From NCBI GenBank assembly GCA_019894975.1, contig JAGXNO010000004.1, positions 1-64,000 on the forward strand: a stretch of DNA of 64,000 nucleotides, read 5' to 3'. The notes below the pieces were generated by a model. That model was given only the letters and a program-made list of their open reading frames with translations, ran no database searches and had not been told where the DNA came from. The DNA is from Promethearchaeota archaeon. Lineage in GTDB: Archaea; Asgardarchaeota; Lokiarchaeia; Sigyniarchaeales; SOKP01. Below, in pieces: positions 1-64,000 of this stretch; position 1 is the stretch's first letter, and each line of letters starts with the position of its first letter. The translations under genes and the position numbers were made by a program.

Positions 1-47
1 TTAAAATAATGGGCAAATGTCTTATTTTCTTTTCCGTATTTCTTCAT
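1..47 (-). CDS. N-terminal fragment of a CDS running off the window edge (MKKYGKENKTFAHYF...)
   Basis: ATG at 47 preceded by AAGAGG; frame is open to the window edge; an alternative in-frame GTG lies at 89. Confidence 0.45.
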   Translation of the reverse strand, partial: MKKYGKENKTFAHYF

Positions 48-98
48 AATTATCCTCTTAAATGTTCCAATATCTAATCTATTTTTCACTTTTTCTCA

Positions 99-464
99 TC
101 AACATCCTACATCTTGTTGTAAATCAATAATCGTATCAGGATATAAATTGAAATGGATATTTTCCCTTATAGGGTTGAATTTTCGATAAAGACCTTCTTC
201 GTCAGGAGCATATGGAGATAAGCCGACATCATCATAAATAACTTCGTCTTCTATATTTACGAATAATTGAAGATAATTATGAATATACCCCTCATAGAGA
301 GGAAATATCTTTTTATTCATACTTTCCATCTCTTCTTTATCAACTAATGCCAATACTTCAATAAAATCTGCATCATCCTTTATTTTGATATTATATTCCT
401 TTCCATTTTGCAAACCTTTTATCGGAATAGATATATTAAATTTTATTTTTTTAACTCCATTCAC
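99..464 (-). CDS. Putative beta-grasp (MoaD/Urm1/SAMP-like) protein ending in Gly-Cys
   Basis: Size and pattern (N-terminal strands, helix FIEVLALVD, C-terminal LYPDTIIDL..VGC) resemble Urm1/MoaD; no GG terminus. Confidence 0.5.
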   Translation of the reverse strand: MNGVKKIKFNISIPIKGLQNGKEYNIKIKDDADFIEVLALVDKEEMESMNKKIFPLYEGYIHNYLQLFVNIEDEVIYDDVGLSPYAPDEEGLYRKFNPIRENIHFNLYPDTIIDLQQDVGC

Positions 465-686
465 CTCCCAGTCAATTTTAATAAATAGAAAAATTTTAAT
501 TTATATTAATTTCCTAATAAATCATTTGTTATTACTTTTTCCATAAATTTCCATAGCTTGGCTAATATTAAGTAAGTAACGATGATTTCACGAAAATATT
601 TTTTAACAAATAAGTATATCTATTTGCTAGGAATAAGTTATAATTAATCAAATAGTTAAAGATGTTGGGTTAAAATTTCAGAAAAA

Positions 687-1778
687 TTGTGGCAAAGAGT
701 AGCAAGGAATTTTGTAAGTGCTGGAGGTGCACCTATTCCTATAAGCAATACATTAATTGAGCTACTTCAGATTCTAATGAAAGAGGATCAAGCAAAATTT
801 CTTCTAATTTTTAGGAAGCGTTCATTAAATATTGATCAGATTAAAGCTAAAACCGAATTAGATGATATAACATTAGAAAATATGCTCAACGAATTAATGG
901 ATAATGGAATAATAATCGGACTTCCTAGTAGGAGTACTGGAATTATGGTTTATTCATTAGTGTCTATCCTTCCCGGTCTTATTGAATATCCTTTTATGAG
1001 AGGTGAAAAAGGCAAAAAGCAGAAGGAAGTAGCTAAATTGATGGATAAATTATTTGATGAGTTGAGCTACTTGACTCAAAGTAATTACAATGTAATTATG
1101 GAACAATTTAAGGGTGGCAATCCAATGGATAGAGTTGTTCCTGTTAACAAAGAATTTGAAACAAATCTAGATGTAGTGTTACCTTATGAAAACGTTAAAG
1201 CTATTATAGAAAGAAATGAGATTATAAGCATTAATTATTGCTATTGTAGAAATTGGAAAGACAACTTACAAGATCAATGTAAATTAAAAAGCCCGAAATT
1301 AAGTTGCTTTCAATTCGGGAGGTATGCTCGTTTTCTTATAGATCACAATTTTGGTAAGCCAATATCAAAAGAAGAAGCGATAAAAATATTGAAAGAAGCC
1401 GAAGACGATGGTCTTGTACACAAAGCTATTCATCTGAAGAACCCTGGAAAAGAAGAAGACGCTTTTTGCAACTGCTGTAATTGTTGTTGTCAGTTTTTTC
1501 AACTTTATAAGCGAGGTATTTTCCCTTTTCATACTTTAACTTATTATATAGCAAGAGTAGACGAAAAAAAGTGCACAGGGTGTGGAATTTGTCTTGAAAA
1601 ATGCCCAATAGAAGCAATTGAATTAATGGGCCCTCATTCTATGACTATTCTTGATAGATGTATAGGTTGTGGACTTTGTGCTCATCATTGCCCCGAGAAA
1701 GCTAGGAGTTTAGAAAGAACAGGGCTCAGAGAAGTGTTTATCCCTCCCCCGCAACTAATTCAAATTAATCCAAGCTAA
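687..1778 (+). CDS. 4Fe-4S dicluster protein with an N-terminal HTH-like region
   Basis: CTGCGICLEKCP and CIGCGLCAHHCP ferredoxin motifs, plus CYCR and CNCCNCCC clusters. Confidence 0.85.
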   Translation: MWQRVARNFVSAGGAPIPISNTLIELLQILMKEDQAKFLLIFRKRSLNIDQIKAKTELDDITLENMLNELMDNGIIIGLPSRSTGIMVYSLVSILPGLIEYPFMRGEKGKKQKEVAKLMDKLFDELSYLTQSNYNVIMEQFKGGNPMDRVVPVNKEFETNLDVVLPYENVKAIIERNEIISINYCYCRNWKDNLQDQCKLKSPKLSCFQFGRYARFLIDHNFGKPISKEEAIKILKEAEDDGLVHKAIHLKNPGKEEDAFCNCCNCCCQFFQLYKRGIFPFHTLTYYIARVDEKKCTGCGICLEKCPIEAIELMGPHSMTILDRCIGCGLCAHHCPEKARSLERTGLREVFIPPPQLIQINPS

Positions 1779-1832
1779 CCTTAATATCTTTTTTTTATAT
1801 ACTCATTTTAAACTGTGAAAGATACTCAAATT

Positions 1833-2963
1833 TTAATATTTCAATCTATTTTTTGCGGTAAATATCTTCCAAGAGTAATTTCTCTTGTGGTTAGGATCTT
1901 TTAATGCAGATATTGCGTTTTTCATATGATCGAAAGGAAGTTTAGATCTCAATCTAATCAAATTAGGAATGGAATCAACAGTTTCTACGATAAATGCTTT
2001 CTCATTTAAAGGTCTACTTTTAAGGAAAGTCCAATTAATTTTACCGATTTGTAATTCTTTGTCTTTATTAGGACCTATTTCAACCCTTATTGCTATTCCA
2101 TAATGAAACATTTCATATTTCAACTTTTTCATATCCCATCCAAAACAAAAATCACCTAAAGAATAAGCAATTAATTTATTAGCACTACCATTGGAATAAT
2201 ACGATATTGGTTGTGGGCAGTGAGAGTGTTGCCCAATAACAACATCAAATCTATCCAATAGTAATTTACCATTATTGATTGTCGTTAAGCGGGGGTCCAA
2301 TTCCAATTCATAACCCCAATGAGGATAAATAATGTTAAAGGAATTTACTTTTAAATATGCTTTAGGCTCTACTAAATCATATAAATAATCACATGGGTGG
2401 TTTGACCATTGAGTACCCCCCAATATTCTGATTTTTTTATTGATATCAATAAATGGATTCTTCCTAGTGCCAAACACATTGAATCCACTATCTTTTAATT
2501 GATTTAACGAATTTATGAAGTGATTCGGTCCAAAATCACCTCCATGGTTGTTTGCTATCGATAAATATGTTTTATTAGGTGGGAACATTGTTTTGAGAGC
2601 ATCTAATATTTGAGGTTTATGACGTTTATCCATAATTTCTTTATTCTCTGTTGTAATTGTTCCTTCAAAATTACCAATTAAATAATCTGATCCTTTAATG
2701 AAGCATTTAACACTCTCGTCAATAATTAAATCTTTAAAATCCAAATCCATTATATCTCCAATGAACGTTAGAGTATATTCTGGAGAAATTTCATTCAATA
2801 TGTAACTTTCAGGAACAATTACCATCTTTTCTTTGTTATTAATACTCGGGCCGAAAAGATAGTGACCGAGCCAAATGAATACCTCCTTTAACGGATATAA
2901 GGATATTGAATTTCCTTTCTTAGATTCCTTTTGCCCATATCTTTCTTTACTAACAAAAGACAT
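1833..2963 (-). CDS. CapA/PGA_cap-family metallophosphoesterase
   Basis: GDIM, GNFEG, ANNH, HWGYE, GQHSHCPQP and YSLGDF motifs. Confidence 0.85.
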   Translation of the reverse strand: MSFVSKERYGQKESKKGNSISLYPLKEVFIWLGHYLFGPSINNKEKMVIVPESYILNEISPEYTLTFIGDIMDLDFKDLIIDESVKCFIKGSDYLIGNFEGTITTENKEIMDKRHKPQILDALKTMFPPNKTYLSIANNHGGDFGPNHFINSLNQLKDSGFNVFGTRKNPFIDINKKIRILGGTQWSNHPCDYLYDLVEPKAYLKVNSFNIIYPHWGYELELDPRLTTINNGKLLLDRFDVVIGQHSHCPQPISYYSNGSANKLIAYSLGDFCFGWDMKKLKYEMFHYGIAIRVEIGPNKDKELQIGKINWTFLKSRPLNEKAFIVETVDSIPNLIRLRSKLPFDHMKNAISALKDPNHKRNYSWKIFTAKNRLKY

Positions 2964-3143
2964 ATGTAAGGTTATTTTTTATTTCTTCTCCTATAAATTT
3001 AACGAAAACGTAATCTTTACGATAATAATTCCTTTGTAAGTATTTTTAACTTTCAAATGCTATTAATAATTATTAAATTAATATGGTAATTCCTTATTGG
3101 ACGATTCACAACTGTTAAATTCAAAGATCTAGCTCCAATTATC

Positions 3144-5357
3144 TTGGTAATGCTATTATTATTTGTTTCAATAGCATGCGCTAATATGCTTATACCTAGT
3201 TATGCTGTTATTAAAGAAGAATTTAATATACCAGAGGCATTAATTGCTATTCCGGATGCTTTCTTTGTGTTAATTAGCGCATTTTTCGCTTTACTCTGGG
3301 GATATTGGGCAGACAGGATTGATAGGGGAAAAGTGTTAGTGGCGGGAGCATTTTTATGGACACTAGGGATGATTTTAACAGCATTTTCACCTTCATATTT
3401 AATGTTGGTAATTTCGCGGGTCTCAAGTGGGGCGGGTTTGGGTTGCGTTTTACCTGTTGGTTATTCAATTATCTCAGATGCTATCCCTGCTGAAGAAAGG
3501 TCTGGTTGGTTTGGAACTCTGGCGATTTTAAGCTCAGTATCTAATGGAGCTGGTCAGGGGCTTTCTTCATTCTTAGGTCCAATCTTTGGTTGGAGATTCC
3601 CTTTTCTTTTACTTGCTTTTATAAGTGTAATCGTTATTATTGTCCTTTTCTTTGTGAAAATCCCTCAAAGGGGGGCAGGAGAGGATGAACTATTAGATTT
3701 AGTTGAACTCAATTTAGAATATAGTTATCGAATTTCTAAAGAGGATTTAGGCGTAATAATAAGAAAAAAATCAAATTTATATCTAATACTCCAAGGTTTC
3801 TTTTCTATTATCCCCGGTACTGTTCTTGTATATTTTACTACATCAATGCTAATAACTGACTTCTTTAATGACATTCCACCTGAAATACAACTTCAAACTG
3901 CTACAATCTTTGCCGGCATGATTGGTGTCGGATATATTTTAGGTAATGCTGTGTTTGCTCGTTTAGGAGACATATTATTTCGAAAAAACAAAAAGAATAG
4001 GGCTAGGTTAGCTACTCTATGTTTAATTTTTTCAATTCCTTTTGCGATAATTTTGCTTCTTTCATTACAACCAATAAGCGCAGCCAGGTTGGGTATTGTT
4101 TATCCAACACCAATACCAACAAGTCAGATATTGACTTATATATTTAGGACAATTGGAGCTATTTTCGTTGCTTATCCAACTTATATTGTGTTTTTTATAT
4201 TTGCTTTAATGGCTTCAATGTTAGGCGCAGGGCCAGTTGCAAATAGAAATGCAGTAATGATTGATGTAAATATGCCCGAACACAAAGGTACTGCTGCCTC
4301 TTTCTTTAAACTTTCAGAACAGATAAGTAAAGGAGTTACGTTGCTAATTTCATTTACTCTCATCTCTATCCTCGGGAGTGTATTTAATATGTTATTTTTA
4401 ACAATATTTTTTTGGCTCCCCGCAGCGGTATTATGGTTTCTTGCGAGTAAAAACGTAGAAAAAGATATGACATATAAATCGAGATTATTATCTGAAAGAA
4501 AACAAGTGAGTTTAATTGATTACATTTTTGAGGTGGAAATCCAAATGGATAGAGCAATTCAAAAAGTACAAGATTCTAAATATTACATTCACACAAATCA
4601 AACGAAATTTAACAAGCTCCTAGAAGATGCATTAAAGATTTTTAAATTCTGTGAACATGAAGGTGAAACAAGAAGTATTACTAATATTGAGAAAAAGGCT
4701 CACATAATCTATTTAAGAGTCCTTTTAATTAAACATGAAGCTAATAAAATATTCAAGAAACTTAATCGACCAAATCTTACTGATGATGAAAAAAATAACT
4801 TGAAAAAAGAATTAAGTAAAAAATCTATCAAAATTAGTGAATGGGAAAAGAGTACTTTTGGGGAAATCCAAACTTATTATGAAGATGCAGGTTTAAAGAT
4901 TCTTGAAGCACGACTTAATCGTAAGAAACATTTAGTTAAAGGATTGAGAAAAATTACTGAAGCTATTTTGATATACGAGCGTATAAGGCATTTATTAAAA
5001 GAAAGACTTGAGATCGTGGAAGAAAATCAAGTATTATCAGAGGAAGAAGCAATCATACGAGATAAGGAACAAGAATTATTTGATAAGTGTAATCAATCTT
5101 TAAATGCAACTATAAAATTAAAAGATGAGATAAATAAAGCCTTAATTCAATTAAAGCAAAAGGGGATCCAACAAGAAGACTTAACAAAAATCTCGGATCT
5201 AACTCAAGAATATGAAGTAGATTTGTATGATGTAATCGTTGACACATTCAAAGAAGATATAGAAACAAAAAATGCTCTTATAGATACACTAGAGAAAATA
5301 GATGATATATTTAACCAATATGATAACTGGAAAGAAGCAGATCTTACTGTTTTTTAA
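3144..5357 (+). CDS. MFS transporter (spinster-like) with a ~290 aa soluble helical C-terminal extension
   Basis: MFS motif A GYWADRIDRG and ~12 TM segments followed by a charged helical tail; frame is open upstream to ATT at 3096. Confidence 0.85.
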   Translation: MVMLLLFVSIACANMLIPSYAVIKEEFNIPEALIAIPDAFFVLISAFFALLWGYWADRIDRGKVLVAGAFLWTLGMILTAFSPSYLMLVISRVSSGAGLGCVLPVGYSIISDAIPAEERSGWFGTLAILSSVSNGAGQGLSSFLGPIFGWRFPFLLLAFISVIVIIVLFFVKIPQRGAGEDELLDLVELNLEYSYRISKEDLGVIIRKKSNLYLILQGFFSIIPGTVLVYFTTSMLITDFFNDIPPEIQLQTATIFAGMIGVGYILGNAVFARLGDILFRKNKKNRARLATLCLIFSIPFAIILLLSLQPISAARLGIVYPTPIPTSQILTYIFRTIGAIFVAYPTYIVFFIFALMASMLGAGPVANRNAVMIDVNMPEHKGTAASFFKLSEQISKGVTLLISFTLISILGSVFNMLFLTIFFWLPAAVLWFLASKNVEKDMTYKSRLLSERKQVSLIDYIFEVEIQMDRAIQKVQDSKYYIHTNQTKFNKLLEDALKIFKFCEHEGETRSITNIEKKAHIIYLRVLLIKHEANKIFKKLNRPNLTDDEKNNLKKELSKKSIKISEWEKSTFGEIQTYYEDAGLKILEARLNRKKHLVKGLRKITEAILIYERIRHLLKERLEIVEENQVLSEEEAIIRDKEQELFDKCNQSLNATIKLKDEINKALIQLKQKGIQQEDLTKISDLTQEYEVDLYDVIVDTFKEDIETKNALIDTLEKIDDIFNQYDNWKEADLTVF

Positions 5358-5363
5358 TGCTAT

Positions 5364-5630
5364 TTAATTATAAAATTCCATTTTTAAGACATCAAGCATG
5401 TGAATCTTCTCTTCTGCAGAGAGATCATGGGATTGTTTTCCTATCCGGTCTGTATAATCTCCATAATCTTGTTCAAAACATGTATTAATTAGGAATATCA
5501 AGCAATTTCTAACTCTTAATGCATCTGATATTCCTTTCTCAAGATCTTTCATTAACTTGATAATAACCTTATATTTCGTTACGTCGGAATTACTGCTTCC
5601 CTTTAAGATTTTATCGAAACAATCATCCAT
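5364..5630 (-). CDS. Hypothetical protein
   Basis: 88 aa ATG ORF filling the gap; no motif recognised. Confidence 0.6.
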   Translation of the reverse strand: MDDCFDKILKGSSNSDVTKYKVIIKLMKDLEKGISDALRVRNCLIFLINTCFEQDYGDYTDRIGKQSHDLSAEEKIHMLDVLKMEFYN

Positions 5631-5838
5631 TTTTAATAATAGTACTTAAATTCCAAATTCAACTTAAAGCATTCTCTACGTCTTAACATGAGGAATCATT
5701 AATTTAAAGGTATCTATATTCATTTTTTTCACGAGATAAAAGGAATATATTCTTTTCTTTTTATAAAATAAATTACCTTCTTCAAGAAATATAAATATAT
5801 ATATATAAATTCAAATTCTAAGACATTTGCAGCATTTA

Positions 5839-6336
5839 TTACAGAGGAAACAAGGCTACATTATCCCAATCTTTTAGAATATAATCCAAATCATGAATTG
5901 GCTTTCCAGTAACAATGATTTCTAGCTTCTCTTTTTGATTTGTCAAATTATATTTTTTTAGTACTGCATTAAGGGTAGAGCCTTCGGGCAATTCCACTAT
6001 TGCTTCAGCAGGACCAAATTCTCTTAATTCTTCATGTAGTATAACTTGAGTAAAAATAGATTTTATTGTTGTAATCTCTAAGAACATGATAGCCATCTTC
6101 TTAGGGAAAATTCCTATACGATCTCCATCCTCAACAATTTTACCTGCCCCACTATATATCCCATTGATAAAAACGTGACTTATATCATTCTCATCTATGT
6201 CTAATTGTTTAAGGATGTCTATTACAGTTTTCAATCCACTTATTTCTATGAATAAAGTATTAGGGATTCCTACTCCTTTTTTTTTATGAGGATGCTTATC
6301 TCCCAAATCCCCATACAATTTAATTGATAACGGCAT
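5839..6336 (-). CDS. Tandem MoaD/ThiS-like double beta-grasp protein without C-terminal GG
   Basis: Two repeats ending VFING...VEDGDRIGIFP and IIVTG...LKDWDNVALFP. Confidence 0.8.
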   Translation of the reverse strand: MPLSIKLYGDLGDKHPHKKKGVGIPNTLFIEISGLKTVIDILKQLDIDENDISHVFINGIYSGAGKIVEDGDRIGIFPKKMAIMFLEITTIKSIFTQVILHEELREFGPAEAIVELPEGSTLNAVLKKYNLTNQKEKLEIIVTGKPIHDLDYILKDWDNVALFPL

Positions 6337-6522
6337 TTTATAAAACGTGCTCGTACAATTTGGTGGTTTTTAATTGGTTAAAATTTAAGAGTAAATGGAA
6401 AGGCACTGCTTTTATAGAGAGATTGTTTTAGTCTTCATATAAATGTTTTCTTTATTGACCAAAACAATACCTTTTATAGCTAAAATTAATTGATTCAGAA
6501 TTCATTAGCCGAAAAATTATAC

Positions 6523-7077
6523 CTAGGAACTAGCTTCTAAATTTTGAACAAAATTTTCAATAGTCTGTTCCAAATCTATTATATCTTCAACTTCCTTTAT
6601 ATCACTTGAAGCTAGCTTTCCAAGAAATTCTTTTAATAACTTTTCTTTATTTTTATCAGTAGGAAACAATAAACTACTTTTATAGTGTTCCCAATCCAAG
6701 ATATTAGTGAATATTAAAAATAAAATCTCGATATGGGAGTACTCGACTAGACTTAATAATTTATCTTTAGTAATCATAATCTTGGTATGATCTTTGTAAA
6801 AATCTGATAGATCATCGTAGTAATTTGTTAATCTGGCTATATTATCCAATTGTGAACGGAGCGCTAATTTGTTTATCGGGCTTTGTTCATCTTTATATAG
6901 AATATCAAAATAAGTCATGATGAAGTCTTTTAGTCTTTGAAGTTTGGTTTGGAACACCCGAGTTTTAACTATGCGCTCAAACATCGGAGACTCCCTATCC
7001 TGGTAAAATTTTAATTCGAATTTGACAATATCTAATATGTCGAAGAAGAGTTCGCGTATATCAACCTGCTCAGCCAT
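6523..7077 (-). CDS. Hypothetical all-alpha protein
   Basis: 184 aa ORF with a strong RBS (GGGTGA) before the ATG. Confidence 0.7.
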   Translation of the reverse strand: MAEQVDIRELFFDILDIVKFELKFYQDRESPMFERIVKTRVFQTKLQRLKDFIMTYFDILYKDEQSPINKLALRSQLDNIARLTNYYDDLSDFYKDHTKIMITKDKLLSLVEYSHIEILFLIFTNILDWEHYKSSLLFPTDKNKEKLLKEFLGKLASSDIKEVEDIIDLEQTIENFVQNLEASS

Positions 7078-7229
7078 CTTTTCACCCTTTTGGTTAATCT
7101 CCTAAAGTTAAAAATATATTTTTATGAGTACAATTCTAAATTAATTTTAAAATATTTATATTTTTATATTTAAAGATTGTATATATAAAAATTGAATTTC
7201 TTTTTAAAGTACTTTTACTTTCTATTATC

Positions 7230-8213
7230 TTAGATTCTTAATGGGAAAGTACGATCTTGAATAATCGGTTCGATTATCTTAGTTAAAATTCGAGTTTTCT
7301 TTCTTCTTATTACTAATTTCTTGTAAAGTATTGCTCTTAGGTGGATTTTTATGATACGAATAGGACATCGAATCATGAAGTTCATATCATTTTGAGGAGA
7401 TTTTCTTAGATTTAAGAACGTATTGAAGAACCTTCTGGCAGATTTTTGTCCTCTAACTCTTTCAAATGAAATGAAGCGCTCAGATATAGCTTCAAGTGAT
7501 TCAGTATCTCTAAAACAATAGAAATTTGAAGCTTTTAATGCCCATTTGATTGCTTCCAATTGGTACCTGGTTGGTTCAAGGTTTTTAAATACAGAGATAA
7601 GAATTGAAAAAAATGAAATCATCAGATTCATAATTATACTCTTTATCATCTCGAAAAAAGTAATTTGAATCTTAGGTTTTATCTTTTCTATCACATTATC
7701 ACCATATAAAATAGTACTATTGGAGACTACATTTCCTAAAACAATATTTCTGGGAGCAAATACTGCAGAAAATACTTTATTTACTCTAAAGATTTTATGG
7801 AAATTTGCTTTTTCCCAATATTTAACTTTTGTTAGAAAGTGACTAACAAATATTCCTGTAGTTTGCTGAATTACTCCTAGAATCTTGTTGGGTAATTTTG
7901 TATCAAAACTTCTAAATTTATGCTTAATTTCTAAGGCAATGAAATATTTTTCTATTTCTTTGATATGATGATTAGATACTCTATTCTTAAAAATTATGAG
8001 CAAATCACAATCAGATACAGCTGTAGCCTCACTTTTTGCCCTTTGACTACCAAATAATAGGATTGACAGAACTTTGTTGATTCCAACTTCCTTTTTAATA
8101 AGAATTAATATATCCTTAACATAATTGCGTGATTGCTCGTTTATTGCTTCTAGATTACTTGAAATATTATCTTCAATTTTTCTAGTGCTTTCTATGGTAT
8201 AGGACTCATGCAA
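7230..8213 (-). CDS. Pol-beta superfamily nucleotidyltransferase domain protein with a helical C-terminal domain
   Basis: LLFGSQRA...SDCDLLII (GS...DxD) motif. Confidence 0.75.
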   Translation of the reverse strand: MHESYTIESTRKIEDNISSNLEAINEQSRNYVKDILILIKKEVGINKVLSILLFGSQRAKSEATAVSDCDLLIIFKNRVSNHHIKEIEKYFIALEIKHKFRSFDTKLPNKILGVIQQTTGIFVSHFLTKVKYWEKANFHKIFRVNKVFSAVFAPRNIVLGNVVSNSTILYGDNVIEKIKPKIQITFFEMIKSIIMNLMISFFSILISVFKNLEPTRYQLEAIKWALKASNFYCFRDTESLEAISERFISFERVRGQKSARRFFNTFLNLRKSPQNDMNFMIRCPIRIIKIHLRAILYKKLVIRRKKTRILTKIIEPIIQDRTFPLRI

Positions 8214-8326
8214 TTTAAATCAATAAAGGAAGGTTAAAATTATTTTCAAGAGTTTCTCTGTAATAGTATCAATTAAGATATTTAAATATAATAAAAATGG
8301 AAAAATTATTTTTTTTAAGTTGTTGA

Positions 8327-10366
8327 TTATTTGTCTAGATTATACGCTGTCTGAAATCCTTCATGTATTGCTTCCATCATCGTTCTCGGTTCTTTACTGT
8401 CCCCAATATTAAACGTTTTGTATGATGGATTCGTGGCTTTTACTTTTTCATAAAGATCGGTATTACTCCTCACTCCAGTTGCCAGGATAAATGTATCGAC
8501 ATTATCAATTGTATGGGTTTCTTCTTCCTGATCGGAGATCTTAATCTTATACTCCAGCGAATTCCCCTCGAAATTTGTGATTTCTGCGCCCATAATAGAG
8601 TTTATCTGCAATTTCCTTGAAATGCCAATCAAATATCCCCTTGTAGTTCGCCCCACGTTTGTAGCTAGTTTCGGTAATACGTCTATTATGGTAACATTTC
8701 GATTTCCTTTCAGCCATCGTTTGATAATTTCTTCCTGGGGTATCAATTCATAAAAACTAAGGAAGTGTGCAATATCGGAATTAATGGCTCCTAACTCAGC
8801 AGCCCAAATCGCTGTTTCTAATCCGGTTGCTCCCCCACCAACAACAACGACATTTTTCCCAACAACATGATCTCCGGCTAAAGCTTCATCTGCAAAACAT
8901 ATATCGCTCCCTTTTGAACCGTCAATTCCTGGAATATCTGGAACGGATAACTTTACCCCAGTTGCAAATATAACAGCATCCGGATTAAAATCATTGATAA
9001 ATTCTGGAGTGGCTTCGGCTGCGAGTCTTAATTTTATATGACGATGACGAATTTGCGCTTCATAGTAACTTAACATCTCCGAGATGTTTCTCCTGCTATG
9101 TGGAACAGCAGCTGTTTTCATCTGTCCACCTATAGATTCGCTTTTTTCTACTATTGTTACATCATGACCTAGTACTGCAGCAATTCGAGCCGCTTCAAGT
9201 CCACCGGGACCGCTCCCAACAACCAATACCTTTTGAGGGTTATCAGTTATCTTGCTTAGGTCAATATCTCCTTCTTTTGCAGTCATATAATTTCTCATAC
9301 ATACGACAGACCGGCCAGAAAAGATTGTGTCAAAGCAACCCTGATTACAAGCTACGCATTTCATTATATCCCAGAGTCGGTTATCCTTCGCTTTATTGGG
9401 TAATTCTGGGTCAGCTATTAGCCCTCTTCCCATACTAATTGCATCCACTCTTTCATCTCTTAATATCTGCTCTGCTATTATTGGATCATTTATCCGATTT
9501 GCCATAAAAACAGGGACATTCACTTCCTTTTTAATGTTCTCACCGAGATATACATATGCAGCTTGTGGTACCATCATAGGAATTTGCGGAATTCTGGTCT
9601 CGTGCCATCCTCCCGTTACATTTAAAAATTCTATTCCTGCTTCTTCATAATGTTTAGAAAATATTGGGCTTTTTGTCCAATCGTTAGAGCCTGGAACGAA
9701 ATCATCACCAGCAACACGCATTCCCACTATCATTTTACCCCCGACTCTCTCTTTCATAAGTTTTATTAACTCGATTGGATATCTTAGACGATTTTCTAAA
9801 GACCCACCATATTCGTCGGTTCTTTTATTAATAATTGGGCTTAAAAATTGAGTAATAAGGTAACCTGCGCTTCCGAGTAATTCCACACCATCGAAACCTG
9901 CTTCTAGTAGGCGTTCCGCGGCTACGGCATGATCTTCTTGTATTTGTTTTATTTGTTCAATTGTTAATTCTTTAGGTACCAATCGTGTAAGGTTTGATCT
10001 CACTGCAGAAGCGGATACCGCATTTGGACTGGGAAAATAAGCACCTTGATGCATTAATTGTGCCATGACTTTGGCACCATGTTTATGCATTTTTTCTGCA
10101 AATGTTGTGTATCCAGGAATGACTTTATCGTCTCCGATATATGGTGTACCTCCGCTGTTTGGATTAATTCCTAATCCCCCAATAATAATTAATCCTGCTC
10201 CACCCTTCGCTCGTTTTTCGTAAAAATTACTGAAAACATCAGTTACTTCTCCTTTAGGTGTGTAACCCAAACCCAGAGCTGGCATAACAATTCGATTTTT
10301 TATTTCCAAATCCTGAATTTTTAAAGGTTCAAATAATTTTATGAGTTTCAAATTTTTCACATTCAC
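8327..10366 (-). CDS. fadH: NADH:flavin oxidoreductase, 2,4-dienoyl-CoA reductase (FadH)-like
   Basis: OYE barrel (NRIVMPA, GYLITQFLSP..N.RTDEYGGS), CVACNQGC Fe-S motif, GSGPGG and GGGATG Rossmann motifs. Confidence 0.85.
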   Translation of the reverse strand: MNVKNLKLIKLFEPLKIQDLEIKNRIVMPALGLGYTPKGEVTDVFSNFYEKRAKGGAGLIIIGGLGINPNSGGTPYIGDDKVIPGYTTFAEKMHKHGAKVMAQLMHQGAYFPSPNAVSASAVRSNLTRLVPKELTIEQIKQIQEDHAVAAERLLEAGFDGVELLGSAGYLITQFLSPIINKRTDEYGGSLENRLRYPIELIKLMKERVGGKMIVGMRVAGDDFVPGSNDWTKSPIFSKHYEEAGIEFLNVTGGWHETRIPQIPMMVPQAAYVYLGENIKKEVNVPVFMANRINDPIIAEQILRDERVDAISMGRGLIADPELPNKAKDNRLWDIMKCVACNQGCFDTIFSGRSVVCMRNYMTAKEGDIDLSKITDNPQKVLVVGSGPGGLEAARIAAVLGHDVTIVEKSESIGGQMKTAAVPHSRRNISEMLSYYEAQIRHRHIKLRLAAEATPEFINDFNPDAVIFATGVKLSVPDIPGIDGSKGSDICFADEALAGDHVVGKNVVVVGGGATGLETAIWAAELGAINSDIAHFLSFYELIPQEEIIKRWLKGNRNVTIIDVLPKLATNVGRTTRGYLIGISRKLQINSIMGAEITNFEGNSLEYKIKISDQEEETHTIDNVDTFILATGVRSNTDLYEKVKATNPSYKTFNIGDSKEPRTMMEAIHEGFQTAYNLDK

Positions 10367-10534
10367 TTTTATATTTATTAGATATTACTAGTTTTGAATT
10401 TTTAATGTGTTTTAAATCTTTTAATAAAAAATAAAAATGATAAAATTTAGTTTGTAGCTAGTTTATGAGTTGAAAATGCCTTATTATAATAAAAATCGAA
10501 AAAGAAAATTGTATCAAGTGTAAAATGAGTTGGT

Positions 10535-11326
10535 TTAACGAAAGTAAGAATCCGTACCTTTATCATCTCGGGGTGACTTCATGAATTGGTCAGCTTGTTG
10601 TTTGAATGATTCAAAGACGCTTTCCATTTCTTTAATTTTTTCATTTAGTGTGCTGAAATCCATCTCTATCAAGAAATATTCTTTCAATAACGAAACTAAA
10701 GCTTTTGATGAACGGGGATCTAATGTCATCATAGGTAGTGGAAGCGTTTCTGCTAACAAACATACTCCTGGCGCAAAATTATTTGCTCCCGCATAAGCAG
10801 GTATTATTCCATTTGCTCCAGAAATATATCCCCCATCATATAATTTTGTATTATCAAATTCAAGGAAAGAGTCAACAAGGGTTTTATCTGTCCCACATAT
10901 ATATACTAGAGGAGAATCTTGAACTACGTCGGTTATCATTGCCCCCGTACTTAAGTACATTTTGATTTTTCCCCCGGTTATTTTGTCCATTTCTTCGCAA
11001 AATATTTTAGAAAACTCATAAACACCTTCTGGAGTTTGGGGTTGATATGTTGCTGTTAGAATAAAGAAGTCGTTTCCATCCTCTTTTTCGGTTGGTTTAT
11101 AATAAACTTGTGCTGAAGGTATTTGTAAATCACCACCCTCAACGACAGATTTTGCCGGGAAGTCAAAATATTGGATATTTAAAAACTCCTTAGCACAGAT
11201 AGAATCCTTAATGGATGTTATAGCTAATTTAGCAACAAGGGCAATTCCAGGCCACCCGATGAGCACGATGGGATTTTTTAAGTTTTCTATTTCAATGTCA
11301 AATTTTTTTTCAATATGTAAGTACAT
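10535..11326 (-). CDS. PAC2-family proteasome assembly chaperone
   Basis: NPIVLIGWPGIALVAKLA, ISGANG and DPRSSKA motifs; C-terminal SYFR. Confidence 0.85.
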   Translation of the reverse strand: MYLHIEKKFDIEIENLKNPIVLIGWPGIALVAKLAITSIKDSICAKEFLNIQYFDFPAKSVVEGGDLQIPSAQVYYKPTEKEDGNDFFILTATYQPQTPEGVYEFSKIFCEEMDKITGGKIKMYLSTGAMITDVVQDSPLVYICGTDKTLVDSFLEFDNTKLYDGGYISGANGIIPAYAGANNFAPGVCLLAETLPLPMMTLDPRSSKALVSLLKEYFLIEMDFSTLNEKIKEMESVFESFKQQADQFMKSPRDDKGTDSYFR

Positions 11327-11347
11327 TTTTCATGAATTCCTCAATAA

Positions 11348-12349
11348 TTATTCATCAATAAATGAAAATTTTTCTCCGCAATTTGGACAAAATCTCTTAG
11401 GAACTTTCATTGCGTATCCGCAAAAGGGGCAATAAAAATTATCTTCTAATTGTGGCTGCTGTGTACGGTCCTCTGGAATTATATGCGGTGTTTGGTAGTC
11501 AAAACCGAAATCTTTTTTAGCCTTGAGAGAAGCGAATAAAACAGTTAATAGGCAGATAAATAATGGAGCAAGTATAATATCAACTAAATTTACCAGAATT
11601 TGGTGAAGGATAATCATCCCATAACTCCTTGTGTTAGGCGCTAACCATGAGTCTGGGATTGGATTCAAAAATATGTCGAGAATCAGTCCGAAAATAAATC
11701 TAATAATGAAAATAAAGGCAAAGTTAAAAATAAATATCCCAAATATTTTCCATACATTCCCCTTAGAAATTCTACGAGCTTCTGAGATTGGATGTTCTAC
11801 TTCTTTCATATTATAGGTGAAGACTAAAAAAATGAAAAAACCAAATAATATAATGGCAGGTACAAATAGCATCAGAGATCCTAGTGGAATGCAGACGCCT
11901 ATCATTAAAATCACTAAGAATATTTTCTTATTAAAAGCGGATTTAAAAGAATCACGTAAGTTTGTTTCTGTACCTATATATGTATTGAACAGAAAGTTAC
12001 TGACCGAACACATTGCGATTGTAATCACTATTGCCCCAATTATGTTTTGAAAAAAGAAAATGACCACACTCAAAATCAGAAAAGTAGCTAATGTATTCCA
12101 TTCACTTTCAGTTAGAGTAATGTTATTAATGAACTTTTCCATTATATCTGATACACTTATGCTAAGATTTTGAAGATGCCACCTGACATCTGTTAATAGT
12201 AGAATATCTAAAACGATCAACATGACCTGAAAAAAGGCAAGTGGTACTATTATTTTTCCATAATTTTGATAGAATAGGGTGAAACCCTTAGTAATTATAT
12301 CAGAGAAGCGATTAGAAGTAGTACCGACAAATCTTGGTGATTTTTCCAT
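11348..12349 (-). CDS. Multi-pass membrane protein with a C-terminal zinc ribbon
   Basis: ~6 hydrophobic segments; CPFCG...FCPNCG. Confidence 0.8.
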   Translation of the reverse strand: MEKSPRFVGTTSNRFSDIITKGFTLFYQNYGKIIVPLAFFQVMLIVLDILLLTDVRWHLQNLSISVSDIMEKFINNITLTESEWNTLATFLILSVVIFFFQNIIGAIVITIAMCSVSNFLFNTYIGTETNLRDSFKSAFNKKIFLVILMIGVCIPLGSLMLFVPAIILFGFFIFLVFTYNMKEVEHPISEARRISKGNVWKIFGIFIFNFAFIFIIRFIFGLILDIFLNPIPDSWLAPNTRSYGMIILHQILVNLVDIILAPLFICLLTVLFASLKAKKDFGFDYQTPHIIPEDRTQQPQLEDNFYCPFCGYAMKVPKRFCPNCGEKFSFIDE

Positions 12350-12466
12350 ATTTTCTATAAATAAATACCATATTTATAATTTTTTAGATAAAGTTATAAT
12401 AATTTATTTATTCATTACCCTAGAATATAATTTCTCAGATGAGAATTAGTTGAAGATTAATAGTTA

Positions 12467-14353
12467 ATGTATATTAAGAAACAGACCTCTCGTCAACTTC
12501 CCGGAATAATATCATATATGGAGCTTTTTCAGTCAAGAAAGTTAGCTTATGCTACTTTTTTCGGCACTCCATTTGTTCTAGGATTAATTTCATTACTTCT
12601 ACATTTTATATTGATAAACGTATGGGAGTTTTTGCACTTTTTTAGATTTGTAGGCCTATTTTTACTTATACCCGGCTTAGCTGCTGGTTTTTCTATGTTG
12701 TTTTATTCTAAAAAAGCCCCTATTTTGCGACCACCTCCAATGGGATGGTCAATTCAAATGAATGTCTATTTTAGTGCGGTTATCGAAGTAACATTTATGC
12801 TTGGTCAGGTAATAGCAATAGTTCTTCAAAATATTTGGTATCAGGAAATGTTTCTAATTTTGGGAACTATCATATCGTATATTGTAGCTTTTGTTATCTA
12901 TTTTTCTTTTACTACAGTTGGACGCCCGGGATATATAATACTCTCCTTAGTTCAACCAGTGACTACGATACTCCTTTACAGTCTTTACATAGGCCAATTT
13001 GATCCCGACTTTTTTATTAGAGCGTTGGTTTTTTTTGTTACATGTGCTTTAATATTCGCGCTCCCGTATAGAAGAGGCTTGTTTCATGTTAGTAATGTCT
13101 ATAAAGAAGCAACTGGGATGAGCGGGTATCCCTTTATCAGGGCTTTTATTCTTTCTATGATGACTGATGGTAATGATGATCTTATAGAAAGCTATTTCGA
13201 AAGAGTTGGAATTAAAAAGGGTGTAAAGATTCAATATTTAGTTATAAGAAGTATATCCACTGAAGAGATTAAAGGTTTATTTGTTATCCCAAATGTACAT
13301 TTCGGTCCTTTCAAAACTTGCGGTTCTTCTGATTTACCCGAGTATATTTATAGGGCATTTAAGCATATTCCGGGTACAACTGTTTATCATACTACCAATG
13401 ACCATTCTCAAAATTTAACAACTCAAAATGATGTAGAAGTGGTTCTTAAAAAGATTGATCAAGACATATTATCAATAAAAAATAATCCCGAAATTAAATG
13501 GATTCAGGAAATTAAAAATTTTAATAGAAAAATATCAAATTCTGCTAAACTCATTGGGACAGAGATAGGAAAAACCCCCCTTATATTTATAACTAGGCAC
13601 CCTCTTCCTTCGGATGATATTGAATCTGAAGTAGGAGATAATATTAGGGAATTTGCCAAATCGTGTGGTCATCAAGATGTTATTATCGTAGATTCTCATA
13701 ATTCCATTATGGGAGATGAAATATTAATTAAAAAAGATTCGATTGAGGCTTTAGATCTAATAAACGTTTCAAAAGAGTTCTTTACAAGTGAAAGAGTAAT
13801 AAATTCCCCAAAAGTTCAGATGTTGTATGGTGTTGCGAAAGGCAGTATAAAGAATTATTCAGAGAAAGATGGTATTGGCGTTGGAGGGGTAGTTGTTCAT
13901 CTCTTTAGAGATACAACCAATAACCAGACCACAGCTTTGATTAATTTTGATGCAAATAATGCTTATGCAGAAATTCGGTCATATATTTTAAATATGTTAC
14001 AAAATAAAGGAATTGAAAAAGGAGAAATTACCACTTCCGATTCACACACAGTAGCAAGGCAATTCTCCGCTAGAGGGTATTCCCCTATTGGGGATAAAAT
14101 AAAGATTGACGAAATCTTAGATAAATTAAATTTATTGATTGAAGAGGCACAATCTAATCTAGAACCCGTCGAATTTTATTATAAAGATTCAATGGTAGAT
14201 AATGTAAGAATTTGGGGCGATCACCAGTATTTTAATGCTATTATTGATACACTAAAGGAAGCAATTAGGGTATCTCAGCGATTACTTACTCTTAGTTTAA
14301 TAGTACCTACCTTTTTCTCATTAATTATACTCTTTTTTCTGTATAATATCTGA
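12467..14353 (+). CDS. DUF2070-family membrane protein
   Basis: N-terminal TMs; VHFGPF, H.T.DH, DSHN, DANN and TSDSH motifs; C-terminal TM. Confidence 0.8.
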   Translation: MYIKKQTSRQLPGIISYMELFQSRKLAYATFFGTPFVLGLISLLLHFILINVWEFLHFFRFVGLFLLIPGLAAGFSMLFYSKKAPILRPPPMGWSIQMNVYFSAVIEVTFMLGQVIAIVLQNIWYQEMFLILGTIISYIVAFVIYFSFTTVGRPGYIILSLVQPVTTILLYSLYIGQFDPDFFIRALVFFVTCALIFALPYRRGLFHVSNVYKEATGMSGYPFIRAFILSMMTDGNDDLIESYFERVGIKKGVKIQYLVIRSISTEEIKGLFVIPNVHFGPFKTCGSSDLPEYIYRAFKHIPGTTVYHTTNDHSQNLTTQNDVEVVLKKIDQDILSIKNNPEIKWIQEIKNFNRKISNSAKLIGTEIGKTPLIFITRHPLPSDDIESEVGDNIREFAKSCGHQDVIIVDSHNSIMGDEILIKKDSIEALDLINVSKEFFTSERVINSPKVQMLYGVAKGSIKNYSEKDGIGVGGVVVHLFRDTTNNQTTALINFDANNAYAEIRSYILNMLQNKGIEKGEITTSDSHTVARQFSARGYSPIGDKIKIDEILDKLNLLIEEAQSNLEPVEFYYKDSMVDNVRIWGDHQYFNAIIDTLKEAIRVSQRLLTLSLIVPTFFSLIILFFLYNI

Positions 14354-14436
14354 TATGTTTTTACTAACTATAATTCAAAATTTATATAATTCATACTCTT
14401 AATTCTTATTTATACAAAAAAAAAAATGAATAGATT

Positions 14437-15162
14437 ATGGCATTAAGTTTTTTAGATACTTTAAATGGTGTTTTTTCACTTATTTTTGTAGCGATCTCCT
14501 TGTTTGTAGGGTTTATAATACTCACCAGATATTTTAAGTATAAGGAAAGAGTATATTTTCTGGTCGGAGCTACTTGGGTATTAATTGCATCCCCTTGGTG
14601 GCCTTCTAGTTTATCATTTTTAGTAGCTCTATCTAATGGAACGGGAATTACCGAAGAGGCTTATTTTCTAATAGGAAATATATTTGTACCACTAGCAGTA
14701 GTGTTATGGTTATTGGCTTTCACAGAATTCCTTTACACTGAAAAACGCAAGTTAATTCTTATAATATTTACAATAATTGGCTTAATTTTTGAAGTCTTAT
14801 TTTTGACAATTCTATTCCTAAATCCAGACTTTATAGGCGAGTTGAATCCTCCCGTCGATGTAAACTATAAATCGTTTATTATGATCTTCCTCATAGTTTT
14901 TCTGCTAATCGTAGTGGTTACTGGCTTTTTATTTGCTAATCTTTCTCTGAAATCTAAAGATCCTGAAGTAAAACTTAAAGGAAAATTATTAGTAATTGCT
15001 TATATAACTTTTTCAGTTGGAGCTTTATTAGACTCATCTATACCGTTAAATGAGATATTGATTATTATAACTAGATTGATTTTAATACTAAGTGCGCTTT
15101 GTTGGTATGGTGGATTTTTGTTACCAAAATGGTTAAAAAAATTTCTTTTAAAAAAGAAATAA
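14437..15162 (+). CDS. Stand-alone 7-TM membrane protein (sensor-like)
   Basis: Seven hydrophobic segments in 241 aa, basic loops, basic tail (LPKWLKKFLLKKK), no soluble domain. Confidence 0.75.
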   Translation: MALSFLDTLNGVFSLIFVAISLFVGFIILTRYFKYKERVYFLVGATWVLIASPWWPSSLSFLVALSNGTGITEEAYFLIGNIFVPLAVVLWLLAFTEFLYTEKRKLILIIFTIIGLIFEVLFLTILFLNPDFIGELNPPVDVNYKSFIMIFLIVFLLIVVVTGFLFANLSLKSKDPEVKLKGKLLVIAYITFSVGALLDSSIPLNEILIIITRLILILSALCWYGGFLLPKWLKKFLLKKK

Positions 15163-15261
15163 TCCCCCATTTTTTTCTCTATATTACTTAGATATTATCC
15201 AGATTCATATTTTTTTTAAATCCATTATGTATTAATAATTCATTTAAAATCATGAATAGGT

Positions 15262-15783
15262 ATGTTAAGTACAGAATTAGACAAATTAGTAAAAATTACA
15301 TTGATAGGTTCTCCCGCAGTTGGGAAAACTACTATAGTTAAACTTTTATCAGAAAATACATTGGATCGTTTTTATATTCCAACTCATGGATTAGATTTAA
15401 AATCTGTAAAATTTGATGATTATTTTTTAAGATTATGGGATTTAGGTGGACAAAGTGGCTACCTCCGAACGTATTCTAAAGATTATTTAATTGGATCTGA
15501 TATTATTTTTGTAGTAACCGACTCTACACCTCGAAATGTATTAAATTCAAGAGATTTAATTAATTATGCATGTCATTTTGTGGGAAAAGAATGCCCTATC
15601 ATCGCAATAGCGAATAAACAGGATTTACAAGATGGTCGAATGGATCCGAAGAGGGTTGAGGATCTTCTTCATGTGAAAACATATGCTTTAGCAGCAATAG
15701 ATCCGATGGAAAGATTGAAACTAATGAATATAATAAAAAATGAATTAGAAAAAATAGCAATTAGGAGGGGATTAAAGAAATGA
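15262..15783 (+). CDS. Small Ras-superfamily GTPase (Arf-like)
   Basis: G1 GSPAVGKT, G2 PTHG, G3 WDLGGQ, G4 NKQD; G5 degenerate. Confidence 0.92.
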   Translation: MLSTELDKLVKITLIGSPAVGKTTIVKLLSENTLDRFYIPTHGLDLKSVKFDDYFLRLWDLGGQSGYLRTYSKDYLIGSDIIFVVTDSTPRNVLNSRDLINYACHFVGKECPIIAIANKQDLQDGRMDPKRVEDLLHVKTYALAAIDPMERLKLMNIIKNELEKIAIRRGLKK

Positions 15784-16340
15784 AATTTAATGAAGAAGAA
15801 GTGTTTGGGGCTGCTTTAATAGGATTTGATATGATCGATGGCCCTTTTCTTAAATGGAAAAAGGAATATAACAAAACAAAAAATATGGTTAAGTTAGACG
15901 ATTTTGCGATGAATTTTTATCTAGCGTTCCGAGGTGGAAACGCATCAGGAAAAAAACCAAGAGCAATACTATATGACAATTTTTATATTGTAGCTTTTCC
16001 AAGAGATTTAGAATTATGTTGTCTTTTTATGAAACCTCAAAATCTTGATGAAAACATTAAACAATTGAATAAAGTAGCCTCTAGGATTATTACAGAAATG
16101 GAAGTTAAAGAAAAACCCGAAGCTGAAGTGCCTATAGAGTCAGATGAAAACACTGTAGAAGAAATAATGAGATTGATCCCAAATATATTATCCGAAGCCA
16201 AAATGTCAACTCCAGAATTGAGAAGGTATTTTAAATTGAGTAATTCTCAAATCTGGAAAATCATGTCTGAATTAGAAAGTGCTAGAAAAGTCAAACGTGC
16301 AGAGAAAAAAGGCAGATCAATTATGTGGACTGCTTCTTAA
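15780..16340 (+). CDS. Longin/uDENN-like domain fused to a C-terminal winged-helix domain
   Basis: N-terminal ALIGFDMIDGP motif; C-terminal MSTPELRRYFKLSNSQIWKIMSELESARKV HTH; ATGA overlap with the GTPase gene. Confidence 0.65.
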   Translation: MKFNEEEVFGAALIGFDMIDGPFLKWKKEYNKTKNMVKLDDFAMNFYLAFRGGNASGKKPRAILYDNFYIVAFPRDLELCCLFMKPQNLDENIKQLNKVASRIITEMEVKEKPEAEVPIESDENTVEEIMRLIPNILSEAKMSTPELRRYFKLSNSQIWKIMSELESARKVKRAEKKGRSIMWTAS

Positions 16341-16377
16341 AGCTTAATTCTTTTCCATTTATCAATTTTTTTTTATT

Positions 16378-17193
16378 TTATCTTGTCCTGTGATCCCAAC
16401 CATGTTCCTTCGTATAAAGACGAGAAAACATGATATAGCATATATCAGGTAAATCTTCATCTAAATTGTTCACAGTTATATATCGAAGAATGTGATTTAA
16501 CACAAATATACCAATAAATTCTACATGATAACTTCCTAAATTTTTAGCTAAATTTTCACCATAGAATTTTATATCTAAACCACTTTCTTTATCCCACGTA
16601 ATTTCAGTGAATATTTGTGGAAAAATTTCTCTTTTTATAAGCCATCCATTAACGGTTTTCCGTACTTTAGCACCTAAAAAATTCTCAAGGCTTTCTCGAT
16701 CTTTTTCTTGTAAAAATTTGAATGGTGTTCCTCTCTGTAATAAAACTCTTTCCATTAAATCTGATTTTAAATCATATTTTTTTTCAAATGGTTCTTCTCC
16801 TTTTAGCTTTCTTTCGATAAGATCCATAACAATATCGACAAAAGTTGCGCTGTCTTCTCCAGGAACCCATGTGACATGATTTCCTGAAAAATAGAATTTA
16901 AATTCTGCTTCAATATCATCTCCAAATTCATCTCCAAAGTAAGAATAGCTCATATGAATATCGACATCTGGAAACATTTCAATAGTTATAGTCCAATCTT
17001 CACTAAAACCAATGTGTTCAACTTCTCCTCCTAAATCTTCTTTTACAATGGATTCAAGCTTATTTGAATCGATATCAATAAAGAGGTTAAATTTTGCTTT
17101 ACTTATATCTTCTAATTCCTTCTCATGAGGGCCTCTGACACCAGTAGCATCAATCTGTCCAATTGTCATGAATTTTCTATTTTCTGGTTTCAT
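16378..17193 (-). CDS. Hypothetical protein with two internal repeats, DUF3786-like
   Basis: LGG...WTITIEMFP...GDEF...FYFSG...GED is repeated as LGA...WLIKREIFP...IKFYG. Confidence 0.5.
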   Translation of the reverse strand: MKPENRKFMTIGQIDATGVRGPHEKELEDISKAKFNLFIDIDSNKLESIVKEDLGGEVEHIGFSEDWTITIEMFPDVDIHMSYSYFGDEFGDDIEAEFKFYFSGNHVTWVPGEDSATFVDIVMDLIERKLKGEEPFEKKYDLKSDLMERVLLQRGTPFKFLQEKDRESLENFLGAKVRKTVNGWLIKREIFPQIFTEITWDKESGLDIKFYGENLAKNLGSYHVEFIGIFVLNHILRYITVNNLDEDLPDICYIMFSRLYTKEHGWDHRTR

Positions 17194-17231
17194 ATAAAAG
17201 TACTCACAACACCTAATTATATTAAAGAATA

Positions 17232-18410
17232 TTATATTGCTTTTTTTTTGAATTTTCCTACAAAGAATCCTTGTGTTTTTTGTTTTGAAGGAAACAGCCT
17301 ACCAGCTCCAGATATTCGAGAACCATTAGTTTTATAACTTGGAGAAAACCAAGTCGGTAGGTTTTGAGCTTCTAATTGATTTAAAAAATTCATAATAATG
17401 TATTCTCCTTCTTCGGGATAAAGGCTGCATGTGGAATAAACTAGGATTCCCCCCGGTTTTAACAATCTTAAAGCACTTTGAAAGAGTTTCTTCTGTAAAA
17501 CTGTGTTTTGATGTAGAAATTTTTGATTCTGTCTCCACTTTAACTCAGGATTTGTTAAAAAAGTACCATTACCGGTACAAGGAGCATCCAATAATATTCT
17601 ATCAAACATATTTTGAAACCTTAAAGGAAAAGCTATACTATCGATGTTTAAAAGATGGGTATTTATCACATTCAGATGATTAAGTAATTGAATCATAATC
17701 CTTATTCGCGGGTTAAGAAATTCCCCTGCAATTATTTTACCATGGTTCCTCATTTTTTGGGCAATGTAACTTGCTTTTATGCCTGGTGCAGCGCACATAT
17801 CACAAATTAATTCTTTTGGTTGAGGATCTAAAACATCAACTACTGCAGCTGAAGCCCTATCTTGAAATATAAGATCTCCTTTTTGATAAATTGGACTTTT
17901 TAAGACTTTGGATTTCATAGTCCTAGGTATTGTAATCATATCTTCTAGATGAGCATCTTTGGTAAAGGAAATATTTAGATTTTCTAATTCAGACTTAATT
18001 ACTAAATCTAAATTCTTCTCATGGTCTTCCTCTAATAATCTATTAATTCGAACTGCGATACTATCCCCTTCAACTAAGCCATTCATAACCTTCAAGTTAT
18101 CTTTTATGAATTCTAAATCCATTACGGGTAAAAGACGTTCTATCATAAAACTTGGTACAGCTTCACAAATGCTTAATTTTTCTATCTCATCTTTACTCTG
18201 CAAGGCTTTTTCCCATGAAAACGTTCTTACTTTCTTTAAAAAATTTGTATTAATACCTTTTACTTCTTTTAAGATTGTTTTATTGGAAGTATTTTCCCAA
18301 AAAATCCTATACGTCACAAAGAAGTAGTGAGCTAATTGATTTATGCTAAGTTTTTTAGAATCGGGAAGATTTCTCTTAATAATAAAATTGAGTTTATTCC
18401 AAAATCTCAC
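17232..18410 (-). CDS. RsmB/NOL1/NOP2-family RNA m5C methyltransferase
   Basis: FQD, DMCAAPGIK, DRILLDAPCTG and YSTCS motifs; frame is open upstream to about 18566, with a possible ATC start at 18533. Confidence 0.92.
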   Translation of the reverse strand: MRFWNKLNFIIKRNLPDSKKLSINQLAHYFFVTYRIFWENTSNKTILKEVKGINTNFLKKVRTFSWEKALQSKDEIEKLSICEAVPSFMIERLLPVMDLEFIKDNLKVMNGLVEGDSIAVRINRLLEEDHEKNLDLVIKSELENLNISFTKDAHLEDMITIPRTMKSKVLKSPIYQKGDLIFQDRASAAVVDVLDPQPKELICDMCAAPGIKASYIAQKMRNHGKIIAGEFLNPRIRIMIQLLNHLNVINTHLLNIDSIAFPLRFQNMFDRILLDAPCTGNGTFLTNPELKWRQNQKFLHQNTVLQKKLFQSALRLLKPGGILVYSTCSLYPEEGEYIIMNFLNQLEAQNLPTWFSPSYKTNGSRISGAGRLFPSKQKTQGFFVGKFKKKAI

Positions 18411-18625
18411 AATTTCATTATAGTAATGAATACTTCTAGGATTTTGCCTTATTGATTTTAATGTTGAATATGACTCTCCCTTTATGAATAAAGCAAGAAG
18501 GTTTACTATTTCAGTAGTATCATTGCTATTGATCTCAAAAAACCTTTTTCTTAAAATATTATTACTTTAATTTAGTGGTTTTTATAATCGTAATAAAAAA
18601 TAAGAAAAAATAAAAGCTTTAAAAT

Positions 18626-18817
18626 TTATTGTATTTCTGCGGGTATTATAAGTCCTTTCCTTTTTAGCGAGATTATTGTACTTATAATCTCGTCCCTGGA
18701 AGCTTTTCTTCCTGCTAAACCAAAATTCAAAAGACTTGATATGAAGAAGAACTTCCTTTCTTTCTGTATTTGCTCAGCTAATTTTCTAATATAATAGAAT
18801 ATGCTTAAATTACACAT
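18626..18817 (-). CDS. Small basic hypothetical protein, possibly wHTH-like
   Basis: 63 aa ORF; SRDEIISTIISLKRKGLI resembles a recognition helix plus wing. Confidence 0.35.
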   Translation of the reverse strand: MCNLSIFYYIRKLAEQIQKERKFFFISSLLNFGLAGRKASRDEIISTIISLKRKGLIIPAEIQ

Positions 18818-18857
18818 TAAGATTATACTGAATTCCCCGTTTTTAAGATTCCATAAT

Positions 18858-20096
18858 TTATTTCACAGTTCTCCTTATCAAAACTTCTAATTCTTCTTCT
18901 GTGATAAACTTGTTTGTTAAGATTTTGGAATGAACCACGTCTTTTATTTCATCGATATACTTCTCAAAATTGTTTAACCCCATTTGTTCACATTTCAATT
19001 TGATGGCATCACCATGAAGAGTAGTGGGTCCAAAAATAATCTTTTCGGATTGTCCTACAATTTCAGGTTTATATGGCGTGAAGCACATCCAATACCTATC
19101 CTTTTCTAAAGCACTCATGACATGAAGTTCACTTTCATGTATAAATGTATTCCGACCTACGATTGGTTTATTATATGGTAAGGGAACTTCCGAAATTTTC
19201 TCGATGTATTTACTTAATTCATACAATTTAGAGAGATCAATTCCTGTATCTATCCCATATAACATTTCTAAGGCTGTGACCACTTCCTCAAAAGAAGTGT
19301 TTCCTGCTCTATCCCCCAGTTTATTAACTACAAGATCCATATATGAAGCACCCTGCTCAACAGCTGCTATTGTTGAAGCAGAACCTAATCCAAAATCATC
19401 ATGAACATGAATTCCAATGGGGGTCTCTTTTGCAATAGATTTTAATTGTCTTATCAGGAAAGAAATTGCAGATATATTACAAGCACCTACAGTATCATAT
19501 AACATTATCATTTTTACCCCATTTTTTATTCCCTGTTTGATTGCTTTCATTAATATAGATAATTGAGATCGTGTTGCATCAACGCAATCTAAAATTGCGC
19601 TTGCTCCCATTTTTCTGATTCTACTTAGTACGGAAGGGATTACTGATACCATTACTTCGGGTGTTATTTTTTCATCACCTGTAAATAGCTGAAGTTGCCA
19701 TTCTGTTAGTACAATTCCAAATCCAATATAATCTATTTTTGCTTCTATTGATTTTTCAATCTCAGCAGTCCATCTTGAAGGGTTTGTACTAAGATGAGAA
19801 TAAGTCTTTAGTTTAATGCCCAACTCTTTGATTTTATTTGCTAAGTTCCATTGATCTTGAACTTGTCCAATATAGCCACAATCAATATGTTTAACCCCAA
19901 TATCCTCTAATTTCTCTACAATGTTAATCTTCTGGTCTAAAGAATAATATACACCCGGAGTTTCTTCACCTTCTCTTATAGTAGAGTCTCTTATATAAAC
20001 ATTTTTAGGCAGGTTGAAGGATTTTAAAACTTCTTCGTTATAATTATGTGGTGAAATCCACCATTTATCATTAAACCATTTTGTTTCTTCTTTCAT
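18858..20096 (-). CDS. DRE-TIM acyltransferase, homocitrate synthase/AksA/LeuA family, without the regulatory domain
   Basis: DSTIREGEETPG, DTVG, HVHDDFG, LGDRAGN and PIVG.N.F.HES motifs. Confidence 0.85.
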   Translation of the reverse strand: MKEETKWFNDKWWISPHNYNEEVLKSFNLPKNVYIRDSTIREGEETPGVYYSLDQKINIVEKLEDIGVKHIDCGYIGQVQDQWNLANKIKELGIKLKTYSHLSTNPSRWTAEIEKSIEAKIDYIGFGIVLTEWQLQLFTGDEKITPEVMVSVIPSVLSRIRKMGASAILDCVDATRSQLSILMKAIKQGIKNGVKMIMLYDTVGACNISAISFLIRQLKSIAKETPIGIHVHDDFGLGSASTIAAVEQGASYMDLVVNKLGDRAGNTSFEEVVTALEMLYGIDTGIDLSKLYELSKYIEKISEVPLPYNKPIVGRNTFIHESELHVMSALEKDRYWMCFTPYKPEIVGQSEKIIFGPTTLHGDAIKLKCEQMGLNNFEKYIDEIKDVVHSKILTNKFITEEELEVLIRRTVK

Positions 20097-20213
20097 TATC
20101 GTAGTCTTTTTTTATTTTATAAAATTATATTGCTTGTATTGAATAAAAAATTATTAATCTTTTTCAAATATTAGAATAAACACTTTTATTAAAGGGAGAG
20201 AACTACCATTTGG

Positions 20214-20972
20214 TTGATATTATTAGTCTGGGTTGTTGTAATATTTGTCTCAACTATTGTTATTAGTCAGTATATAAAAATGCAAAAGCGAGAGGATGTT
20301 GCTATAGCATTCTATGTTTTGTTTATGGCAATGTCTCAAATCTTAGCAACTAAAATAGGAGATTTTAGTATTGGAAGTTTAACGATAACAGCCCCAGTAG
20401 CAGTGCTTATATTTCCATTCACATTTCAGATAACTGATATAGTAAACGAAAATTTTGGTCAAAAAGCAACTCATAGAATGATTTTCATTGCGTTCATTAC
20501 TCAAATATTCATGACTATATTTATATGGTTCAGTATTGAAGTAACAAGTGCTCCTTTTTGGGGATTTGATTTTGGGAGTGACCCAGTTGAGGCTCAGAGA
20601 TTTTGGGCAAGCTTTCTTGGATCTACGTTAAGAATAACTGCTGCGTCTTGGATCGCATTTTTAATAACAGAAAACCTTGATGCTCTCCTATTTGCGAAAA
20701 TTAAAAAGTATACCAAAGGTAAGCATTTGTGGGTACGAAATGTATTCAGTGATATTCCTACTTTAGCATTAGACAGTATAATTTTCGTAACAATCGCATT
20801 TGGAGGTGTATTTCCGATTGTATCTGTTATTTGGGGCCAAATCTTAACGAAATGGTTCTTTGGGGTTGTAGATACACCGTTTATGTATTTGTCACGTGGA
20901 ATTACAAGTGGAAAAATTAAGTTAGATGAGCTATTTGCTAAAGTAAATTTGGCAAAAGCAAAGGAAAAATGA
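20214..20972 (+). CDS. yhhQ: Queuosine precursor transporter (YhhQ/Vut_1 family)
   Basis: FPFTFQITDIVNENFG, RITAASWIAFL, LWVRNVFS and DTPF motifs. Confidence 0.85.
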   Translation: MILLVWVVVIFVSTIVISQYIKMQKREDVAIAFYVLFMAMSQILATKIGDFSIGSLTITAPVAVLIFPFTFQITDIVNENFGQKATHRMIFIAFITQIFMTIFIWFSIEVTSAPFWGFDFGSDPVEAQRFWASFLGSTLRITAASWIAFLITENLDALLFAKIKKYTKGKHLWVRNVFSDIPTLALDSIIFVTIAFGGVFPIVSVIWGQILTKWFFGVVDTPFMYLSRGITSGKIKLDELFAKVNLAKAKEK

Positions 20973-21046
20973 AACCTTTCTCATTTTTATAATGGGGTTA
21001 TATTTCCTAATTAAAATAAAAATCATATCATTTAATCAAAATAAGG

Positions 21047-21919
21047 TTATGAAGGGAGAGTTGAAAACTCTTCTTTATCGAAACCCCATGACTTTAAGAT
21101 TAATTCTGCTTCTTGTATAATATTTTCAATCATATTTTTTAGAGGAACAATTTTACTTTGAAATCCTACTGATGGAGAAGGAACTCTAGTTCCTCCAAAT
21201 CTTCGATGATAAAGGCTTTGGTGATATTCTTCTGTAAATATATCGGTAGTAATTCTTTCTTCTTTTCTTTCTTTTGATACTGGACTTTCTTCTGTTATTA
21301 AGATTGCAGTTCCTAAGCATACAGCATCAGCACCCATAGCTAAAGCACCAAGAAAACCACGAGCATCTCCTAATCCTCCTGCAGCAATTATGGGAACTTT
21401 TAAAATCCTTTTTCCCATTGTTAAATTTATTAATGTTGTATGCTGAAATGGATTTTTATTTCCCGCTGATTCCATTCCCATTAAAGTTATTGCGTCTGCT
21501 CCTGCTTCTTGTGCAGAAATCGCATGCCGCATTAAAGGACACTTAGGAAACCACAAGCATCCTGCTTCATGGATTCTCTCTCCAATATATGGAGCCTGAT
21601 ATGCTGAGGTTGTAATTATATTAACTCCTGCATTAATAGCAACTTCTAAATATTTTAAATATACCTCTTTATCTCCATCGGCATTAACGGTTATATTAAC
21701 ACCAAAGGGATTTGATGTAAGTTCCTCCATTTTATCTAAATTCTTTTTAAAATCTTTAACATCATAACTCATTGCAGTTGTAATTCCTAAACCTCCTGCA
21801 TTTGAATATGCAGCGGCAAATTCAGTTCTACCATGTCGTGCAAAGGCGGCCATAATAAGTGGATATTTTATTTTGCACATTTTGGTAATTTTAGTAGTCC
21901 AAATCAATCTATTCAACAA
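21047..21919 (-). CDS. Nitronate monooxygenase/FabK-like FMN oxidoreductase
   Basis: SNAGGLG, PFGVN, PIIAAGGLGD and GADAVCLGT motifs. Confidence 0.85.
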   Translation of the reverse strand: MLNRLIWTTKITKMCKIKYPLIMAAFARHGRTEFAAAYSNAGGLGITTAMSYDVKDFKKNLDKMEELTSNPFGVNITVNADGDKEVYLKYLEVAINAGVNIITTSAYQAPYIGERIHEAGCLWFPKCPLMRHAISAQEAGADAITLMGMESAGNKNPFQHTTLINLTMGKRILKVPIIAAGGLGDARGFLGALAMGADAVCLGTAILITEESPVSKERKEERITTDIFTEEYHQSLYHRRFGGTRVPSPSVGFQSKIVPLKNMIENIIQEAELILKSWGFDKEEFSTLPS

Positions 21920-22015
21920 ATTTTGTAAATCTGAATAAGTAAACCTATAAAAAAAGCAAAAAAAAGTTTATGATTTTAAAATAGTAATGCTTTTTTAGCT
22001 CTATCATTGGAGAAT

Positions 22016-23347
22016 TTATAAATAAGTATCTAAAGTTTTTTGAGTTTTAATGAAATTAATTAGTTTACTACTCTTTTTCCAATATTTAAATTCAACCATG
22101 AAGTTTTCTGCCATTTTATTTATGGCTTCATTAAAATTGTCTAGTTTAATTGGATCAGTTGTAAACATAGCATTATTTACGGTTTCTCGAATTACCCACA
22201 CTCCAAGGGGGACGACATACCCTCCAGAAACTTCTCGAAATATTAAAACTCGTGCTTGTCTCTTAATTTTATAAAGATACTCACAAACAGACTTACGGGC
22301 AGCATAATAAGCTCCTGTAATATTACTTGCGTAATTTTTTCTCCCTCGATAAAATTCAAAATCAGTCATTATTTGAGGTTTTAAGTTTTGGTTGTTTCCA
22401 TATAAAGAAATGTTCCATAATGTATTTGGGGCCCACACTTCATTCATTTCATATATAAACTTACCTGGGAATAAGAGAATCTTAAAATGGTTATCAAGGT
22501 ATGTTGCTTCAAAAATCCGATAATCATCAATTTCGGGAAACTTTTTAATTTCTTTTATTAGCGCTTTTGATATGATATCATCCACAGCCGTTATTGTCCA
22601 ACGAGTTGGGACAATTCTACGTCGTTTTTCTTCACCAAGTAGTCCTGCTGAAAATATTCTTTTAATTGTAGATTCAGGGACATGCCCTTTAAAATAAAGA
22701 TGTTCTGAGACTGCCTCGGTTGCTGATAAATCTGTATCAGACACACAGTAATCAACTTGAGGATGCACCTTTGTGTTTTCTGTTATCGTAATTTTCTCAG
22801 TCATACCAGAGGGACCCATAGGTAATGCATGGTTATCCAACATCATATGCAAGTTCATTTTATCTAACTTTGTCTCTGTATCAACAGGCCTTGCCGCCAT
22901 TGATAATTCCTGTGATGTTTCCAATAATCTTTGGATTTTCAGTGATGGGGTGTTCTTTGGACTTTTTCGACCTATAAACACATTTGTTTTGAAGTTGCTC
23001 CTAACCAAACTGCTGCGATATCGTATAATATCGATCATCTTTTTCCCAAACCATAACTCTGGGGCATCGAGAATATGATAATCGGAGATTTGAAGACCTG
23101 TTTCAAACTCTTGAAATGGTATTAATGGGCCTAAATAAACATTTGGATAATTAAAATGTCCGACAAAGAATCCTGGAGGGCTAGCACCAAAAACTTCAAC
23201 ATTTCTCAGGGTTTTATCAATCTCAAATGGAACCATTGATTTTAAAACAGATTTCTTTAATAAAATTGGGCAGGTTTTTTTCCCACATAAAAGTCTTGCT
23301 CCTTTACAACGAAGGCAAATATTTTTCTCTGTTTGAGGTCGGACCAC
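22016..23347 (-). CDS. nreA: Archaeal DNA repair protein NreA
   Basis: CLRCKG..LCG...CP, VPTRWTITAVD, GAYYAAR, PLGVWVIRE and C-terminal PIP box QKTLDTYL. Confidence 0.92.
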   Translation of the reverse strand: MVRPQTEKNICLRCKGARLLCGKKTCPILLKKSVLKSMVPFEIDKTLRNVEVFGASPPGFFVGHFNYPNVYLGPLIPFQEFETGLQISDYHILDAPELWFGKKMIDIIRYRSSLVRSNFKTNVFIGRKSPKNTPSLKIQRLLETSQELSMAARPVDTETKLDKMNLHMMLDNHALPMGPSGMTEKITITENTKVHPQVDYCVSDTDLSATEAVSEHLYFKGHVPESTIKRIFSAGLLGEEKRRRIVPTRWTITAVDDIISKALIKEIKKFPEIDDYRIFEATYLDNHFKILLFPGKFIYEMNEVWAPNTLWNISLYGNNQNLKPQIMTDFEFYRGRKNYASNITGAYYAARKSVCEYLYKIKRQARVLIFREVSGGYVVPLGVWVIRETVNNAMFTTDPIKLDNFNEAINKMAENFMVEFKYWKKSSKLINFIKTQKTLDTYL

Positions 23348-23596
23348 TATTTTCTCTCAAAAATGAATATCTATTCTAAACAAAATTTAAATTTTCTACT
23401 ATAAAAAATGTAAAGGGGTTTAAATTTTTAATATTTATATTAAAGAACAAATATAACAGAATAATTTTTAAAAAAAGCCTTAAAAAAGGAGAACCTTGAT
23501 AATATTCCGAAGATGTTCGCTTTAAAACTTATATCCTATCAAATTTTAGACAACTTAGTTTATTAATAAGAAATTAAAAGTTAAGATGAAAATTAA

Positions 23597-23935
23597 ATGA
23601 AAATTATAGATGTTAAAAACATTCAAATTGCAGATACACCTCATAAGGTAGATGTTAAAAAATTATTTAATTTTGAACATGCAACATTTGTTCACATTGA
23701 ACTTAAACCAGGAGAAGCTCTTAAAAGGCACATAACTCCTGTAGATGTGAATTTTTATATTCTTGAAGGCAATGGTATAGTAGAGATTGGTAAAGAAAGA
23801 GAATTTGTTAAAGAAGATCAATTGATTTTTAGTCCAGCTAAAATCTCCCATACATTACTAAATGAATCTGATAAAAATTTTCGATTCCTAGTAATAAAAA
23901 CTCCAACTCCTACTTCAGAAACAAAACTCCTTTAG
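23597..23935 (+). CDS. Cupin domain protein
   Basis: LKPGE...H.TP...FYILEG.G and P...SH motifs. Confidence 0.85.
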   Translation: MKIIDVKNIQIADTPHKVDVKKLFNFEHATFVHIELKPGEALKRHITPVDVNFYILEGNGIVEIGKEREFVKEDQLIFSPAKISHTLLNESDKNFRFLVIKTPTPTSETKLL

Positions 23936-23961
23936 AAATTAAAATTCTTAAAAGTCAGATC

Positions 23962-25050
23962 TTAATTATCTGTTAATTTAAATTGCTTTCTTATAAATTG
24001 AGCGATCTGGTTTATTGATTGTTGCACTTCAGGGATAGCCAAATCCCCACCTTGATGAACATGGGGCATTTCTGGATAAATATTGAAGATGACATCCACA
24101 CCTGCTTTACTCGCTTTTTCAGCTAGTTGAGTATCTTCATCAAGAAAGACTTCCCAATCTCCTACTTCTACATACAATGGAGGCAGTCCCGCTAAATCAG
24201 CATATAAAGGTGAAACATAAGGATCAAATGGATCAGTTCCATTTAAATACATTTCAGCACTTAAAGAGAGCCCTTCCTTAGTAAGGACTGAATCTTTGTC
24301 TTTTCTCGAATCATAAGTACTTCCCTTAAATGCTAAATCAACCCAAGGAGATAATAAGACTGCTGCTTTTGGTAAAGGGATTTTAAGTTCCCTCAATTTA
24401 AGGATGGTAGCCATTGTTAAACCTCCTCCCGCTGATTCCCCCCAAATAATTACATTTTCTGTTTTATAACCTTTGGAAAGGAGCCACTTATAAGCATTAA
24501 CAGCATCATTCAAACCTATTGGAAATGGTCTTTTTGGGGCTAATCCATAATTTAACATTAAAACGGGGATGTTTGAAGCATTAGCAACTCGATACGGAAT
24601 AATTAAATTTCCGGGAAATCTTATACTCCCTCCAATATATGCACCCCCATGCAAATGAAGAAGTACATGGTCATTGTTAGTCTTTGCTTCAGGTACAACA
24701 ATCCATCTAGCAGGTACCTTATCAATATAAATAATCTCAGTATGAACATTATCAGGAAGTGGAAGAGGTGTTGTGTCTATTATGAATAAATTAACTCTCC
24801 TCATGAATTCAGGATCCTGTTTGAAAAATGCTTCATATGGACCAATTCCAAGTTCATTCTTAATATTCTCTTTACCGATTTTGCTAATATAACCTTCAAC
24901 GGCTTCAATCATTCCTATCTGGCCTTTTATAAAGCTTTTTCTTACATCTGAACGAATATTTCTCCTTTCCAGATTTTTTTCAAGCTGATGGAAATACTTT
25001 TGCATTATTGGAGTAAAATTTTCTATTTCAGGAAAATCCAACGTGTTCAC
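23962..25050 (-). CDS. Alpha/beta hydrolase (HSL-family esterase/lipase)
   Basis: HGGAY, GESAGG, LLSPW and MPHV motifs. Confidence 0.9.
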   Translation of the reverse strand: MNTLDFPEIENFTPIMQKYFHQLEKNLERRNIRSDVRKSFIKGQIGMIEAVEGYISKIGKENIKNELGIGPYEAFFKQDPEFMRRVNLFIIDTTPLPLPDNVHTEIIYIDKVPARWIVVPEAKTNNDHVLLHLHGGAYIGGSIRFPGNLIIPYRVANASNIPVLMLNYGLAPKRPFPIGLNDAVNAYKWLLSKGYKTENVIIWGESAGGGLTMATILKLRELKIPLPKAAVLLSPWVDLAFKGSTYDSRKDKDSVLTKEGLSLSAEMYLNGTDPFDPYVSPLYADLAGLPPLYVEVGDWEVFLDEDTQLAEKASKAGVDVIFNIYPEMPHVHQGGDLAIPEVQQSINQIAQFIRKQFKLTDN

Positions 25051-25224
25051 TCATTTGTTTTATACTATATAGTATTGTAGTAAATAAAAAATAATTTCTT
25101 AAAATACTATAAATGAAAATACTATAATATGAAAGCTCTTTCTAGCAAAATATCAGTAATAATTTATTGGAGAATTATATTTAAAGAATGTAAATTCTAT
25201 TAAATATAGTAAAAAATTTCGAAG

Positions 25225-26424
25225 ATGAATATGAGTTTTAAAATAAAAAACAATGTATATTGGGTGGGTAAGATTGACTGGGAAATTAGAAAATTCCATG
25301 GAAATGAATATTCCACACATCGTGGTACTACATACAACTCCTATCTTATTAAAGAACAGAGGGTTGCTTTAATTGACACCGTATGGAAGCCTTTTTCCAA
25401 AGAGTTCGTTAAAAATCTAGCTAAAGAAATAGATTTAGATAAAATTGACTATATCATTACAAATCATGCAGAAATTGATCATAGTGGTGCTCTTCCCGAA
25501 CTCATGGAAAGAATACCAGATAAACCAATTTATTGTACAGCAAATGGCGTAAAATCAATAAAGGGACATTATCATAAAGACTGGAATTTTCAAGTCGTAA
25601 AAACAGGAGATACTTTAGATCTAGGAAATGATAAACAATTAATCTTTGTTGAAATGAGAATGCTCCATTGGCCAGATAGTATGGCATGTTACTTAACTAA
25701 AGACAATATATTATTCAGCAATGACGCTTTTGGTCAACATTACGCAACTGAATTTATGTATAACGATCTTGTTGATCAAAATGAACTGTTTGTAGAGTGC
25801 ATGAAATACTACGCAAATATTCTCACACCTTTCAGTGTACTTGTCGATAAAAAAATAAAGGAAGTTTTAGATCTCCAGATCCCGATTGATATCATTGGAA
25901 CAAGTCATGGCGTTATTTGGAGAGATAACCCCACTCAAATTGTAGAAAAATATTTAGCTTGGGCAAATGCGTATCAAGAAAATCAAATTACCATACTATA
26001 TGATACGATGTGGGACGGAACAAAAAGAATGGCTGAGACAATTTCGAAAGGAATCCTTGAAATTGATAAGAAAGTTAACCTTAAACTGTTTAATATAGCA
26101 AAAACCGATAAAAACGATATAATTACAGAAATCTTCAAGTCGAGAATTATTCTTGTAGGGTCACCCACAATCGGTGGAGGAATTCTATCTTCTGTTGCTG
26201 AAATTTTTGAAATGATTAAGGGGTTAAGATTTAGAAATAAAAAAGCAGCGGCATTCGGTTGTTACGGGTGGAGTGGAGAATCTATACAGGTATTAAATGA
26301 ATTACTGAAGAAAAGTGGATTTTCTGTTATTAATGAAGGTATACGGGCTTTATGGAATCCTGATGATGAAAGCATAGAAAAATGCTTAGAATTTGGGAGA
26401 GAAATTGCTAAAACAACGAATTAA
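25225..26424 (+). CDS. fprA: Flavodiiron protein (FprA, NO/O2 reductase)
   Basis: GTTYNSY, NHAEIDHSG, HWPDSM, NDAFGQH and SHG motifs plus a flavodoxin domain. Confidence 0.93.
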   Translation: MNMSFKIKNNVYWVGKIDWEIRKFHGNEYSTHRGTTYNSYLIKEQRVALIDTVWKPFSKEFVKNLAKEIDLDKIDYIITNHAEIDHSGALPELMERIPDKPIYCTANGVKSIKGHYHKDWNFQVVKTGDTLDLGNDKQLIFVEMRMLHWPDSMACYLTKDNILFSNDAFGQHYATEFMYNDLVDQNELFVECMKYYANILTPFSVLVDKKIKEVLDLQIPIDIIGTSHGVIWRDNPTQIVEKYLAWANAYQENQITILYDTMWDGTKRMAETISKGILEIDKKVNLKLFNIAKTDKNDIITEIFKSRIILVGSPTIGGGILSSVAEIFEMIKGLRFRNKKAAAFGCYGWSGESIQVLNELLKKSGFSVINEGIRALWNPDDESIEKCLEFGREIAKTTN

Positions 26425-26458
26425 AGAATTGAATTTTAATTTAAATTTTTAACTAAAA

Positions 26459-27046
26459 TCATAGGAATTTATCATAATCTAAATTATGAGAATGTATGAT
26501 TTTCTTTGTCATTTCTTTAAAACTATAGAGGATATTTTGATTTTCTTTTGAGGAAGTTTTTACAAATTCTTTTTCATTATGGTTCTGTAGAAATTGTTCA
26601 ATAATATACTTATCCACTTTGAATTTTTTATTATCCCCTTGAACTAGATCATGTTTAGTGCCTACTAGAATTTTCGGATGATCCTGAAGATTATAGTCTT
26701 TTAAATTATCATACCACCATTCTAATTTAGTAAGAGATTCCATATTTAATAAATCGAAGACAAGAAATATACCGTTCGCTCCACTGATATAATAACCAAA
26801 TAGTGTTTTAAATTGCTCTTGCCCCCCAAAATCCCATATTGAAAGACGAACAAATGTTTCCTCTTCTCTAACGATAAGAGGAATATCGTGAGTGTAAAAA
26901 TCTATACCAACAGTCAATTGCGTTGTTGTGCTAAAAGTATTTAAACACAATCTTCGTGCCATGCAAGTCTTTCCTACACCACCACTACCAACCAAGCAGA
27001 TTTTAAAGATATAACGAGGGGTTCTTTCTTCTATCATTTTCCTCAA
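26459..27046 (-). CDS. Rab-like small GTPase
   Basis: GSGGVGKT, TVGIDF, WDFGGQ, TKHD and TSSK motifs; no C-terminal Cys. Confidence 0.92.
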   Translation of the reverse strand: MRKMIEERTPRYIFKICLVGSGGVGKTCMARRLCLNTFSTTTQLTVGIDFYTHDIPLIVREEETFVRLSIWDFGGQEQFKTLFGYYISGANGIFLVFDLLNMESLTKLEWWYDNLKDYNLQDHPKILVGTKHDLVQGDNKKFKVDKYIIEQFLQNHNEKEFVKTSSKENQNILYSFKEMTKKIIHSHNLDYDKFL

Positions 27047-27228
27047 AAAGTCCTAGCTGCATTGAAAAAATAATTTTTAAGAATTATTTTTTAAATCTTT
27101 AACTCACTAGTGTTAAAACCATTATATATATCTTTTATATATACATCATAATCAAAAACTTCCCATTAAAGACATATGGATAATGACTTGATCTTAAAAG
27201 ATTTCATTAAGATTCGGATGTAATTTTT

Positions 27229-27759
27229 CTAGCTTTTCAAATTTTTAAATAGATTTAGAGAATAGTTCACAATTTCCTTTGCAACTTTTAAATTTTTCCA
27301 ATCTTTAAACTTAACCCATTTAAGCGGTTCTAATCGCTTATAGGTTTCATAGAATTCCTGAATTTCCCTCAATCTATGGTTGTGTACGTCTTGAATATCA
27401 TTATAACCACTAAACCTTGCATCGTTAACTAAAACAGAGAGAATTTTGGGGTCGTCTCCATGCTCGTCTTCAAGGATTAATACCCCGATCACCCGAACTT
27501 TAACAATACACCCAACTTCCAATGGCTCATAACTTAATACCATAATATCAAGAGGATCCTTATCATCCGACCATGTTTGAGGCACAAATCCATATTCTAC
27601 GGGGAATACAACAGAAGAAGGGATTATCCGGTCTAAAACAAAAGCTTCCCATTCAGGTTTATACTCATATTTATCTCTCGATCCACTAATAACTTCAATA
27701 ACCGCATTTAATATAAGTGGGGGGTTATCTCCAGGAGGTATATCATTCCAAAGATTCAT
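27229..27759 (-). CDS. ppa: Family I inorganic pyrophosphatase
   Basis: KYE, LDR, YGFVPQT, DDKDPLD and YKRLE motifs. Confidence 0.95.
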   Translation of the reverse strand: MNLWNDIPPGDNPPLILNAVIEVISGSRDKYEYKPEWEAFVLDRIIPSSVVFPVEYGFVPQTWSDDKDPLDIMVLSYEPLEVGCIVKVRVIGVLILEDEHGDDPKILSVLVNDARFSGYNDIQDVHNHRLREIQEFYETYKRLEPLKWVKFKDWKNLKVAKEIVNYSLNLFKNLKS

Positions 27760-27800
27760 AGTTATCTTAATTAAACCTAGCTTAAGAATAATTTATATTA

Positions 27801-28391
27801 TTATAGTTTTCTGCACAATAATTCTCCTTTCCCTATTGGCACTACAAGAGCATCTAAACGTTGATCGGAAAGGGCTTTATCTATCATAGGCTTCAAAGTT
27901 TCATAATGGTTAATTGCATTGTCAGCGATCAATAATCCTCCTTTAACCATATTTGGGATTACTAAATCATAACATTCTTCATAAACCTCTTTTTCTGCGT
28001 CTAAAAAACAAAATGAGATATTTTTTATATCTATTAAGTAATCCCTTGCATCACCTTCAATTAACTCAACATAACCTTCCATATTTGTTTGTCTAAAAGT
28101 TATCTTTGCCTTGTTGATTTTTTCTTGTAAGATTTCGAATGTTGTTACTTTACTTCCAATTAGTTTACAAGTAAGAGCAATCCATAGAGTAGAGTAACCC
28201 GCACTTGTCCCAATTTCAATAAATTCACCTTTAGGAGCAGAAGCCGCTAATATTGAAATAAATTTACCAGTTTCTGGGGGTATTTGACGTAATCTTTTTA
28301 ATCTTGGTGTTCCATCAATCCTGTCTTTTGAATCCATATCTTCTAGATCTTCCATTCTCTGTTTTACATTTTCAGGTATATTATGAAACAT
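27801..28391 (-). CDS. SAM-dependent O-methyltransferase (CCoAOMT/YrrM-like)
   Basis: [15 protein letters not shown] and ADN motifs. Confidence 0.9.
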
Positions 28392-28438
28392 TTTATATTT
28401 TCTCTTTCCCCATTTTTCTTTTTTTTAATTATGAATGT

Positions 28439-28588
28439 TTACGGAAAAACCTTCCATATGACCCCATCGGGTCGCTTACTCCCTTCTCGAAAGATACTTC
28501 TAAATGACTCACTTCTTTCTTTCTTAAAGACATTTTCAAACATAGTTTTTAGATTCTCTTGTTTTCTCTCGTCTTTCTTTTCACTCAT
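28439..28588 (-). CDS. Small hypothetical protein of 49 aa, absent from the ORF track
   Basis: Translated by hand: MSEKKDERKQENLKTMFENVFKKERSESFRSIFREGSKRPDGVIWKVFP; co-oriented with its neighbours; alternative ATG at 28606. Confidence 0.5.
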   Translation of the reverse strand: MSEKKDERKQENLKTMFENVFKKERSESFRSIFREGSKRPDGVIWKVFP

Positions 28589-28608
28589 CACTAACTCAAC
28601 TATCATAT

Positions 28609-29367
28609 TTATGGAATCAGACTTTTATTGAATTCTGGTAGGTCGTCTGGTGGCCATCCTCTGGAAGTTTTATAGTTTTTTACATATCTATGGTCACACA
28701 TAGGAGCACCAAATCCCAAGCTTTGAGTACGAGAAAATCCAAATCCTAAAATATTTGCTTCAGAAAAGTCAGCTAAACAAAAAAACGGAACAAATCTTTC
28801 ATCATCTAATCTTTTTAAGACTTTATAAAATCCACATTCATGAAAATTAAAACCCCACTCAAAAGTTTTCCCGTCACCTTCGATATAATCCGAAACCCAA
28901 TCATCTGGATAGTTCTTTAAATTAGAAATTTCACATTGTTTTTTTGCCCAGTCCATATAGGACGATTCAAAGGGATACTGAGCGGGATCTTTACCAATTT
29001 TCTCCAATCGTCTTTTTCTGATTGTATTATTTATATCTCGGAATTCATAATAAAATTCTCCAATATCTCGAAGAGAAAATCCTTCCTTTTCTAAGACCCG
29101 AAACATTGCGAGACTAGACATTCCCCCAACAAGTAATGTGTTAAAGGGGTTTTTAGTTCCACCAATATAAGGTATTTCGGGAATTAATTTCTCATACTCT
29201 ACTTTCATTTCATCGAATAATTCATTGATTTTATCATTAGGAAACTTTTTTTTAAGGACATCACTCGCAACCTCTATGTGTTTAGTAAAATCTTTCATCA
29301 ATTTTGGTTTTCTTTTGATATAATAATCTTTTACTATTTTAACAGCCATTTTTACATGCTTCACCAA
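28609..29367 (-). CDS. L-2-amino-thiazoline-4-carboxylate (ATC) hydrolase-family protein
   Basis: ECG, FCLAD and RTQSLGFGAPMCDHR Cys pattern; IPYIGG motif. Confidence 0.8.
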   Translation of the reverse strand: MVKHVKMAVKIVKDYYIKRKPKLMKDFTKHIEVASDVLKKKFPNDKINELFDEMKVEYEKLIPEIPYIGGTKNPFNTLLVGGMSSLAMFRVLEKEGFSLRDIGEFYYEFRDINNTIRKRRLEKIGKDPAQYPFESSYMDWAKKQCEISNLKNYPDDWVSDYIEGDGKTFEWGFNFHECGFYKVLKRLDDERFVPFFCLADFSEANILGFGFSRTQSLGFGAPMCDHRYVKNYKTSRGWPPDDLPEFNKSLIP

Positions 29368-29635
29368 TTTTATATTAATTTATGGATTAAGATTAGATCA
29401 AAATTATGATTCTTTCCTTTTTAAAATTGACTATTCTGTCTCGGAAGGTTAGTTATTCAAATGTTTTATGTAAACTTTAAAAAAGAGAATATGGAAGCAC
29501 ATGTCCATGATTTTATTCTATACAACCAGAATTCACAATGAATTTATAGTTTTCTTTAGTCTTATTCAAATCATTTCCAGAACAGGCTAATTGACAAAAA
29601 CCAAAAGTAAGTCTAAAATCTTCTGCAGTTTTATC

Positions 29636-29742
29636 ATTTTCGTGGATTTAAAAATTTTCGTGGACAAAAAACAAAAAAAGTAACCTTGGTTATACATAAG
29701 AATTACATAATCCTTTTTTTTTCTTACATAAGTTTTACATAA
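29636..29742. repeat. Short direct-repeat cluster in a 656 bp intergenic region
   Basis: ATTTTCGTGGA at 29636 and 29654; TACATAA at 29693, 29704, 29725 and 29736. Confidence 0.6.
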
Positions 29743-30023
29743 ATCAGAAATTATGCTTAACTTTCGATTATCTAAAAATCAGGCTTTAAATCTTTAAGGT
29801 CAATTCTTCTTTATTTAAAATTGACTTTTAATAATGGCTTTATTGTCAGGAGGTTAAATTAACAAAAATACCAATAAATTTCTTTCCTAACTTCCTTAAA
29901 GCCACTTTCGCAAAGTCACCCCCCTCATCCTTTTTAAAAGACTTAAAATATTAAATAATACTTCAATGTGAAGATTCCCAACATAAAATTTAATAAAAAT
30001 CATACAAGAAATCAGTGTAAATT

Positions 30024-30296
30024 ATGGGAGATATTAAAGAAACAGCAGATGTGGTAAAGGATTCACTAAAGGGAGTATCTAATAAGAAAAAATTTAGAAA
30101 ATTAATTGATAATATGATTTTCGCTATAGAGACTAGAACTGTGAGTAAATATTTTCTTTACAAATTTAGGATTCTGGAAGAATTAGCTCCACTTATTGAT
30201 TTAAAACGAAAAAAAGATCAAGAATATCTAGGGAAGTATAAAAAAGTAAAAAAATATTACAAAACTCATTATAAGGAAATTGCTCAAGCACTTTAG
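30024..30296 (+). CDS. Small basic hypothetical protein
   Basis: 90 aa Lys-rich ATG ORF converging on the vWA gene. Confidence 0.65.
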   Translation: MGDIKETADVVKDSLKGVSNKKKFRKLIDNMIFAIETRTVSKYFLYKFRILEELAPLIDLKRKKDQEYLGKYKKVKKYYKTHYKEIAQAL

Positions 30297-30309
30297 GCTA
30301 GATTATCTA

Positions 30310-31422
30310 TTATGTATGAGATAGCAACTCAATCAGCGCTCTTGGTATTTCTTTATAGTCATTTACAGCATAAAATTTACCCCTACCTGCCTTTGCTATT
30401 TCTTGGCATACTCTGATACCTTGCATCGCATCATTTTCTGCTGGCATCCCTATGACATGTAATTTAGGATATTTCTTTGCAATTTCAACTGGATCACCAC
30501 CTCTATTAAAATTCCCATCAGAAATTAGAATTCCAAAGCGACTCTTCCTATTCTCTCTTGTCTTATCCAATTCTTTTAATCCTTTTTCTAATCCCATTTG
30601 AATATTTGTAAAACCAACAGCTTCTGAATCTAAAATATCATCAATAATTTTTATTACTTGCTTCTTCTGATTAATTTTTTTTAAAACCATTGCAGTTGAA
30701 TTGAATAATACTATTGCATAATCCTCCTTTTCTAAATTATAAGCTAACACTGAGCTTGTAAGGGCAGCATTTAACAACAGACGACCATACATACTACCAC
30801 TAGTATCTAAAATTAATACAACTTTACGCTTTTGGCGTTTTCTTACCACACCAAAAATATCTTTATAACTCAAATTTTTTTCGTGTATTTTTAAAGGATT
30901 ATGTTGGATTGTCTCATCTAAACTAAATTCAGACATACCCATCTTGTAAAAAGGAACAGACCTCATGTATTGTCCTCTTATTCCTTTACTCGATATTTTT
31001 AATGACAACTTTAAAATACTTTGGCGAGCTAAACGTCTAAAAATGAATTTATATTTTTCTGAGATAGGACGTCTAATGAAAAAGTAAATTTCTGGCATAA
31101 AATCTCCAGATTCTCTTGCTTTTTCCGCGAAAAATTCAACACCCTCTTCCGTGTCTAACATATCTGTAGCTGCATAGACGTTTGCTTTGAGTAAACCTAT
31201 TATGGCTTCGAGATTTTTGTGTTGTATCGCTAAATAAGTCATATTTTTAATGGTTTGATAATCGAGAGTATTAGAAAGATGTCTATAATAATCTGGTTTC
31301 TTTCTTTTCTTCCGAATTATTTCATACTCTAGAATCTCTTTATCAGGGCGACTTTCAGTAAGTCTTACATGCAGCCTTTTCTCAATCTCATCGGATTCTT
31401 CCTCTGAGAAATCATCGATTAT
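30310..31422 (-). CDS. vWA-domain protein (MoxR/CoxE-like partner)
   Basis: MIDAS DTSGS, T and SDG; LDETI motif; frame extends 60 codons upstream of the first ATG (31242) to an ATA overlapping the MoxR stop. Confidence 0.85.
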   Translation of the reverse strand: MIDDFSEEESDEIEKRLHVRLTESRPDKEILEYEIIRKKRKKPDYYRHLSNTLDYQTIKNMTYLAIQHKNLEAIIGLLKANVYAATDMLDTEEGVEFFAEKARESGDFMPEIYFFIRRPISEKYKFIFRRLARQSILKLSLKISSKGIRGQYMRSVPFYKMGMSEFSLDETIQHNPLKIHEKNLSYKDIFGVVRKRQKRKVVLILDTSGSMYGRLLLNAALTSSVLAYNLEKEDYAIVLFNSTAMVLKKINQKKQVIKIIDDILDSEAVGFTNIQMGLEKGLKELDKTRENRKSRFGILISDGNFNRGGDPVEIAKKYPKLHVIGMPAENDAMQGIRVCQEIAKAGRGKFYAVNDYKEIPRALIELLSHT

Positions 31423-32309
31423 TGAAAATCTGATTGATTTAAAACCGCTAGTGTAATATTTGTAATAACTTCCTTTTTGGACTGGGTTAATCCATCCTCA
31501 AGTTCAATCTTATTATACAGAGACATAACGGCAGCTTCAACCCAGTTACTTGTACTACTATTATTTTCATATTGATTTATCAAAGTCGCCATATCTATTG
31601 CTCCTCTAATAGAACTACCTCTATGTATTGCTGTATTGTGTCTAGTTGCGTGAATAATTTTTTGAGATAATGATGCTATTTTGTCGGCACTAAACGTTGT
31701 AGTATGATCTAAATCCGCTTCTTGCTTGATAATTAGAATTTCTTCTTCTGGTTGTTGATACGTAAGATTTATCCATATAAATCTATCCACTAATGCTTCT
31801 CCTAATACTGTAACTCCAACATGTGCTTCGGGATTTTGAGTAGCAACTACAAAAAAGTCTTTATGGGCTTTAATGGTTTTTAATTTTGGGATTTCTAATA
31901 GCCCTTCATCTAATGAAGTTAGCAAGGAGTTCTGTGTATTTTCTGGCATTCGATTTATTTCATTTATAAATAAACACCCTCCATTTAGCATGGCTAAAGC
32001 TAATGGTCCATATTTATAAGAATCTTCAGTGTATCCCTGAGCAATTACAAGAGGAGGTTCAAAATATCCTACAAGGTTATGGGGTAACAATTCTTCACTA
32101 CAGTCGACTCTATAAAAATTTGAATTATTAGAACCGTAATACTCAGCAATAGCTCGAGCTAATGTAGTTTTACCCACACCAACATTCCCTTCTAATAAAA
32201 TATTACGTCCTACTGAATGAGCTAATACAATTTGTTTTAACTCTTCTGATCTGCCAATGATTTTAAATTTATCTTGTATTTCTGTTACAATTCTGGTCGT
32301 CTCAACCAT
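31419..32309 (-). CDS. MoxR/CbbQ-family AAA+ ATPase
   Basis: Walker A GNVGVGKT, Walker B variant FINEINR, ATQNP and ALVDRF motifs. Confidence 0.92.
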   Translation of the reverse strand: MVETTRIVTEIQDKFKIIGRSEELKQIVLAHSVGRNILLEGNVGVGKTTLARAIAEYYGSNNSNFYRVDCSEELLPHNLVGYFEPPLVIAQGYTEDSYKYGPLALAMLNGGCLFINEINRMPENTQNSLLTSLDEGLLEIPKLKTIKAHKDFFVVATQNPEAHVGVTVLGEALVDRFIWINLTYQQPEEEILIIKQEADLDHTTTFSADKIASLSQKIIHATRHNTAIHRGSSIRGAIDMATLINQYENNSSTSNWVEAAVMSLYNKIELEDGLTQSKKEVITNITLAVLNQSDFQ

Positions 32310-32420
32310 GATTTTATTAATTATTTATTTCTATAATAGTTTTAGTTTATACAAGATAGTAGCATAAAATAAAAAAGAAGGTATCTTATTATATAATAGA
32401 ATAGATTAGCTTATGTAATC

Positions 32421-33368
32421 TTATCTGGGATAAAGATTTATCTCGTCTGTTTTTTCAAAAGAAGATTTAGGTAATTCTATTATAGGTATTGAATTCTTTT
32501 TCCAAAGTTTCCAAGATATAAATCCTATAAGAATTAATAGTGACGGATATATAATAATTTCCAATAAAGCAGGATTAGCATTATAGCCAAAAAGTGCCTT
32601 TAACAATGATCCAATTATTTCAAGCCATACAGGAGTTGATGGATTTCCATCAGGAAATGATTCTGGTAAAATATGTTTTATGTTCCAAACCTCATTGATT
32701 ATGGGATTAATAACACCCGCTTCTATAAATTCATGGATACCATAAGTAATCAACCCTGCAGCAAATAATATAAGCATCATATTTGTTACTTTAAAGAATT
32801 TTGACAAATTAACTGTTCTTATTCCATAAAAGGTTAAAATACCAATAAGGACTGATATTGTTATACCTATAATAGAACCAAATATGCTTACAAATGGGTC
32901 GATTGATCCAATTGATGTTGCTCCCGTTAACAATAGTACTAACTCAATACCTTCTCTTATGATAATAATGTATGTTAAAATTGAAATAGAAAATACTTTT
33001 TGGCGATTTATTGATTGTTCTATTTTATCCTCTAAACTTTCCCGCATTTTTGGACCTTCTTTACTTACCCATAATACAAGAGTTACAATAAACAAACCAG
33101 ATATAATAAATGTAAATCCCTCGAAAATTTTTTCTAAAAGTCCTGAAAAACCCCCATAAATACTAGAAAAAACAATTGCAAAGAGAATACTTGAAAATAT
33201 TGCTAACACCGAGCCTAAATATATATATCTATTGTATTGTTTTTGATTTGTTTTTCTTAGATACAATAATAAGATTACAACTACTAATGTTGCTTCTAAT
33301 CCTTCTCTAAAAGCTAAAAACATAGGAGATATTAAATCAATATATGTAGCCATCATTATTATGCTCAA
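32421..33368 (-). CDS. FTR1/EfeU-family iron permease
   Basis: Two RExxE motifs (REGLE, REGIE) and GIHEFIEAG. Confidence 0.92.
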   Translation of the reverse strand: MSIIMMATYIDLISPMFLAFREGLEATLVVVILLLYLRKTNQKQYNRYIYLGSVLAIFSSILFAIVFSSIYGGFSGLLEKIFEGFTFIISGLFIVTLVLWVSKEGPKMRESLEDKIEQSINRQKVFSISILTYIIIIREGIELVLLLTGATSIGSIDPFVSIFGSIIGITISVLIGILTFYGIRTVNLSKFFKVTNMMLILFAAGLITYGIHEFIEAGVINPIINEVWNIKHILPESFPDGNPSTPVWLEIIGSLLKALFGYNANPALLEIIIYPSLLILIGFISWKLWKKNSIPIIELPKSSFEKTDEINLYPR

Positions 33369-33410
33369 ATATTTACTTTATTTGAATAATAATTTCAAGA
33401 AATTTAAAGA

Positions 33411-33428
33411 TTTTAGTTATGTCTAATA
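33411..33428. promoter_or_regulatory. Possible DtxR/MntR-family metal operator upstream of the iron permease
   Basis: TTTTAG-TTATGT-CTAATA imperfect palindrome (TTTAG-N6-CTAAW) ~45 bp upstream of the start. Confidence 0.35.
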
Positions 33429-33596
33429 AGAATGAATTAAATTTTTATTTTGAAAAAGAAGTGATTTAATGTTTTTAAAAAGTAATTATAAAAAAATAAG
33501 CTATTTCAACAATTTTAGCATATTAAGAACTTATTTTGTAAATAGTTTCACTTTAATTTGATATTATTTTTTCAAACCTTCTTATGTCCGCAAACA

Positions 33597-34151
33597 TCAC
33601 TTTTCTTTATTGATTAAATACTGAATATGCCCTAATTCGGGAATAATTATATTTTTTAATGCCACAATTATAGCATTTGCGGACTGTGGTAACAAAAATA
33701 TAGCTTTACTTTTTTTCTTACTGTAAAGAATACCTGCAGTTGCTCTCGATAACATAGTCGAAGATCCAATTTCATTGAAAGACAGAGATCTAAACAATTC
33801 TCCAAATCCATCAAATTTTTTATATAAACGTGGTTCTAAGGTCTCATATGTGATATCATTGACCGCTAATCCCGTACCACCACTAAATATTATAGAATCA
33901 ATCATCTTTTTTTTCATAACTCTTATTAAAACTTCATTAATGTAATCTTCTGAATCTGGAATAATTTCTGTGTAAACTAATGAAATTGACAGATCTTTCT
34001 TTAGGAATTGTTTTACTTCTGGAATTATTTTATCAGAACTTTTTTTTTTTGATATAATCTCATTAAATTTCCTAGTATTTACTACTATTAATGCCAAATT
34101 CGTCTTTTTTAGTATTTCTAACTTATAATCTTCTGATACGGTTTCGGTCAA
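33597..34151 (-). CDS. moaB: MoaB/MogA paralog (divergent copy)
   Basis: GGTG, DITYE, GFGELFR and SRATAG motifs; PGS changed to PQS. Confidence 0.85.
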   Translation of the reverse strand: MTETVSEDYKLEILKKTNLALIVVNTRKFNEIISKKKSSDKIIPEVKQFLKKDLSISLVYTEIIPDSEDYINEVLIRVMKKKMIDSIIFSGGTGLAVNDITYETLEPRLYKKFDGFGELFRSLSFNEIGSSTMLSRATAGILYSKKKSKAIFLLPQSANAIIVALKNIIIPELGHIQYLINKEK

Positions 34152-34260
34152 ATTCTTCTCTCTCCGTTTTTTTATATATTTATATCGGCAGAGATTATAA
34201 TTTAGTGTATTATCCTCCAGATACAGGCATTAAAAAAACAATTATCAACGATTTTAGAAG

Positions 34261-35508
34261 TTATTGAGGAAAAAGTTTTACTTTAACTAAATCTCCTTTT
34301 TTCAAACCTTCTCGATAGGGAGGAATTTCAACTATTCCATCTGAAAACGTGAGTGAACTTATAACCCCAGATCCCTTCAATTTAACTGGTTTTGCGATCA
34401 ATTCATTCTGAGTTTTTTCAATAATTACTCTTAAATAGTGAAGATATCCAAGACTCGAAACAGGAACATCTTTACTAATCTTTGCTATAACTTCATGACG
34501 AGGATCAAGAATTAGGCAGCCTAGCATTTTTCTTATAACAATTCCTGTAATTTTTAAGAAAGATACATAAGCGGCTACGGGAGTACCTGGTAAGCAGAAT
34601 ATTAAAGTATTATTTAAAATCCCAATTAGAATAGGTGCCCCAGGTCTCTGAGCAACTCCATGTATCAAAACTATTCCTGACTCATGAACAATTTCGGGAA
34701 GAAAATCTTTAGTTCCAACAGAGGTGCCACCTGTAAAGATTATTATGTCAGAATCTTCTGTAGCTTCGATTAATTTATTTTTGATGATATCCTTATCATC
34801 TTTCACGGTTTCACCTTTAACCACTTCCCCCCCATACAATGTAACCAATGCAGATATCATTGGAGTGTTGGAATTATAAATTTTCCCAGGTTTTAGTTTG
34901 GTTCCTGGTTCAATTAGTTCATCTCCAGATGAAAAAATACTTACTCTTGGTTTAGCTCGTACCTTTACCTTATCTAATCCTAAGGATGTTAGCAATGCAA
35001 TTTGCTCAGCATTTAACTCAACACCCTCGGTTAAAACTTGAGTTCCTTTTTTAATATCTTCTCCTTTCTTTGAAACATTTTTACCGGGAGGAAGAGATAT
35101 GTAAAGGCTTATTACATCATTTTCTATCTCTGTATCTTCAATTTTAATCACAGTATCTGCTCCTTTTGGGATGGGTGCTCCTGTAGAAATTCTTATCCCT
35201 TCACCGTTATTTAGATTAAGGTTTGAAAATTCACCAATTTCGATCTTACCACTTAGTTGGATTTTTTTTGGATTAGAAAGAGACGCATTAAATGAATCTT
35301 CAGCTTTAATAGCATAACCATCCATAGCTGATCGATCAAAAGGAGGAATATCTAGTTCACTTGTTATATTTGTAGCTAAAAATCGATTTAATACAGTGTT
35401 GACTTCGATTTCTTCAATGGGATTTATCTTTATATATGAAAAAACTAGTTCTAAAGTGTCTTCTAATGAAGTTAAATTAGCAAATCCTACTTTTCGAAGC
35501 TTTTCCAA
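34261..35508 (-). CDS. moeA: Molybdopterin metal insertase MoeA
   Basis: PPFDRSAMDGYA, TGAPIP, SGDEL, GGTS.G..D and LPGTP motifs. Confidence 0.95.
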   Translation of the reverse strand: MEKLRKVGFANLTSLEDTLELVFSYIKINPIEEIEVNTVLNRFLATNITSELDIPPFDRSAMDGYAIKAEDSFNASLSNPKKIQLSGKIEIGEFSNLNLNNGEGIRISTGAPIPKGADTVIKIEDTEIENDVISLYISLPPGKNVSKKGEDIKKGTQVLTEGVELNAEQIALLTSLGLDKVKVRAKPRVSIFSSGDELIEPGTKLKPGKIYNSNTPMISALVTLYGGEVVKGETVKDDKDIIKNKLIEATEDSDIIIFTGGTSVGTKDFLPEIVHESGIVLIHGVAQRPGAPILIGILNNTLIFCLPGTPVAAYVSFLKITGIVIRKMLGCLILDPRHEVIAKISKDVPVSSLGYLHYLRVIIEKTQNELIAKPVKLKGSGVISSLTFSDGIVEIPPYREGLKKGDLVKVKLFPQ

Positions 35509-35514
35509 TAATTT

Positions 35515-36063
35515 TCACTCTTCCTTATTGATTAAATATTGAATATGACCTAATTCTGGAATAATGATACTTTTTAGAGCTAAAATTACCGCATTTGGCG
35601 AACCAGGTAATAAAAAGACGGTCTTATTTTTACTTTCACCGCTAAGAATACCCGCTGTTGCTCTAGATAACATAGCGGCGCTCCCAATTTCATTAAAAGA
35701 GAGATATCTAAATAATTCTCCAAAACCATCAAACTTTTTTTTTAGACTTGGTTCTAAGGTCTCGTATGTAATATCCTTAGGAGATAATCCTGTACCCCCA
35801 CTAAAAATTATAGAATCAATATTCTCATCTTTTATAACTCTAGTTAAAACTTCGTTTATATGTTCTTCTGAATCTGGAATAATTTCAGTGTAGATTAAAG
35901 CTATGGTTGGATCTTTTTTTAGTAAGAGCTTCACTTTTGAAATTGTTTTATCTGAACTCTTTTTCTCCGATATTATCTCATTGAACCTACTCGTACTTAC
36001 AACGATCAGGGCTATATTTATCTTTTTTGGAGCTTGTTGTTTATGTTCTTCATGAACTTTCAT
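35515..36063 (-). CDS. moaB: Molybdopterin adenylyltransferase MoaB
   Basis: GGTGLSPKDIT, GFGELFR, SRATAG and LPGSP motifs. Confidence 0.92.
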   Translation of the reverse strand: MKVHEEHKQQAPKKINIALIVVSTSRFNEIISEKKSSDKTISKVKLLLKKDPTIALIYTEIIPDSEEHINEVLTRVIKDENIDSIIFSGGTGLSPKDITYETLEPSLKKKFDGFGELFRYLSFNEIGSAAMLSRATAGILSGESKNKTVFLLPGSPNAVILALKSIIIPELGHIQYLINKEE

Positions 36064-36094
36064 TAATTTTCACATCCTATTTGATCCAATCTTT

Positions 36095-37324
36095 TTATTG
36101 GAAAAAATAAATCCTCCTTTTATCTCCTCTTTCTATGATCGATTCTAATTCCCCAATCTCAACATATCCATCTGCATAGAACATAGTACTTATTGCTTCT
36201 GAGCCAGTTTTAACTGGAAAAATCATCTGTTCCCCATCCTTTTCTTGAATTTTTACTGCCTTAAATTCATTTCGACCTACAGTACTATAAATTCTCTCCC
36301 CTACTGTCATAACCTTTGAAAATTTATCTTTTAAGGGAAATCCTGACATTTTTCTTAAAAAATTTTCTATAAATACATAGAAGCAACTTAATGCTGATGT
36401 TGGATAACCAGGTAAAATAAATATTAACTTTTCTTTTATCTTAGCAAAAATTATAGGCTTCCCTGGTTTGATTTTGACACCATGAATTAAAATCTCGATA
36501 TCTTCATATTCCTCAAGGACTTGGGGCCCTAAATCCCCTTCTCCTTTTGATGTACCCCCCGATACAATTATTATATCACTATTTTCTAAAGCCTTATTTA
36601 CAACTGATTTTAATTCTTCATAATTATCTTTTACTATACCTAAAAATTTGACATCTACACCCGTGTTTTCAATCGCTTTTTTTAACACTACTGAATTTAC
36701 ATCATAAATTTTACCAATTTCAAGATTTTTAATATCATGGGTTACAAGTTCATTTCCTGTGCTTAGAAGGGAAACTTTCGGACGTTTAAATACCCAAATA
36801 TTACTTATCCCTGAAGAAGCAAGGATACCAATTGTTGCCAAATTGATTAGTGTCCCTTCTTTAATAATGGTGTCATCCTTTTTTATATCGTGACCAATAT
36901 TGACTACATGGGTTCCTGGGGTTAGTGCCTTTGAAATTGAAATAGTATTTCCATCACTCTCAGTAAATTCCACCATAATAACAGCATTCGCATTTTCAGG
37001 TATTGCGGCTCCAGTAGCTACATATGAACACTGGCCTTTATTTATTTTTTTTTTAGGAATATCCCCAGCTCTAATAGTTTCTATTAACTCTAGTTTAATG
37101 AAATTGTCCTCTTCAGCTCCAAATGTATCTTCAGCAATTACCGCGAATCCATCCATCCGTGATTTTCGGAAATGGGGGACATCAATCTTGCTTTTAATAT
37201 TGCGGGAAATAATTCGATTATAACATTCATGGATATTAATTAATTCTTCCTCATTTTTCAAACTTGAAATAGAATCAAGTATTTCTTTAAATTCTTCTAC
37301 TTTAATAGTTCTTAGAAATTTCAT
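36095..37324 (-). CDS. moeA: Molybdopterin metal insertase MoeA (second paralog)
   Basis: SRMDGFA, TGAAIP, STGNEL, GGTSKG, KPGKP and LPGYP motifs. Confidence 0.95.
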   Translation of the reverse strand: MKFLRTIKVEEFKEILDSISSLKNEEELINIHECYNRIISRNIKSKIDVPHFRKSRMDGFAVIAEDTFGAEEDNFIKLELIETIRAGDIPKKKINKGQCSYVATGAAIPENANAVIMVEFTESDGNTISISKALTPGTHVVNIGHDIKKDDTIIKEGTLINLATIGILASSGISNIWVFKRPKVSLLSTGNELVTHDIKNLEIGKIYDVNSVVLKKAIENTGVDVKFLGIVKDNYEELKSVVNKALENSDIIIVSGGTSKGEGDLGPQVLEEYEDIEILIHGVKIKPGKPIIFAKIKEKLIFILPGYPTSALSCFYVFIENFLRKMSGFPLKDKFSKVMTVGERIYSTVGRNEFKAVKIQEKDGEQMIFPVKTGSEAISTMFYADGYVEIGELESIIERGDKRRIYFFQ

Positions 37325-37357
37325 GATATAGCCAAATTATAATTAATTTAAAGCTTT

Positions 37358-37813
37358 TTAATGAACCCATTCAGATGATCCATCACTAAAATCCTCTCTC
37401 TTCCAAACAGCTATTTCCTTTTTATACATGTCGACTGCACTCCTAATCGCTTCAAATCCCTCCTCTCTATGCGCTGAAACTATAACAACGTATACCAAAT
37501 CTTCAGTTAATTCAAATTCCCCTTTTAGATGAATAATCCTAGCATCAATAATTCCTTTTTTTTGCTTTAGTTTATTACAAATCTTAGAAATACTCTCATT
37601 TGCCAACTCATCATACGCGTCAATCTTCATCTTTACAACAGGTTTGCCCTCTTTAGATGTGTTTCTCACAATCCCCGTAAAGGTATGAATTGATCCGGCT
37701 TCTATTATATTAGAATTTTCTTTTACAACTTTAATAATACTCTCCAGATCAATCTCTCCCTTAGAATAAATTCCCGATTTAATACTCTTAGATTTATCAA
37801 TACCTTGCATCAT
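37358..37813 (-). CDS. moaE: Molybdopterin synthase large subunit
   Basis: FTGIVR, SAHREEGF and WKRE......WV motifs. Confidence 0.93.
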   Translation of the reverse strand: MMQGIDKSKSIKSGIYSKGEIDLESIIKVVKENSNIIEAGSIHTFTGIVRNTSKEGKPVVKMKIDAYDELANESISKICNKLKQKKGIIDARIIHLKGEFELTEDLVYVVIVSAHREEGFEAIRSAVDMYKKEIAVWKREDFSDGSSEWVH

Positions 37814-37816
37814 GTA

Positions 37817-38101
37817 TCATCCTCCGGACACTGGCATTAAAAAAGCAATTGTGTCTCCATCATTTAATTTAACTATTGACGGATTTTTTTCATGGATCGC
37901 CTGATTATTTATTATTGTTGAAATTAAACTATGTATTTTTTGAGCATCTTCGTCCCAAATTAAATTCTGAATCTTTTTTCCATATTTTTCAATTAATAAA
38001 TCAATTAAATCCTTCAGATGGTCTTTTGAAAATTCAAATTTCTCTTTTTCTTTCTCGGTAATGTCTTTAAATTCTGCAAAATATAAAACTTCAACAATCA
38101 T
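37817..38101 (-). CDS. moaD: Molybdopterin synthase sulfur carrier (MoaD/SAMP1)
   Basis: V.YFA...DGDTIAFLMPVSGG; likely ATG at 38101 (the ORF track starts at 38131). Confidence 0.93.
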   Translation of the reverse strand: MIVEVLYFAEFKDITEKEKEKFEFSKDHLKDLIDLLIEKYGKKIQNLIWDEDAQKIHSLISTIINNQAIHEKNPSIVKLNDGDTIAFLMPVSGG

Positions 38102-38127
38102 TTTTCTCAATAATTTAAGGGGAATTC

Positions 38128-39045
38128 TCAATAAAATGGTTCTCTGGAATCTACTACTTGTTTAACTATTTGTTCATATTTTGATAGGGATTGATGATTT
38201 CGGAGAGCTTCTTTAATATTTTTCCCAAGATCAGATCGATACAGACATCCAAATAAATTCCCATCGCACCCAACTCTTAATTTTGTACAACCCATGCAAA
38301 ATTCATGACTAGGAGTAATTGTCTCAACTACCGCGGAATTTGGTAGGATAAACACTTTTCGATTTTGCATTGATCCTCTTATAATTGTTTTGGTTGCTCT
38401 TGATTCAAGATCCTTAATAATTGGGCTCAAATCTAAATGATGTTTGGCATAGAAATCCCCGTTTCCACCTAAGACATCCGAAACTTCATGTAATTCGATT
38501 AATTGCAAAATAAAACCATTTTTTGCACAGAAATTTAAAATATCTTCGAATTCAGTATCATTTAAACCCTTCATAAGCACATAATTTAATTTAATTGGAT
38601 CAAGTCCAACCGTTTTAGCTTTTTCTAAACCTTCTAAAACTTGGTCAAGAGTATCTACACCATATATTTTCCTATAAACTTTAGGTTTAAGTGATCCTAA
38701 AGAAACATTAATTCGATTTAAACCAGCTTTATACAATTCTTCAGCTTTTTCAGATAAAAGTAATCCATTTGTTGTTAAGGAGATATCTTTATAAAGGTTC
38801 AACTCTGAAACATTTTTTATTATTTCTACGATTTCTTCTCGGCATAAGGGTTCCCCTCCAGTGAATTTAATCTTAGTGACATCTAGTATTTCTGCTAATA
38901 TCTTGCATAATTTTGTAATCTCTTCAACACTAAGCTCATTTGTTTTGCTATATCCTTCACTATCACAATAGAGGCACGAGTATTGACATTTTGAAGTTAT
39001 TGAAAACCTAATATGCTTTATCTTTCTATTGAAGTTATCTTTCAT
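38128..39045 (-). CDS. moaA: GTP 3',8-cyclase (radical SAM)
   Basis: CQYSCLYC, TGGEP, TTNG and FCMGCTKLR...GCL; archaeal-type C-terminus REPFY. Confidence 0.95.
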   Translation of the reverse strand: MKDNFNRKIKHIRFSITSKCQYSCLYCDSEGYSKTNELSVEEITKLCKILAEILDVTKIKFTGGEPLCREEIVEIIKNVSELNLYKDISLTTNGLLLSEKAEELYKAGLNRINVSLGSLKPKVYRKIYGVDTLDQVLEGLEKAKTVGLDPIKLNYVLMKGLNDTEFEDILNFCAKNGFILQLIELHEVSDVLGGNGDFYAKHHLDLSPIIKDLESRATKTIIRGSMQNRKVFILPNSAVVETITPSHEFCMGCTKLRVGCDGNLFGCLYRSDLGKNIKEALRNHQSLSKYEQIVKQVVDSREPFY

Positions 39046-39056
39046 ATGATTATACT

Positions 39057-39485
39057 TTATTCTTTTACTTTACTCTCAACTTTTATATCGAAGATTTCTG
39101 TAGAGGGGTATTGACCACCTTCATCCTTTTCATACATCTTTACTACATCCCAAATATTTAATAAAGCAATCCCCACCCCTGTTAAGGCCTCCATCTCAAC
39201 ACCTGTCTTAGAGAAACTTTTAACTTTGCAGGAAACCTTTATAATCGTGTCATTTTCAATTTCAAAGTCTATATCAATATTCTCAATTGGAATCGGATGA
39301 CAAAATGGAATTAAATTAGGGACAATTTTAACGGCATTAAAAGCAGCCACTTTAGCTATAGTAAAAACATCTCCCTTCTTAACCTGATTATTCTTCACTC
39401 TTTCAAGGGTACTTTTCCTTAGTTTTATTCTTCCAGAGGCGGTTGCAATCCTTGTAATTGTCTCTTTACCAGATATATCAATCAT
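39057..39485 (-). CDS. moaC: Cyclic pyranopterin monophosphate synthase
   Basis: MIDIS.K, KKGDV, LIPFCHP, TGVEMEAL and WDVVK motifs. Confidence 0.95.
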   Translation of the reverse strand: MIDISGKETITRIATASGRIKLRKSTLERVKNNQVKKGDVFTIAKVAAFNAVKIVPNLIPFCHPIPIENIDIDFEIENDTIIKVSCKVKSFSKTGVEMEALTGVGIALLNIWDVVKMYEKDEGGQYPSTEIFDIKVESKVKE

Positions 39486-39536
39486 TATGGGTATACTATT
39501 ATTATTGTCATTTAGGTAAGTTTAGGGTAGTTTTTA

Positions 39537-39564
39537 AGCGTTATGAATTAAAGAATACAACGAA
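39537..39564. promoter_or_regulatory. ModE-like operator upstream of moaC
   Basis: AG-CGTTAT-N12-ACAACG-AA, with the same spacing as the site upstream of tupA. Confidence 0.65.
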
Positions 39565-39740
39565 AACTTAAAGAGCTTAATAGTCCAAATTATTAATTTT
39601 TTAATTTGATTAATAATTCACAATAGTTTTTATATCTATGAAAAGAGAATCTAAATCTATTAAGAATTTGTGATAATAAACCTCGATTAAATCTCACTTT
39701 TTTCAATCTATAAGCCATTATTTGCTACTAATGAAATAAA

Positions 39741-39762
39741 AGTCTAAGACTAGTCTAAGACT
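39741..39762. repeat. Tandem duplication of an 11 bp palindrome
   Basis: (AGTCT-A-AGACT) x2, perfect. Confidence 0.75.
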
Positions 39763-39849
39763 CCAGTTAAAGTTTGCGTTATTAAACTATATATTAAACC
39801 TTAACAGTAATATAATTATAACAAAACAAAATAAAACGTGATAAAAAAA

Positions 39850-40047
39850 ATGACCCAAGTTTATGAAAAAGTAATGGAAGTTCCTGAAGTTGAAAAAATT
39901 AAAGTTGAAATTTCTGAAGAAAGTAAAATGGATGAATTACTTGGAGATTTGAATCCAAGATATTTTGAGGAAGTGATGGCTCCTGAAAATGCTCTTGATA
40001 AAGCTCATGCTGCAAGAATTTCCAATAATCTAATTAGACCTTTTTAG
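39850..40047 (+). CDS. Small acidic hypothetical protein
   Basis: 65 aa from ATG 39850 (GTG 39838 in the ORF track); followed by a T-tract. Confidence 0.65.
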   Translation: MTQVYEKVMEVPEVEKIKVEISEESKMDELLGDLNPRYFEEVMAPENALDKAHAARISNNLIRPF

Positions 40048-40112
40048 AAGGATTAAAAGTTTTTTTTGTAGTTTTCTCTTATACTTTTATTTCTAATTGT
40101 TACAATTTATCC

Positions 40113-41204
40113 TCATAATAGTTTAACATCTGTTGCCTTAAAGTTTATGAATACTTCAGATCCGATTTTTAATTCTAAATTCTCTTTTGAAAGTTCAGTT
40201 ATTGTTGTTAAAAATTTTTCTGATCCACATTTAACTATTACGTGACAAATATTTCCAAGATCTCGAATATTTTCTATATTTCCTTTAAAAGTATTCCTAT
40301 AACTTGTATTTTTTGGGGGAGTTTTGACGAGGCCAATACTTTCTGGACGGATACAGACTTTAACTTCACCTTCTTCTTGGTTCGAAGTAGTAATAGTTAA
40401 ATCATTAACTCGTACAAGTGTTAATCCCGTAGATTTATCTAATTCTGCAATTCCATATAATATATTCTCATATCCAACAAAAAGAGCTGTAAATTCATCT
40501 TTTGGGGCTGTGAAGATTTCACTAGGGATCCCTATTTGCGAAAACTGTCCATTAGTTAGTACTGCTATCCGATCGGCATATTTAATTGCTTCAATGGGGT
40601 CATGTGTACTCATTATAATAGTTTTTTCTTTATCTTGTTTAATTTTCATTATAAATTCTTCTAATAATTTAATATTAATAGGATCTAAATTAGCTGAAAC
40701 TTCATCTAACAAGTAAATCTCCGGTTCGAAAATGAAATTCATTGCAATTGCTACTCTTTGCATTTCCCCACCAGATAAAGCTCTCGCATTCTTATTTTCC
40801 ATCCCTTTTAATCCTGAAAAATCTATAATGGTATTAACAGCTTCTGAATATTCATTATACTTAATCCCACGTATTTTTAAACCATATGCTATATTATTGA
40901 ATACGGAAGTATTTCGGACTACCGGTTTTTGTCTAACAAATGAGAGATTTCTTCGAAAACTTATTTTTTTTTTTGGTGAAAATGTAGATATATCTTTTCC
41001 TTTGTAAATTATTTTCCCTTGTGTTGGTGATTCGAGTAAACCGAGAATTCTTAATAGCGTAGTTTTACCACTGCCATTAGGGCCTATTATAACAAAACAT
41101 TCACCTTTTTTGACGGAAAAACTGATATTAGAAAGGACTTTAACTGAGGTTTTATCTTCTTTATAATATTCTTTATGAAGATTTTCAATTTCAAGTAAAT
41201 CCAT
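40113..41204 (-). CDS. tupC: Tungstate ABC transporter ATPase with TOBE domain
   Basis: GPNGSGKT, LSGGE, LLDE and THD motifs; C-terminal TOBE; operonic with tupAB. Confidence 0.9.
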   Translation of the reverse strand: MDLLEIENLHKEYYKEDKTSVKVLSNISFSVKKGECFVIIGPNGSGKTTLLRILGLLESPTQGKIIYKGKDISTFSPKKKISFRRNLSFVRQKPVVRNTSVFNNIAYGLKIRGIKYNEYSEAVNTIIDFSGLKGMENKNARALSGGEMQRVAIAMNFIFEPEIYLLDEVSANLDPINIKLLEEFIMKIKQDKEKTIIMSTHDPIEAIKYADRIAVLTNGQFSQIGIPSEIFTAPKDEFTALFVGYENILYGIAELDKSTGLTLVRVNDLTITTSNQEEGEVKVCIRPESIGLVKTPPKNTSYRNTFKGNIENIRDLGNICHVIVKCGSEKFLTTITELSKENLELKIGSEVFINFKATDVKLL

Positions 41205-41205
41205 A

Positions 41206-41901
41206 TTAATCTCCTCTATTTTGTATAAGAGTTAAACCATAATTCACTATGAAAGCTATTGAAATAAGAATAATACCCAAAGCGATTGCCATTCCAAATT
41301 CACCCATTCGAGTTTGAAGTACAATAGAAGTTGTAAAAGTACGAGTTTCCCAGCGAATATTTCCCCCGACAATCATTACAGCACCTACTTCAGATATGGC
41401 TTGACCGAATGCTACTAAAAATCCCGCTATTATGGACTTTTTAGATTCTTTAATTAATTCCCACCAAAGTTGACGCTCATTAGCCCCTAATGAGAGTACA
41501 GTTTCCTTTAATACAGGATCAACACTTTCAATTGCAGCTTTTGCCGTACCAGTAATGATTGGGACAGCGAGGAGAAACTGAGCGACTATCATGGCACTTG
41601 TTGAGTAGAGTAATCCAAATGAGCCAAGAGGACCCGTTCTGGATAACATTAGAAATACAATTAAGCCCATTACTACAGGAGGAAATCCCATAAAGGTATT
41701 AATTAAATTACTTACTGTTTTCTTTCCACGAAACTCACGCAATCCAATATATGACCCAATTGGTAAAGCAAGCAATGCTGCAAGAAAAGTTGATGTCAGT
41801 GAAACTCGAAATGATACTTCTATAATCCCCCATAATTCGGGATCAAAAGTAACCATCAAGCGTAATGCTTCTAATATTCCCTCGATGATCTCATTTGCCA
41901 T
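41206..41901 (-). CDS. tupB: Tungstate ABC transporter permease
   Basis: PPVVMGL, SRTGPLG and AISEVGAVMIVGGNI motifs. Confidence 0.93.
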   Translation of the reverse strand: MANEIIEGILEALRLMVTFDPELWGIIEVSFRVSLTSTFLAALLALPIGSYIGLREFRGKKTVSNLINTFMGFPPVVMGLIVFLMLSRTGPLGSFGLLYSTSAMIVAQFLLAVPIITGTAKAAIESVDPVLKETVLSLGANERQLWWELIKESKKSIIAGFLVAFGQAISEVGAVMIVGGNIRWETRTFTTSIVLQTRMGEFGMAIALGIILISIAFIVNYGLTLIQNRGD

Positions 41902-41981
41902 AGTAATTGAAATCTTATTATTCTTATTTATTTTAACAAATAAAAAAATGAATATTGGTCAAATGTACAATTTTTAATCAT

Positions 41982-42998
41982 TTAGATTGAAAGCCCTGAA
42001 AATTCGCTATGATAAGGTGCCCAAAAAGCAATTTCAGTATCTGTGGTGGGGCAGCTGTGAGTCTCATTGCATACTCCAAAAGCCGAATGAAATAAGACAG
42101 CATTATTCCTTTTATAATTATCAATCAATGCCTGACCATAGGGGGAAGTAAGGAAACCCACAAACCTACAAGCTGCTACGAATTTAACATGTGGATGTAA
42201 AATGGGATTGACAGGGATTGCTCCATAAGGATTAAGTAAAAAATCTTCCCCTAAAACTGATTCAGCTAAAAGATTCAATGCCGTATAAGTGTCATTGAAA
42301 GAAAGCCATGTTCCCCTATCGACTAGGGTATATCCTCTATCATCAGCATCATTATAAGCTATAAGCAAAGTATCTCCCATCCCCGCTCCAACATCCTTAT
42401 AATAGTTAGTACCCGAAGTACTTGGATCCCAACCTATTAGAACCCATAGACTCAATTCTTTTAAATGTGTTCCAGAGCTATCTCCTCTTGAATAAACTGT
42501 TGTATTAAGCCCTACTGTCATTCCTAATTTCAATTTGGTCATTACGGTTGTAACATTATCATCAGGTAGTAGATTAGCTGGATTTGATGAGTGGCCAACT
42601 ATTATAAAATCATTGTACATTACACATGCTCGATGAACTCCATATGGTATTTGACCACCACTATAGTTAACAAACGTATCTTCTCTTGATCTTGAATGAA
42701 CAAGAATAACGTCTGCGTCTCCGCTTTGACCATAAGCTATTGCCTGACCTGTACCTACTGACAACACTCTAATTTTAATACCTGTTTCTTGGGTAAACTT
42801 TGGAAGTAAATAATCTAATAAACCAGAATCATAAGTCGAAGTTGTAGTCGCTAAGGTTATTTGATTTGGATCTTGGGCATTCATGTAATCGATAACGAAA
42901 TATGTTCCCACTGATCCACCAGCGATTAGTATAAGTGCTAGAATGACCGCAGTTTTATGCTCGCCTAAGAATTGTTGCGTTGATCTTTTTGTTGACAT
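41982..42998 (-). CDS. tupA: Tungstate-binding protein with an N-terminal TM anchor
   Basis: ATTTSTYDSGLL, VGTGQA, MYNDF, SRGDSSGTH and DRGTW motifs. Confidence 0.95.
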   Translation of the reverse strand: MSTKRSTQQFLGEHKTAVILALILIAGGSVGTYFVIDYMNAQDPNQITLATTTSTYDSGLLDYLLPKFTQETGIKIRVLSVGTGQAIAYGQSGDADVILVHSRSREDTFVNYSGGQIPYGVHRACVMYNDFIIVGHSSNPANLLPDDNVTTVMTKLKLGMTVGLNTTVYSRGDSSGTHLKELSLWVLIGWDPSTSGTNYYKDVGAGMGDTLLIAYNDADDRGYTLVDRGTWLSFNDTYTALNLLAESVLGEDFLLNPYGAIPVNPILHPHVKFVAACRFVGFLTSPYGQALIDNYKRNNAVLFHSAFGVCNETHSCPTTDTEIAFWAPYHSEFSGLSI

Positions 42999-43052
42999 TT
43001 TTTATTCTTTTTTTTTAAATTTGATATTCTTTCAAATGATTACTCCCATATA

Positions 43053-43080
43053 AGCGTTATTACCATCTAAACATAACGCT
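43053..43080. promoter_or_regulatory. ModE-like operator upstream of tupA
   Basis: Perfect inverted repeat AGCGTTAT-N12-ATAACGCT, 55 bp upstream of the tupA ATG. Confidence 0.75.
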
Positions 43081-43155
43081 AATTTTATAAAAATTAAACA
43101 CAGTGAAATATTAAAAAAAAAAGAAATTTGAAATTGAATTATTTGTTTGAAGCGT

Positions 43156-43494
43156 TTATACTTCAGGTGCTTTTAATCCTATCAATCCCATAGCTTCGAC
43201 AGCGTCATAGGCAATGTTGATTTCATAGTCCCACCCTTCGACCGCTTTAGCAATTAGTAACTCTCGATTGTATGCGATGTCCATTACTTCTTTTACTTTA
43301 CCTGGTTTTATGGAAGAAACAGAAATACTATGCATTTTCCCATTAGATGGCCACACTGCAGAGGGAATAAGAGGTTTACCTAAGGATCTATCTTCAGGGA
43401 ATTTCGCAACTGCTTCCTGATAGGCTTTTCCAACCTCCTCTGATTTTCCCGCTGGCCACCACTGTTCTGTTACAAGATACATTAAAATTTTCAT
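43156..43494 (-). CDS. Hypothetical protein (DUF3303-like ferredoxin fold)
   Basis: 112 aa; YLVTEQWWP...EA C-terminal pattern; GGAG RBS. Confidence 0.6.
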   Translation of the reverse strand: MKILMYLVTEQWWPAGKSEEVGKAYQEAVAKFPEDRSLGKPLIPSAVWPSNGKMHSISVSSIKPGKVKEVMDIAYNRELLIAKAVEGWDYEINIAYDAVEAMGLIGLKAPEV

Positions 43495-43620
43495 CTCCTA
43501 ATAATTTATTACAAAATTGGATTCATTTAGACAAAATGACTGATGCTATTTAATTGTTTAACATTTTAGTACAAACCTTAAATCCTAAATCTTTTTATAA
43601 ATATTTTAATTAGTAAGAGT

Positions 43621-44376
43621 ATGGCAACCTGGGGAGTCCACTTTCGCATTGCTGAGAATATTTTAAACATTTATCCGAAAATAAATCGGAAATTTTTTGC
43701 AATAGGTAATATTGCCCCTGATTGCGGCCTTCCTAATAAAGATTGGTCAGCCTTCACCCCACCGAAAGAAATATCTCATTTTTCAGCTGAAGAAATAAGC
43801 GACTTTCTCTTTATAAAAACAAATAAATTTATTCTAAATGATGTTAAATTTTATTCCACATACTTAAGGGAACATAATTTAATCTCCTTTCAGAAGGATC
43901 GCTCTATTCTTTTCGGATATTTCATTCATCTTATAACGGATAATCTATGGAATTATTACATTATGAAACCACTTAAGGAAAAATATTTAGATATACTTCA
44001 AAAGAACCCAAATTTTATTTGGGATATAAAAAGGGATTGGTATGATTTAGATAAGATATTTATAACAGAAAATAAAGATTCATTATTTTGGACAGACTTT
44101 CTTGAAGCAGAATATAATGATGATCTCCTCGATTTTTTCCCAAGAGAAGGAGTTAAGCGTCAACTGAAATTTATCAAAAAATTCTATCAAATATCTAATG
44201 AAGAATATATGAGAATTTCAAAAAAGGAATTCATTTACCTCGATAGAAAACAAATGGATAATTTTATTCAGAATTCCACAAACGTAATCTTGGACATTCT
44301 TGCTAAGATTTTTGAGAAGGATTTTAGTTTTACAGACAAAATTTCTGTTCTAGATGGGATTCTTATTTGGCATTAA
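43621..44376 (+). CDS. Zinc-dependent phospholipase C-family protein
   Basis: W..HFRIA, GNIAPD, SHF and GYFIHLITD motifs. Confidence 0.8.
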   Translation: MATWGVHFRIAENILNIYPKINRKFFAIGNIAPDCGLPNKDWSAFTPPKEISHFSAEEISDFLFIKTNKFILNDVKFYSTYLREHNLISFQKDRSILFGYFIHLITDNLWNYYIMKPLKEKYLDILQKNPNFIWDIKRDWYDLDKIFITENKDSLFWTDFLEAEYNDDLLDFFPREGVKRQLKFIKKFYQISNEEYMRISKKEFIYLDRKQMDNFIQNSTNVILDILAKIFEKDFSFTDKISVLDGILIWH

Positions 44377-44881
44377 AATCTAAAATAATTTTTTTTACCC
44401 ACTTTGTTGCTTTTTCTTTAACTTTATCTGGTTCATGCTGTTTTGGCTCTTTAAAACGGATTTCACCTAGAATATTTGCATTTTTTAATGCTTTTTTCAA
44501 TTTATTCATAGCTTTAATTCCATCTCCCTGGCTACAAGTCCAAAGTGCCATATTTTTGCCTGTTAGATCAAATTTAGATAAGAAGGAATGAATAGGGGGA
44601 GTGTATGTCCATGCCCATACGGGTGTTCCCAAAATTATCAGATCATAATCCAGAGGATTTATCTCAATGGGTTTTAATTTTGGCTTTATTTTCATTGTGG
44701 CTTGATAACCCCCCCAAAAGTATTTCGAGCCACTTTCAGCTTTAAGTTCTTTTACAGGTTTTAACTCAAGAATTTCTGAATCTATTGATTCTGCTATTGC
44801 TTCAGCAATTATTTTTGTGTTCCCTGTAAGAGAATAGTAAACAACTAGTATATTTTTCATATTTTTTTCACTTAAATTCAA
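44363..44881 (-). CDS. Flavodoxin
   Basis: YYSLTGNT and GTPVWA motifs. Confidence 0.9.
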   Translation of the reverse strand: MNLSEKNMKNILVVYYSLTGNTKIIAEAIAESIDSEILELKPVKELKAESGSKYFWGGYQATMKIKPKLKPIEINPLDYDLIILGTPVWAWTYTPPIHSFLSKFDLTGKNMALWTCSQGDGIKAMNKLKKALKNANILGEIRFKEPKQHEPDKVKEKATKWVKKIILDFNAK

Positions 44882-44942
44882 AAAACTATTGAATTGGGAA
44901 TAGTATCTAATTAAAATTAAAAAAGTAAAAAATAAAATAAAT

Positions 44943-45671
44943 TTATGGTAAAGTTACTGTATTTGTATTTTCATTAAGATTAAGGATTCCTTTAATGGCA
45001 AGTTGCTTGATGGTGCGTACCGCCATAATTGGCGGAACGTCCAGCAGTTTTTTAAGATCATCTAGCTTAGCAGAACCTTTTTCCATGATTGTGGCAATAA
45101 TATCCACCTCAATTATTTCCTCATCTGAATTTTCAATAAGGAACGCGGTAAAGAAATTCTCCTGTCTCAATTGATTAATTTTAGATTCTAACTCATCCAT
45201 CTTCTTCTGGTAGGAATTTTTCAGCTCAATTTCTCTGTTTTCATTTTCAACTGTTTTTTGATCTAATACAGTTTTTTCTTCTTCTTTTGAAGTAATCTTT
45301 TCGTTTATAGAACTCAATTTATCTTCCAACTGAGTATGCTCAAATGCCGGTTTTTTTAAATCATTAACGCTAGTCTCCAAAGTATTTGTTAGTTCTGAAA
45401 TTTTTGAAGTTAATTCATCTTTTTTAGCGTTTAATCCTGCCATAGTAGTATCTAATTCCTCTGATTTCGTTCTTAATTCAGTTAATTCAGAATTTTGAGC
45501 CGATAATCTATCTTTAATAGTGTCTTCTTCTTTTTGTTCAGCCTGCATAAATTTCCATGCTTCTCTTAATTGAGAAAGAACTTCCTCGTTATGTTTTTGC
45601 AGAACTTGCCAATATGTATCATAGGCGGTCTCAAATTGTTCGATTAATGCTAAAATTTCTTGTGAACTCAT
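44943..45671 (-). CDS. Coiled-coil protein with a C-terminal winged helix
   Basis: ~170 aa heptad region, then KGSAKLDDLKKLLDVPPIMAVRTIKQLAIKGIL. Confidence 0.75.
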   Translation of the reverse strand: MSSQEILALIEQFETAYDTYWQVLQKHNEEVLSQLREAWKFMQAEQKEEDTIKDRLSAQNSELTELRTKSEELDTTMAGLNAKKDELTSKISELTNTLETSVNDLKKPAFEHTQLEDKLSSINEKITSKEEEKTVLDQKTVENENREIELKNSYQKKMDELESKINQLRQENFFTAFLIENSDEEIIEVDIIATIMEKGSAKLDDLKKLLDVPPIMAVRTIKQLAIKGILNLNENTNTVTLP

Positions 45672-46417
45672 TAGAAATCAACCTCCCCTTTTAATGTTAC
45701 AGTTCCACTTCCTTCATCATACTCAATTGGTCCATTCTTCTGCACCATTTTCGTTAATATATTTCTTGCTACATCTTCCCTTAAACCCATCGCTTGGACA
45801 ATGTTCCTTAGTTCAATAGTGGTATTAGGTTGCAATGCTTGTATAAGTTTTAATTGGGCAGATTGGATATAACCAGCTTTGATCAATGACTTCATAGCGG
45901 CAGCCCGTATAGCATATGAATTACTAAAATTCTCCTTTTTATTATATTCCTCTTGAAGTTCTCCTCCCAGTTCATTCATTTTGTTATCGAACTTCTCTTG
46001 AATATCTTTTAACTCTACAAGTCGATTTTCTAATTCTTGTAGTCGACTACTTCGAGTTGCTAATTCTTCTTTTCGGGTTGTAATTTTTGTTTGAGTTTCA
46101 GCTAATTCATTTTGTGCACCTTGGATTTTATCTAGAAGTGTTTGTCGTTGATTGTTAAGCTCAGCATTATTTTCTTCTAAGGAAGTAATATCTCGTTGAT
46201 TCTGAGAAATCTTATTTTTCAATGAATTGATTTCATCATCATTAGTTTCAATAGTTTTTAAATCGGTTGTTTTAGTTTCTTCAAGTTTCCCAATCTGCTC
46301 TAGTAGATTACTGGGCTGTGTTTGCAATTTAGGAATTGAATCTGAGTTTAATCCATTAAGTTCCTCAATGATTGTGAGTATTTTCTTTAAGGATGATTTT
46401 GTATCAGTAAGACTCAT
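45671..46417 (-). CDS. Coiled-coil protein with a C-terminal winged helix
   Basis: ~170 aa heptad region, then IELRNIVQAMGLREDVARNILTKMV; TAATG overlap with the next gene. Confidence 0.75.
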   Translation of the reverse strand: MSLTDTKSSLKKILTIIEELNGLNSDSIPKLQTQPSNLLEQIGKLEETKTTDLKTIETNDDEINSLKNKISQNQRDITSLEENNAELNNQRQTLLDKIQGAQNELAETQTKITTRKEELATRSSRLQELENRLVELKDIQEKFDNKMNELGGELQEEYNKKENFSNSYAIRAAAMKSLIKAGYIQSAQLKLIQALQPNTTIELRNIVQAMGLREDVARNILTKMVQKNGPIEYDEGSGTVTLKGEVDF

Positions 46418-46619
46418 ATTTATCTCTCTTCTTTAAAATGATTTATAAAATAATAGTGGGGAGATTAATAAATTCTCTCTAATCAATAAAAACCATAGGA
46501 GGATTGATGATGAATCAAAAAAAAGATATAACTGTAGAATTATTTTCATTTAATACTAAAACATTTTTAAATTCAAGCTTGAATTAATTAATATAACATA
46601 TTAAGTTTTAGAAACCTAA

Positions 46620-46811
46620 ATGAACGAAATTAAGAAGCTTTTAGGATTAATCGGTATTATCCTCTTAGGATGTGGAATTTTCTCAATATTCTTAAATATC
46701 TATATTTTTGGTTTGTCTTTTTTTTCTTTTAATATAGGTATGGTCATTACTCTTTCATTATCAATTGGGGGTATATTAGTATTAATATGGGGGATAAGGA
46801 TTAAACTATAA
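46620..46811 (+). CDS. Small 2-TM membrane protein
   Basis: Two hydrophobic helices in 63 aa. Confidence 0.55.
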   Translation: MNEIKKLLGLIGIILLGCGIFSIFLNIYIFGLSFFSFNIGMVITLSLSIGGILVLIWGIRIKL

Positions 46812-46884
46812 TACCTTCTTTCAATTTGATTCATAATCCGTTTATTAAGTCTGTTAAGATTATAAATTTTGATTTTTCGAAACT

Positions 46885-48219
46885 TTGGAATTGAGGGAAA
46901 TCGATAATAAAGTCTTAATTAAATCAAAATTTAAGTTACCATACGGGACTAACCTTGGAAGTAAATGGGGATTTAAACTGTCAAATTCGACTACTAAAGA
47001 TAAGAAGTTCAATAAACATCTCCCTATTATTCTTCTGATCATGTTCACAGAAACATTAGGCTTCAGTATCGTTCTACCCGTTTTACCGCATTTGGGGCTC
47101 TCGTTAGGGTTAAATTTCTTTCAAATTGGGTTAATATCAAGTATTTTTAGTTTTTGTCAGCTTTTTGCTAGCCCGATTACAGGTAAACTTAGTGATAGAT
47201 TCGGGAGAAAACCAATCTTAATATTTAGCCAGTCAAGTACCTTTTTAGGATTCCTTCTCCTTGGAATGGTTGACACAGTATGGATATTAATATTAGCACG
47301 TTTAGTCGATGGTCTACTAGGAAGTAATATGACGGTGACTCAAGCATATCTAAGTGATGTAACAGATCCTAAAGATCGAACCAAAACTTTTGGATATTCA
47401 AGTGCAGTTTTTGGTGCAGCTCTTATTTTTGGACCCGTTATTGGAGGAACTCTATCTAGTATAAATTATTCTATTCCAATGTTCTTTGCTGCGGGAATAA
47501 GCTTAATTTCCATAATATTAGTAATTATATTCTTACAAGAGTCATTGACTATTAAGAAAGAAAAATTTAACTTGAAATTTGAAGAAATTATCCCCATTAA
47601 AGAAACTAAACGGTTTTTTAAGTCAACCGAGATAAAAGGGCTTCTAATAATCTTTTTTATCTATAATTTTGCGTTTATGATCTTTATCTCTAGTTTTGCT
47701 TTACTAGCCAAAATCCAATTAGACGTAAATTCCCAAGAACTTGGTTTTTACCTAGCTTGGGTTGGAATTCTGCGTGTTATTTTTCAGAGTGCCCTAATAA
47801 CTCCCTTATTAAAAAAAATCAACGAAAATAATACATTGAAGATTGGAGTTTTAGCTTTAGTAATCACAATGATATCTTTAGTTCTAATTACAAACTTCTG
47901 GATTGTATTTATACCGCTAATTTTTCTAGCATTTGGATCAGGAGTTGTACGTCCTATCCTTACAAGTAAATTGAGTAAATCTGTCGGAAAGGAAGAAACT
48001 GGAAGTCTTTTAGGTGTGAATAATTCCTTTTCTAGTATAGCTCAGATCCTATCACCAATTCTTGGGGGATTAATTCTTGAATTTTTACCTTCTCAGACAC
48101 TACCGGCAATCTCAGCAGTACTTTTCCTCTTGATTTTTGTTTTCTGGCGCTTTGGATTTACTAAACCCATACAAGTTGAAGCTACATCACCAGTTAAATA
48201 CGAGAAAAAGAATTTATAG
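46885..48219 (+). CDS. MFS drug:H+ antiporter (TetA/DHA1-like)
   Basis: PVLP, GKLSDRFGRKP and GPVIGG motifs; true start probably CTG at 46978. Confidence 0.9.
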   Translation: MELREIDNKVLIKSKFKLPYGTNLGSKWGFKLSNSTTKDKKFNKHLPIILLIMFTETLGFSIVLPVLPHLGLSLGLNFFQIGLISSIFSFCQLFASPITGKLSDRFGRKPILIFSQSSTFLGFLLLGMVDTVWILILARLVDGLLGSNMTVTQAYLSDVTDPKDRTKTFGYSSAVFGAALIFGPVIGGTLSSINYSIPMFFAAGISLISIILVIIFLQESLTIKKEKFNLKFEEIIPIKETKRFFKSTEIKGLLIIFFIYNFAFMIFISSFALLAKIQLDVNSQELGFYLAWVGILRVIFQSALITPLLKKINENNTLKIGVLALVITMISLVLITNFWIVFIPLIFLAFGSGVVRPILTSKLSKSVGKEETGSLLGVNNSFSSIAQILSPILGGLILEFLPSQTLPAISAVLFLLIFVFWRFGFTKPIQVEATSPVKYEKKNL

Positions 48220-48235
48220 ATAAAACAAGTAATGA

Positions 48236-49075
48236 TTAAACTTCTTTTGAGATATCTTCTATAAAGGAATTTTTGTTAATCGGGCCATACGGAAGGTTTC
48301 TTCTTTGGATGACAATATTCAGGTGCTCTATCATTTTTTCTGCTAAATAATTAAAGTCAAATTCAAATGAGGTAGTTTTTTGGTAATATTTTTTTAGAAA
48401 TAAATTTATCAACTCAACCTTATGTCTTGGCTCACCCATATCAAAAAGGCCAGGATTAGTATCTAAAAGGGAACAACAAATCCACGCTAAATCATCCATA
48501 TTATTTCCTTCATAAGCGTCCTCAAAATCAACTCCATATAAAATTTCTTCTGAAAAATCAATAATAAAATCCCTAAGTCGAGTATCTCCTTTGTTTAAAA
48601 CGAAAGTTTCTTCCGTATTATATTTTCTAACTAGATTCTTTTCATGTAGTTGTGCGAGCCATTCCGCTAATTTTTCAATACTAAATATTACTTGATGTTT
48701 TATTTCAGAAGTTAAATCCCCTAAATCTATTGTGTTTTTTAAGTTATCATTAATGAAATCACACAAATTAACTCCCTGTACTTTTTCTAAGAGTAAGTAT
48801 GGTTTCTTTAAACTCAATATCTCCGGGACATGGAAGTTTTGATTTTTTAACCTATTTAATATATTATTCTCACTGACAATATTTTTCGTTCTAAAAATTT
48901 TAATTATAAATTGCTTAGGGAAATTTTTTGGCTTTTTGTCAAAAACAATATCGATTACTGTATTTTTCCTACTCTGCAATTTTGAAATATTATAATTCAC
49001 ATCCTTATTGCGAAATTCAGGAATAATTCCCCTCAAATCCTTAGCAATTTTAGAATTAATTTTTAGGAGACTCAT
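48236..49075 (-). CDS. Protein-kinase-like/aminoglycoside phosphotransferase-fold enzyme
   Basis: IIK, E, VPEIL, LLLEKV.G, KGDTRLRDF, VDFED and DDLAW motifs. Confidence 0.75.
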   Translation of the reverse strand: MSLLKINSKIAKDLRGIIPEFRNKDVNYNISKLQSRKNTVIDIVFDKKPKNFPKQFIIKIFRTKNIVSENNILNRLKNQNFHVPEILSLKKPYLLLEKVQGVNLCDFINDNLKNTIDLGDLTSEIKHQVIFSIEKLAEWLAQLHEKNLVRKYNTEETFVLNKGDTRLRDFIIDFSEEILYGVDFEDAYEGNNMDDLAWICCSLLDTNPGLFDMGEPRHKVELINLFLKKYYQKTTSFEFDFNYLAEKMIEHLNIVIQRRNLPYGPINKNSFIEDISKEV

Positions 49076-49195
49076 TACAACCTTACTAGTTTGACTTTAT
49101 AATAATTTTATGGACTAAATAACAATCTATATCTATAAAATTATGTATTATAGAATGCTTAATAACCGGATTTCATGAAGAAAGGTAAAATAAGA

Positions 49196-49753
49196 TTATT
49201 CTTGTTTTTCTTTAATTTTATTCAGGATCATCTCTTTAATATCAGAGAATTCAGGAACTACAATGATACCTTCCATTTTTTTCAATTTTTCTATGTTTTC
49301 AATCTCAATATCTCTGATTTTCAGTGTTAAAGGAGATCCATCTGGTCTTGTAGTAACAATTGGCTCTAAATCTTGGTCTGATGGAAATATATGTACATCC
49401 ATATCCCCTTTTACAGCTTGGGCAACACAATTAGTAATTAATGTATCTGCTATACCATGGACAATTTTTGCCACAGAGTTTGCAGAGACAGGACATACTA
49501 AAAACATATCATATTTACCTAATTGTAACGGTCCCGCATAAAAAGGAATGTTTGGTGTCTTTTCCACTTTTACTCTTTTTACCACTTCAGTTAGAGCTAA
49601 CCATTTTTTATACCACTTTACAACCGCAGTACCCTCTTTTGTTAAAATTACGGTTATATCGACACTATATTCCTCTTGTAAATCTTTCATTAAATTAATA
49701 CACTCATCTAAAAGGTATCCCGTTCCGGTTATACCCCACATTAATTTAAACAT
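49196..49753 (-). CDS. Archaeal flavoprotein AfpA-like (HFCD flavoprotein family)
   Basis: WGITGTG, GKYD and PVSANSVAKIVHGIADTLITN motifs. Confidence 0.85.
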   Translation of the reverse strand: MFKLMWGITGTGYLLDECINLMKDLQEEYSVDITVILTKEGTAVVKWYKKWLALTEVVKRVKVEKTPNIPFYAGPLQLGKYDMFLVCPVSANSVAKIVHGIADTLITNCVAQAVKGDMDVHIFPSDQDLEPIVTTRPDGSPLTLKIRDIEIENIEKLKKMEGIIVVPEFSDIKEMILNKIKEKQE

Positions 49754-49863
49754 ATGAATTCCTATGTATTTTATATTTTTTTTCTATAATAAGAAGAATT
49801 AATAATTTAAGCATAATAAATATTTAATGAGATTATTCTAATATCATTACGTTCAGAGTAAAA

Positions 49864-51099
49864 ATGAAAGATTCTAAATATATTTACCTTGATAATGCTG
49901 CTACCACTCCAATGGACCCTAAGGTTATTGAAGAGGTAATTAAACATTTTAATGAGACCTACGGAAATTCCTCAAGTTTACATTCAGCAGGGCAAAAAGC
50001 AGGGCAAACATTGTTAAAATCTCGTGAAATAATTGCCTCGTTAATCAATGCCCATAGAGATGATATTTTTTTCACATCCTCTGGCACAGAAGCGGATAAT
50101 ATAGCGATATTTGGGGTTGCTTCAAAAAATAAAGAAAGAGGTAATCATATTATTACCACTACAGTTGAACATCATGCTGTAGAAAATCCTTACAAACAAT
50201 TAGAAAAGAAAGGATTTGAAGTAACCTTTTTACCAGTTGACCAATTTGGTCTGATTAACCTCAATGACCTAAATAATGCAATTAAAGATAAAACTATCTT
50301 AATTAGTATTATGTTTGCAAACAATGAAATCGGCACAATTGAACCTGTAAAAGAAATTGGAGCAATAGCAAAAAAGAATGATGTTATATTCCATACAGAT
50401 GCAGTTCAGGCTTTTGGAAAAGTACCAATTGATGTAATTGACATGAATATTGATCTTTTATCTGCTTCTGCTCATAAACTCTACGGTCCAAAAGGAGTCG
50501 GAATGTTATATATCCGTGGTAAAGGAGCAAGAAAAGGGTGGGGGAAATATATAGAGCCGATTATGTTTGGTGGCGGTCATGAAAGAGAAATGAGACCGAG
50601 TACTGTTAATGTCCCTGGAATCGCTGGCTTTGCTAAGGCTGTAGAACTCGCAAAAGAAGAATTGGAAAAAGAAGCTGCTAGACAGACAAAATTACGAAAC
50701 AAGATAATTAAATGGGTTATAGATAATATTGAAGATTCTTTTCTTAATGGTCATCCGACTCAAAGACTCCCAAATAATGTGAATTTAGGATTTAAATATA
50801 TTGAAGGGGAATCAATAGTATTAGATTTAGATATGGAGGGTATTGCAACTTCTACAGGATCTGCGTGTTCTTCGCAATCACTTGAGCCTTCACATGTATT
50901 AACAGCTATCGGTTTGAAACCTGAAGAAGCACATGGCTCTCTGAGAGTTACATTAGGGAGATTTACCACTGAGAAGGAGGTTGATTATTTCTTGGAAAAA
51001 TTACCTGGAGTTATCGATAGATTAAGAAAAATGTCTCCCCTTAAGAAAGGTGTTAAATATATGTTCGATAAATCTTCTGATACAGAACATCACCATTAA
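49864..51099 (+). CDS. iscS: Cysteine desulfurase
   Basis: YLDNAATT, HTDAVQ, SAHKLYGPKG and TGSACSS motifs. Confidence 0.96.
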   Translation: MKDSKYIYLDNAATTPMDPKVIEEVIKHFNETYGNSSSLHSAGQKAGQTLLKSREIIASLINAHRDDIFFTSSGTEADNIAIFGVASKNKERGNHIITTTVEHHAVENPYKQLEKKGFEVTFLPVDQFGLINLNDLNNAIKDKTILISIMFANNEIGTIEPVKEIGAIAKKNDVIFHTDAVQAFGKVPIDVIDMNIDLLSASAHKLYGPKGVGMLYIRGKGARKGWGKYIEPIMFGGGHEREMRPSTVNVPGIAGFAKAVELAKEELEKEAARQTKLRNKIIKWVIDNIEDSFLNGHPTQRLPNNVNLGFKYIEGESIVLDLDMEGIATSTGSACSSQSLEPSHVLTAIGLKPEEAHGSLRVTLGRFTTEKEVDYFLEKLPGVIDRLRKMSPLKKGVKYMFDKSSDTEHHH

Positions 51100-51165
51100 T
51101 TTAGATGAAAATAATAATTCTTTTCTCCTATATTATTTATATTAACATGATTCAATAATAGAATT

Positions 51166-51966
51166 ATGAGATTACAAAATAAAGTTGCTTTAATAACGGG
51201 TGCATCCCTAGGTTTTAAAGAAGGCGGTCCATCAATAGGAAGTGCCATCGCATTTAAATTTGCTGCCGAAGGGGCAAAAGTGGTAGCTGTTGATGTTTTA
51301 GAAGAGATGGGACAAAAAACGATAGATCAAATTATCGATAATGGCGGAGAAGGTTTATTTATTAAAACCGATGTTTCTAAAACTAATGAAGTAAAAGAAG
51401 CTATAAATCTCGTGAAGGACAAGTACCAAAAATTACACATTTTAGTTAATTGTGCAGCAACCTATGAAGGAGAAATTTTTAGAAATGTTGTTGATATCCT
51501 TGAAGACGATTGGAAAAGAACAATAGACGTTAATTTAAATGGATATTTTAGATTTAGTAAATATGCTATTCCTTTAATATTGGAAAGTGGTGGAGGAGCT
51601 ATAGTTAATATTTCATCAGGTGCGGCTTTTAAAGTGTTAAAGGATTTTTGCGTATATCCAGTAACTAAAGCAGCAATAAATGCTTTAACGAGAACGCTAG
51701 CAATCGATTTTGCCCCCCAAATCCGCACTAATTCTATATGTCCCGGTTTTGTTAGAATTGCTAATTCTGAAGGGGATCGAACGATTCAAGAAATAAAGAC
51801 ATGGGTTAATGATATAGCAAAAACTTATCCATTAAAAAGGGTATGTACAGTTGATGAAATTGCAAATGTTGCGTTATTTTTAGCGAGTGATGATTCATCC
51901 TATGTTAATGGGGAGTGTATAAATGTTGATGGTGGTAGAATTGTATCTGATACTCATGATTTTTAA
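51166..51966 (+). CDS. Short-chain dehydrogenase/reductase
   Basis: ITGAS...IG (with an insertion), NISS, YPVTK and ICPG motifs. Confidence 0.92.
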   Translation: MRLQNKVALITGASLGFKEGGPSIGSAIAFKFAAEGAKVVAVDVLEEMGQKTIDQIIDNGGEGLFIKTDVSKTNEVKEAINLVKDKYQKLHILVNCAATYEGEIFRNVVDILEDDWKRTIDVNLNGYFRFSKYAIPLILESGGGAIVNISSGAAFKVLKDFCVYPVTKAAINALTRTLAIDFAPQIRTNSICPGFVRIANSEGDRTIQEIKTWVNDIAKTYPLKRVCTVDEIANVALFLASDDSSYVNGECINVDGGRIVSDTHDF

Positions 51967-52076
51967 TTCGTTTACTAAGATTTTATCGATAAAGATTGAT
52001 CTTCGTCTTTAACTTATTACTTTATTACTAGAAAAATTCGAAAGAATTTTTGTAATAAGAAAATTTCTTCTATTTA

Positions 52077-54380
52077 ATGAGTAAAGAGGAATTTAATTTT
52101 TCTGATAAAAAAATATTGATCGAAAAAAGAGAAGATGTTGGCTCTTCTTATAAAATAAATGCATATAAGACAAAATTGAAACTTATGCAGGAACAAAAAA
52201 TTCCTCAAAAAGATATAAACGATTTATTAACTCACTTCTTCAATAAAAATAATTATATCTCAAATAAAACCAAAAACTCTATATCTAAAATAATTTGTGC
52301 TCAAAAAGTTAAGATCTTAATTCTAATAACTCACTCAGGTAGAGATATATTAGTTAATCGAGATAAATTAGTTAGAGATTATGGATGGTTTTTCTTTATT
52401 TCAAAAACAGAAAAAGATTCAAAGCAATCAGAAAAAAAAAAGCCTAAAAAAAAAGTTGAATCAAAAGCAGAAATTACTATAAGCAGGGAAGAATATCAGT
52501 TTGAAGATTTGCTGGTTCTTTTGAAACAGAAAGAACATATGAGGTCATTATACAATACAAAAGAATATAATCAATATTTAAAATTAATAAAATCTACTGA
52601 AATCCCTCAAATGCCTATAAAAGACGTTCTTGATGATTTTTTTCTTAAAAACAAGCTAGTTCCTATTGAAGAAAAGAAAGGAATTAGAAAAATAATTTAT
52701 TACCAAAAGAAAAAAGTAATAGTAATAAAATGTCTTATTGGCGATGAGATGTATGAGAACCTAGAAAACTTAGTAAAAAAGTATGGCTGGTATTTCTACA
52801 TCACAGGAGTTCCAGTTGGAAAAAGTGAATTATGTATAGCAATTGATAAGATAGAAAAGAGATTCGACACAGAATACTTCTCAAATATCTCCCTGGTAGA
52901 AGAATCGAACGACTCTAAGGATATCAGAGTAACTATATATCCTATTGTCTTAAAACCAAACCATAATTGTCATATTTTGGGCTTAGGAAAGTTAAATATT
53001 CTATTGGATTGTGGCCTTTCAGAGAAAGATGAAGAAAATGAGATTGAAGGGGATTTCAGACACGTTGAAGAATATCTTCAGAATTTACCCAACAAAATCA
53101 TGGACCAAGAAAAAGTAAAGATCGACTCTTCAGAAAAAGAACCTAATGAGATTACTCAAAATTACGCTCCATCCAATCCAAAAATAGATGCAATCTTTAT
53201 CTCGCATAGTCATTTTGATCATGTCTCTGGCCTTAGAGAATTGGTTAAATTATATCCCGACATTCCTATTTTAAGTTCAAGAATAACTTTAGATTTATAT
53301 CTCCTCCGAGATTCCAGTTTTTTAAAGCAAGAAAACGATGAGGAAATTGAGCAAGAAGAATACAAAAACATAGTCAGAAACATAATTTATGTTGAAAATG
53401 GTGATAAGCTCGAGTTTAAAGAAAAAGGTTGTTTTCTCTCATTTTTTCATGCAGGTCACATGCCTGGAGCTCTGATGATGTTAGCTAAAGTAAATGATTT
53501 CAGATTATTATATACGGGAGATTACACTTATCATGATATCACTCCATTTGCAGGAACAAGACGATTCTTAGAACAAATATCTCGCCCTATTGATTATTTG
53601 CTAATAGATGGTACCAGTGCTCAAGAAGAGTTTGGTGATATCTCTGATCAATTTCATAGTTTAATTTTGTTTTTAGAGCAAAAAGCAGAATATGGTGATA
53701 ACTCTTTAATTGGGGCAGATCCTTCAAGCTTAGCTATTTCATTCATGTTGACATTCTGGAGGTATTTTAGAAAACTCCAAATAAGACAAGATTACAAGAA
53801 ACGTCCAAATATTTATGTAGATATGATGGTAAGAAAGAATATTCAAGTTATTAATCATCGTTATGAATATATTTACGGTCCAATCTCTCGCTTAATCAGA
53901 GATAAAGCAAATCCATTTAATAGCATAAAGTTTAGATGGTTTGACCAAAATAGCTTAGATTTTTTACGTAAGAAAAATAACATTATTATCTCTCATCCTC
54001 CAGATCTATCTTACGGGTTGATAAGAAACATAATCAATCGTGTAGGACGCAATCCTCATAATTTCATATTTCTTGCAGGATCAATACATGAATCTCCCGG
54101 ATTAGAACTCATCGAAGGTGCTGGAGAAATAGAATTCTCCGAGACGTGGAAAATGCCTTTTCGAGCATTTCTGCTAAATACATTTGCCCCTCATATTAAA
54201 ATTAAACTTCATGCTGATAAAAATCAATTACGAGAGATGATTAAAATTCTTGAGCCAAAAGAAGTATGTTTTTTCCATCAATCTCCAAAAAAACTAATAG
54301 ATGTTGTAGAATATGTAAAAGAATTAGGTGTAGAAAAAGTTTCTTTGCCTAAAAAAAGGATGCTTACAATTTTGAATTAG
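52077..54380 (+). CDS. Beta-CASP metallo-beta-lactamase ribonuclease with two degenerate KH-like repeats
   Basis: LLDCG, SHSHFDH, AGH, YTGDY, DGT, HAD and H motifs; N-terminal repeats ending YGW[FY]F. Confidence 0.8.
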   Translation: MSKEEFNFSDKKILIEKREDVGSSYKINAYKTKLKLMQEQKIPQKDINDLLTHFFNKNNYISNKTKNSISKIICAQKVKILILITHSGRDILVNRDKLVRDYGWFFFISKTEKDSKQSEKKKPKKKVESKAEITISREEYQFEDLLVLLKQKEHMRSLYNTKEYNQYLKLIKSTEIPQMPIKDVLDDFFLKNKLVPIEEKKGIRKIIYYQKKKVIVIKCLIGDEMYENLENLVKKYGWYFYITGVPVGKSELCIAIDKIEKRFDTEYFSNISLVEESNDSKDIRVTIYPIVLKPNHNCHILGLGKLNILLDCGLSEKDEENEIEGDFRHVEEYLQNLPNKIMDQEKVKIDSSEKEPNEITQNYAPSNPKIDAIFISHSHFDHVSGLRELVKLYPDIPILSSRITLDLYLLRDSSFLKQENDEEIEQEEYKNIVRNIIYVENGDKLEFKEKGCFLSFFHAGHMPGALMMLAKVNDFRLLYTGDYTYHDITPFAGTRRFLEQISRPIDYLLIDGTSAQEEFGDISDQFHSLILFLEQKAEYGDNSLIGADPSSLAISFMLTFWRYFRKLQIRQDYKKRPNIYVDMMVRKNIQVINHRYEYIYGPISRLIRDKANPFNSIKFRWFDQNSLDFLRKKNNIIISHPPDLSYGLIRNIINRVGRNPHNFIFLAGSIHESPGLELIEGAGEIEFSETWKMPFRAFLLNTFAPHIKIKLHADKNQLREMIKILEPKEVCFFHQSPKKLIDVVEYVKELGVEKVSLPKKRMLTILN

Positions 54381-54511
54381 TTAATTCATAGAAAAATGGT
54401 AATATCTTTAAGAGATTGATAAATTACGGGCTTTTTTCAAGAAACGATAAAACTTTAAGTCAATAATTTCTTCTTCTATTTAGAAAAAAAACTCTTATGA
54501 GATGAGGTAAA

Positions 54512-54892
54512 ATGTACTCAGAAAAGGTTATGGAACACTTTAAAAATCCTCGAAATATGGGGGAAATGAAGGATGCCGATGCAATAGGAGAGCATGGAAA
54601 TCCGACATGTGGAGACCTTATGCACATTTATATCAAAGTGGGAGAAAAAAACGGAGAAAAAATAATTAAAGATATATCTTTTCAAACATTCGGATGTGCT
54701 GCGGCGATTGCAACCTCCTCTATGGTTACAGAATTAGCAAAAGGAAAATCATTAGAAGAAGCCTCTAACATTTCTCGAGATGACGTAGCTGAATCGCTAG
54801 ATGGATTACCCCCAATAAAATTACATTGCAGTAATTTAGCTGCTGATGCTCTAAAAGATGCAATAAAGAACTATCTTGATAAAAAGAAATAA
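54512..54892 (+). CDS. iscU: Fe-S scaffold IscU/NifU-N
   Basis: YSEKVMEHFKNPRN, PTCGD, FGC and LPPIKLHCS motifs. Confidence 0.96.
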   Translation: MYSEKVMEHFKNPRNMGEMKDADAIGEHGNPTCGDLMHIYIKVGEKNGEKIIKDISFQTFGCAAAIATSSMVTELAKGKSLEEASNISRDDVAESLDGLPPIKLHCSNLAADALKDAIKNYLDKKK

Positions 54893-54915
54893 TTATCTTA
54901 TCTCTTATCATCCTC

Positions 54916-55785
54916 ATGGATTTTTCTAAACCAGTAACTGAAATTATTAAAGAAAGAAAATCCAATAGAACTTATTCTGGAAAACCTCTTGAAAAAAAGC
55001 TAAGAGAAAAAGTAATAGTTTTATTAGAAAATCATGATTTAAAAAGCCCCTTCAGTGATTACGCGGGAAAAGCTAGATTTCAGCTATTAAGTATACCAGA
55101 GTTTGATCCTAAAGAAAAAAGAAAACTAGGAACTTACGGTATCATAAAAGGTGCTCAAGATTTTATTGTGGGGGTAGTTGAGAAATCTCAGTATGATCGA
55201 GAGCATTTTGGATATCTTTTGGAAACTATAATCCTAGCATTGACTGATTTAGGTTTAGGTACATGTTGGTTAGGTGGCACTTTTAATAAGAGTCTTTTTT
55301 CAGAGAAAATTAATTGTTCTTCTGATGAAATTTTACCTGCAATTACACCAGTTGGACATAGCGTTCAAAAATCAATTAGAGAAAAGATGATTAGATCTTT
55401 TGCTAAAGCGGATGAACGATTACCATGGGAGAAGTTGTTTTTTGATGGAAATTTATCTGTTCCAATTACTAAAGCTAAACTAGGAATATATACAGCATTA
55501 CTGGAGATGATCCAAGCTGGACCTTCAGCAGGAAATAGGCAACCATGGAGAATTATTAAGAGCCCTAATAAAAACAATTTTCATTTTTACACTACCAATC
55601 CTAAAGATGGACGTTTTCTACATTATAGTAAATTTAGACCATTAGATATCGGAATTGTAGTTTGCCATTTTGATCTCACTGCTAATGATTTAGACGTGAA
55701 AGGAGACTGGGTGGTTAAAGATCCCCAAATTCCCAATACAGAGAATTTACTTTATAAGATTACTTGGGAAGAGAAAATGAATTAA
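54916..55785 (+). CDS. Nitroreductase-family protein (tandem domain)
   Basis: RKSNRTY, LGTCWLGGTF, GPSAGNRQPW and DIGI..CHF motifs. Confidence 0.9.
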   Translation: MDFSKPVTEIIKERKSNRTYSGKPLEKKLREKVIVLLENHDLKSPFSDYAGKARFQLLSIPEFDPKEKRKLGTYGIIKGAQDFIVGVVEKSQYDREHFGYLLETIILALTDLGLGTCWLGGTFNKSLFSEKINCSSDEILPAITPVGHSVQKSIREKMIRSFAKADERLPWEKLFFDGNLSVPITKAKLGIYTALLEMIQAGPSAGNRQPWRIIKSPNKNNFHFYTTNPKDGRFLHYSKFRPLDIGIVVCHFDLTANDLDVKGDWVVKDPQIPNTENLLYKITWEEKMN

Positions 55786-55793
55786 AAAAATAA

Positions 55794-56393
55794 TTAAATT
55801 TCAACTGAATTACTACCTTCAATGACTTTAAGGTTGGAGATAAAAGGAATTTTTTGTACCTCAGACAATAGTTCAACTTTCGATCCTGATTCTCTTGCAA
55901 ACCCTTCTCCCTTTTTGATGGATAATAATCTTGTCTTTTGTTTGAAGGTAACAATAAAGCTTATACGATTTGTGTTTTCATCTATCGAATCGATTCCCAA
56001 CATGGTATAATATTTTAAGTGACGAACAAAAATAGGGCTCAGAACCTGGGCATAATCTTCAGTAACAGGAAAGTCAAGTTCTAAAATATCTTGAGCTAAA
56101 CCTTTTTGCCCGAATTTAGTATAAGTCATGAAATACATTAAACCACACCCAACAACCGTTAGTAATATCCCCACTATATAGAATCTCGTTCCATTAGCCA
56201 TACCTACTGCCATTACAAAAAAGATAAAACCAACATCTCTTGTTTCTTTTAGGGCATTTCTGAATCTAACAACAGAGAGCGCACCTACTAGTGTAAAAGC
56301 CCTTGCTAGATCCGTTCCAATGATTATCATAATCATCGCCACAATCATCCCTAATAAAACTAAAGTTTGAGTAAAGTTTGGTGAATTGAGATA
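55794..56393 (-). pseudogene. 5'-truncated DUF4956-family membrane protein
   Basis: LARAFTLVGALSVVRFRNALKETRD motif; homology continues upstream of the ATG (SPNFTQTLVLLG) and then meets a TAA; first TM helix missing. Confidence 0.55.
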
Positions 56394-56467
56394 TTATTTA
56401 CAGATTATAAACAAAATCTTAATTAAATCAATTATTTTATAACTTATTAAAATAAGGAGTTAAAAAA

Positions 56468-56695
56468 ATGATTTTACATACGTATGACCTATGTCCTTTA
56501 CATTGGGTTTTCATGCTCGTGGGAGGGATAGTATATTTCGTTATTAGCTTATTAATTGCTCGATATATGCACAAAGATGCTATTAAGAGAGGAATTAAAA
56601 ACAGCGAAATTTGGTTATTAATCGGATTTTTCCTAAACTTAATTGGATTAGTTCTTTATCTATTCGTTAGGAAAAATTATGATGAGAGACCATAA
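56468..56695 (+). CDS. Small membrane protein (PLDc_N-like)
   Basis: KDAIKRG....W......N.IGLVLYLFVR pattern; AGGAG RBS. Confidence 0.75.
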   Translation: MILHTYDLCPLHWVFMLVGGIVYFVISLLIARYMHKDAIKRGIKNSEIWLLIGFFLNLIGLVLYLFVRKNYDERP

Positions 56696-56857
56696 GACAT
56701 AATATCTAAAAATAAGAAAGGTGTAAATTTTTATCACATCATTTTTTTTTTATTAATTTGTTATACTAGAAAATAAAATGAACTAGTTTCAAAAATTGAT
56801 GATTTATAATATATTATTTCTTGGTATGGGGAAAATTAATTTTATCTTTGCTACTTT

Positions 56858-57301
56858 TCATGTACTATGTAAAGAAATTTTATATGCTTTAGCGCAATGT
56901 TCACAGCAAAAGTTCATTTCTTCACCATGAATCGTTTCAATATGAAACTCTCCATATAATTTAACACCACAACTTTTACAAATTTCGAGCTTTGATTGAA
57001 TAGCAACCTCGATCAGATTATCAAACCTAGAAAAAATTCTATCAATGAAATCTATCCCGGAAAGAGTTAGTTTATAACCTTTTGAGCGTTTAGATTCTTC
57101 AGTGGCGATTTCTTCAATATGTCCTTCTGCTTTAAGTTTTTTAAGAAAATCATAGACATATGTAGGGCTAGCGGTTTTTCCTAAGTCTTTTTTTAATCTT
57201 TCAAGGATATAATAACCAGTTACAGCCTCTTTTGATTTTAACATAACTAAAGAATATAGTTTAGTTAAATTTTGAATTTTTAAATCGGTTTCTTCCGTCA
57301 T
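56858..57301 (-). CDS. PadR-family regulator with a C-terminal TRASH metal-binding domain
   Basis: TGYYI...SPTYVY..L..L..EG.I...Y.LT..G wHTH; CKSCG...FCCEHC. Confidence 0.85.
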   Translation of the reverse strand: MTEETDLKIQNLTKLYSLVMLKSKEAVTGYYILERLKKDLGKTASPTYVYDFLKKLKAEGHIEEIATEESKRSKGYKLTLSGIDFIDRIFSRFDNLIEVAIQSKLEICKSCGVKLYGEFHIETIHGEEMNFCCEHCAKAYKISLHST

Positions 57302-57483
57302 CTATTACTCTCGAATTTAATTTTTTTTTTTATATTTAGATTATATTAGAAAACCATAATATTTAAATATATATTTTTCCGTATATATACTCAGAAGTAT
57401 TATTTTTTATAAAATAAAAGTCGTACATGATAGAAAACTTTTGGTGATAAATTATAGTTTTAGACGGATTTCATGCAGATAAT

Positions 57484-57759
57484 ATGTTTCATATGATGGA
57501 ATGGAGCTCAGAAGTTTGGTTTTTTGTAATTATTATAGGTATCATTAGTTTTTTTTTGATAGCTTTAATTTTACTTTACACGATGAGAAAAGGGACAAAT
57601 AAACTTGAAAGCACTAAGTCTTCTGATCAGCAACTCAAAAAAACAGAATTTGAGAGTGATCAACATCTCAACGAGACACAATTCTGTCCTGACTGTGGAG
57701 CTAAATTTGATGAAAAAGGTATAGTATATTGTCCCGCATGTGGTCATAAGATTCAATAA
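57484..57759 (+). CDS. Membrane-anchored zinc-ribbon protein
   Basis: One TM; CPDCG...YCPACG. Confidence 0.8.
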   Translation: MFHMMEWSSEVWFFVIIIGIISFFLIALILLYTMRKGTNKLESTKSSDQQLKKTEFESDQHLNETQFCPDCGAKFDEKGIVYCPACGHKIQ

Positions 57760-58450
57760 AAGTGGTGAACTAATAAAGATGACATCTAAAGGAGTAAATT
57801 GGAATAATTTTAAAATAACGCCTCATCCGACTTTAGATGTTTATAATAAATTGGCTAAATCTTATGATAAAAGAAACGCAATGATGGAAAGAGTATTATC
57901 TAAGGCAAGATCGATTTTTTCGGTACTTAAAGGGGATGTATTAGAAGTCGGAACTGGAACTGGATTTAATCTAAAGCACTATAATCCAAAAACAAATATT
58001 GTAGCATTAGATTGGAGCCCTGGGATGGTATCACAAGCACACCTAAAAGTTAAAAAACATCGTTTAGAAAATGTTAAAGAAATCATTATAGGTGACATCC
58101 AAAAATTAAGCGATTATTTTGATCCTGAATCTTTTGATTACGTAACATCTAGTTGTGTTTTTTGTTCTGTTCCCAATCCCACCTTAGGTCTTAAAGAGGT
58201 TTTTAAAGTTTTGAGACCTTACGGTAAATTAATTCAGATTGAGCATGGATTAACAGAAATTAAACTTATCAATTTGGGGTTAGAACTCTTTGATCCATTC
58301 ACTTTTAAGAGATTTGGTTTCCATCTCAATAGAAATCATTTCAAAAACCTTGAAAATTCTGGATTTGAAATAACCCATCATCAAAAAATTGATCGGGTAG
58401 GAATCTTTCGTTTATTGATTTCAAAAAAGTCTCTTAAATATAAAATATGA
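57740..58450 (+). CDS. Class I SAM-dependent methyltransferase
   Basis: LEVGTGTG, CVFCSVP and IEHG motifs; likely ATG at 57779. Confidence 0.9.
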   Translation: MVIRFNKSGELIKMTSKGVNWNNFKITPHPTLDVYNKLAKSYDKRNAMMERVLSKARSIFSVLKGDVLEVGTGTGFNLKHYNPKTNIVALDWSPGMVSQAHLKVKKHRLENVKEIIIGDIQKLSDYFDPESFDYVTSSCVFCSVPNPTLGLKEVFKVLRPYGKLIQIEHGLTEIKLINLGLELFDPFTFKRFGFHLNRNHFKNLENSGFEITHHQKIDRVGIFRLLISKKSLKYKI

Positions 58451-58637
58451 GGTAACCAAATGGTAATAATTGTAAATATATTAACAAATATTTTTTTTTA
58501 TTTTATTAAAATTATACATCTTTCAGATTTTTTTACAAAAATTAGAAAATATTATTAATAGAATTTTTTCAAAATATAAACAAAAGATATAATTAATAAA
58601 AATGGCAATAAGAAACATGAAAAAAGGTGATTTTTGA

Positions 58638-61535
58638 ATGACAGAAATTAAAGAAGATATAAATTTGAAATTATCAGGAATGACTTGCGCAAACTGTGCG
58701 TTGAAAATTGAGAATAAACTGGGCAATCTTGAAGGAGTTAAGAAGGCTGTAGTTAATTTTGCAAATGAAGAAGCCACAGTGGAGTATGATCCAAAGACAA
58801 CAAATTATGATATTATGCAGGCTGCGGTGAAAGATCTGGGATATAAAGCGTCTTTAGCCAGGGTTGAATTAAAAGTAATAGATGAGATATCAGAAGAGAA
58901 CTTTGAAATTCTAATTAAAGAAGTCCTAGGCATAAAAGGAATTCATGATGTTAGAGGTAATTTCAAAGCTTCAAAATTGTTCATTGGATTCAATGAATTG
59001 GCACTAGACGAAATTGGAGTATATTCAAAAGTTAAGAAATTGGGTTACAATGTTGAGAAATCAGCCGGAACAACGGATCTAGAAATCATAAAACATAAGA
59101 AAGAAATGAAATACCGGCTGCGTATCATGTTAATTTCCTTAGTATTTTCCCTTGTTATTACCCCGATTAGTTGGTTTATGGTAGAATCATTCGAAAGAAA
59201 TATTCTCCTTTTCTTCTTGGCAATAGCAAATTTTGTTATTTGTGGGTCGTTTTTCTTAATTGGAGCATACAAATCATTAAAAAACAAATCTACAAATATG
59301 GATGTACTAGTTGCTTTAGGTACAACGACCGCGTTAATTTACTCTATTTTAACAACTTTCTTAATAGAAGGAAAAACGTTCTATGAAGCAATGAGTTTGA
59401 TTATTACCTTTTTATTAGTCGGGAAATATCTTGAGCATAAAACTAAAGGACAAGCCTCAGAAGCTATCAAAAAACTGATTGGCTTGCAGCCGAAAACTGC
59501 TATTATTGTAAAAGATGGAGAAGAATTAGAGATTCCTATCGAAGAACTTGAAATCGGGGATGTGTTAGTAGTAAGACCTGGTGAAAAAATTCCTGTTGAT
59601 GGGAAAGTAGTCGAAGGAAAAACAAAGGTAGACGAATCAATGATTACAGGAGAGAGTAAGTATGTTAAAAAGGAAATAGACAGCGAAGTAATCGGAGCGA
59701 CAGTGAACCAAACAGGGCTAATTCATATGGTAACTGAGAAAATTGGAAAAGAAACCTTGCTATTTCAAATAATTGATTTTGTAAAGCAAGCTCAAAGTAG
59801 AAAAGCAGCAAAACAACAATTAGCTGATAAAATTAGCAATTATTTCGTTCCTGTAGTTATTTTAATTGCTATCGGTGCCTTTCTCTATTGGTATTTTATT
59901 GGGACTCAAATATATCCCGCACTTCAAGCTACGCAACTGGAAACGTCATTACAAATATTTACATCAATCGTGGTTATTGCCTGCCCTTGTGCTTTAGGAT
60001 TAGCTATTCCTACAGCGGTGATGGTTGGAACAGGTAAAGGAGCTGAAAGTGGACTATTAATTAAGGGCGGAGACTCTCTGGAATCTATTAACACAATCAA
60101 TACCATTGTGTTTGACAAAACCGGTACATTAACGGTTGGTAAACCCAAGGTTTCAGCGATTTATTCAGAGAAAACTTTGACGGGATCAGGTTATGACGAT
60201 AACGATGTTTTACTTTATGCCGGAAGCGCAGAGATGGGTTCAGAACATCCACTTGGAAGAGCTATTATCGAAGAAGCAAACCAAAGGGCTATCGGTCTTG
60301 AACCTTTGACTGAGTTCAACGCTGTTCCAGGGAAAGGGATTAAAACCAATATAAAAGGAAAGAGTGTACTGATTGGAAATGAAAAGTTAATGATTGATAA
60401 TAACATCTCAACTGAAGAATACAAGGCTAAATTTGAGGAATTTCAGCAACAAGGAATAACAACTATCTTAATAAGTATTGGTGATAAAGTTCGGGGAATT
60501 ATTGGTATCTCAGATAAGATGAAAGATCAAGCACCTTATGCTCTAGATAAGTTAAGAGAAATGGGAATTGAAATTTACATGATTACAGGGGATAATATGC
60601 AGACGGCATTAACTGTTGGAGGACAACTTAATTTCGACGAGTCGCACATTTTAGCAGAGGTTTTACCAAATGATAAAGCTTTAAATATCCAGAAACTCCA
60701 ACAATCGGGGGAGAATAGGATTGTTGGGATGGTCGGTGATGGTATAAATGATGCTCCCGCATTAGCTCAAGCAGATGTAGGAATTGCTATAGGTTCCGGT
60801 ACTGATGTGGCAATTGAAACAGCAGATATAGTGTTGATGCGTGGAGATCTACGTAATGTCGTCTCAGCAATTAATCTATCTAAAAAAACTTATAGAAAGA
60901 TGATAACAAACTTATTCTGGGCATTTATTTATAATATCATAGGACTTCCACTAGCAGCAGGTGTATTATTCGGTTTTACGGGGATTTTCTTACCACCATA
61001 CTTAGCAGCTGTTTTCATGGCAATTAGTTCCGTTTCAGTGGTGACCAATGCGCTCTTCCTTAAAAGATTTGAGCCGAAGACACCTCAACAAATTGAAGAA
61101 GAAAGATTGTTAATCTCTCAAGAGAAAGTCACGGATCCTGTATGTGGGATGGAAATAAATCCAAGAAGTGCAATTGAATATGAATATAAGGAAAAGATTT
61201 ATCATTTCTGCAATCCCAATTGTGAGGCTCATTTTAAACGAGATCCTGAACGATTTAAGAATTATGATGCAATGGATCCTAAATTAATGCAAATGAAAAC
61301 TAAGGATCCAAGTGATAATATGAAAATTGAAAATATAAATAACAAAAAAAAAGAGGTAGATAAAGGTATGGGTAAATTGAAATGCGAGGAATGTGGATTA
61401 GAACAAGATCTTCCAATGCATTGTGGACAAGCAATGCATAAGGAGGGAGAACAATTAGTCTGCTGGATGGGTGCTAGTTGTGGGGCTCAACCAATTCCAG
61501 AGCATCATGGAAAACAGATGGAAATTATTAACTAA
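58638..61535 (+). CDS. copA: Cu(I)-exporting P1B-1 ATPase with a C-terminal YHS/TRASH domain and an extra Cys/His domain
   Basis: [39 protein letters not shown] and DPVCGM...FCNPNC motifs. Confidence 0.95.
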
Positions 61536-61553
61536 TCTAAATAGGGTGAGAAC

Positions 61554-61739
61554 ATGGGCAGGCTGCAATTAAAATGTTGTAAATGTGGAAATATGATGGA
61601 AACTCTTCCAGGTGGTAGCCAAGATATCATAATTGATGATGATACAGGAGACATGCTTTATTGGAACGGTAAAGAGTGTGGTTATAGGCCTGCTGATTGC
61701 CTTGTATGTGAAAAATGTTTAGAAAAAGGTTGTAAGTAA
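61554..61739 (+). CDS. Small Cys-rich metal-binding protein
   Basis: 8 Cys in 61 aa; GGGTGA RBS; resembles the CopA tail domain. Confidence 0.75.
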   Translation: MGRLQLKCCKCGNMMETLPGGSQDIIIDDDTGDMLYWNGKECGYRPADCLVCEKCLEKGCK

Positions 61740-61836
61740 GATTTTTTTTGATCCCTTTTTTATAATTTATAAAATATAATATTTAAAGGAATTTTGATAT
61801 TTTTTACTTTAAAGAAAATTGAATGAGTGCTAGATT

Positions 61837-62835
61837 ATGAAATACTACTCAAATATTTTAAAGTTAATCGGTAGAACTCCTTTAGTCAGAATTGACAAAA
61901 GTAATCCAAATCCTAATGTGCTTTTGTTAGCTAAATTGGAAAAATATAATCCTGCTGGTTCTGTTAAAGATAGAATAGCAATTTCCATGATTGAAGAAGC
62001 TGAGAAAGAGGGGATCTTAACCCCAGATAAAATAGTTATCGAACCAAGTAGTGGTAATACTGGTATAGGATTATCACTAGTATGTGCTGTAAAAGGATAT
62101 AAATTAGAAATTGTTATGCCTGAGACAATGTCAGTTGAACGTCGGAAAATTATGACTGCCTATGGTGCAAAAATAACATTAACTCCTGGGGATGATGGAA
62201 TGAACGGAGCGCAAGATTATGTTAAAACCAGAGTTAAAGAAAATCCCGAAAAATACTTTTTTCCAAACCAATTTGCGAATGAAAATAATCCTATGGCACA
62301 TTATAGATATACTGCTGAGGAAATAATAGAAGATACTGATGGTAAAATTGATGTATTTGTCGCGGGACTTGGTACTACTGGTACTTTGATGGGAGTATCA
62401 AAAAGGTTGAAGGAACACAACCCCAATATTAGAATCATTGCCGTAGAACCTGAATCTGGAGCACCTGTTCAAGGATTAAAAAACCTTGAAACCTCATATG
62501 TACCAGATATTTATGATGAATCTCAAATTGATGAAAAGGTTTATATAAACATGGAACATGCGGAACATGCGTCAAGAATGCTTTCTCTGCAAGAAGGGAT
62601 TTTTACAGGGATAAGTTCGGGTGCCGCCATGTATGTAGCAATAGAAACTGCGAGAAAAATGAAATCTGGGACTATTGTTGTTCTATTACCAGATGGGGGT
62701 GAAAAATATATTAGTCACCCGATTTTCTCCCCGGAAAAATGCCTAGAATGCACTAAAAAGTGCAAGATTATGACGTTGTGGGATGATGAATATATCGCCT
62801 CAATAGCCGAGTGGTGGGAAAATAAACCTGAATAA
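61837..62835 (+). CDS. cysM: PLP-dependent cysteine synthase (CysK/CysM family)
   Basis: NPAGSVKDR, EPSSGNTG, GLGTTGT, GISSGA and PDGGEKY motifs. Confidence 0.9.
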   Translation: MKYYSNILKLIGRTPLVRIDKSNPNPNVLLLAKLEKYNPAGSVKDRIAISMIEEAEKEGILTPDKIVIEPSSGNTGIGLSLVCAVKGYKLEIVMPETMSVERRKIMTAYGAKITLTPGDDGMNGAQDYVKTRVKENPEKYFFPNQFANENNPMAHYRYTAEEIIEDTDGKIDVFVAGLGTTGTLMGVSKRLKEHNPNIRIIAVEPESGAPVQGLKNLETSYVPDIYDESQIDEKVYINMEHAEHASRMLSLQEGIFTGISSGAAMYVAIETARKMKSGTIVVLLPDGGEKYISHPIFSPEKCLECTKKCKIMTLWDDEYIASIAEWWENKPE

Positions 62836-62844
62836 ACTCTTTAA

Positions 62845-64000
62845 CTAAGGGCTGACATCCTTATTATTTTCAGATTTCAACCAGATTTCTAATAAAACGA
62901 AAATTATCAATCCAATTATGCACAGTAAGGCACCAATAAGGAATGCGCATTGATAAGCAAAAACTTCACTCTTACCTTCATTTATAAGAATGTTAATTAG
63001 GGGACCGCTGATTAATGTACTAGCTAATCCCCATGAAAGAAAAAACGTTGTGTTGTATACTGCAAAAAGCTTACCTCTCATTTTAGCCGGAATTAGAATT
63101 GAGGCAATCGCATATGATGAAGCATATATAATAACTTCTGCGGCTCCCATTAAAAATCCACCTATGAAAATAAACTGTAGACTATTAGTAAGAGCGGTAA
63201 TTAGTAGTGCAACTATCCCTATCGATGTACCAAGAATCAACGCTCGAGAATGACCAAATTTCTTACTTAAATACCCTGCAGTAAATCCAATAATCATGGC
63301 TGCAACTGAACGCATGTTCGCGATAAAACTTAGCATAATACTATTTACATTAAATCCTGAATCCAAAGAGAGATATTGAGAATAAGGAACAGCTATAGAG
63401 TTTCTGCCGAAATTTATGAAAATCAAAGCTACTATAAACATGACGAAAATAAATAAATAGTTTTGATTATCTTGATCATTTATTGAATTCTCTTTCTCAA
63501 TTACTTCTGTATCAACACCACCTTCAGGGGCTAATAACATTGGTATTGATGAGACAAACATTACTGCTGATGCTACAAAAAATAGAGGTCCGTTTCTAAA
63601 CCCAAAACCAGAATCATAAAGTGCACCTCCGATGAATATACCCATTATCCTTCCTAATCCACCTAAACTGGTCAATTGCCCCATTATCCTGCTTCTTTTT
63701 TCAGAAGGGTATAGATCGCTTATTAATGCACTCCACCCGATATTGGACATAGACCAAAACATTTCAACAAAACTAAGTCCAATTATGATTATATAACCTG
63801 CTATATACAAATTATAGAATGCGAAATGTACAGCCCAAATTGTTAGAGTCCCTGTCCCAGCTAATATTTCTCCGCAAATTATGAATGTTCGACGACGTTG
63901 AATTTTATCAGTAATAGGACCCCATAGAAAATTCTGGAATATAACACTCATTATCATAGGTAAAGTTGCGTACAGAGTTGTCTCCCAAACTGACAGACTC
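62845..64000 (-). CDS. MFS transporter, 5' end outside the window
   Basis: Motif A-like GPITDKIQRRR and GYLSKKFGH; multiple TMs; frame is open to the window edge. Confidence 0.85.
   Translation of the reverse strand, partial: SLSVWETTLYATLPMIMSVIFQNFLWGPITDKIQRRRTFIICGEILAGTGTLTIWAVHFAFYNLYIAGYIIIIGLSFVEMFWSMSNIGWSALISDLYPSEKRSRIMGQLTSLGGLGRIMGIFIGGALYDSGFGFRNGPLFFVASAVMFVSSIPMLLAPEGGVDTEVIEKENSINDQDNQNYLFIFVMFIVALIFINFGRNSIAVPYSQYLSLDSGFNVNSIMLSFIANMRSVAAMIIGFTAGYLSKKFGHSRALILGTSIGIVALLITALTNSLQFIFIGGFLMGAAEVIIYASSYAIASILIPAKMRGKLFAVYNTTFFLSWGLASTLISGPLINILINEGKSEVFAYQCAFLIGALLCIIGLIIFVLLEIWLKSENNKDVSP

Follow-up and report, generated by a model that had tools for sequence, protein, structure and literature searches.

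Asgard genomes encode scores of small GTPases and longin/roadblock proteins, and it is unclear which regulator serves which GTPase. In MK-D1, the genes for small GTPases and for longin/roadblock proteins generally lie outside operons, which makes matching them hard (Tran et al. 2024; PMC10933270), and a 2025 paper in Traffic asks which GTPases are the partners of the Asgard longins that carry a GP motif (PMC12290439). The GP-motif GAP longins include C9orf72 (an Arf GAP together with SMCR8), FLCN, NPRL2 and the FLCN/SMCR8-type Asgard longins; the WD..GP spacing of C9orf72 has been described as a hallmark that GAP longins share with some Asgard longins (PMC12290439). A small GTPase encoded beside a roadblock/longin-fold regulator is also seen in MglA/MglB and in the actinobacterial conservons (CvnA-D), the latter having been likened to G-protein signalling because of an added membrane sensor (PMC13343842, PMC13621833, PMC4316618). 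The Asgard Arf-related GTPases (ArfR/AArf) match the Arf family of Pfam and carry WDxGGQ and NKQD motifs, and the main text of the two reports on them makes no mention of an operon partner (PMC11914678; bioRxiv 10.1101/2024.02.28.582541).

The window examined here is a 64,000-nt stretch of the genome of a Promethearchaeota archaeon (GenBank assembly GCA_019894975.1, contig JAGXNO010000004.1). A first-pass annotation of the window had singled out three co-oriented genes, for a seven-transmembrane (7TM) protein, a small GTPase and a longin-winged helix partner, and had proposed that they act as receptor, switch and transcriptional effector. The three open reading frames were confirmed, all on the + strand, with the partner frame (15780–16340, 186 aa) overlapping the GTPase gene by ATGA at 15780–15783. 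The 99-nt spacer between the 7TM and GTPase genes (15163–15261) was likewise as described, and contains two T-runs, at 15171–15177 and 15210–15217. An Rfam scan of the spacer returned no RNA element at E-values up to 1, and domain searches found neither a histidine kinase (HK) nor a DUF742 domain among the genes. The features of the locus are as follows.

14437–15162, + strand: 7TM membrane protein gene, 241 aa; a neighbour only, outside the conserved module.
15171–15177, + strand: T7 run, likely the archaeal oligo-T terminator of the 7TM gene, 8 nt past its stop codon.
15181–15211, + strand: conserved AT-rich upstream element and candidate operator, from a cross-genus upstream alignment and a position weight matrix (PWM).
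15230–15239, + strand: TTAATAA block, likely a TATA box; the second conserved block of the upstream alignment.
15262–15783, + strand: Arf-like (ArfR-type) small GTPase gene, 173 aa, from the Pfam Arf match and motifs.
15764–15768, + strand: GGAGG Shine-Dalgarno-like site within the GTPase gene, 11 nt ahead of the partner ATG.
15780–16103, + strand: partner N-domain, aa 1–108, longin/roadblock fold, from predicted topology, fold matches and F16-D17-x3-G21-P22.
16146–16340, + strand: partner C-domain, aa 123–186, winged helix-turn-helix (wHTH), from pLDDT, VIA fold match, Pfam scores of orthologues and charge.

The functional unit is the two-gene operon at 15262–16340 and not a three-gene module. 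The best GTPase match was found directly 5' of the partner gene in 37 of the 38 partner-bearing genomes of the order, the 38th partner copy being a fragment at a contig end. The same arrangement also occurs in the more distant families f5, f6, f13, f14 and f20 of the phylum and spans at least nine families and several classes, with all other neighbours changing. Among cultured relatives, MK-D1 and L. ossiferum have the family of the pair. The ATGA overlap and the GGAGG sequence preceding the partner ATG suggest that both proteins are translated from one mRNA. Homology between the partner and a neighbouring family of ~370-aa proteins was unsupported (hhalign probability <1%), and no named relatives were found for that family.

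The GTPase scored 65.8 bits against Pfam Arf (PF00025; gathering cut-off 22.3), and its best solved relatives are Arl3, Arl2 and Arf1 (E 5e-14). Motifs G1 to G4 are intact, as the first-pass annotation had recorded, with GSPAVGKT (G1), T41 (G2), WDLGGQ at 59–64 (G3) and NKQD at 118–121 (G4). Among 12 orthologues, G1, T41, D60, G62, G63, Q64 and NKQD are invariant and W59 is present in 11, while the orthologue alignment also revealed an invariant Pro in the P-loop at the position of Ras G12. The protein starts M-L-S only 10 residues before β-1, and lacks the N-terminal amphipathic helix with myristoylated Gly2, thus it is classed as Arf-like (ArfR) rather than as a canonical Arf. The N-termini of the orthologues differ in length and sequence. 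The short N-terminus, which has neither Gly2 nor a long amphipathic helix, and the invariant P-loop Pro also set this GTPase apart from the described Asgard ArfR/AArf proteins, with which it shares the Arf match, the two motifs and an Asgard origin.

The partner was modelled with AF2 as a β-β-α-β-β-β-α domain followed by an acidic linker and a winged helix. The longin-like topology of the N-domain comes from a low-confidence model of the partner alone (pLDDT 45–65), and its fold matches include both roadblock and longin proteins, namely LAMTOR/MP1 (Foldseek, E 5e-4), a TRAPP longin (VIA, Z 8.7), MglB (VIA, Z 8.6) and ζ-COP. Residues F16, D17, G21 and P22, in a loop that precedes β-2, are invariant in both close and distant homologues, and across the family the invariant residues are these four together with Y47, F50 and G53. 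The F16-D17-x3-G21-P22 spacing is that of W33-D34 and G38-P39 in C9orf72. Judged from the spacing of the WD-type and GP motifs, the N-domain therefore matches the GP-motif GAP-longin class, with which it would share a probable longin-type fold besides the [WF]-D-x3-G-P loop before β-2. The hairpin of the partner is predicted to be oriented towards switch II and the catalytic Gln, in a GTPase of the Arf family. HMMER detected no sequence-level match of the partner to longins of the C9orf72/SMCR8/FLCN/NPRL2 class.

The partner differs from the GP-motif GAP longins in lacking a conserved arginine finger. No Arg is invariant in residues 1–110, with R51, R61 and R75 all varying among orthologues, and GAP chemistry of the FLCN/NPRL2/SMCR8 kind is therefore unsupported. 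One candidate for an arginine finger, R131 in helix 1 of the wHTH, is invariant across the order and predicted near the P-loop, but was rejected as it is lost in distant members. Further differences are that the partner is only 186 aa long, with no DENN or other large C-terminal domain, that it bears a wHTH of DNA-binding type, and that it shares an operon with its GTPase. NPRL2 and NPRL3 also join a longin domain to C-terminal winged helices. In one other class, the same N-domain is joined to a different C-domain bearing a GLGPKR helix-hairpin-helix-like motif (P0259 type); its identity as a helix-hairpin-helix was not accepted, as a weak PolX match (E 0.39) and GLGPKR are all that point to it and Pfam finds nothing.

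Modelling of the GTPase and longin together, which the first-pass annotation had suggested, returned a predicted interface, and the two proteins are predicted to bind each other. The ipSAE was 0.76, against 0.00 for the best control, though part of this score may be memory of known complexes since GTPase/longin complexes have already been solved. Of 80 solved complexes, 58 attained the ipSAE mark, against 2 of 110 mismatched pairs. At least 95% of contacts agreed between runs, and partner pLDDT was at least 79. The predicted interface comprises GTPase residues 17–19, 23, 35–45, 60, 64–67, 70 and 87–95 and partner residues 16–22, 44–56, 77 and 124–140, coinciding on the partner with all seven family-wide invariant residues. 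In the predicted complex, the FD-x3-GP loop reaches switch II and wHTH helix 1 reaches the P-loop, and the recognition helix and the basic wing fall outside the confidently predicted contacts.

Alignment of upstream regions identified a conserved promoter region ahead of the GTPase gene. The candidate operator within it is ~30 nt long and consists of two 11-bp-phased repeats, ATAWTAYNNRG, followed by ATTCATATT. In six genera it is found at a distance of ~50 nt from the start codon (ATG) of the GTPase gene, regardless of the upstream gene, and in a whole-genome scan, using a PWM built from the family's own sites, it scored 40.6 bits with the next best site in the genome at 21.2. Family f1 alone shows the full element clearly; at many loci of families f2, f3, f5 and f20 it is weak or missing. 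A second conserved block, TTCTTAATAA, corresponds to TTAATAA and is centred 27 nt before the GTPase ATG. Archaeal TATA boxes have a standard position, and from its placement this block is likely the TATA box of a leaderless operon transcript. Oligo-T tracts act as archaeal terminators, and the T7 run at 15171–15177 is likely that of the 7TM gene.

The C-domain of the partner was modelled as three helices and a β-hairpin wing (AF2, pLDDT 78–89), and is of DNA-binding type on the basis of fold and profile matches. Indirect pointers to actual DNA binding are the basic wing and the conserved, genome-unique upstream element. In VIA, its top fold matches are ArsR/MarR-type regulators including one solved on DNA, and it superimposes on NolR-DNA with Z 10.5 and an rmsd of 1.6 Å over 60 aa. 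In Pfam searches, distant orthologues score above the cut-offs for HTH_DeoR, HTH_11, HTH_5 and HTH_24, all four of them DNA-binding HTH families. The domain has a pI of about 10 and a basic wing, which, like the recognition helix, lies outside the confidently predicted contacts, and the alternative C-domain found in another class also resembles a nucleic-acid-binding module. All of this argues against the partner being purely a longin-class GTPase regulator (a GAP, GEF or scaffold) in which the winged helix serves to contact proteins, as it does in NPRL2/NPRL3, cullins or ESCRT-II, with no DNA output and with the element read by another factor. However, the wHTH of the window itself is under every Pfam cut-off (best E 0.014), the net charge of the region is ~0 in family f2 orthologues, and the VIA fold matches also include a cullin WHB domain, APC2 and ESCRT-II. 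Helix 1 of the wHTH also sits within the predicted GTPase interface, and in some lineages the N-domain stands alone. As GATAWTAY-like words are also found 5' of the operon that encodes the partner variant with the non-wHTH C-domain, the element might be read by a different factor. Taking both sides together, a purely regulatory partner seems unlikely. A Z-α reading of the domain was considered separately, as the Z-α of PKZ is its best PDB profile match (E 6e-4), but was rejected as W159 and S163 fill key positions, which we take to be those of the Z-DNA-contacting Asn and Tyr of Z-α.

The operon thus probably, though far from certainly, encodes a GTPase-gated DNA-binding switch that is itself probably autoregulated. 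The model builds on the conservation of the pair, its motifs and the cis-element, and on the complex as predicted; the partner would act as a GAP, a GEF or an effector. The products are an Arf-like GTPase and a partner in which an acidic linker joins a GP-motif longin-type domain to a winged helix. The partner would dock on the nucleotide face of the GTPase, placing the FD-x3-GP hairpin at switch II and the catalytic Gln64 and wHTH helix 1 against the P-loop and switch I, so that binding would be expected to depend on the GTP/GDP state or to alter it. With the recognition helix and basic wing outside the confident contacts, either the complex or the released partner could bind DNA. The most likely target would be the genome-unique repeat element ~50 nt 5' of the operon's own start, which would make the switch autoregulated. 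A stronger form of this proposal is offered as a tentative possibility: an Arf-family GTPase would exert direct control over a protein that binds DNA sequence-specifically, with the GP-motif longin domain sensing or altering the state of the bound nucleotide and the winged helix fused to it binding a dedicated repeat operator ahead of the operon.

The pathway of the first-pass annotation, in which a 7TM receptor signals through the GTPase to the longin-wHTH effector and so from membrane to DNA in a manner akin to GPCR signalling, now appears very unlikely. The half of it that stands is the GTPase-partner pair, which is conserved and predicted to bind, with a wHTH of DNA-binding type. The receptor half fails on synteny, by which the annotation itself had proposed to judge it, and on gene order it is already largely refuted. 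In the window's own genus (g1), most genomes have all three genes side by side in one orientation, but a 7TM gene is found 5' of the GTPase gene only in that genus. In sister genera g14 and g16, a DUF2070 gene abuts the GTPase gene, and g12 has a divergent membrane/zinc-ribbon gene. Opposite-strand insertions occur in some genomes of g1; in G006 and G024 such a gene separates the 7TM and GTPase genes, and no 7TM gene is present within 1 kb in G269 and G280. The 7TM family has 4–33 scattered copies per genome, with no orthologues above 49% identity outside g1. In genomes of other taxonomic families, 7TM relatives are on other contigs or far away, and the three other 7TM copies in the source genome have no GTPase within about 5 kb. 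In favour of the receptor, a second 7TM paralogue is placed 93 bp 3' of a gene whose family is a frequent neighbour of GTPase genes. Against it, a conserved promoter region precedes the GTPase gene itself, and the stop codon of the 7TM gene is followed by T-runs. An Arf-like gene in G026 is separated from a 7TM relative by 2.4 kb and three intervening genes, a proximity that was judged to be chance.

The 7TM protein has seven hydrophobic helices, oriented N-out/C-in by the positive-inside rule, and as annotated it has no soluble output domain; no loop exceeds 17 aa, the cytoplasmic loops are at most 14 aa, which also tells against a receptor, and the C-tail is 10 aa. AlphaFold2 returned a 7-helix bundle (pLDDT 90.5, pTM 0.85). 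By fold it comes closest to bundles of the GPCR type (GABA-B, Z 12.1; adhesion GPCRs, Z 11.5–11.6; mGlu4, Foldseek E 3e-4), but Z 10–12 is within the tool's stated range for unrelated helical bundles and GPCR fold identity was not accepted. Pfam and NCBIfam searches with the protein gave no match. In the Atlas, the closest cluster with a name is HisKA_7TM (0.87); as 10% of its members carry the family, it is a lead only. The locus thus resembles a eukaryotic GPCR and heterotrimeric G protein in having an N-out/C-in 7-helix bundle with GPCR-like fold matches encoded beside a GTPase, and differs in that linkage is not conserved, β and γ subunits are absent, and the GTPase scores 17.7 bits against G-α (PF00503), below the cut-off of 48.8, in a match covering only the P-loop. 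The 7TM gene would be a lineage-specific paralogue with its own terminator-like T-run that landed upstream in one genus, outside the system. This negative result matters, as it makes the "proto-GPCR" trio a genus-level accident of gene order.

It is also very unlikely that GTPase and partner are mere neighbours on a shared transcript without mutual action. Their complex is known only as a prediction, but the genes overlap, the two stay side by side in at least nine families and several classes as all other neighbours change, and the partner residues with the strongest conservation fall within the predicted interface.

Compared with MglA/MglB and the conservons, the GTPase-gated switch proposed here has an Arf-like rather than MglA-like GTPase, and its regulator, despite the N-domain fold match to MglB, is fused to a wHTH. 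Unlike the conservons, the pair has no histidine-kinase-like sensor and no DUF742 protein, and the membrane gene is not conserved with it. As the operon is conserved, with overlapping genes and a predicted interface, the pair provides a directly testable match of a GTPase to its regulator. Together, the DNA-binding-type fusion and the candidate operator would tie a GTPase switch of eukaryote-like kind to the regulation of genes, a link for which no description was found in the literature searched. If the stronger form of the model is correct, Asgard archaea would wire a eukaryote-type GTPase/longin switch straight into transcription, and with this pair the GP-motif Asgard longins, which are thought to be ancestral to C9orf72, FLCN and NPRL2, would gain their first concrete GTPase client.

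The gene for a partner protein with a longin-type N-domain and a winged helix is locked to an Arf-like GTPase gene across many related genomes. The locus lies in bases 1–64000 of contig C120 of a metagenome-assembled Asgard genome (3.9 Mb, ~31% G+C), and its homologues come from genomes whose source names are Promethearchaeota or Lokiarchaeota. Four genes were found in one orientation:

12467–14353, + strand, DUF2070 membrane protein, co-oriented with the three genes below
14437–15162, + strand, 241-aa membrane protein with seven transmembrane helices (7TM)
15262–15783, + strand, 173-aa GTPase
15780–16340, + strand, 186-aa partner, its start overlapping the GTPase stop as ATGA

The co-oriented layout of the last three genes, the ATGA overlap and a 99-nt spacer with a T-tract ahead of the GTPase had all been described in the first-pass annotation and were confirmed in the sequence. 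The spacer carries a T7 run 8 nt past the 7TM stop and, farther on, a T8 run; GGAGG is found 11 nt 5' of the partner ATG.

The partner is single-copy and present in 38 of 41 related genomes, and the best GTPase match was located immediately upstream of it in 37 of the 38, the remaining copy being a contig-end fragment. All other neighbours of the pair differ outside the genus. A profile search recovered the partner family from 91 of 301 genomes of the phylum, including seven families beyond the window's class, and did not find it in several large families (e.g. 0/76 and 0/28). The GTPase is again directly upstream of the partner in families f5, f6, f13, f14 and f20, and is not directly upstream of the short N-domain-only forms in f12, f22 and f23. 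In the window's own family, f1, most sampled genera retain two neighbours of the pair, DUF2070 (12467–14353) upstream and a convergent gene for a 271-aa DUF3786-like protein (16378–17193) downstream, which are not kept outside f1. Next to the pair in f2 and f3 lies a divergently transcribed gene whose ~260-aa product carries the conserved cysteine motif GPNCIDPxxCHGDCC and matches nothing in Pfam (loci L014:8577–9359, L015:8616–9392, L016:6820–7635, L017:6897–7718 and L021:4992–5450).

The GTPase, annotated as having intact G motifs, does have them and is Arf-like (Pfam Arf, 65.8 bits; Arl3 match, E 5e-14). Among 12 orthologues the G1 motif, T41, DxxGQ, NKQD and a Pro at the Ras-G12 position are invariant and the WDxGGQ tryptophan is kept in 11; neither the N-terminal helix of Arf nor Gly2 is present. 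The partner N-domain (beta-beta-alpha-beta-beta-beta-alpha, a low-confidence model) is followed by an acidic linker and a well-modelled C-terminal winged helix. Fold matches of the N-domain fall about evenly on roadblock proteins (LAMTOR, E 5e-4; MglB, Z 8.6) and longins (TRAPP, Z 8.7), and the winged helix matches ArsR/MarR-type regulators, including NolR bound to DNA (Z 10.5, rmsd 1.6 A).

Modelling of the GTPase with the partner, using alignments of both proteins together with GTP and Mg, gave a complex score of 0.76 (0.72, 0.81 and 0.76 in three runs) against 0.00 for the best of three controls. Among 80 solved complexes 58 attain that mark, and among 110 mismatched pairs 2 do; by the tool's own note these counts are only roughly valid here, with self-made alignments and small molecules included. 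The runs share at least 95% of contacts, with partner pLDDT of at least 79. On the GTPase side the predicted interface takes in the P-loop, both switches (Gln64 of switch II among the residues) and a family-specific DSTPxN stretch, and on the partner side residues 16–22 and 44–56 together with the first helix of the winged-helix domain (124–140). F16, D17, G21, P22, Y47, F50 and G53, invariant even in the most distant members, all fall within it. The model thus supports binding of the two proteins, though memory of solved GTPase/longin complexes may contribute to the score.

A GP motif placed in the loop that precedes beta-2 is described as specific to the GAP longins C9orf72, SMCR8, FLCN and NPRL2 and to one Asgard longin class, and in C9orf72 the essential W33-D34 adjoins G38-P39 (PMC12290439, 2025). 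The partner F16-D17-x3-G21-P22 occupies the same structural place with the same spacing, and C9orf72-SMCR8 is an Arf GAP; the predicted client here is Arf-like. However, GAP longins have an arginine finger, whereas the partner N-domain has no conserved arginine, and HMMER found no sequence-level link to C9orf72, SMCR8, FLCN or NPRL2. For these two reasons the partner was not classed as a GAP; it is taken to work in the manner of a GP-motif longin bound to a GTPase of Arf type.

The window's own winged helix falls below Pfam cut-offs, but distant orthologues of the same architecture exceed those of HTH_DeoR, HTH_11, HTH_5 and HTH_24. The wing is basic (pI ~10), and the recognition helix and wing lie outside the confidently predicted GTPase contacts. 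In another class, the C-domain joined to this N-domain is of a different type and has a helix-hairpin-helix-like motif, GLGPKR (weak PolX match, E 0.39). Variants of the partner (proteins P0259 and P0263 at loci L064, L065 and L072; P0261 and P0266 at L066) have the N-domain fused to this C-domain or alone with a basic tail, and both kinds are encoded directly after an Arf-like GTPase.

A 30-nt AT-rich element (15181–15211), consisting of two 11-bp-phased repeats and then ATTCATATT, was found ~50 nt 5' of the GTPase ATG in six genera, irrespective of the upstream gene. It is followed by a conserved TTCTTAATAA block (15230–15239; centre 27 nt before the ATG), likely the TATA box of a leaderless transcript, and both keep a fixed distance to the ATG across the six genera. 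A PWM built from 25 sites scored 40.6 bits at 15181–15211 and at most 21.2 elsewhere in the genome. In 20 loci not used in building it, the whole-locus top match fell in the small upstream window in 7, including family f4 (8.6 bits), and many f2, f3, f5 and f20 loci lacked the element in the PWM scan. The element is a candidate operator and supports a DNA target. A factor other than the partner could read it; we infer that the partner does.

The 7TM protein has seven helices, as annotated, with basic cytoplasmic loops indicating an N-out/C-in topology, a longest loop of at most 17 aa and a confident model (pLDDT 90.5). No family was assigned in Pfam or NCBIfam, and the top fold matches, GPCR-type bundles and the alkaline ceramidase ACER3, have Z 10–12, a range common for unrelated helical bundles according to the fold-search tool itself. 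Genus g1, that of the window, is the only one in which the gene precedes the GTPase. The gene abutting the GTPase is DUF2070 in g14 and g16 and a divergent membrane/zinc-ribbon gene in g12. Within g1, the 7TM gene was not found within 1 kb of the GTPase in two genomes, and in two others an opposite-strand gene is inserted between them, encoding a 560-aa LRR and TIR-domain protein (G006; L019:2876–4558) or a 185-aa Ras-family GTPase (G024; L020:3648–4205); the spacer looks like a hot spot for insertions. The best matches outside g1 are at most 49% identical, and therefore no true orthologue is present there; they are located at other places and belong to families with as many as 33 copies. The first-pass annotation had itself named synteny in relatives as a test, and the outcome goes against the receptor role proposed for the 7TM protein.

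The 7TM family, whose invariant residues include D199 and R213, is strongly expanded in some genomes of the window's family: G240 has 33 copies and G215 has 11, versus 4 in the window's genome, G000. A Promethearchaeota-only family of ~370-aa paralogues has an N-terminal HWSLQIGP hairpin resembling the [WF]x-x3-GP motif, and many copies are tail-to-tail with ~350-aa GTPase-domain genes (e.g. G000:C105:28100–29146 and 29492–29944). In g1 only, one copy (L024:3912–5000; G000:C120:89911–90996, outside the window) precedes a 7TM paralogue (L024:5094–5846) by 93 bp, and therefore two of the four 7TM copies neighbour such genes.

As a rule, the GTPase genes of MK-D1 do not share operons with genes for roadblock or longin proteins (Tran et al. 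2024; PMC10933270), Asgard Arf papers do not mention gene neighbours in their main text (PMC11914678; bioRxiv 10.1101/2024.02.28.582541), and the operon of Liu et al. is a different one (LAMTOR1-like, Rab-like and DENN). No description of the pair was found in literature on Asgard, longin, winged helix and GTPase; among prokaryotic systems, MglA/MglB and the actinobacterial conservons come closest to it. Of the receptor, switch and effector originally proposed, synteny argues against the receptor, and conservation, the predicted interface and the domain evidence support a switch with a DNA-binding-type partner. Small GTPases paired with longin-fold regulators are known; what is new is the fusion to a DNA-binding-type domain, the operon lock and the candidate operator.

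Follow-up and report, generated by a model that had tools for sequence, protein, structure and literature searches.

A longin-like winged-helix protein translationally coupled to an Arf-like small GTPase: a candidate two-gene GTPase switch in Lokiarchaeia

In Lokiarchaeia, a protein of 186 amino acids that combines a longin/roadblock-class N-terminal domain with a C-terminal winged helix is encoded immediately downstream of an Arf-like small GTPase. We put the chances at about even that the GTPase and this longin-type protein are cognate partners, that their output is nucleic-acid binding, and that they are expressed together with cell-division genes. The locus lies in a window (the whole stretch of DNA that was analysed) of 64,000 nucleotides, and its features are as follows:

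14437..15162, + strand: gene of a multi-pass (about 7-TM) membrane protein (open reading frame; no Pfam family)
15181..15198, no strand: imperfect palindrome ATATTAC-TTAG-ATATTAT (upstream alignment of 81 regions)
15230..15243, + strand: conserved A/T block tattaataattcat, putative TATA/BRE
15262..15783, + strand: gene of the Arf-like small GTPase, 173 aa (Pfam Arf, 4.4e-18)
15764..15783, + strand: coupling junction, GGAGG and ATGA (sequence)
15780-16340, + strand: gene of the longin-winged-helix partner, 186 aa
15780..16109, + strand: N-terminal longin/roadblock-class domain, residues 1-110 (model, structural matches, conservation)
16110..16148, + strand: disordered acidic linker, residues about 111-123 (pLDDT, pI, variable alignment)
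16149..16340, + strand: winged helix-turn-helix, residues 124-186, and stop codon (VIA-align, Pfam, pI)

The partner is not a chance open reading frame, since it has 491 homologues at E ≤ 0.001, with identities of 73-95% to the query among the 120 matches listed. Its gene is single-copy in its genome and the slowest-evolving of the four neighbours compared (mean p-distance 0.244), and the GTPase/partner pair is carried by nearly all Lokiarchaeia searched. The stop codon of the GTPase gene and the start codon of the partner gene overlap as ATGA at 15780-15783, and a GGAGG sequence at 15764-15768 lies within the 3′ end of the GTPase gene, ahead of the partner start. On the other side, a promoter region of 99 nt separates the operon from the gene of the membrane protein, a frequent but optional neighbour whose homologues were detected in 45 of 85 related loci and which matches no Pfam family, kinase or other.

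The translational coupling to a GTPase noted in the preliminary description is confirmed by this junction and extends across the family. A GTPase gene stands directly upstream of the partner in each of the 84 related loci with enough sequence and in all 11 deeper relatives. Among 85 loci, the two reading frames overlap in 80 (the overlap is 4 nt long in 50 loci, 11 nt in 22, and 14 nt and 1 nt in three each), and nearly all have a GGAGG-like site 9-14 nt upstream of the partner start. The GTPase is also found upstream in metagenome loci whose partner is only 31-52% identical, and the two genes bear neighbouring locus tags in the original marine-sediment records. A partner homologue devoid of the winged helix (locus L102) adjoins a GTPase as well, which argues that it is the N-terminal domain, not the winged helix, that is tied to the GTPase; next to three more distant stand-alone homologues of the N-terminal domain, no GTPase was detectable. 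The mirror-tree analysis is uninformative, because the partial correlation between GTPase and partner (r 0.29) is the same as that of control neighbours (0.28-0.32), and a predicted complex of the GTPase, GTP and Mg with the N-terminal domain scored 0.16 against a mark of 0.32, which speaks neither for nor against binding. A pairing of a GTPase with a winged-helix longin was not found in the literature searched.

By its sequence, the upstream gene is a member of the Arf family. It scores 65.8 bits on the Pfam Arf model (cut-off 22.3), its best match, and its closest solved relatives in the PDB are Arl3, Arl2 and Arf1. The G motifs are all recognizable, namely G1 (GSPAVGKT), switch I (PT41), G3 of the WDxGGQ type (WDLGGQ64) and G4 (NKQD), and their columns are invariant in the alignment of the GTPases (A3). 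The catalytic glutamine, Q64, is retained, and the GTPase itself contributes no arginine at the position known from Arf. Its N-terminus (MLSTELDKLVK) provides about 10 residues before strand b1 and no Gly2, so the myristoylated Gly2 and long amphipathic helix typical of the Arf family are not found here.

AlphaFold2 models give the N-terminal domain of the partner the topology ββαβββα (pLDDT 82 and pTM 0.70 when the domain is modelled on its own). It lacks an N-terminal helix and begins with strand b1, as longins do, and it ends in a single long helix (residues 89-111), a3 being absent; longin domains have been described as ββαβββαα and roadblock domains as αββαβββα, with a five-stranded antiparallel meander and helices on both faces (PMC3747258). 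The best 50 VIA matches of the domain are all longin, roadblock or profilin platforms with Z of 5.4-7.9, such as TRAPP (7.9), GATOR1 chain C (7.6), MglB (7.3) and C9orf72-SMCR8 (6.1), values in the range of 5-8 that the tool calls common; longin and roadblock scores are tied within 1 and do not separate the two classes. Foldseek retrieved the longins of AP, COPI, DENND1 and TRAPP, and a structural search of the Atlas pointed to DENND11 (TM about 0.6 over residues 3-112). In a language-model search of the Atlas, the top named cluster was an Asgard protein with 19% NPR2 (score 0.79), which serves as a lead only. As modelled, the domain is of the longin/roadblock/profilin class of GTPase-platform folds, and the top structural matches are all GTPase-platform domains.

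Sequence profiles returned far less. In a Pfam comparison of 26 members at E ≤ 10, the 25 most-matched families out of 68 included no longin or roadblock model for the N-terminal domain, and neither Folliculin (PF11704) nor NPR2 (PF06218). When the genome itself was searched, PF06218 had no match, PF11704 matched another gene, and Robl_LC7 (PF03259) matched 21 places at E ≤ 1, none of them at 15780-16109. A profile of the domain compared with PDB sequences gave only a chance MarR row (E 0.048); aligned by hhalign with the folliculin-like longin that this genome also encodes, it reached a probability of 0.2%, which is not significant; and an hmmsearch of all open reading frames of the genome detected no paralogue below E 0.4.

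Residues 11-22 of the domain (AALIGFDMIDGP) contain the strand-turn that the preliminary description had singled out. Strand b1 comprises residues 8-17 and strand b2 residues 21-29 in the AlphaFold2 model, so that G21-P22 opens b2; the GP motif is defined as a Gly-Pro pair that closes the b1-b2 loop or begins b2. This motif is reported to be specific to C9orf72, SMCR8, FLCN and NPRL2 together with some Asgard longins (PMC12290439), in agreement with the premise from which the earlier proposal had started. F16, D17, G21 and P22 are invariant in 26 members down to 20-33% identity (alignments A1 and A2), and the F16-D17-x3-G21-P22 hairpin points, at the level of sequence, to the GP-motif longins of the folliculin/NPRL2/C9orf72 kind. 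Arginines are less constant: within the core family, conservation of R51 and R61 reaches at least 90%, but distant members have replaced them (P0121, P0126, P0141 and P0142 are without one or both), R75 is variable, and none is invariant. The DENN module is absent, as the chain ends in the winged helix, and no longer fused forms of the partner were found, which is weak evidence. The former view of a minimal uDENN/FLCN-type longin is supported in part: the longin/roadblock-class fold and the GP hairpin agree with it, a DENN module, a profile match and an invariant arginine finger were not found, and what speaks for uDENN/FLCN-type membership as such is only the six-residue motif.

The acidic linker and winged helix read from the translation are both borne out. 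Residues 106-124 are acidic (pI 4.05), residues 111-123 have pLDDT below 50, and the length and sequence of the linker vary in alignment A1. Residues 124-186 align with PH1932 over 61 residues (VIA-align; Z 10.3, rmsd 1.5 Å) and with DNA-bound NolR (Z 10.2), are basic (pI 10.2) and contain a nearly invariant recognition helix, SNSQIWK. Family members match the Pfam models HTH_11 (7e-8), HTH_DeoR (1e-7) and HTH_5/ArsR (1e-7). Judged from model and profiles together, the C-terminus is a genuine ArsR/DeoR/MarR-like winged helix-turn-helix, and DNA binding is predicted. The parallel once drawn with NPRL2 and NPRL3 also holds as a prediction, since winged-helix repeats are predicted at the C-terminus of both (PMC3747258).

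A possible link to cell division comes from the promoter region, where a conserved box of 32 nt (15180-15211) has as its core a palindrome with the family consensus ATAATAT-N4-ATATTAT and half-sites 11 bp apart, centre to centre. The box typically starts about 81 to 83 nt before the GTPase start codon (modal start), occurs with at most two mismatches in 56 of 81 loci compared with 5% of shuffles, and is kept at -82/-83 in L003 and L004, two distant loci whose partners are about 31-33% identical. In a genome-wide scan with a position weight matrix, the site before the operon itself scored 41.5 bits, followed by the second-best site at 24.5. About 45 bp downstream of the box, an A/T block 19-32 nt before the start codon, with the conserved columns CTTAATAA.TCAT in the upstream alignment, is a candidate TATA/BRE of what may be a leaderless or short-leader promoter. 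In 25 of the 27 genomes compared, a related box that scores above the 95th percentile of the null precedes the ftsZ-b orthologue, and in the present genome the regions upstream of ftsZ-b, sepF and ftsZ-a score 15.9, 7.4 and 5.4 bits, respectively (99th percentile of the null, 3.9). The box also stands before ftsZ in seven of eight genomes of the Asgard family f31, where the partner was not found; it need not, therefore, be the operator of the winged helix, and another factor may bind it. The bare 18-bp palindrome was rejected as a definition of a regulon (32 sites observed against 51 in shuffled sequence, lying before unrelated genes). The lack of the box before the L102 operon had been considered as support for binding by the winged helix and was likewise set aside; the case is uninformative because ftsZ of the L102 lineage also lacks the box. 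A reading of the box as an RNA hairpin was discarded as well, changes in the arms not being compensated, and an Rfam search of 14300-16500 found nothing. Judged from translations, no small ribbon-helix-helix (CdrS-like) gene is evident among the open reading frames upstream of ftsZ-b.

These observations suggest a two-gene Asgard GTPase switch in which the 186-aa protein would serve the Arf-like GTPase as its own specific partner, produced by translational coupling with it. The longin-type platform would use the F16-D17/G21-P22 hairpin to dock on the switch face of the GTPase, and would either determine or sense its nucleotide state; the hairpin is the probable counterpart of W33-D34/G38-P39 of C9orf72, which holds ARF1. 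Longin and roadblock domains usually homodimerise, and the platform is probably a homodimer. The most likely activity would be a GAP-like one, with R61 or R51 as the finger. The basic ArsR/DeoR-type winged helix, on its flexible acidic tether, would bind nucleic acid, most likely DNA, and the GTP/GDP state would thereby couple to a DNA-bound output. Because the promoter box is common to ftsZ and, more weakly, to sepF, the pair is probably co-expressed with cell-division genes and may have a role in division. Any GAP, GEF or gated-transcription-factor activity is purely inferred.

Several known systems resemble this arrangement in part. Among eukaryotic proteins, C9orf72-SMCR8, FLCN-FNIP and NPRL2-NPRL3 are longin-domain GAPs for Arf or Rag GTPases. 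C9orf72 shares with the partner the aromatic-Asp-x3-Gly-Pro sequence at the b1-b2 turn, and the double substitution W33G/D34K in this hairpin abolishes its ARF1 GAP activity (PMC8213707). C9orf72-SMCR8 also acts on an Arf-family GTPase with a catalytic glutamine, as the putative client here would be, and NPRL2/3 have the same order of an N-terminal longin and C-terminal winged helices. In contrast to these GAPs, the partner has only 186 residues, no DENN module, no invariant arginine finger and no detectable sequence homology to them, its winged helix is of the kind found in DNA-binding proteins of prokaryotes, and its gene forms an operon with the GTPase; being single-copy, it can at most be a homodimer instead of a heterodimer. 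Closer to home, Asgard FLCN/SMCR8-type and NPRL2-like longins also combine the longin fold with the GP motif, and the papers that describe them leave open whether they serve ArfR or Rag GTPases (PMC12290439; bioRxiv 10.1101/2020.10.19.343400). Unlike these longins, the partner is missed by the Folliculin and NPR2 models, has a winged helix and occurs in strict pairing with a single Arf-like GTPase. In MK-D1, GTPase genes are generally not in operons with longin or roadblock genes (Tran et al. 2024, PMC10933270).

Other explanations differ mainly in what the winged helix and the GTPase would do. The protein could be a GTPase-gated transcription factor, a longin-winged-helix dimer that binds the palindrome before its own operon and before ftsZ and sepF and so times the division genes of Lokiarchaeia; we regard this as possible but unlikely. 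In its favour, the winged helix is basic and of the transcription-factor type of prokaryotes, loci with a conserved box have a nearly invariant recognition helix, the strongest site of the genome lies before its own operon, and the 11-bp spacing of half-sites would suit a dimeric winged helix; the persistence of the box in distant loci and before ftsZ-b in most relatives also fits. However, a more widespread factor could account for the related box at the same place before ftsZ in f31, the other sites in the genome precede unrelated genes, and the putative TATA is about 45 bp downstream of the box. The specific claim that the dimer reads these boxes with its binding gated by the GTP/GDP state of the co-translated GTPase is distinctly doubtful. 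In the CdrS/CdrL-ftsZ2 system of Halobacteria, a small archaeal DNA-binding regulator is likewise connected with ftsZ, division timing and shared promoter elements (PMC7439475), but CdrS is a ribbon-helix-helix protein without a GTPase, whereas the only tie to ftsZ here is the shared upstream box. It is just as doubtful that the protein is a plain GAP of the FLCN/NPRL2/SMCR8 kind, in which a homodimeric minimal longin would present R61 (or R51) as a finger to Q64 and the winged helix would be a protein-protein module like that of NPRL2/3, with no role in DNA binding. The GP motif with the conserved FD before it, the high conservation of both arginines in the core family and an Arf-like client with intact catalytic glutamine all suit such a GAP, as do the winged helices of NPRL2/3 (PMC3747258) and the description of the GP motif with an arginine finger in Asgard FLCN/SMCR8-type longins (PMC12290439); against it, neither arginine is invariant, the winged helix matches DNA-binding families and not the NPRL type, and similarity to the NPR2 or Folliculin models is absent.

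A comparison with bacteria raises a further alternative. MglA-MglB and the actinobacterial conservon (MfpB/MfpC/MfpD; CvnA-D) are also operons in which a small GTPase of the Ras superfamily is combined with a regulator of the roadblock class, and the conservon adds a helix-turn-helix protein and a membrane sensor, the roadblock protein (MfpD/CvnB) being the GAP and the helix-turn-helix protein with DUF742 (MfpC/CvnC) the GEF (PMC9769811, PMC11343762). By analogy, the partner would unite a roadblock GAP and a helix-turn-helix GEF in one polypeptide, with the winged helix as exchange factor and the 7-TM protein as sensor. The parts are the same, and we nevertheless consider this very unlikely: the GTPase is Arf-like and not MglA-like, the platform has neither the N-terminal helix of roadblocks nor the Robl_LC7 signature, and platform and helix-turn-helix are fused here in one chain. 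DUF742 (PF05331), moreover, has no match at the locus (best match elsewhere in the genome, E 0.5), a histidine-kinase-like sensor is not detected there by any Pfam family, and the 7-TM gene was detected in only about half of the related loci. Most improbable of all, in our view, is that there is no physical partnership and that the protein is a one-component regulator whose N-terminal domain senses a small ligand while the GTPase is merely co-transcribed. An N-terminal sensor followed by a winged helix is a common layout in prokaryotes, sequence homology to GTPase regulators is not detectable and the co-evolution signal does not exceed that of controls, but the pairing is nearly universal, with overlapping frames, even at 31% identity or without the winged helix, the structural neighbours are all GTPase platforms, and the invariant hairpin corresponds to the ARF1-contacting hairpin of C9orf72 (PMC8213707).

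The genomes of Asgard archaea contain genes for dozens of small GTPases and longin or roadblock proteins that are eukaryote-like. Operons rarely help to match these GTPases with their regulators (Tran et al. 2024, PMC10933270), the regulators of Asgard Arf proteins are still to be identified (Zhu et al. 2025, PMC11914678), and a survey of longin GAPs published in 2025 raises the question of the GTPases that the GP-motif Asgard longins serve (PMC12290439). The operon described here offers a pre-matched candidate pair, in which a single Arf-like GTPase is accompanied by a single longin protein with the GP motif, and since both proteins are small, soluble and present in nearly all Lokiarchaeia searched, binding, hydrolysis and exchange are directly testable. 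To our knowledge, which in this respect is limited to searches on Asgard longin and Arf proteins, a GTPase-gated transcription factor of the longin-winged-helix kind has not been described in any organism; if that reading were true, Lokiarchaeia would time the transcription of division genes by a small-GTPase/longin module of eukaryotic style. More broadly, the fusion to a winged helix and the promoter box in common with ftsZ suggest that modules of this kind may have served gene regulation or division, rather than membrane traffic, before eukaryotes arose.

The studied protein, a 186-aa product with the strand AALIGFDMIDGP at residues 11-22, is encoded directly behind a small GTPase gene, in a window with a G+C content of 29-36%:

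15262-15783 (+), Arf-like GTPase gene upstream of its partner, 173 aa
15764-15768, GGAGG sequence ahead of the partner start
15780-16340 (+), longin-type and winged-helix gene, 186 aa

The ATG of the partner and the TGA of the 173-aa gene share an ATGA, and this overlap together with the GGAGG bears out the translational coupling to a GTPase proposed in the preliminary description. The 173-aa product scores 65.8 bits on Pfam Arf (cut-off 22.3), has Arl3, Arl2 and Arf1 as its closest solved relatives, and is identified by its sequence as an Arf-like small GTPase. G1, the switch-I threonine, WDLGGQ and NKQD are invariant across its family, and inspection of its N-terminus revealed neither Gly2 nor a long amphipathic stretch.

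A GTPase homologue lies directly upstream in all 84 species-representative loci that have sufficient upstream sequence, in 11/11 deeper relatives that belong to other families in the class and phylum, and also in metagenome loci where partner identity is only 31-52%. Among 85 loci, a 4-nt overlap between the genes is the commonest (50), followed by 11 nt (22), 14 nt (three) and 1 nt (three), and a GGAGG-like site is found 9-14 nt ahead of the partner start almost everywhere. Four neighbours flank the pair:

12467-14353, DUF2070 membrane protein, in close relatives only
14437-15162, 7-TM protein, seen in 45/85 loci
16378-17193 (-), 271-aa protein with a weak DUF3786 match, in close relatives
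17232-18410 (-), 392-aa protein, NOL1/NSUN-type methyltransferase-like as judged by eye

Since this block is kept only among close relatives and distant relatives retain the pair alone, the GTPase-partner pair is the conserved unit.

The family of the 186-aa protein comprises 491 homologues at E <= 0.001 (identity 73-95% among the 120 matches listed), and all named homologues are labelled as Asgard (Promethearchaeota/Loki, Thor, Hod, Hermod or Odin). An exhaustive search returned only 28 relatives among 1.8 billion cluster representatives, a sign of a narrow, strongly conserved family. There is one gene copy in the 3.9-Mb host genome, and the family is present in 176/400 genomes of the phylum, in 122/134 of its own family and in every searched family of its own order and class. 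Some other Asgard families contain stand-alone homologues of the N-domain (residues 1-110), which are 131-164 aa long and lack the winged helix (L101-L105; genomes G006, G005, G113, G117 and G397). One of them, L102, adjoins a GTPase homologue; no GTPase was detected next to three others, and the fifth is at a contig end. A search for longer fused forms of the 186-aa protein found none.

Pfam and NCBIfam gave nothing above threshold for the 186-aa protein, the sole matches being weak winged-helix ones at residues 131-183. In an AlphaFold2 model built from a 26-row alignment, the N-domain is ββαβββα (strands 8-17, 21-29, 62-64, 69-75 and 78-84; helices 39-49 and 89-111), residues 111-123 form a disordered acidic linker (pI 4.05), and residues 124-186 form a basic winged helix (pI 10.2; helix-helix-helix-strand-strand). 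The C-terminal wHTH of the preliminary description is well supported by structural matches to PH1932, NolR and other ArsR/MarR/IclR regulators (Z up to 10.3, rmsd 1.5 A/61 residues) and by matches of divergent family members to HTH_11, HTH_DeoR and HTH_5 at ~1e-7.

Modelled by itself, the N-domain reaches pLDDT 82 and pTM 0.70. Foldseek, VIA-align (a wide search and a second look) and ESM Atlas returned a single structural class for it, which includes roadblock/LC7, LAMTOR and Ego subunits and MglB; AP and COPI sigma/mu/zeta longins and TRAPP subunits; Mon1-Ccz1, DENND1, DENND11, GATOR1 chain C and C9orf72-SMCR8; and Asgard roadblock and longin crystal structures as well as profilin. As the Z-scores (5.4-7.9) are modest and tied, they establish the superfold and not the subclass. 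The N-domain lacks an N-terminal helix, which by published definitions (PMC3747258) is longin-like, but it has no second C-terminal helix. By sequence the N-domain is an orphan: its profile had no match in PDB sequences, the Robl_LC7 model matched 21 other places in the host genome but not this domain, the NPR2, Folliculin and DUF742 models did not match it there, and no paralogue was found in that genome. Of the proposed longin/uDENN-like domain, the superfold thus stands, whereas the NPR2 and Folliculin models and the longin-DENN architecture find no counterpart.

The preliminary description also likened the first strand-turn to the [FW]x3-4GP motif of GAP longins. F16, D17, G21 and P22 are invariant, even in members of 20-33% identity, and G21-P22 opens strand b2, exactly the GP-motif position given in a 2025 survey, which finds the motif in C9orf72, SMCR8, FLCN, NPRL2 and some Asgard longins and not in non-GAP longins (PMC12290439). 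The spacing equals that of W33-D34-x3-G38-P39 in C9orf72, where the W33G/D34K mutant, in the ARF1 complex, abolishes GAP activity (PMC8213707). No candidate arginine finger is secure: conservation of R51 and R61 reaches at least 90% in the core set, but several distant members lack one or both, and R75 is variable. GAP longins are also defined by sequence similarity and longin-DENN heterodimer architecture, neither of which the 186-aa protein displays, so that the likeness holds at the motif level only.

Related arrangements were observed in the host genome. A 488-aa protein (L088:595-2058, -; C144:8512-9978) combines an N-terminal longin, whose hairpin reads FDEKGP and whose Pfam Folliculin score of 21-22 bits is slightly below cut-off, with a Rag-like GTPase (Gtr1_RagA 4.5e-24) and a C-terminal extension. 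It is a fused form of the same kind of partnership, although its longin has no detectable homology to the N-domain. Three further ORFs (C92:18118-19779, C103:37406-38443 and C140:10783-11160), one with a GTPase-like neighbour, start with a hydrophobic strand and then [FW]D-x3-GP (FDPLYGP, FDQIIGP and WDNEIGP) and may be further GP-type longins.

Alignment of 81 orthologous regions revealed a conserved 32-nt block upstream of the GTPase gene, hereafter the box:

15181-15198, core palindrome of the box, reading ATATTAC-TTAG-ATATTAT (consensus ATAATAT-N4-ATATTAT)

It starts 81-83 nt ahead of the GTPase ATG in most loci, and occurs with at most two mismatches in 56/81 loci versus ~5% of composition-matched shuffles. 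It lies at -82 and -83 in the distant loci L003 and L004, with variants in most other deep lineages. Because changes in the palindrome arms are uncompensated and Rfam found nothing over the region, the box seems to be a DNA site for protein binding and not an RNA structure. In a genome-wide PWM scan the operon site scored 41.5 bits, and the top ten sites were all intergenic. The second-best (24.5 bits; C107:31640-31671) lies 93 nt ahead of the gene for a 662-aa protein (C107:29559-31547; L114) with a winged helix (DUF7347/HTH_45) and an anaerobic ribonucleotide-reductase-like domain. Weaker matches (9.8 and 9.6 bits), noted post hoc, directly precede two other small GTPase genes (L153, C102:14141-14671; L155, C107:19485-19898), one Ras/Rab-like and one Arf-like.

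The sixth-best site (C84:42719-42750) is located 51-82 nt upstream of the FtsZ gene ftsZ-b (C84:41517-42668, -). Upstream of ftsZ-b the score was 15.9 bits, upstream of sepF 7.4 and upstream of ftsZ-a 5.4, against a null of 585 random upstream windows (mean -10.5, 99th percentile 3.9). In 27 related genomes, ftsZ-b upstream regions exceeded the null 95th percentile in 25 and the 99th in 21, their similar box consisting of three ATATTAY units spaced 11-12 bp apart around -82 (L118-L147). These sites tie the GTPase-partner operon to the promoter class of ftsZ. In f31, another Asgard family, a profile search for the 186-aa protein gave only a single weak match (E 9.7e-4) among the genomes searched, and 7/8 ftsZ upstream regions have a related, mutually conserved box (-66 to -76, 5-14 bits), a candidate Asgard-wide division box:

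L157-L164, 66-76 nt before the best FtsZ homologue, GTAWTAC-N5-GTAGTATT-GCAG-TTTTTGTT

This makes the box a division-linked element with a broader distribution than the protein, and its conservation does not by itself demonstrate binding by the winged helix.

The anatomy, the gene pairing and the box are established, while docking on the GTPase, any catalytic effect and recognition of DNA are inferred. The best-supported reading is that the longin-winged-helix protein and the GTPase form a cognate pair working as a switch. In it, the longin-type platform would dock on the co-translated GTPase via the FD...GP hairpin and regulate or read its nucleotide state, with GAP-like activity the likeliest, while the basic, transcription-factor-type winged helix would provide a nucleic-acid-binding output and expression of the pair would be tied to division genes. 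A GTPase-gated transcription factor reading the box is unlikely, since the f31 box occurs before ftsZ where the protein is missing, which lowers the odds of autoregulation. Less probable still is a pure finger-type GAP, as neither R51 nor R61 is invariant. A conservon-like GAP and GEF in fused form is very unlikely given the unmatched DUF742 and Robl_LC7 models, and a one-component regulator unrelated to the GTPase, set beside the near-universal pairing of the two genes, seems the least probable of all.

Longin/roadblock-GTPase pairs, Asgard NPRL2/FLCN-like longins and Asgard Arf-like GTPases are already known (PMC3747258; bioRxiv 10.1101/2020.10.19.343400; PMC10933270; PMC11914678; PMC12290439). 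A strictly paired, translationally coupled Arf-like GTPase and longin-winged-helix fusion was not found in the searched literature, in which Asgard, Arf, longin and winged helix occur in no single paper; the ArfR preprint contains no gene-neighbourhood analysis. What is added here is that the box persists beyond the distribution of the 186-aa protein, as seen in f31, and the operon provides a matched, testable GTPase-partner pair.
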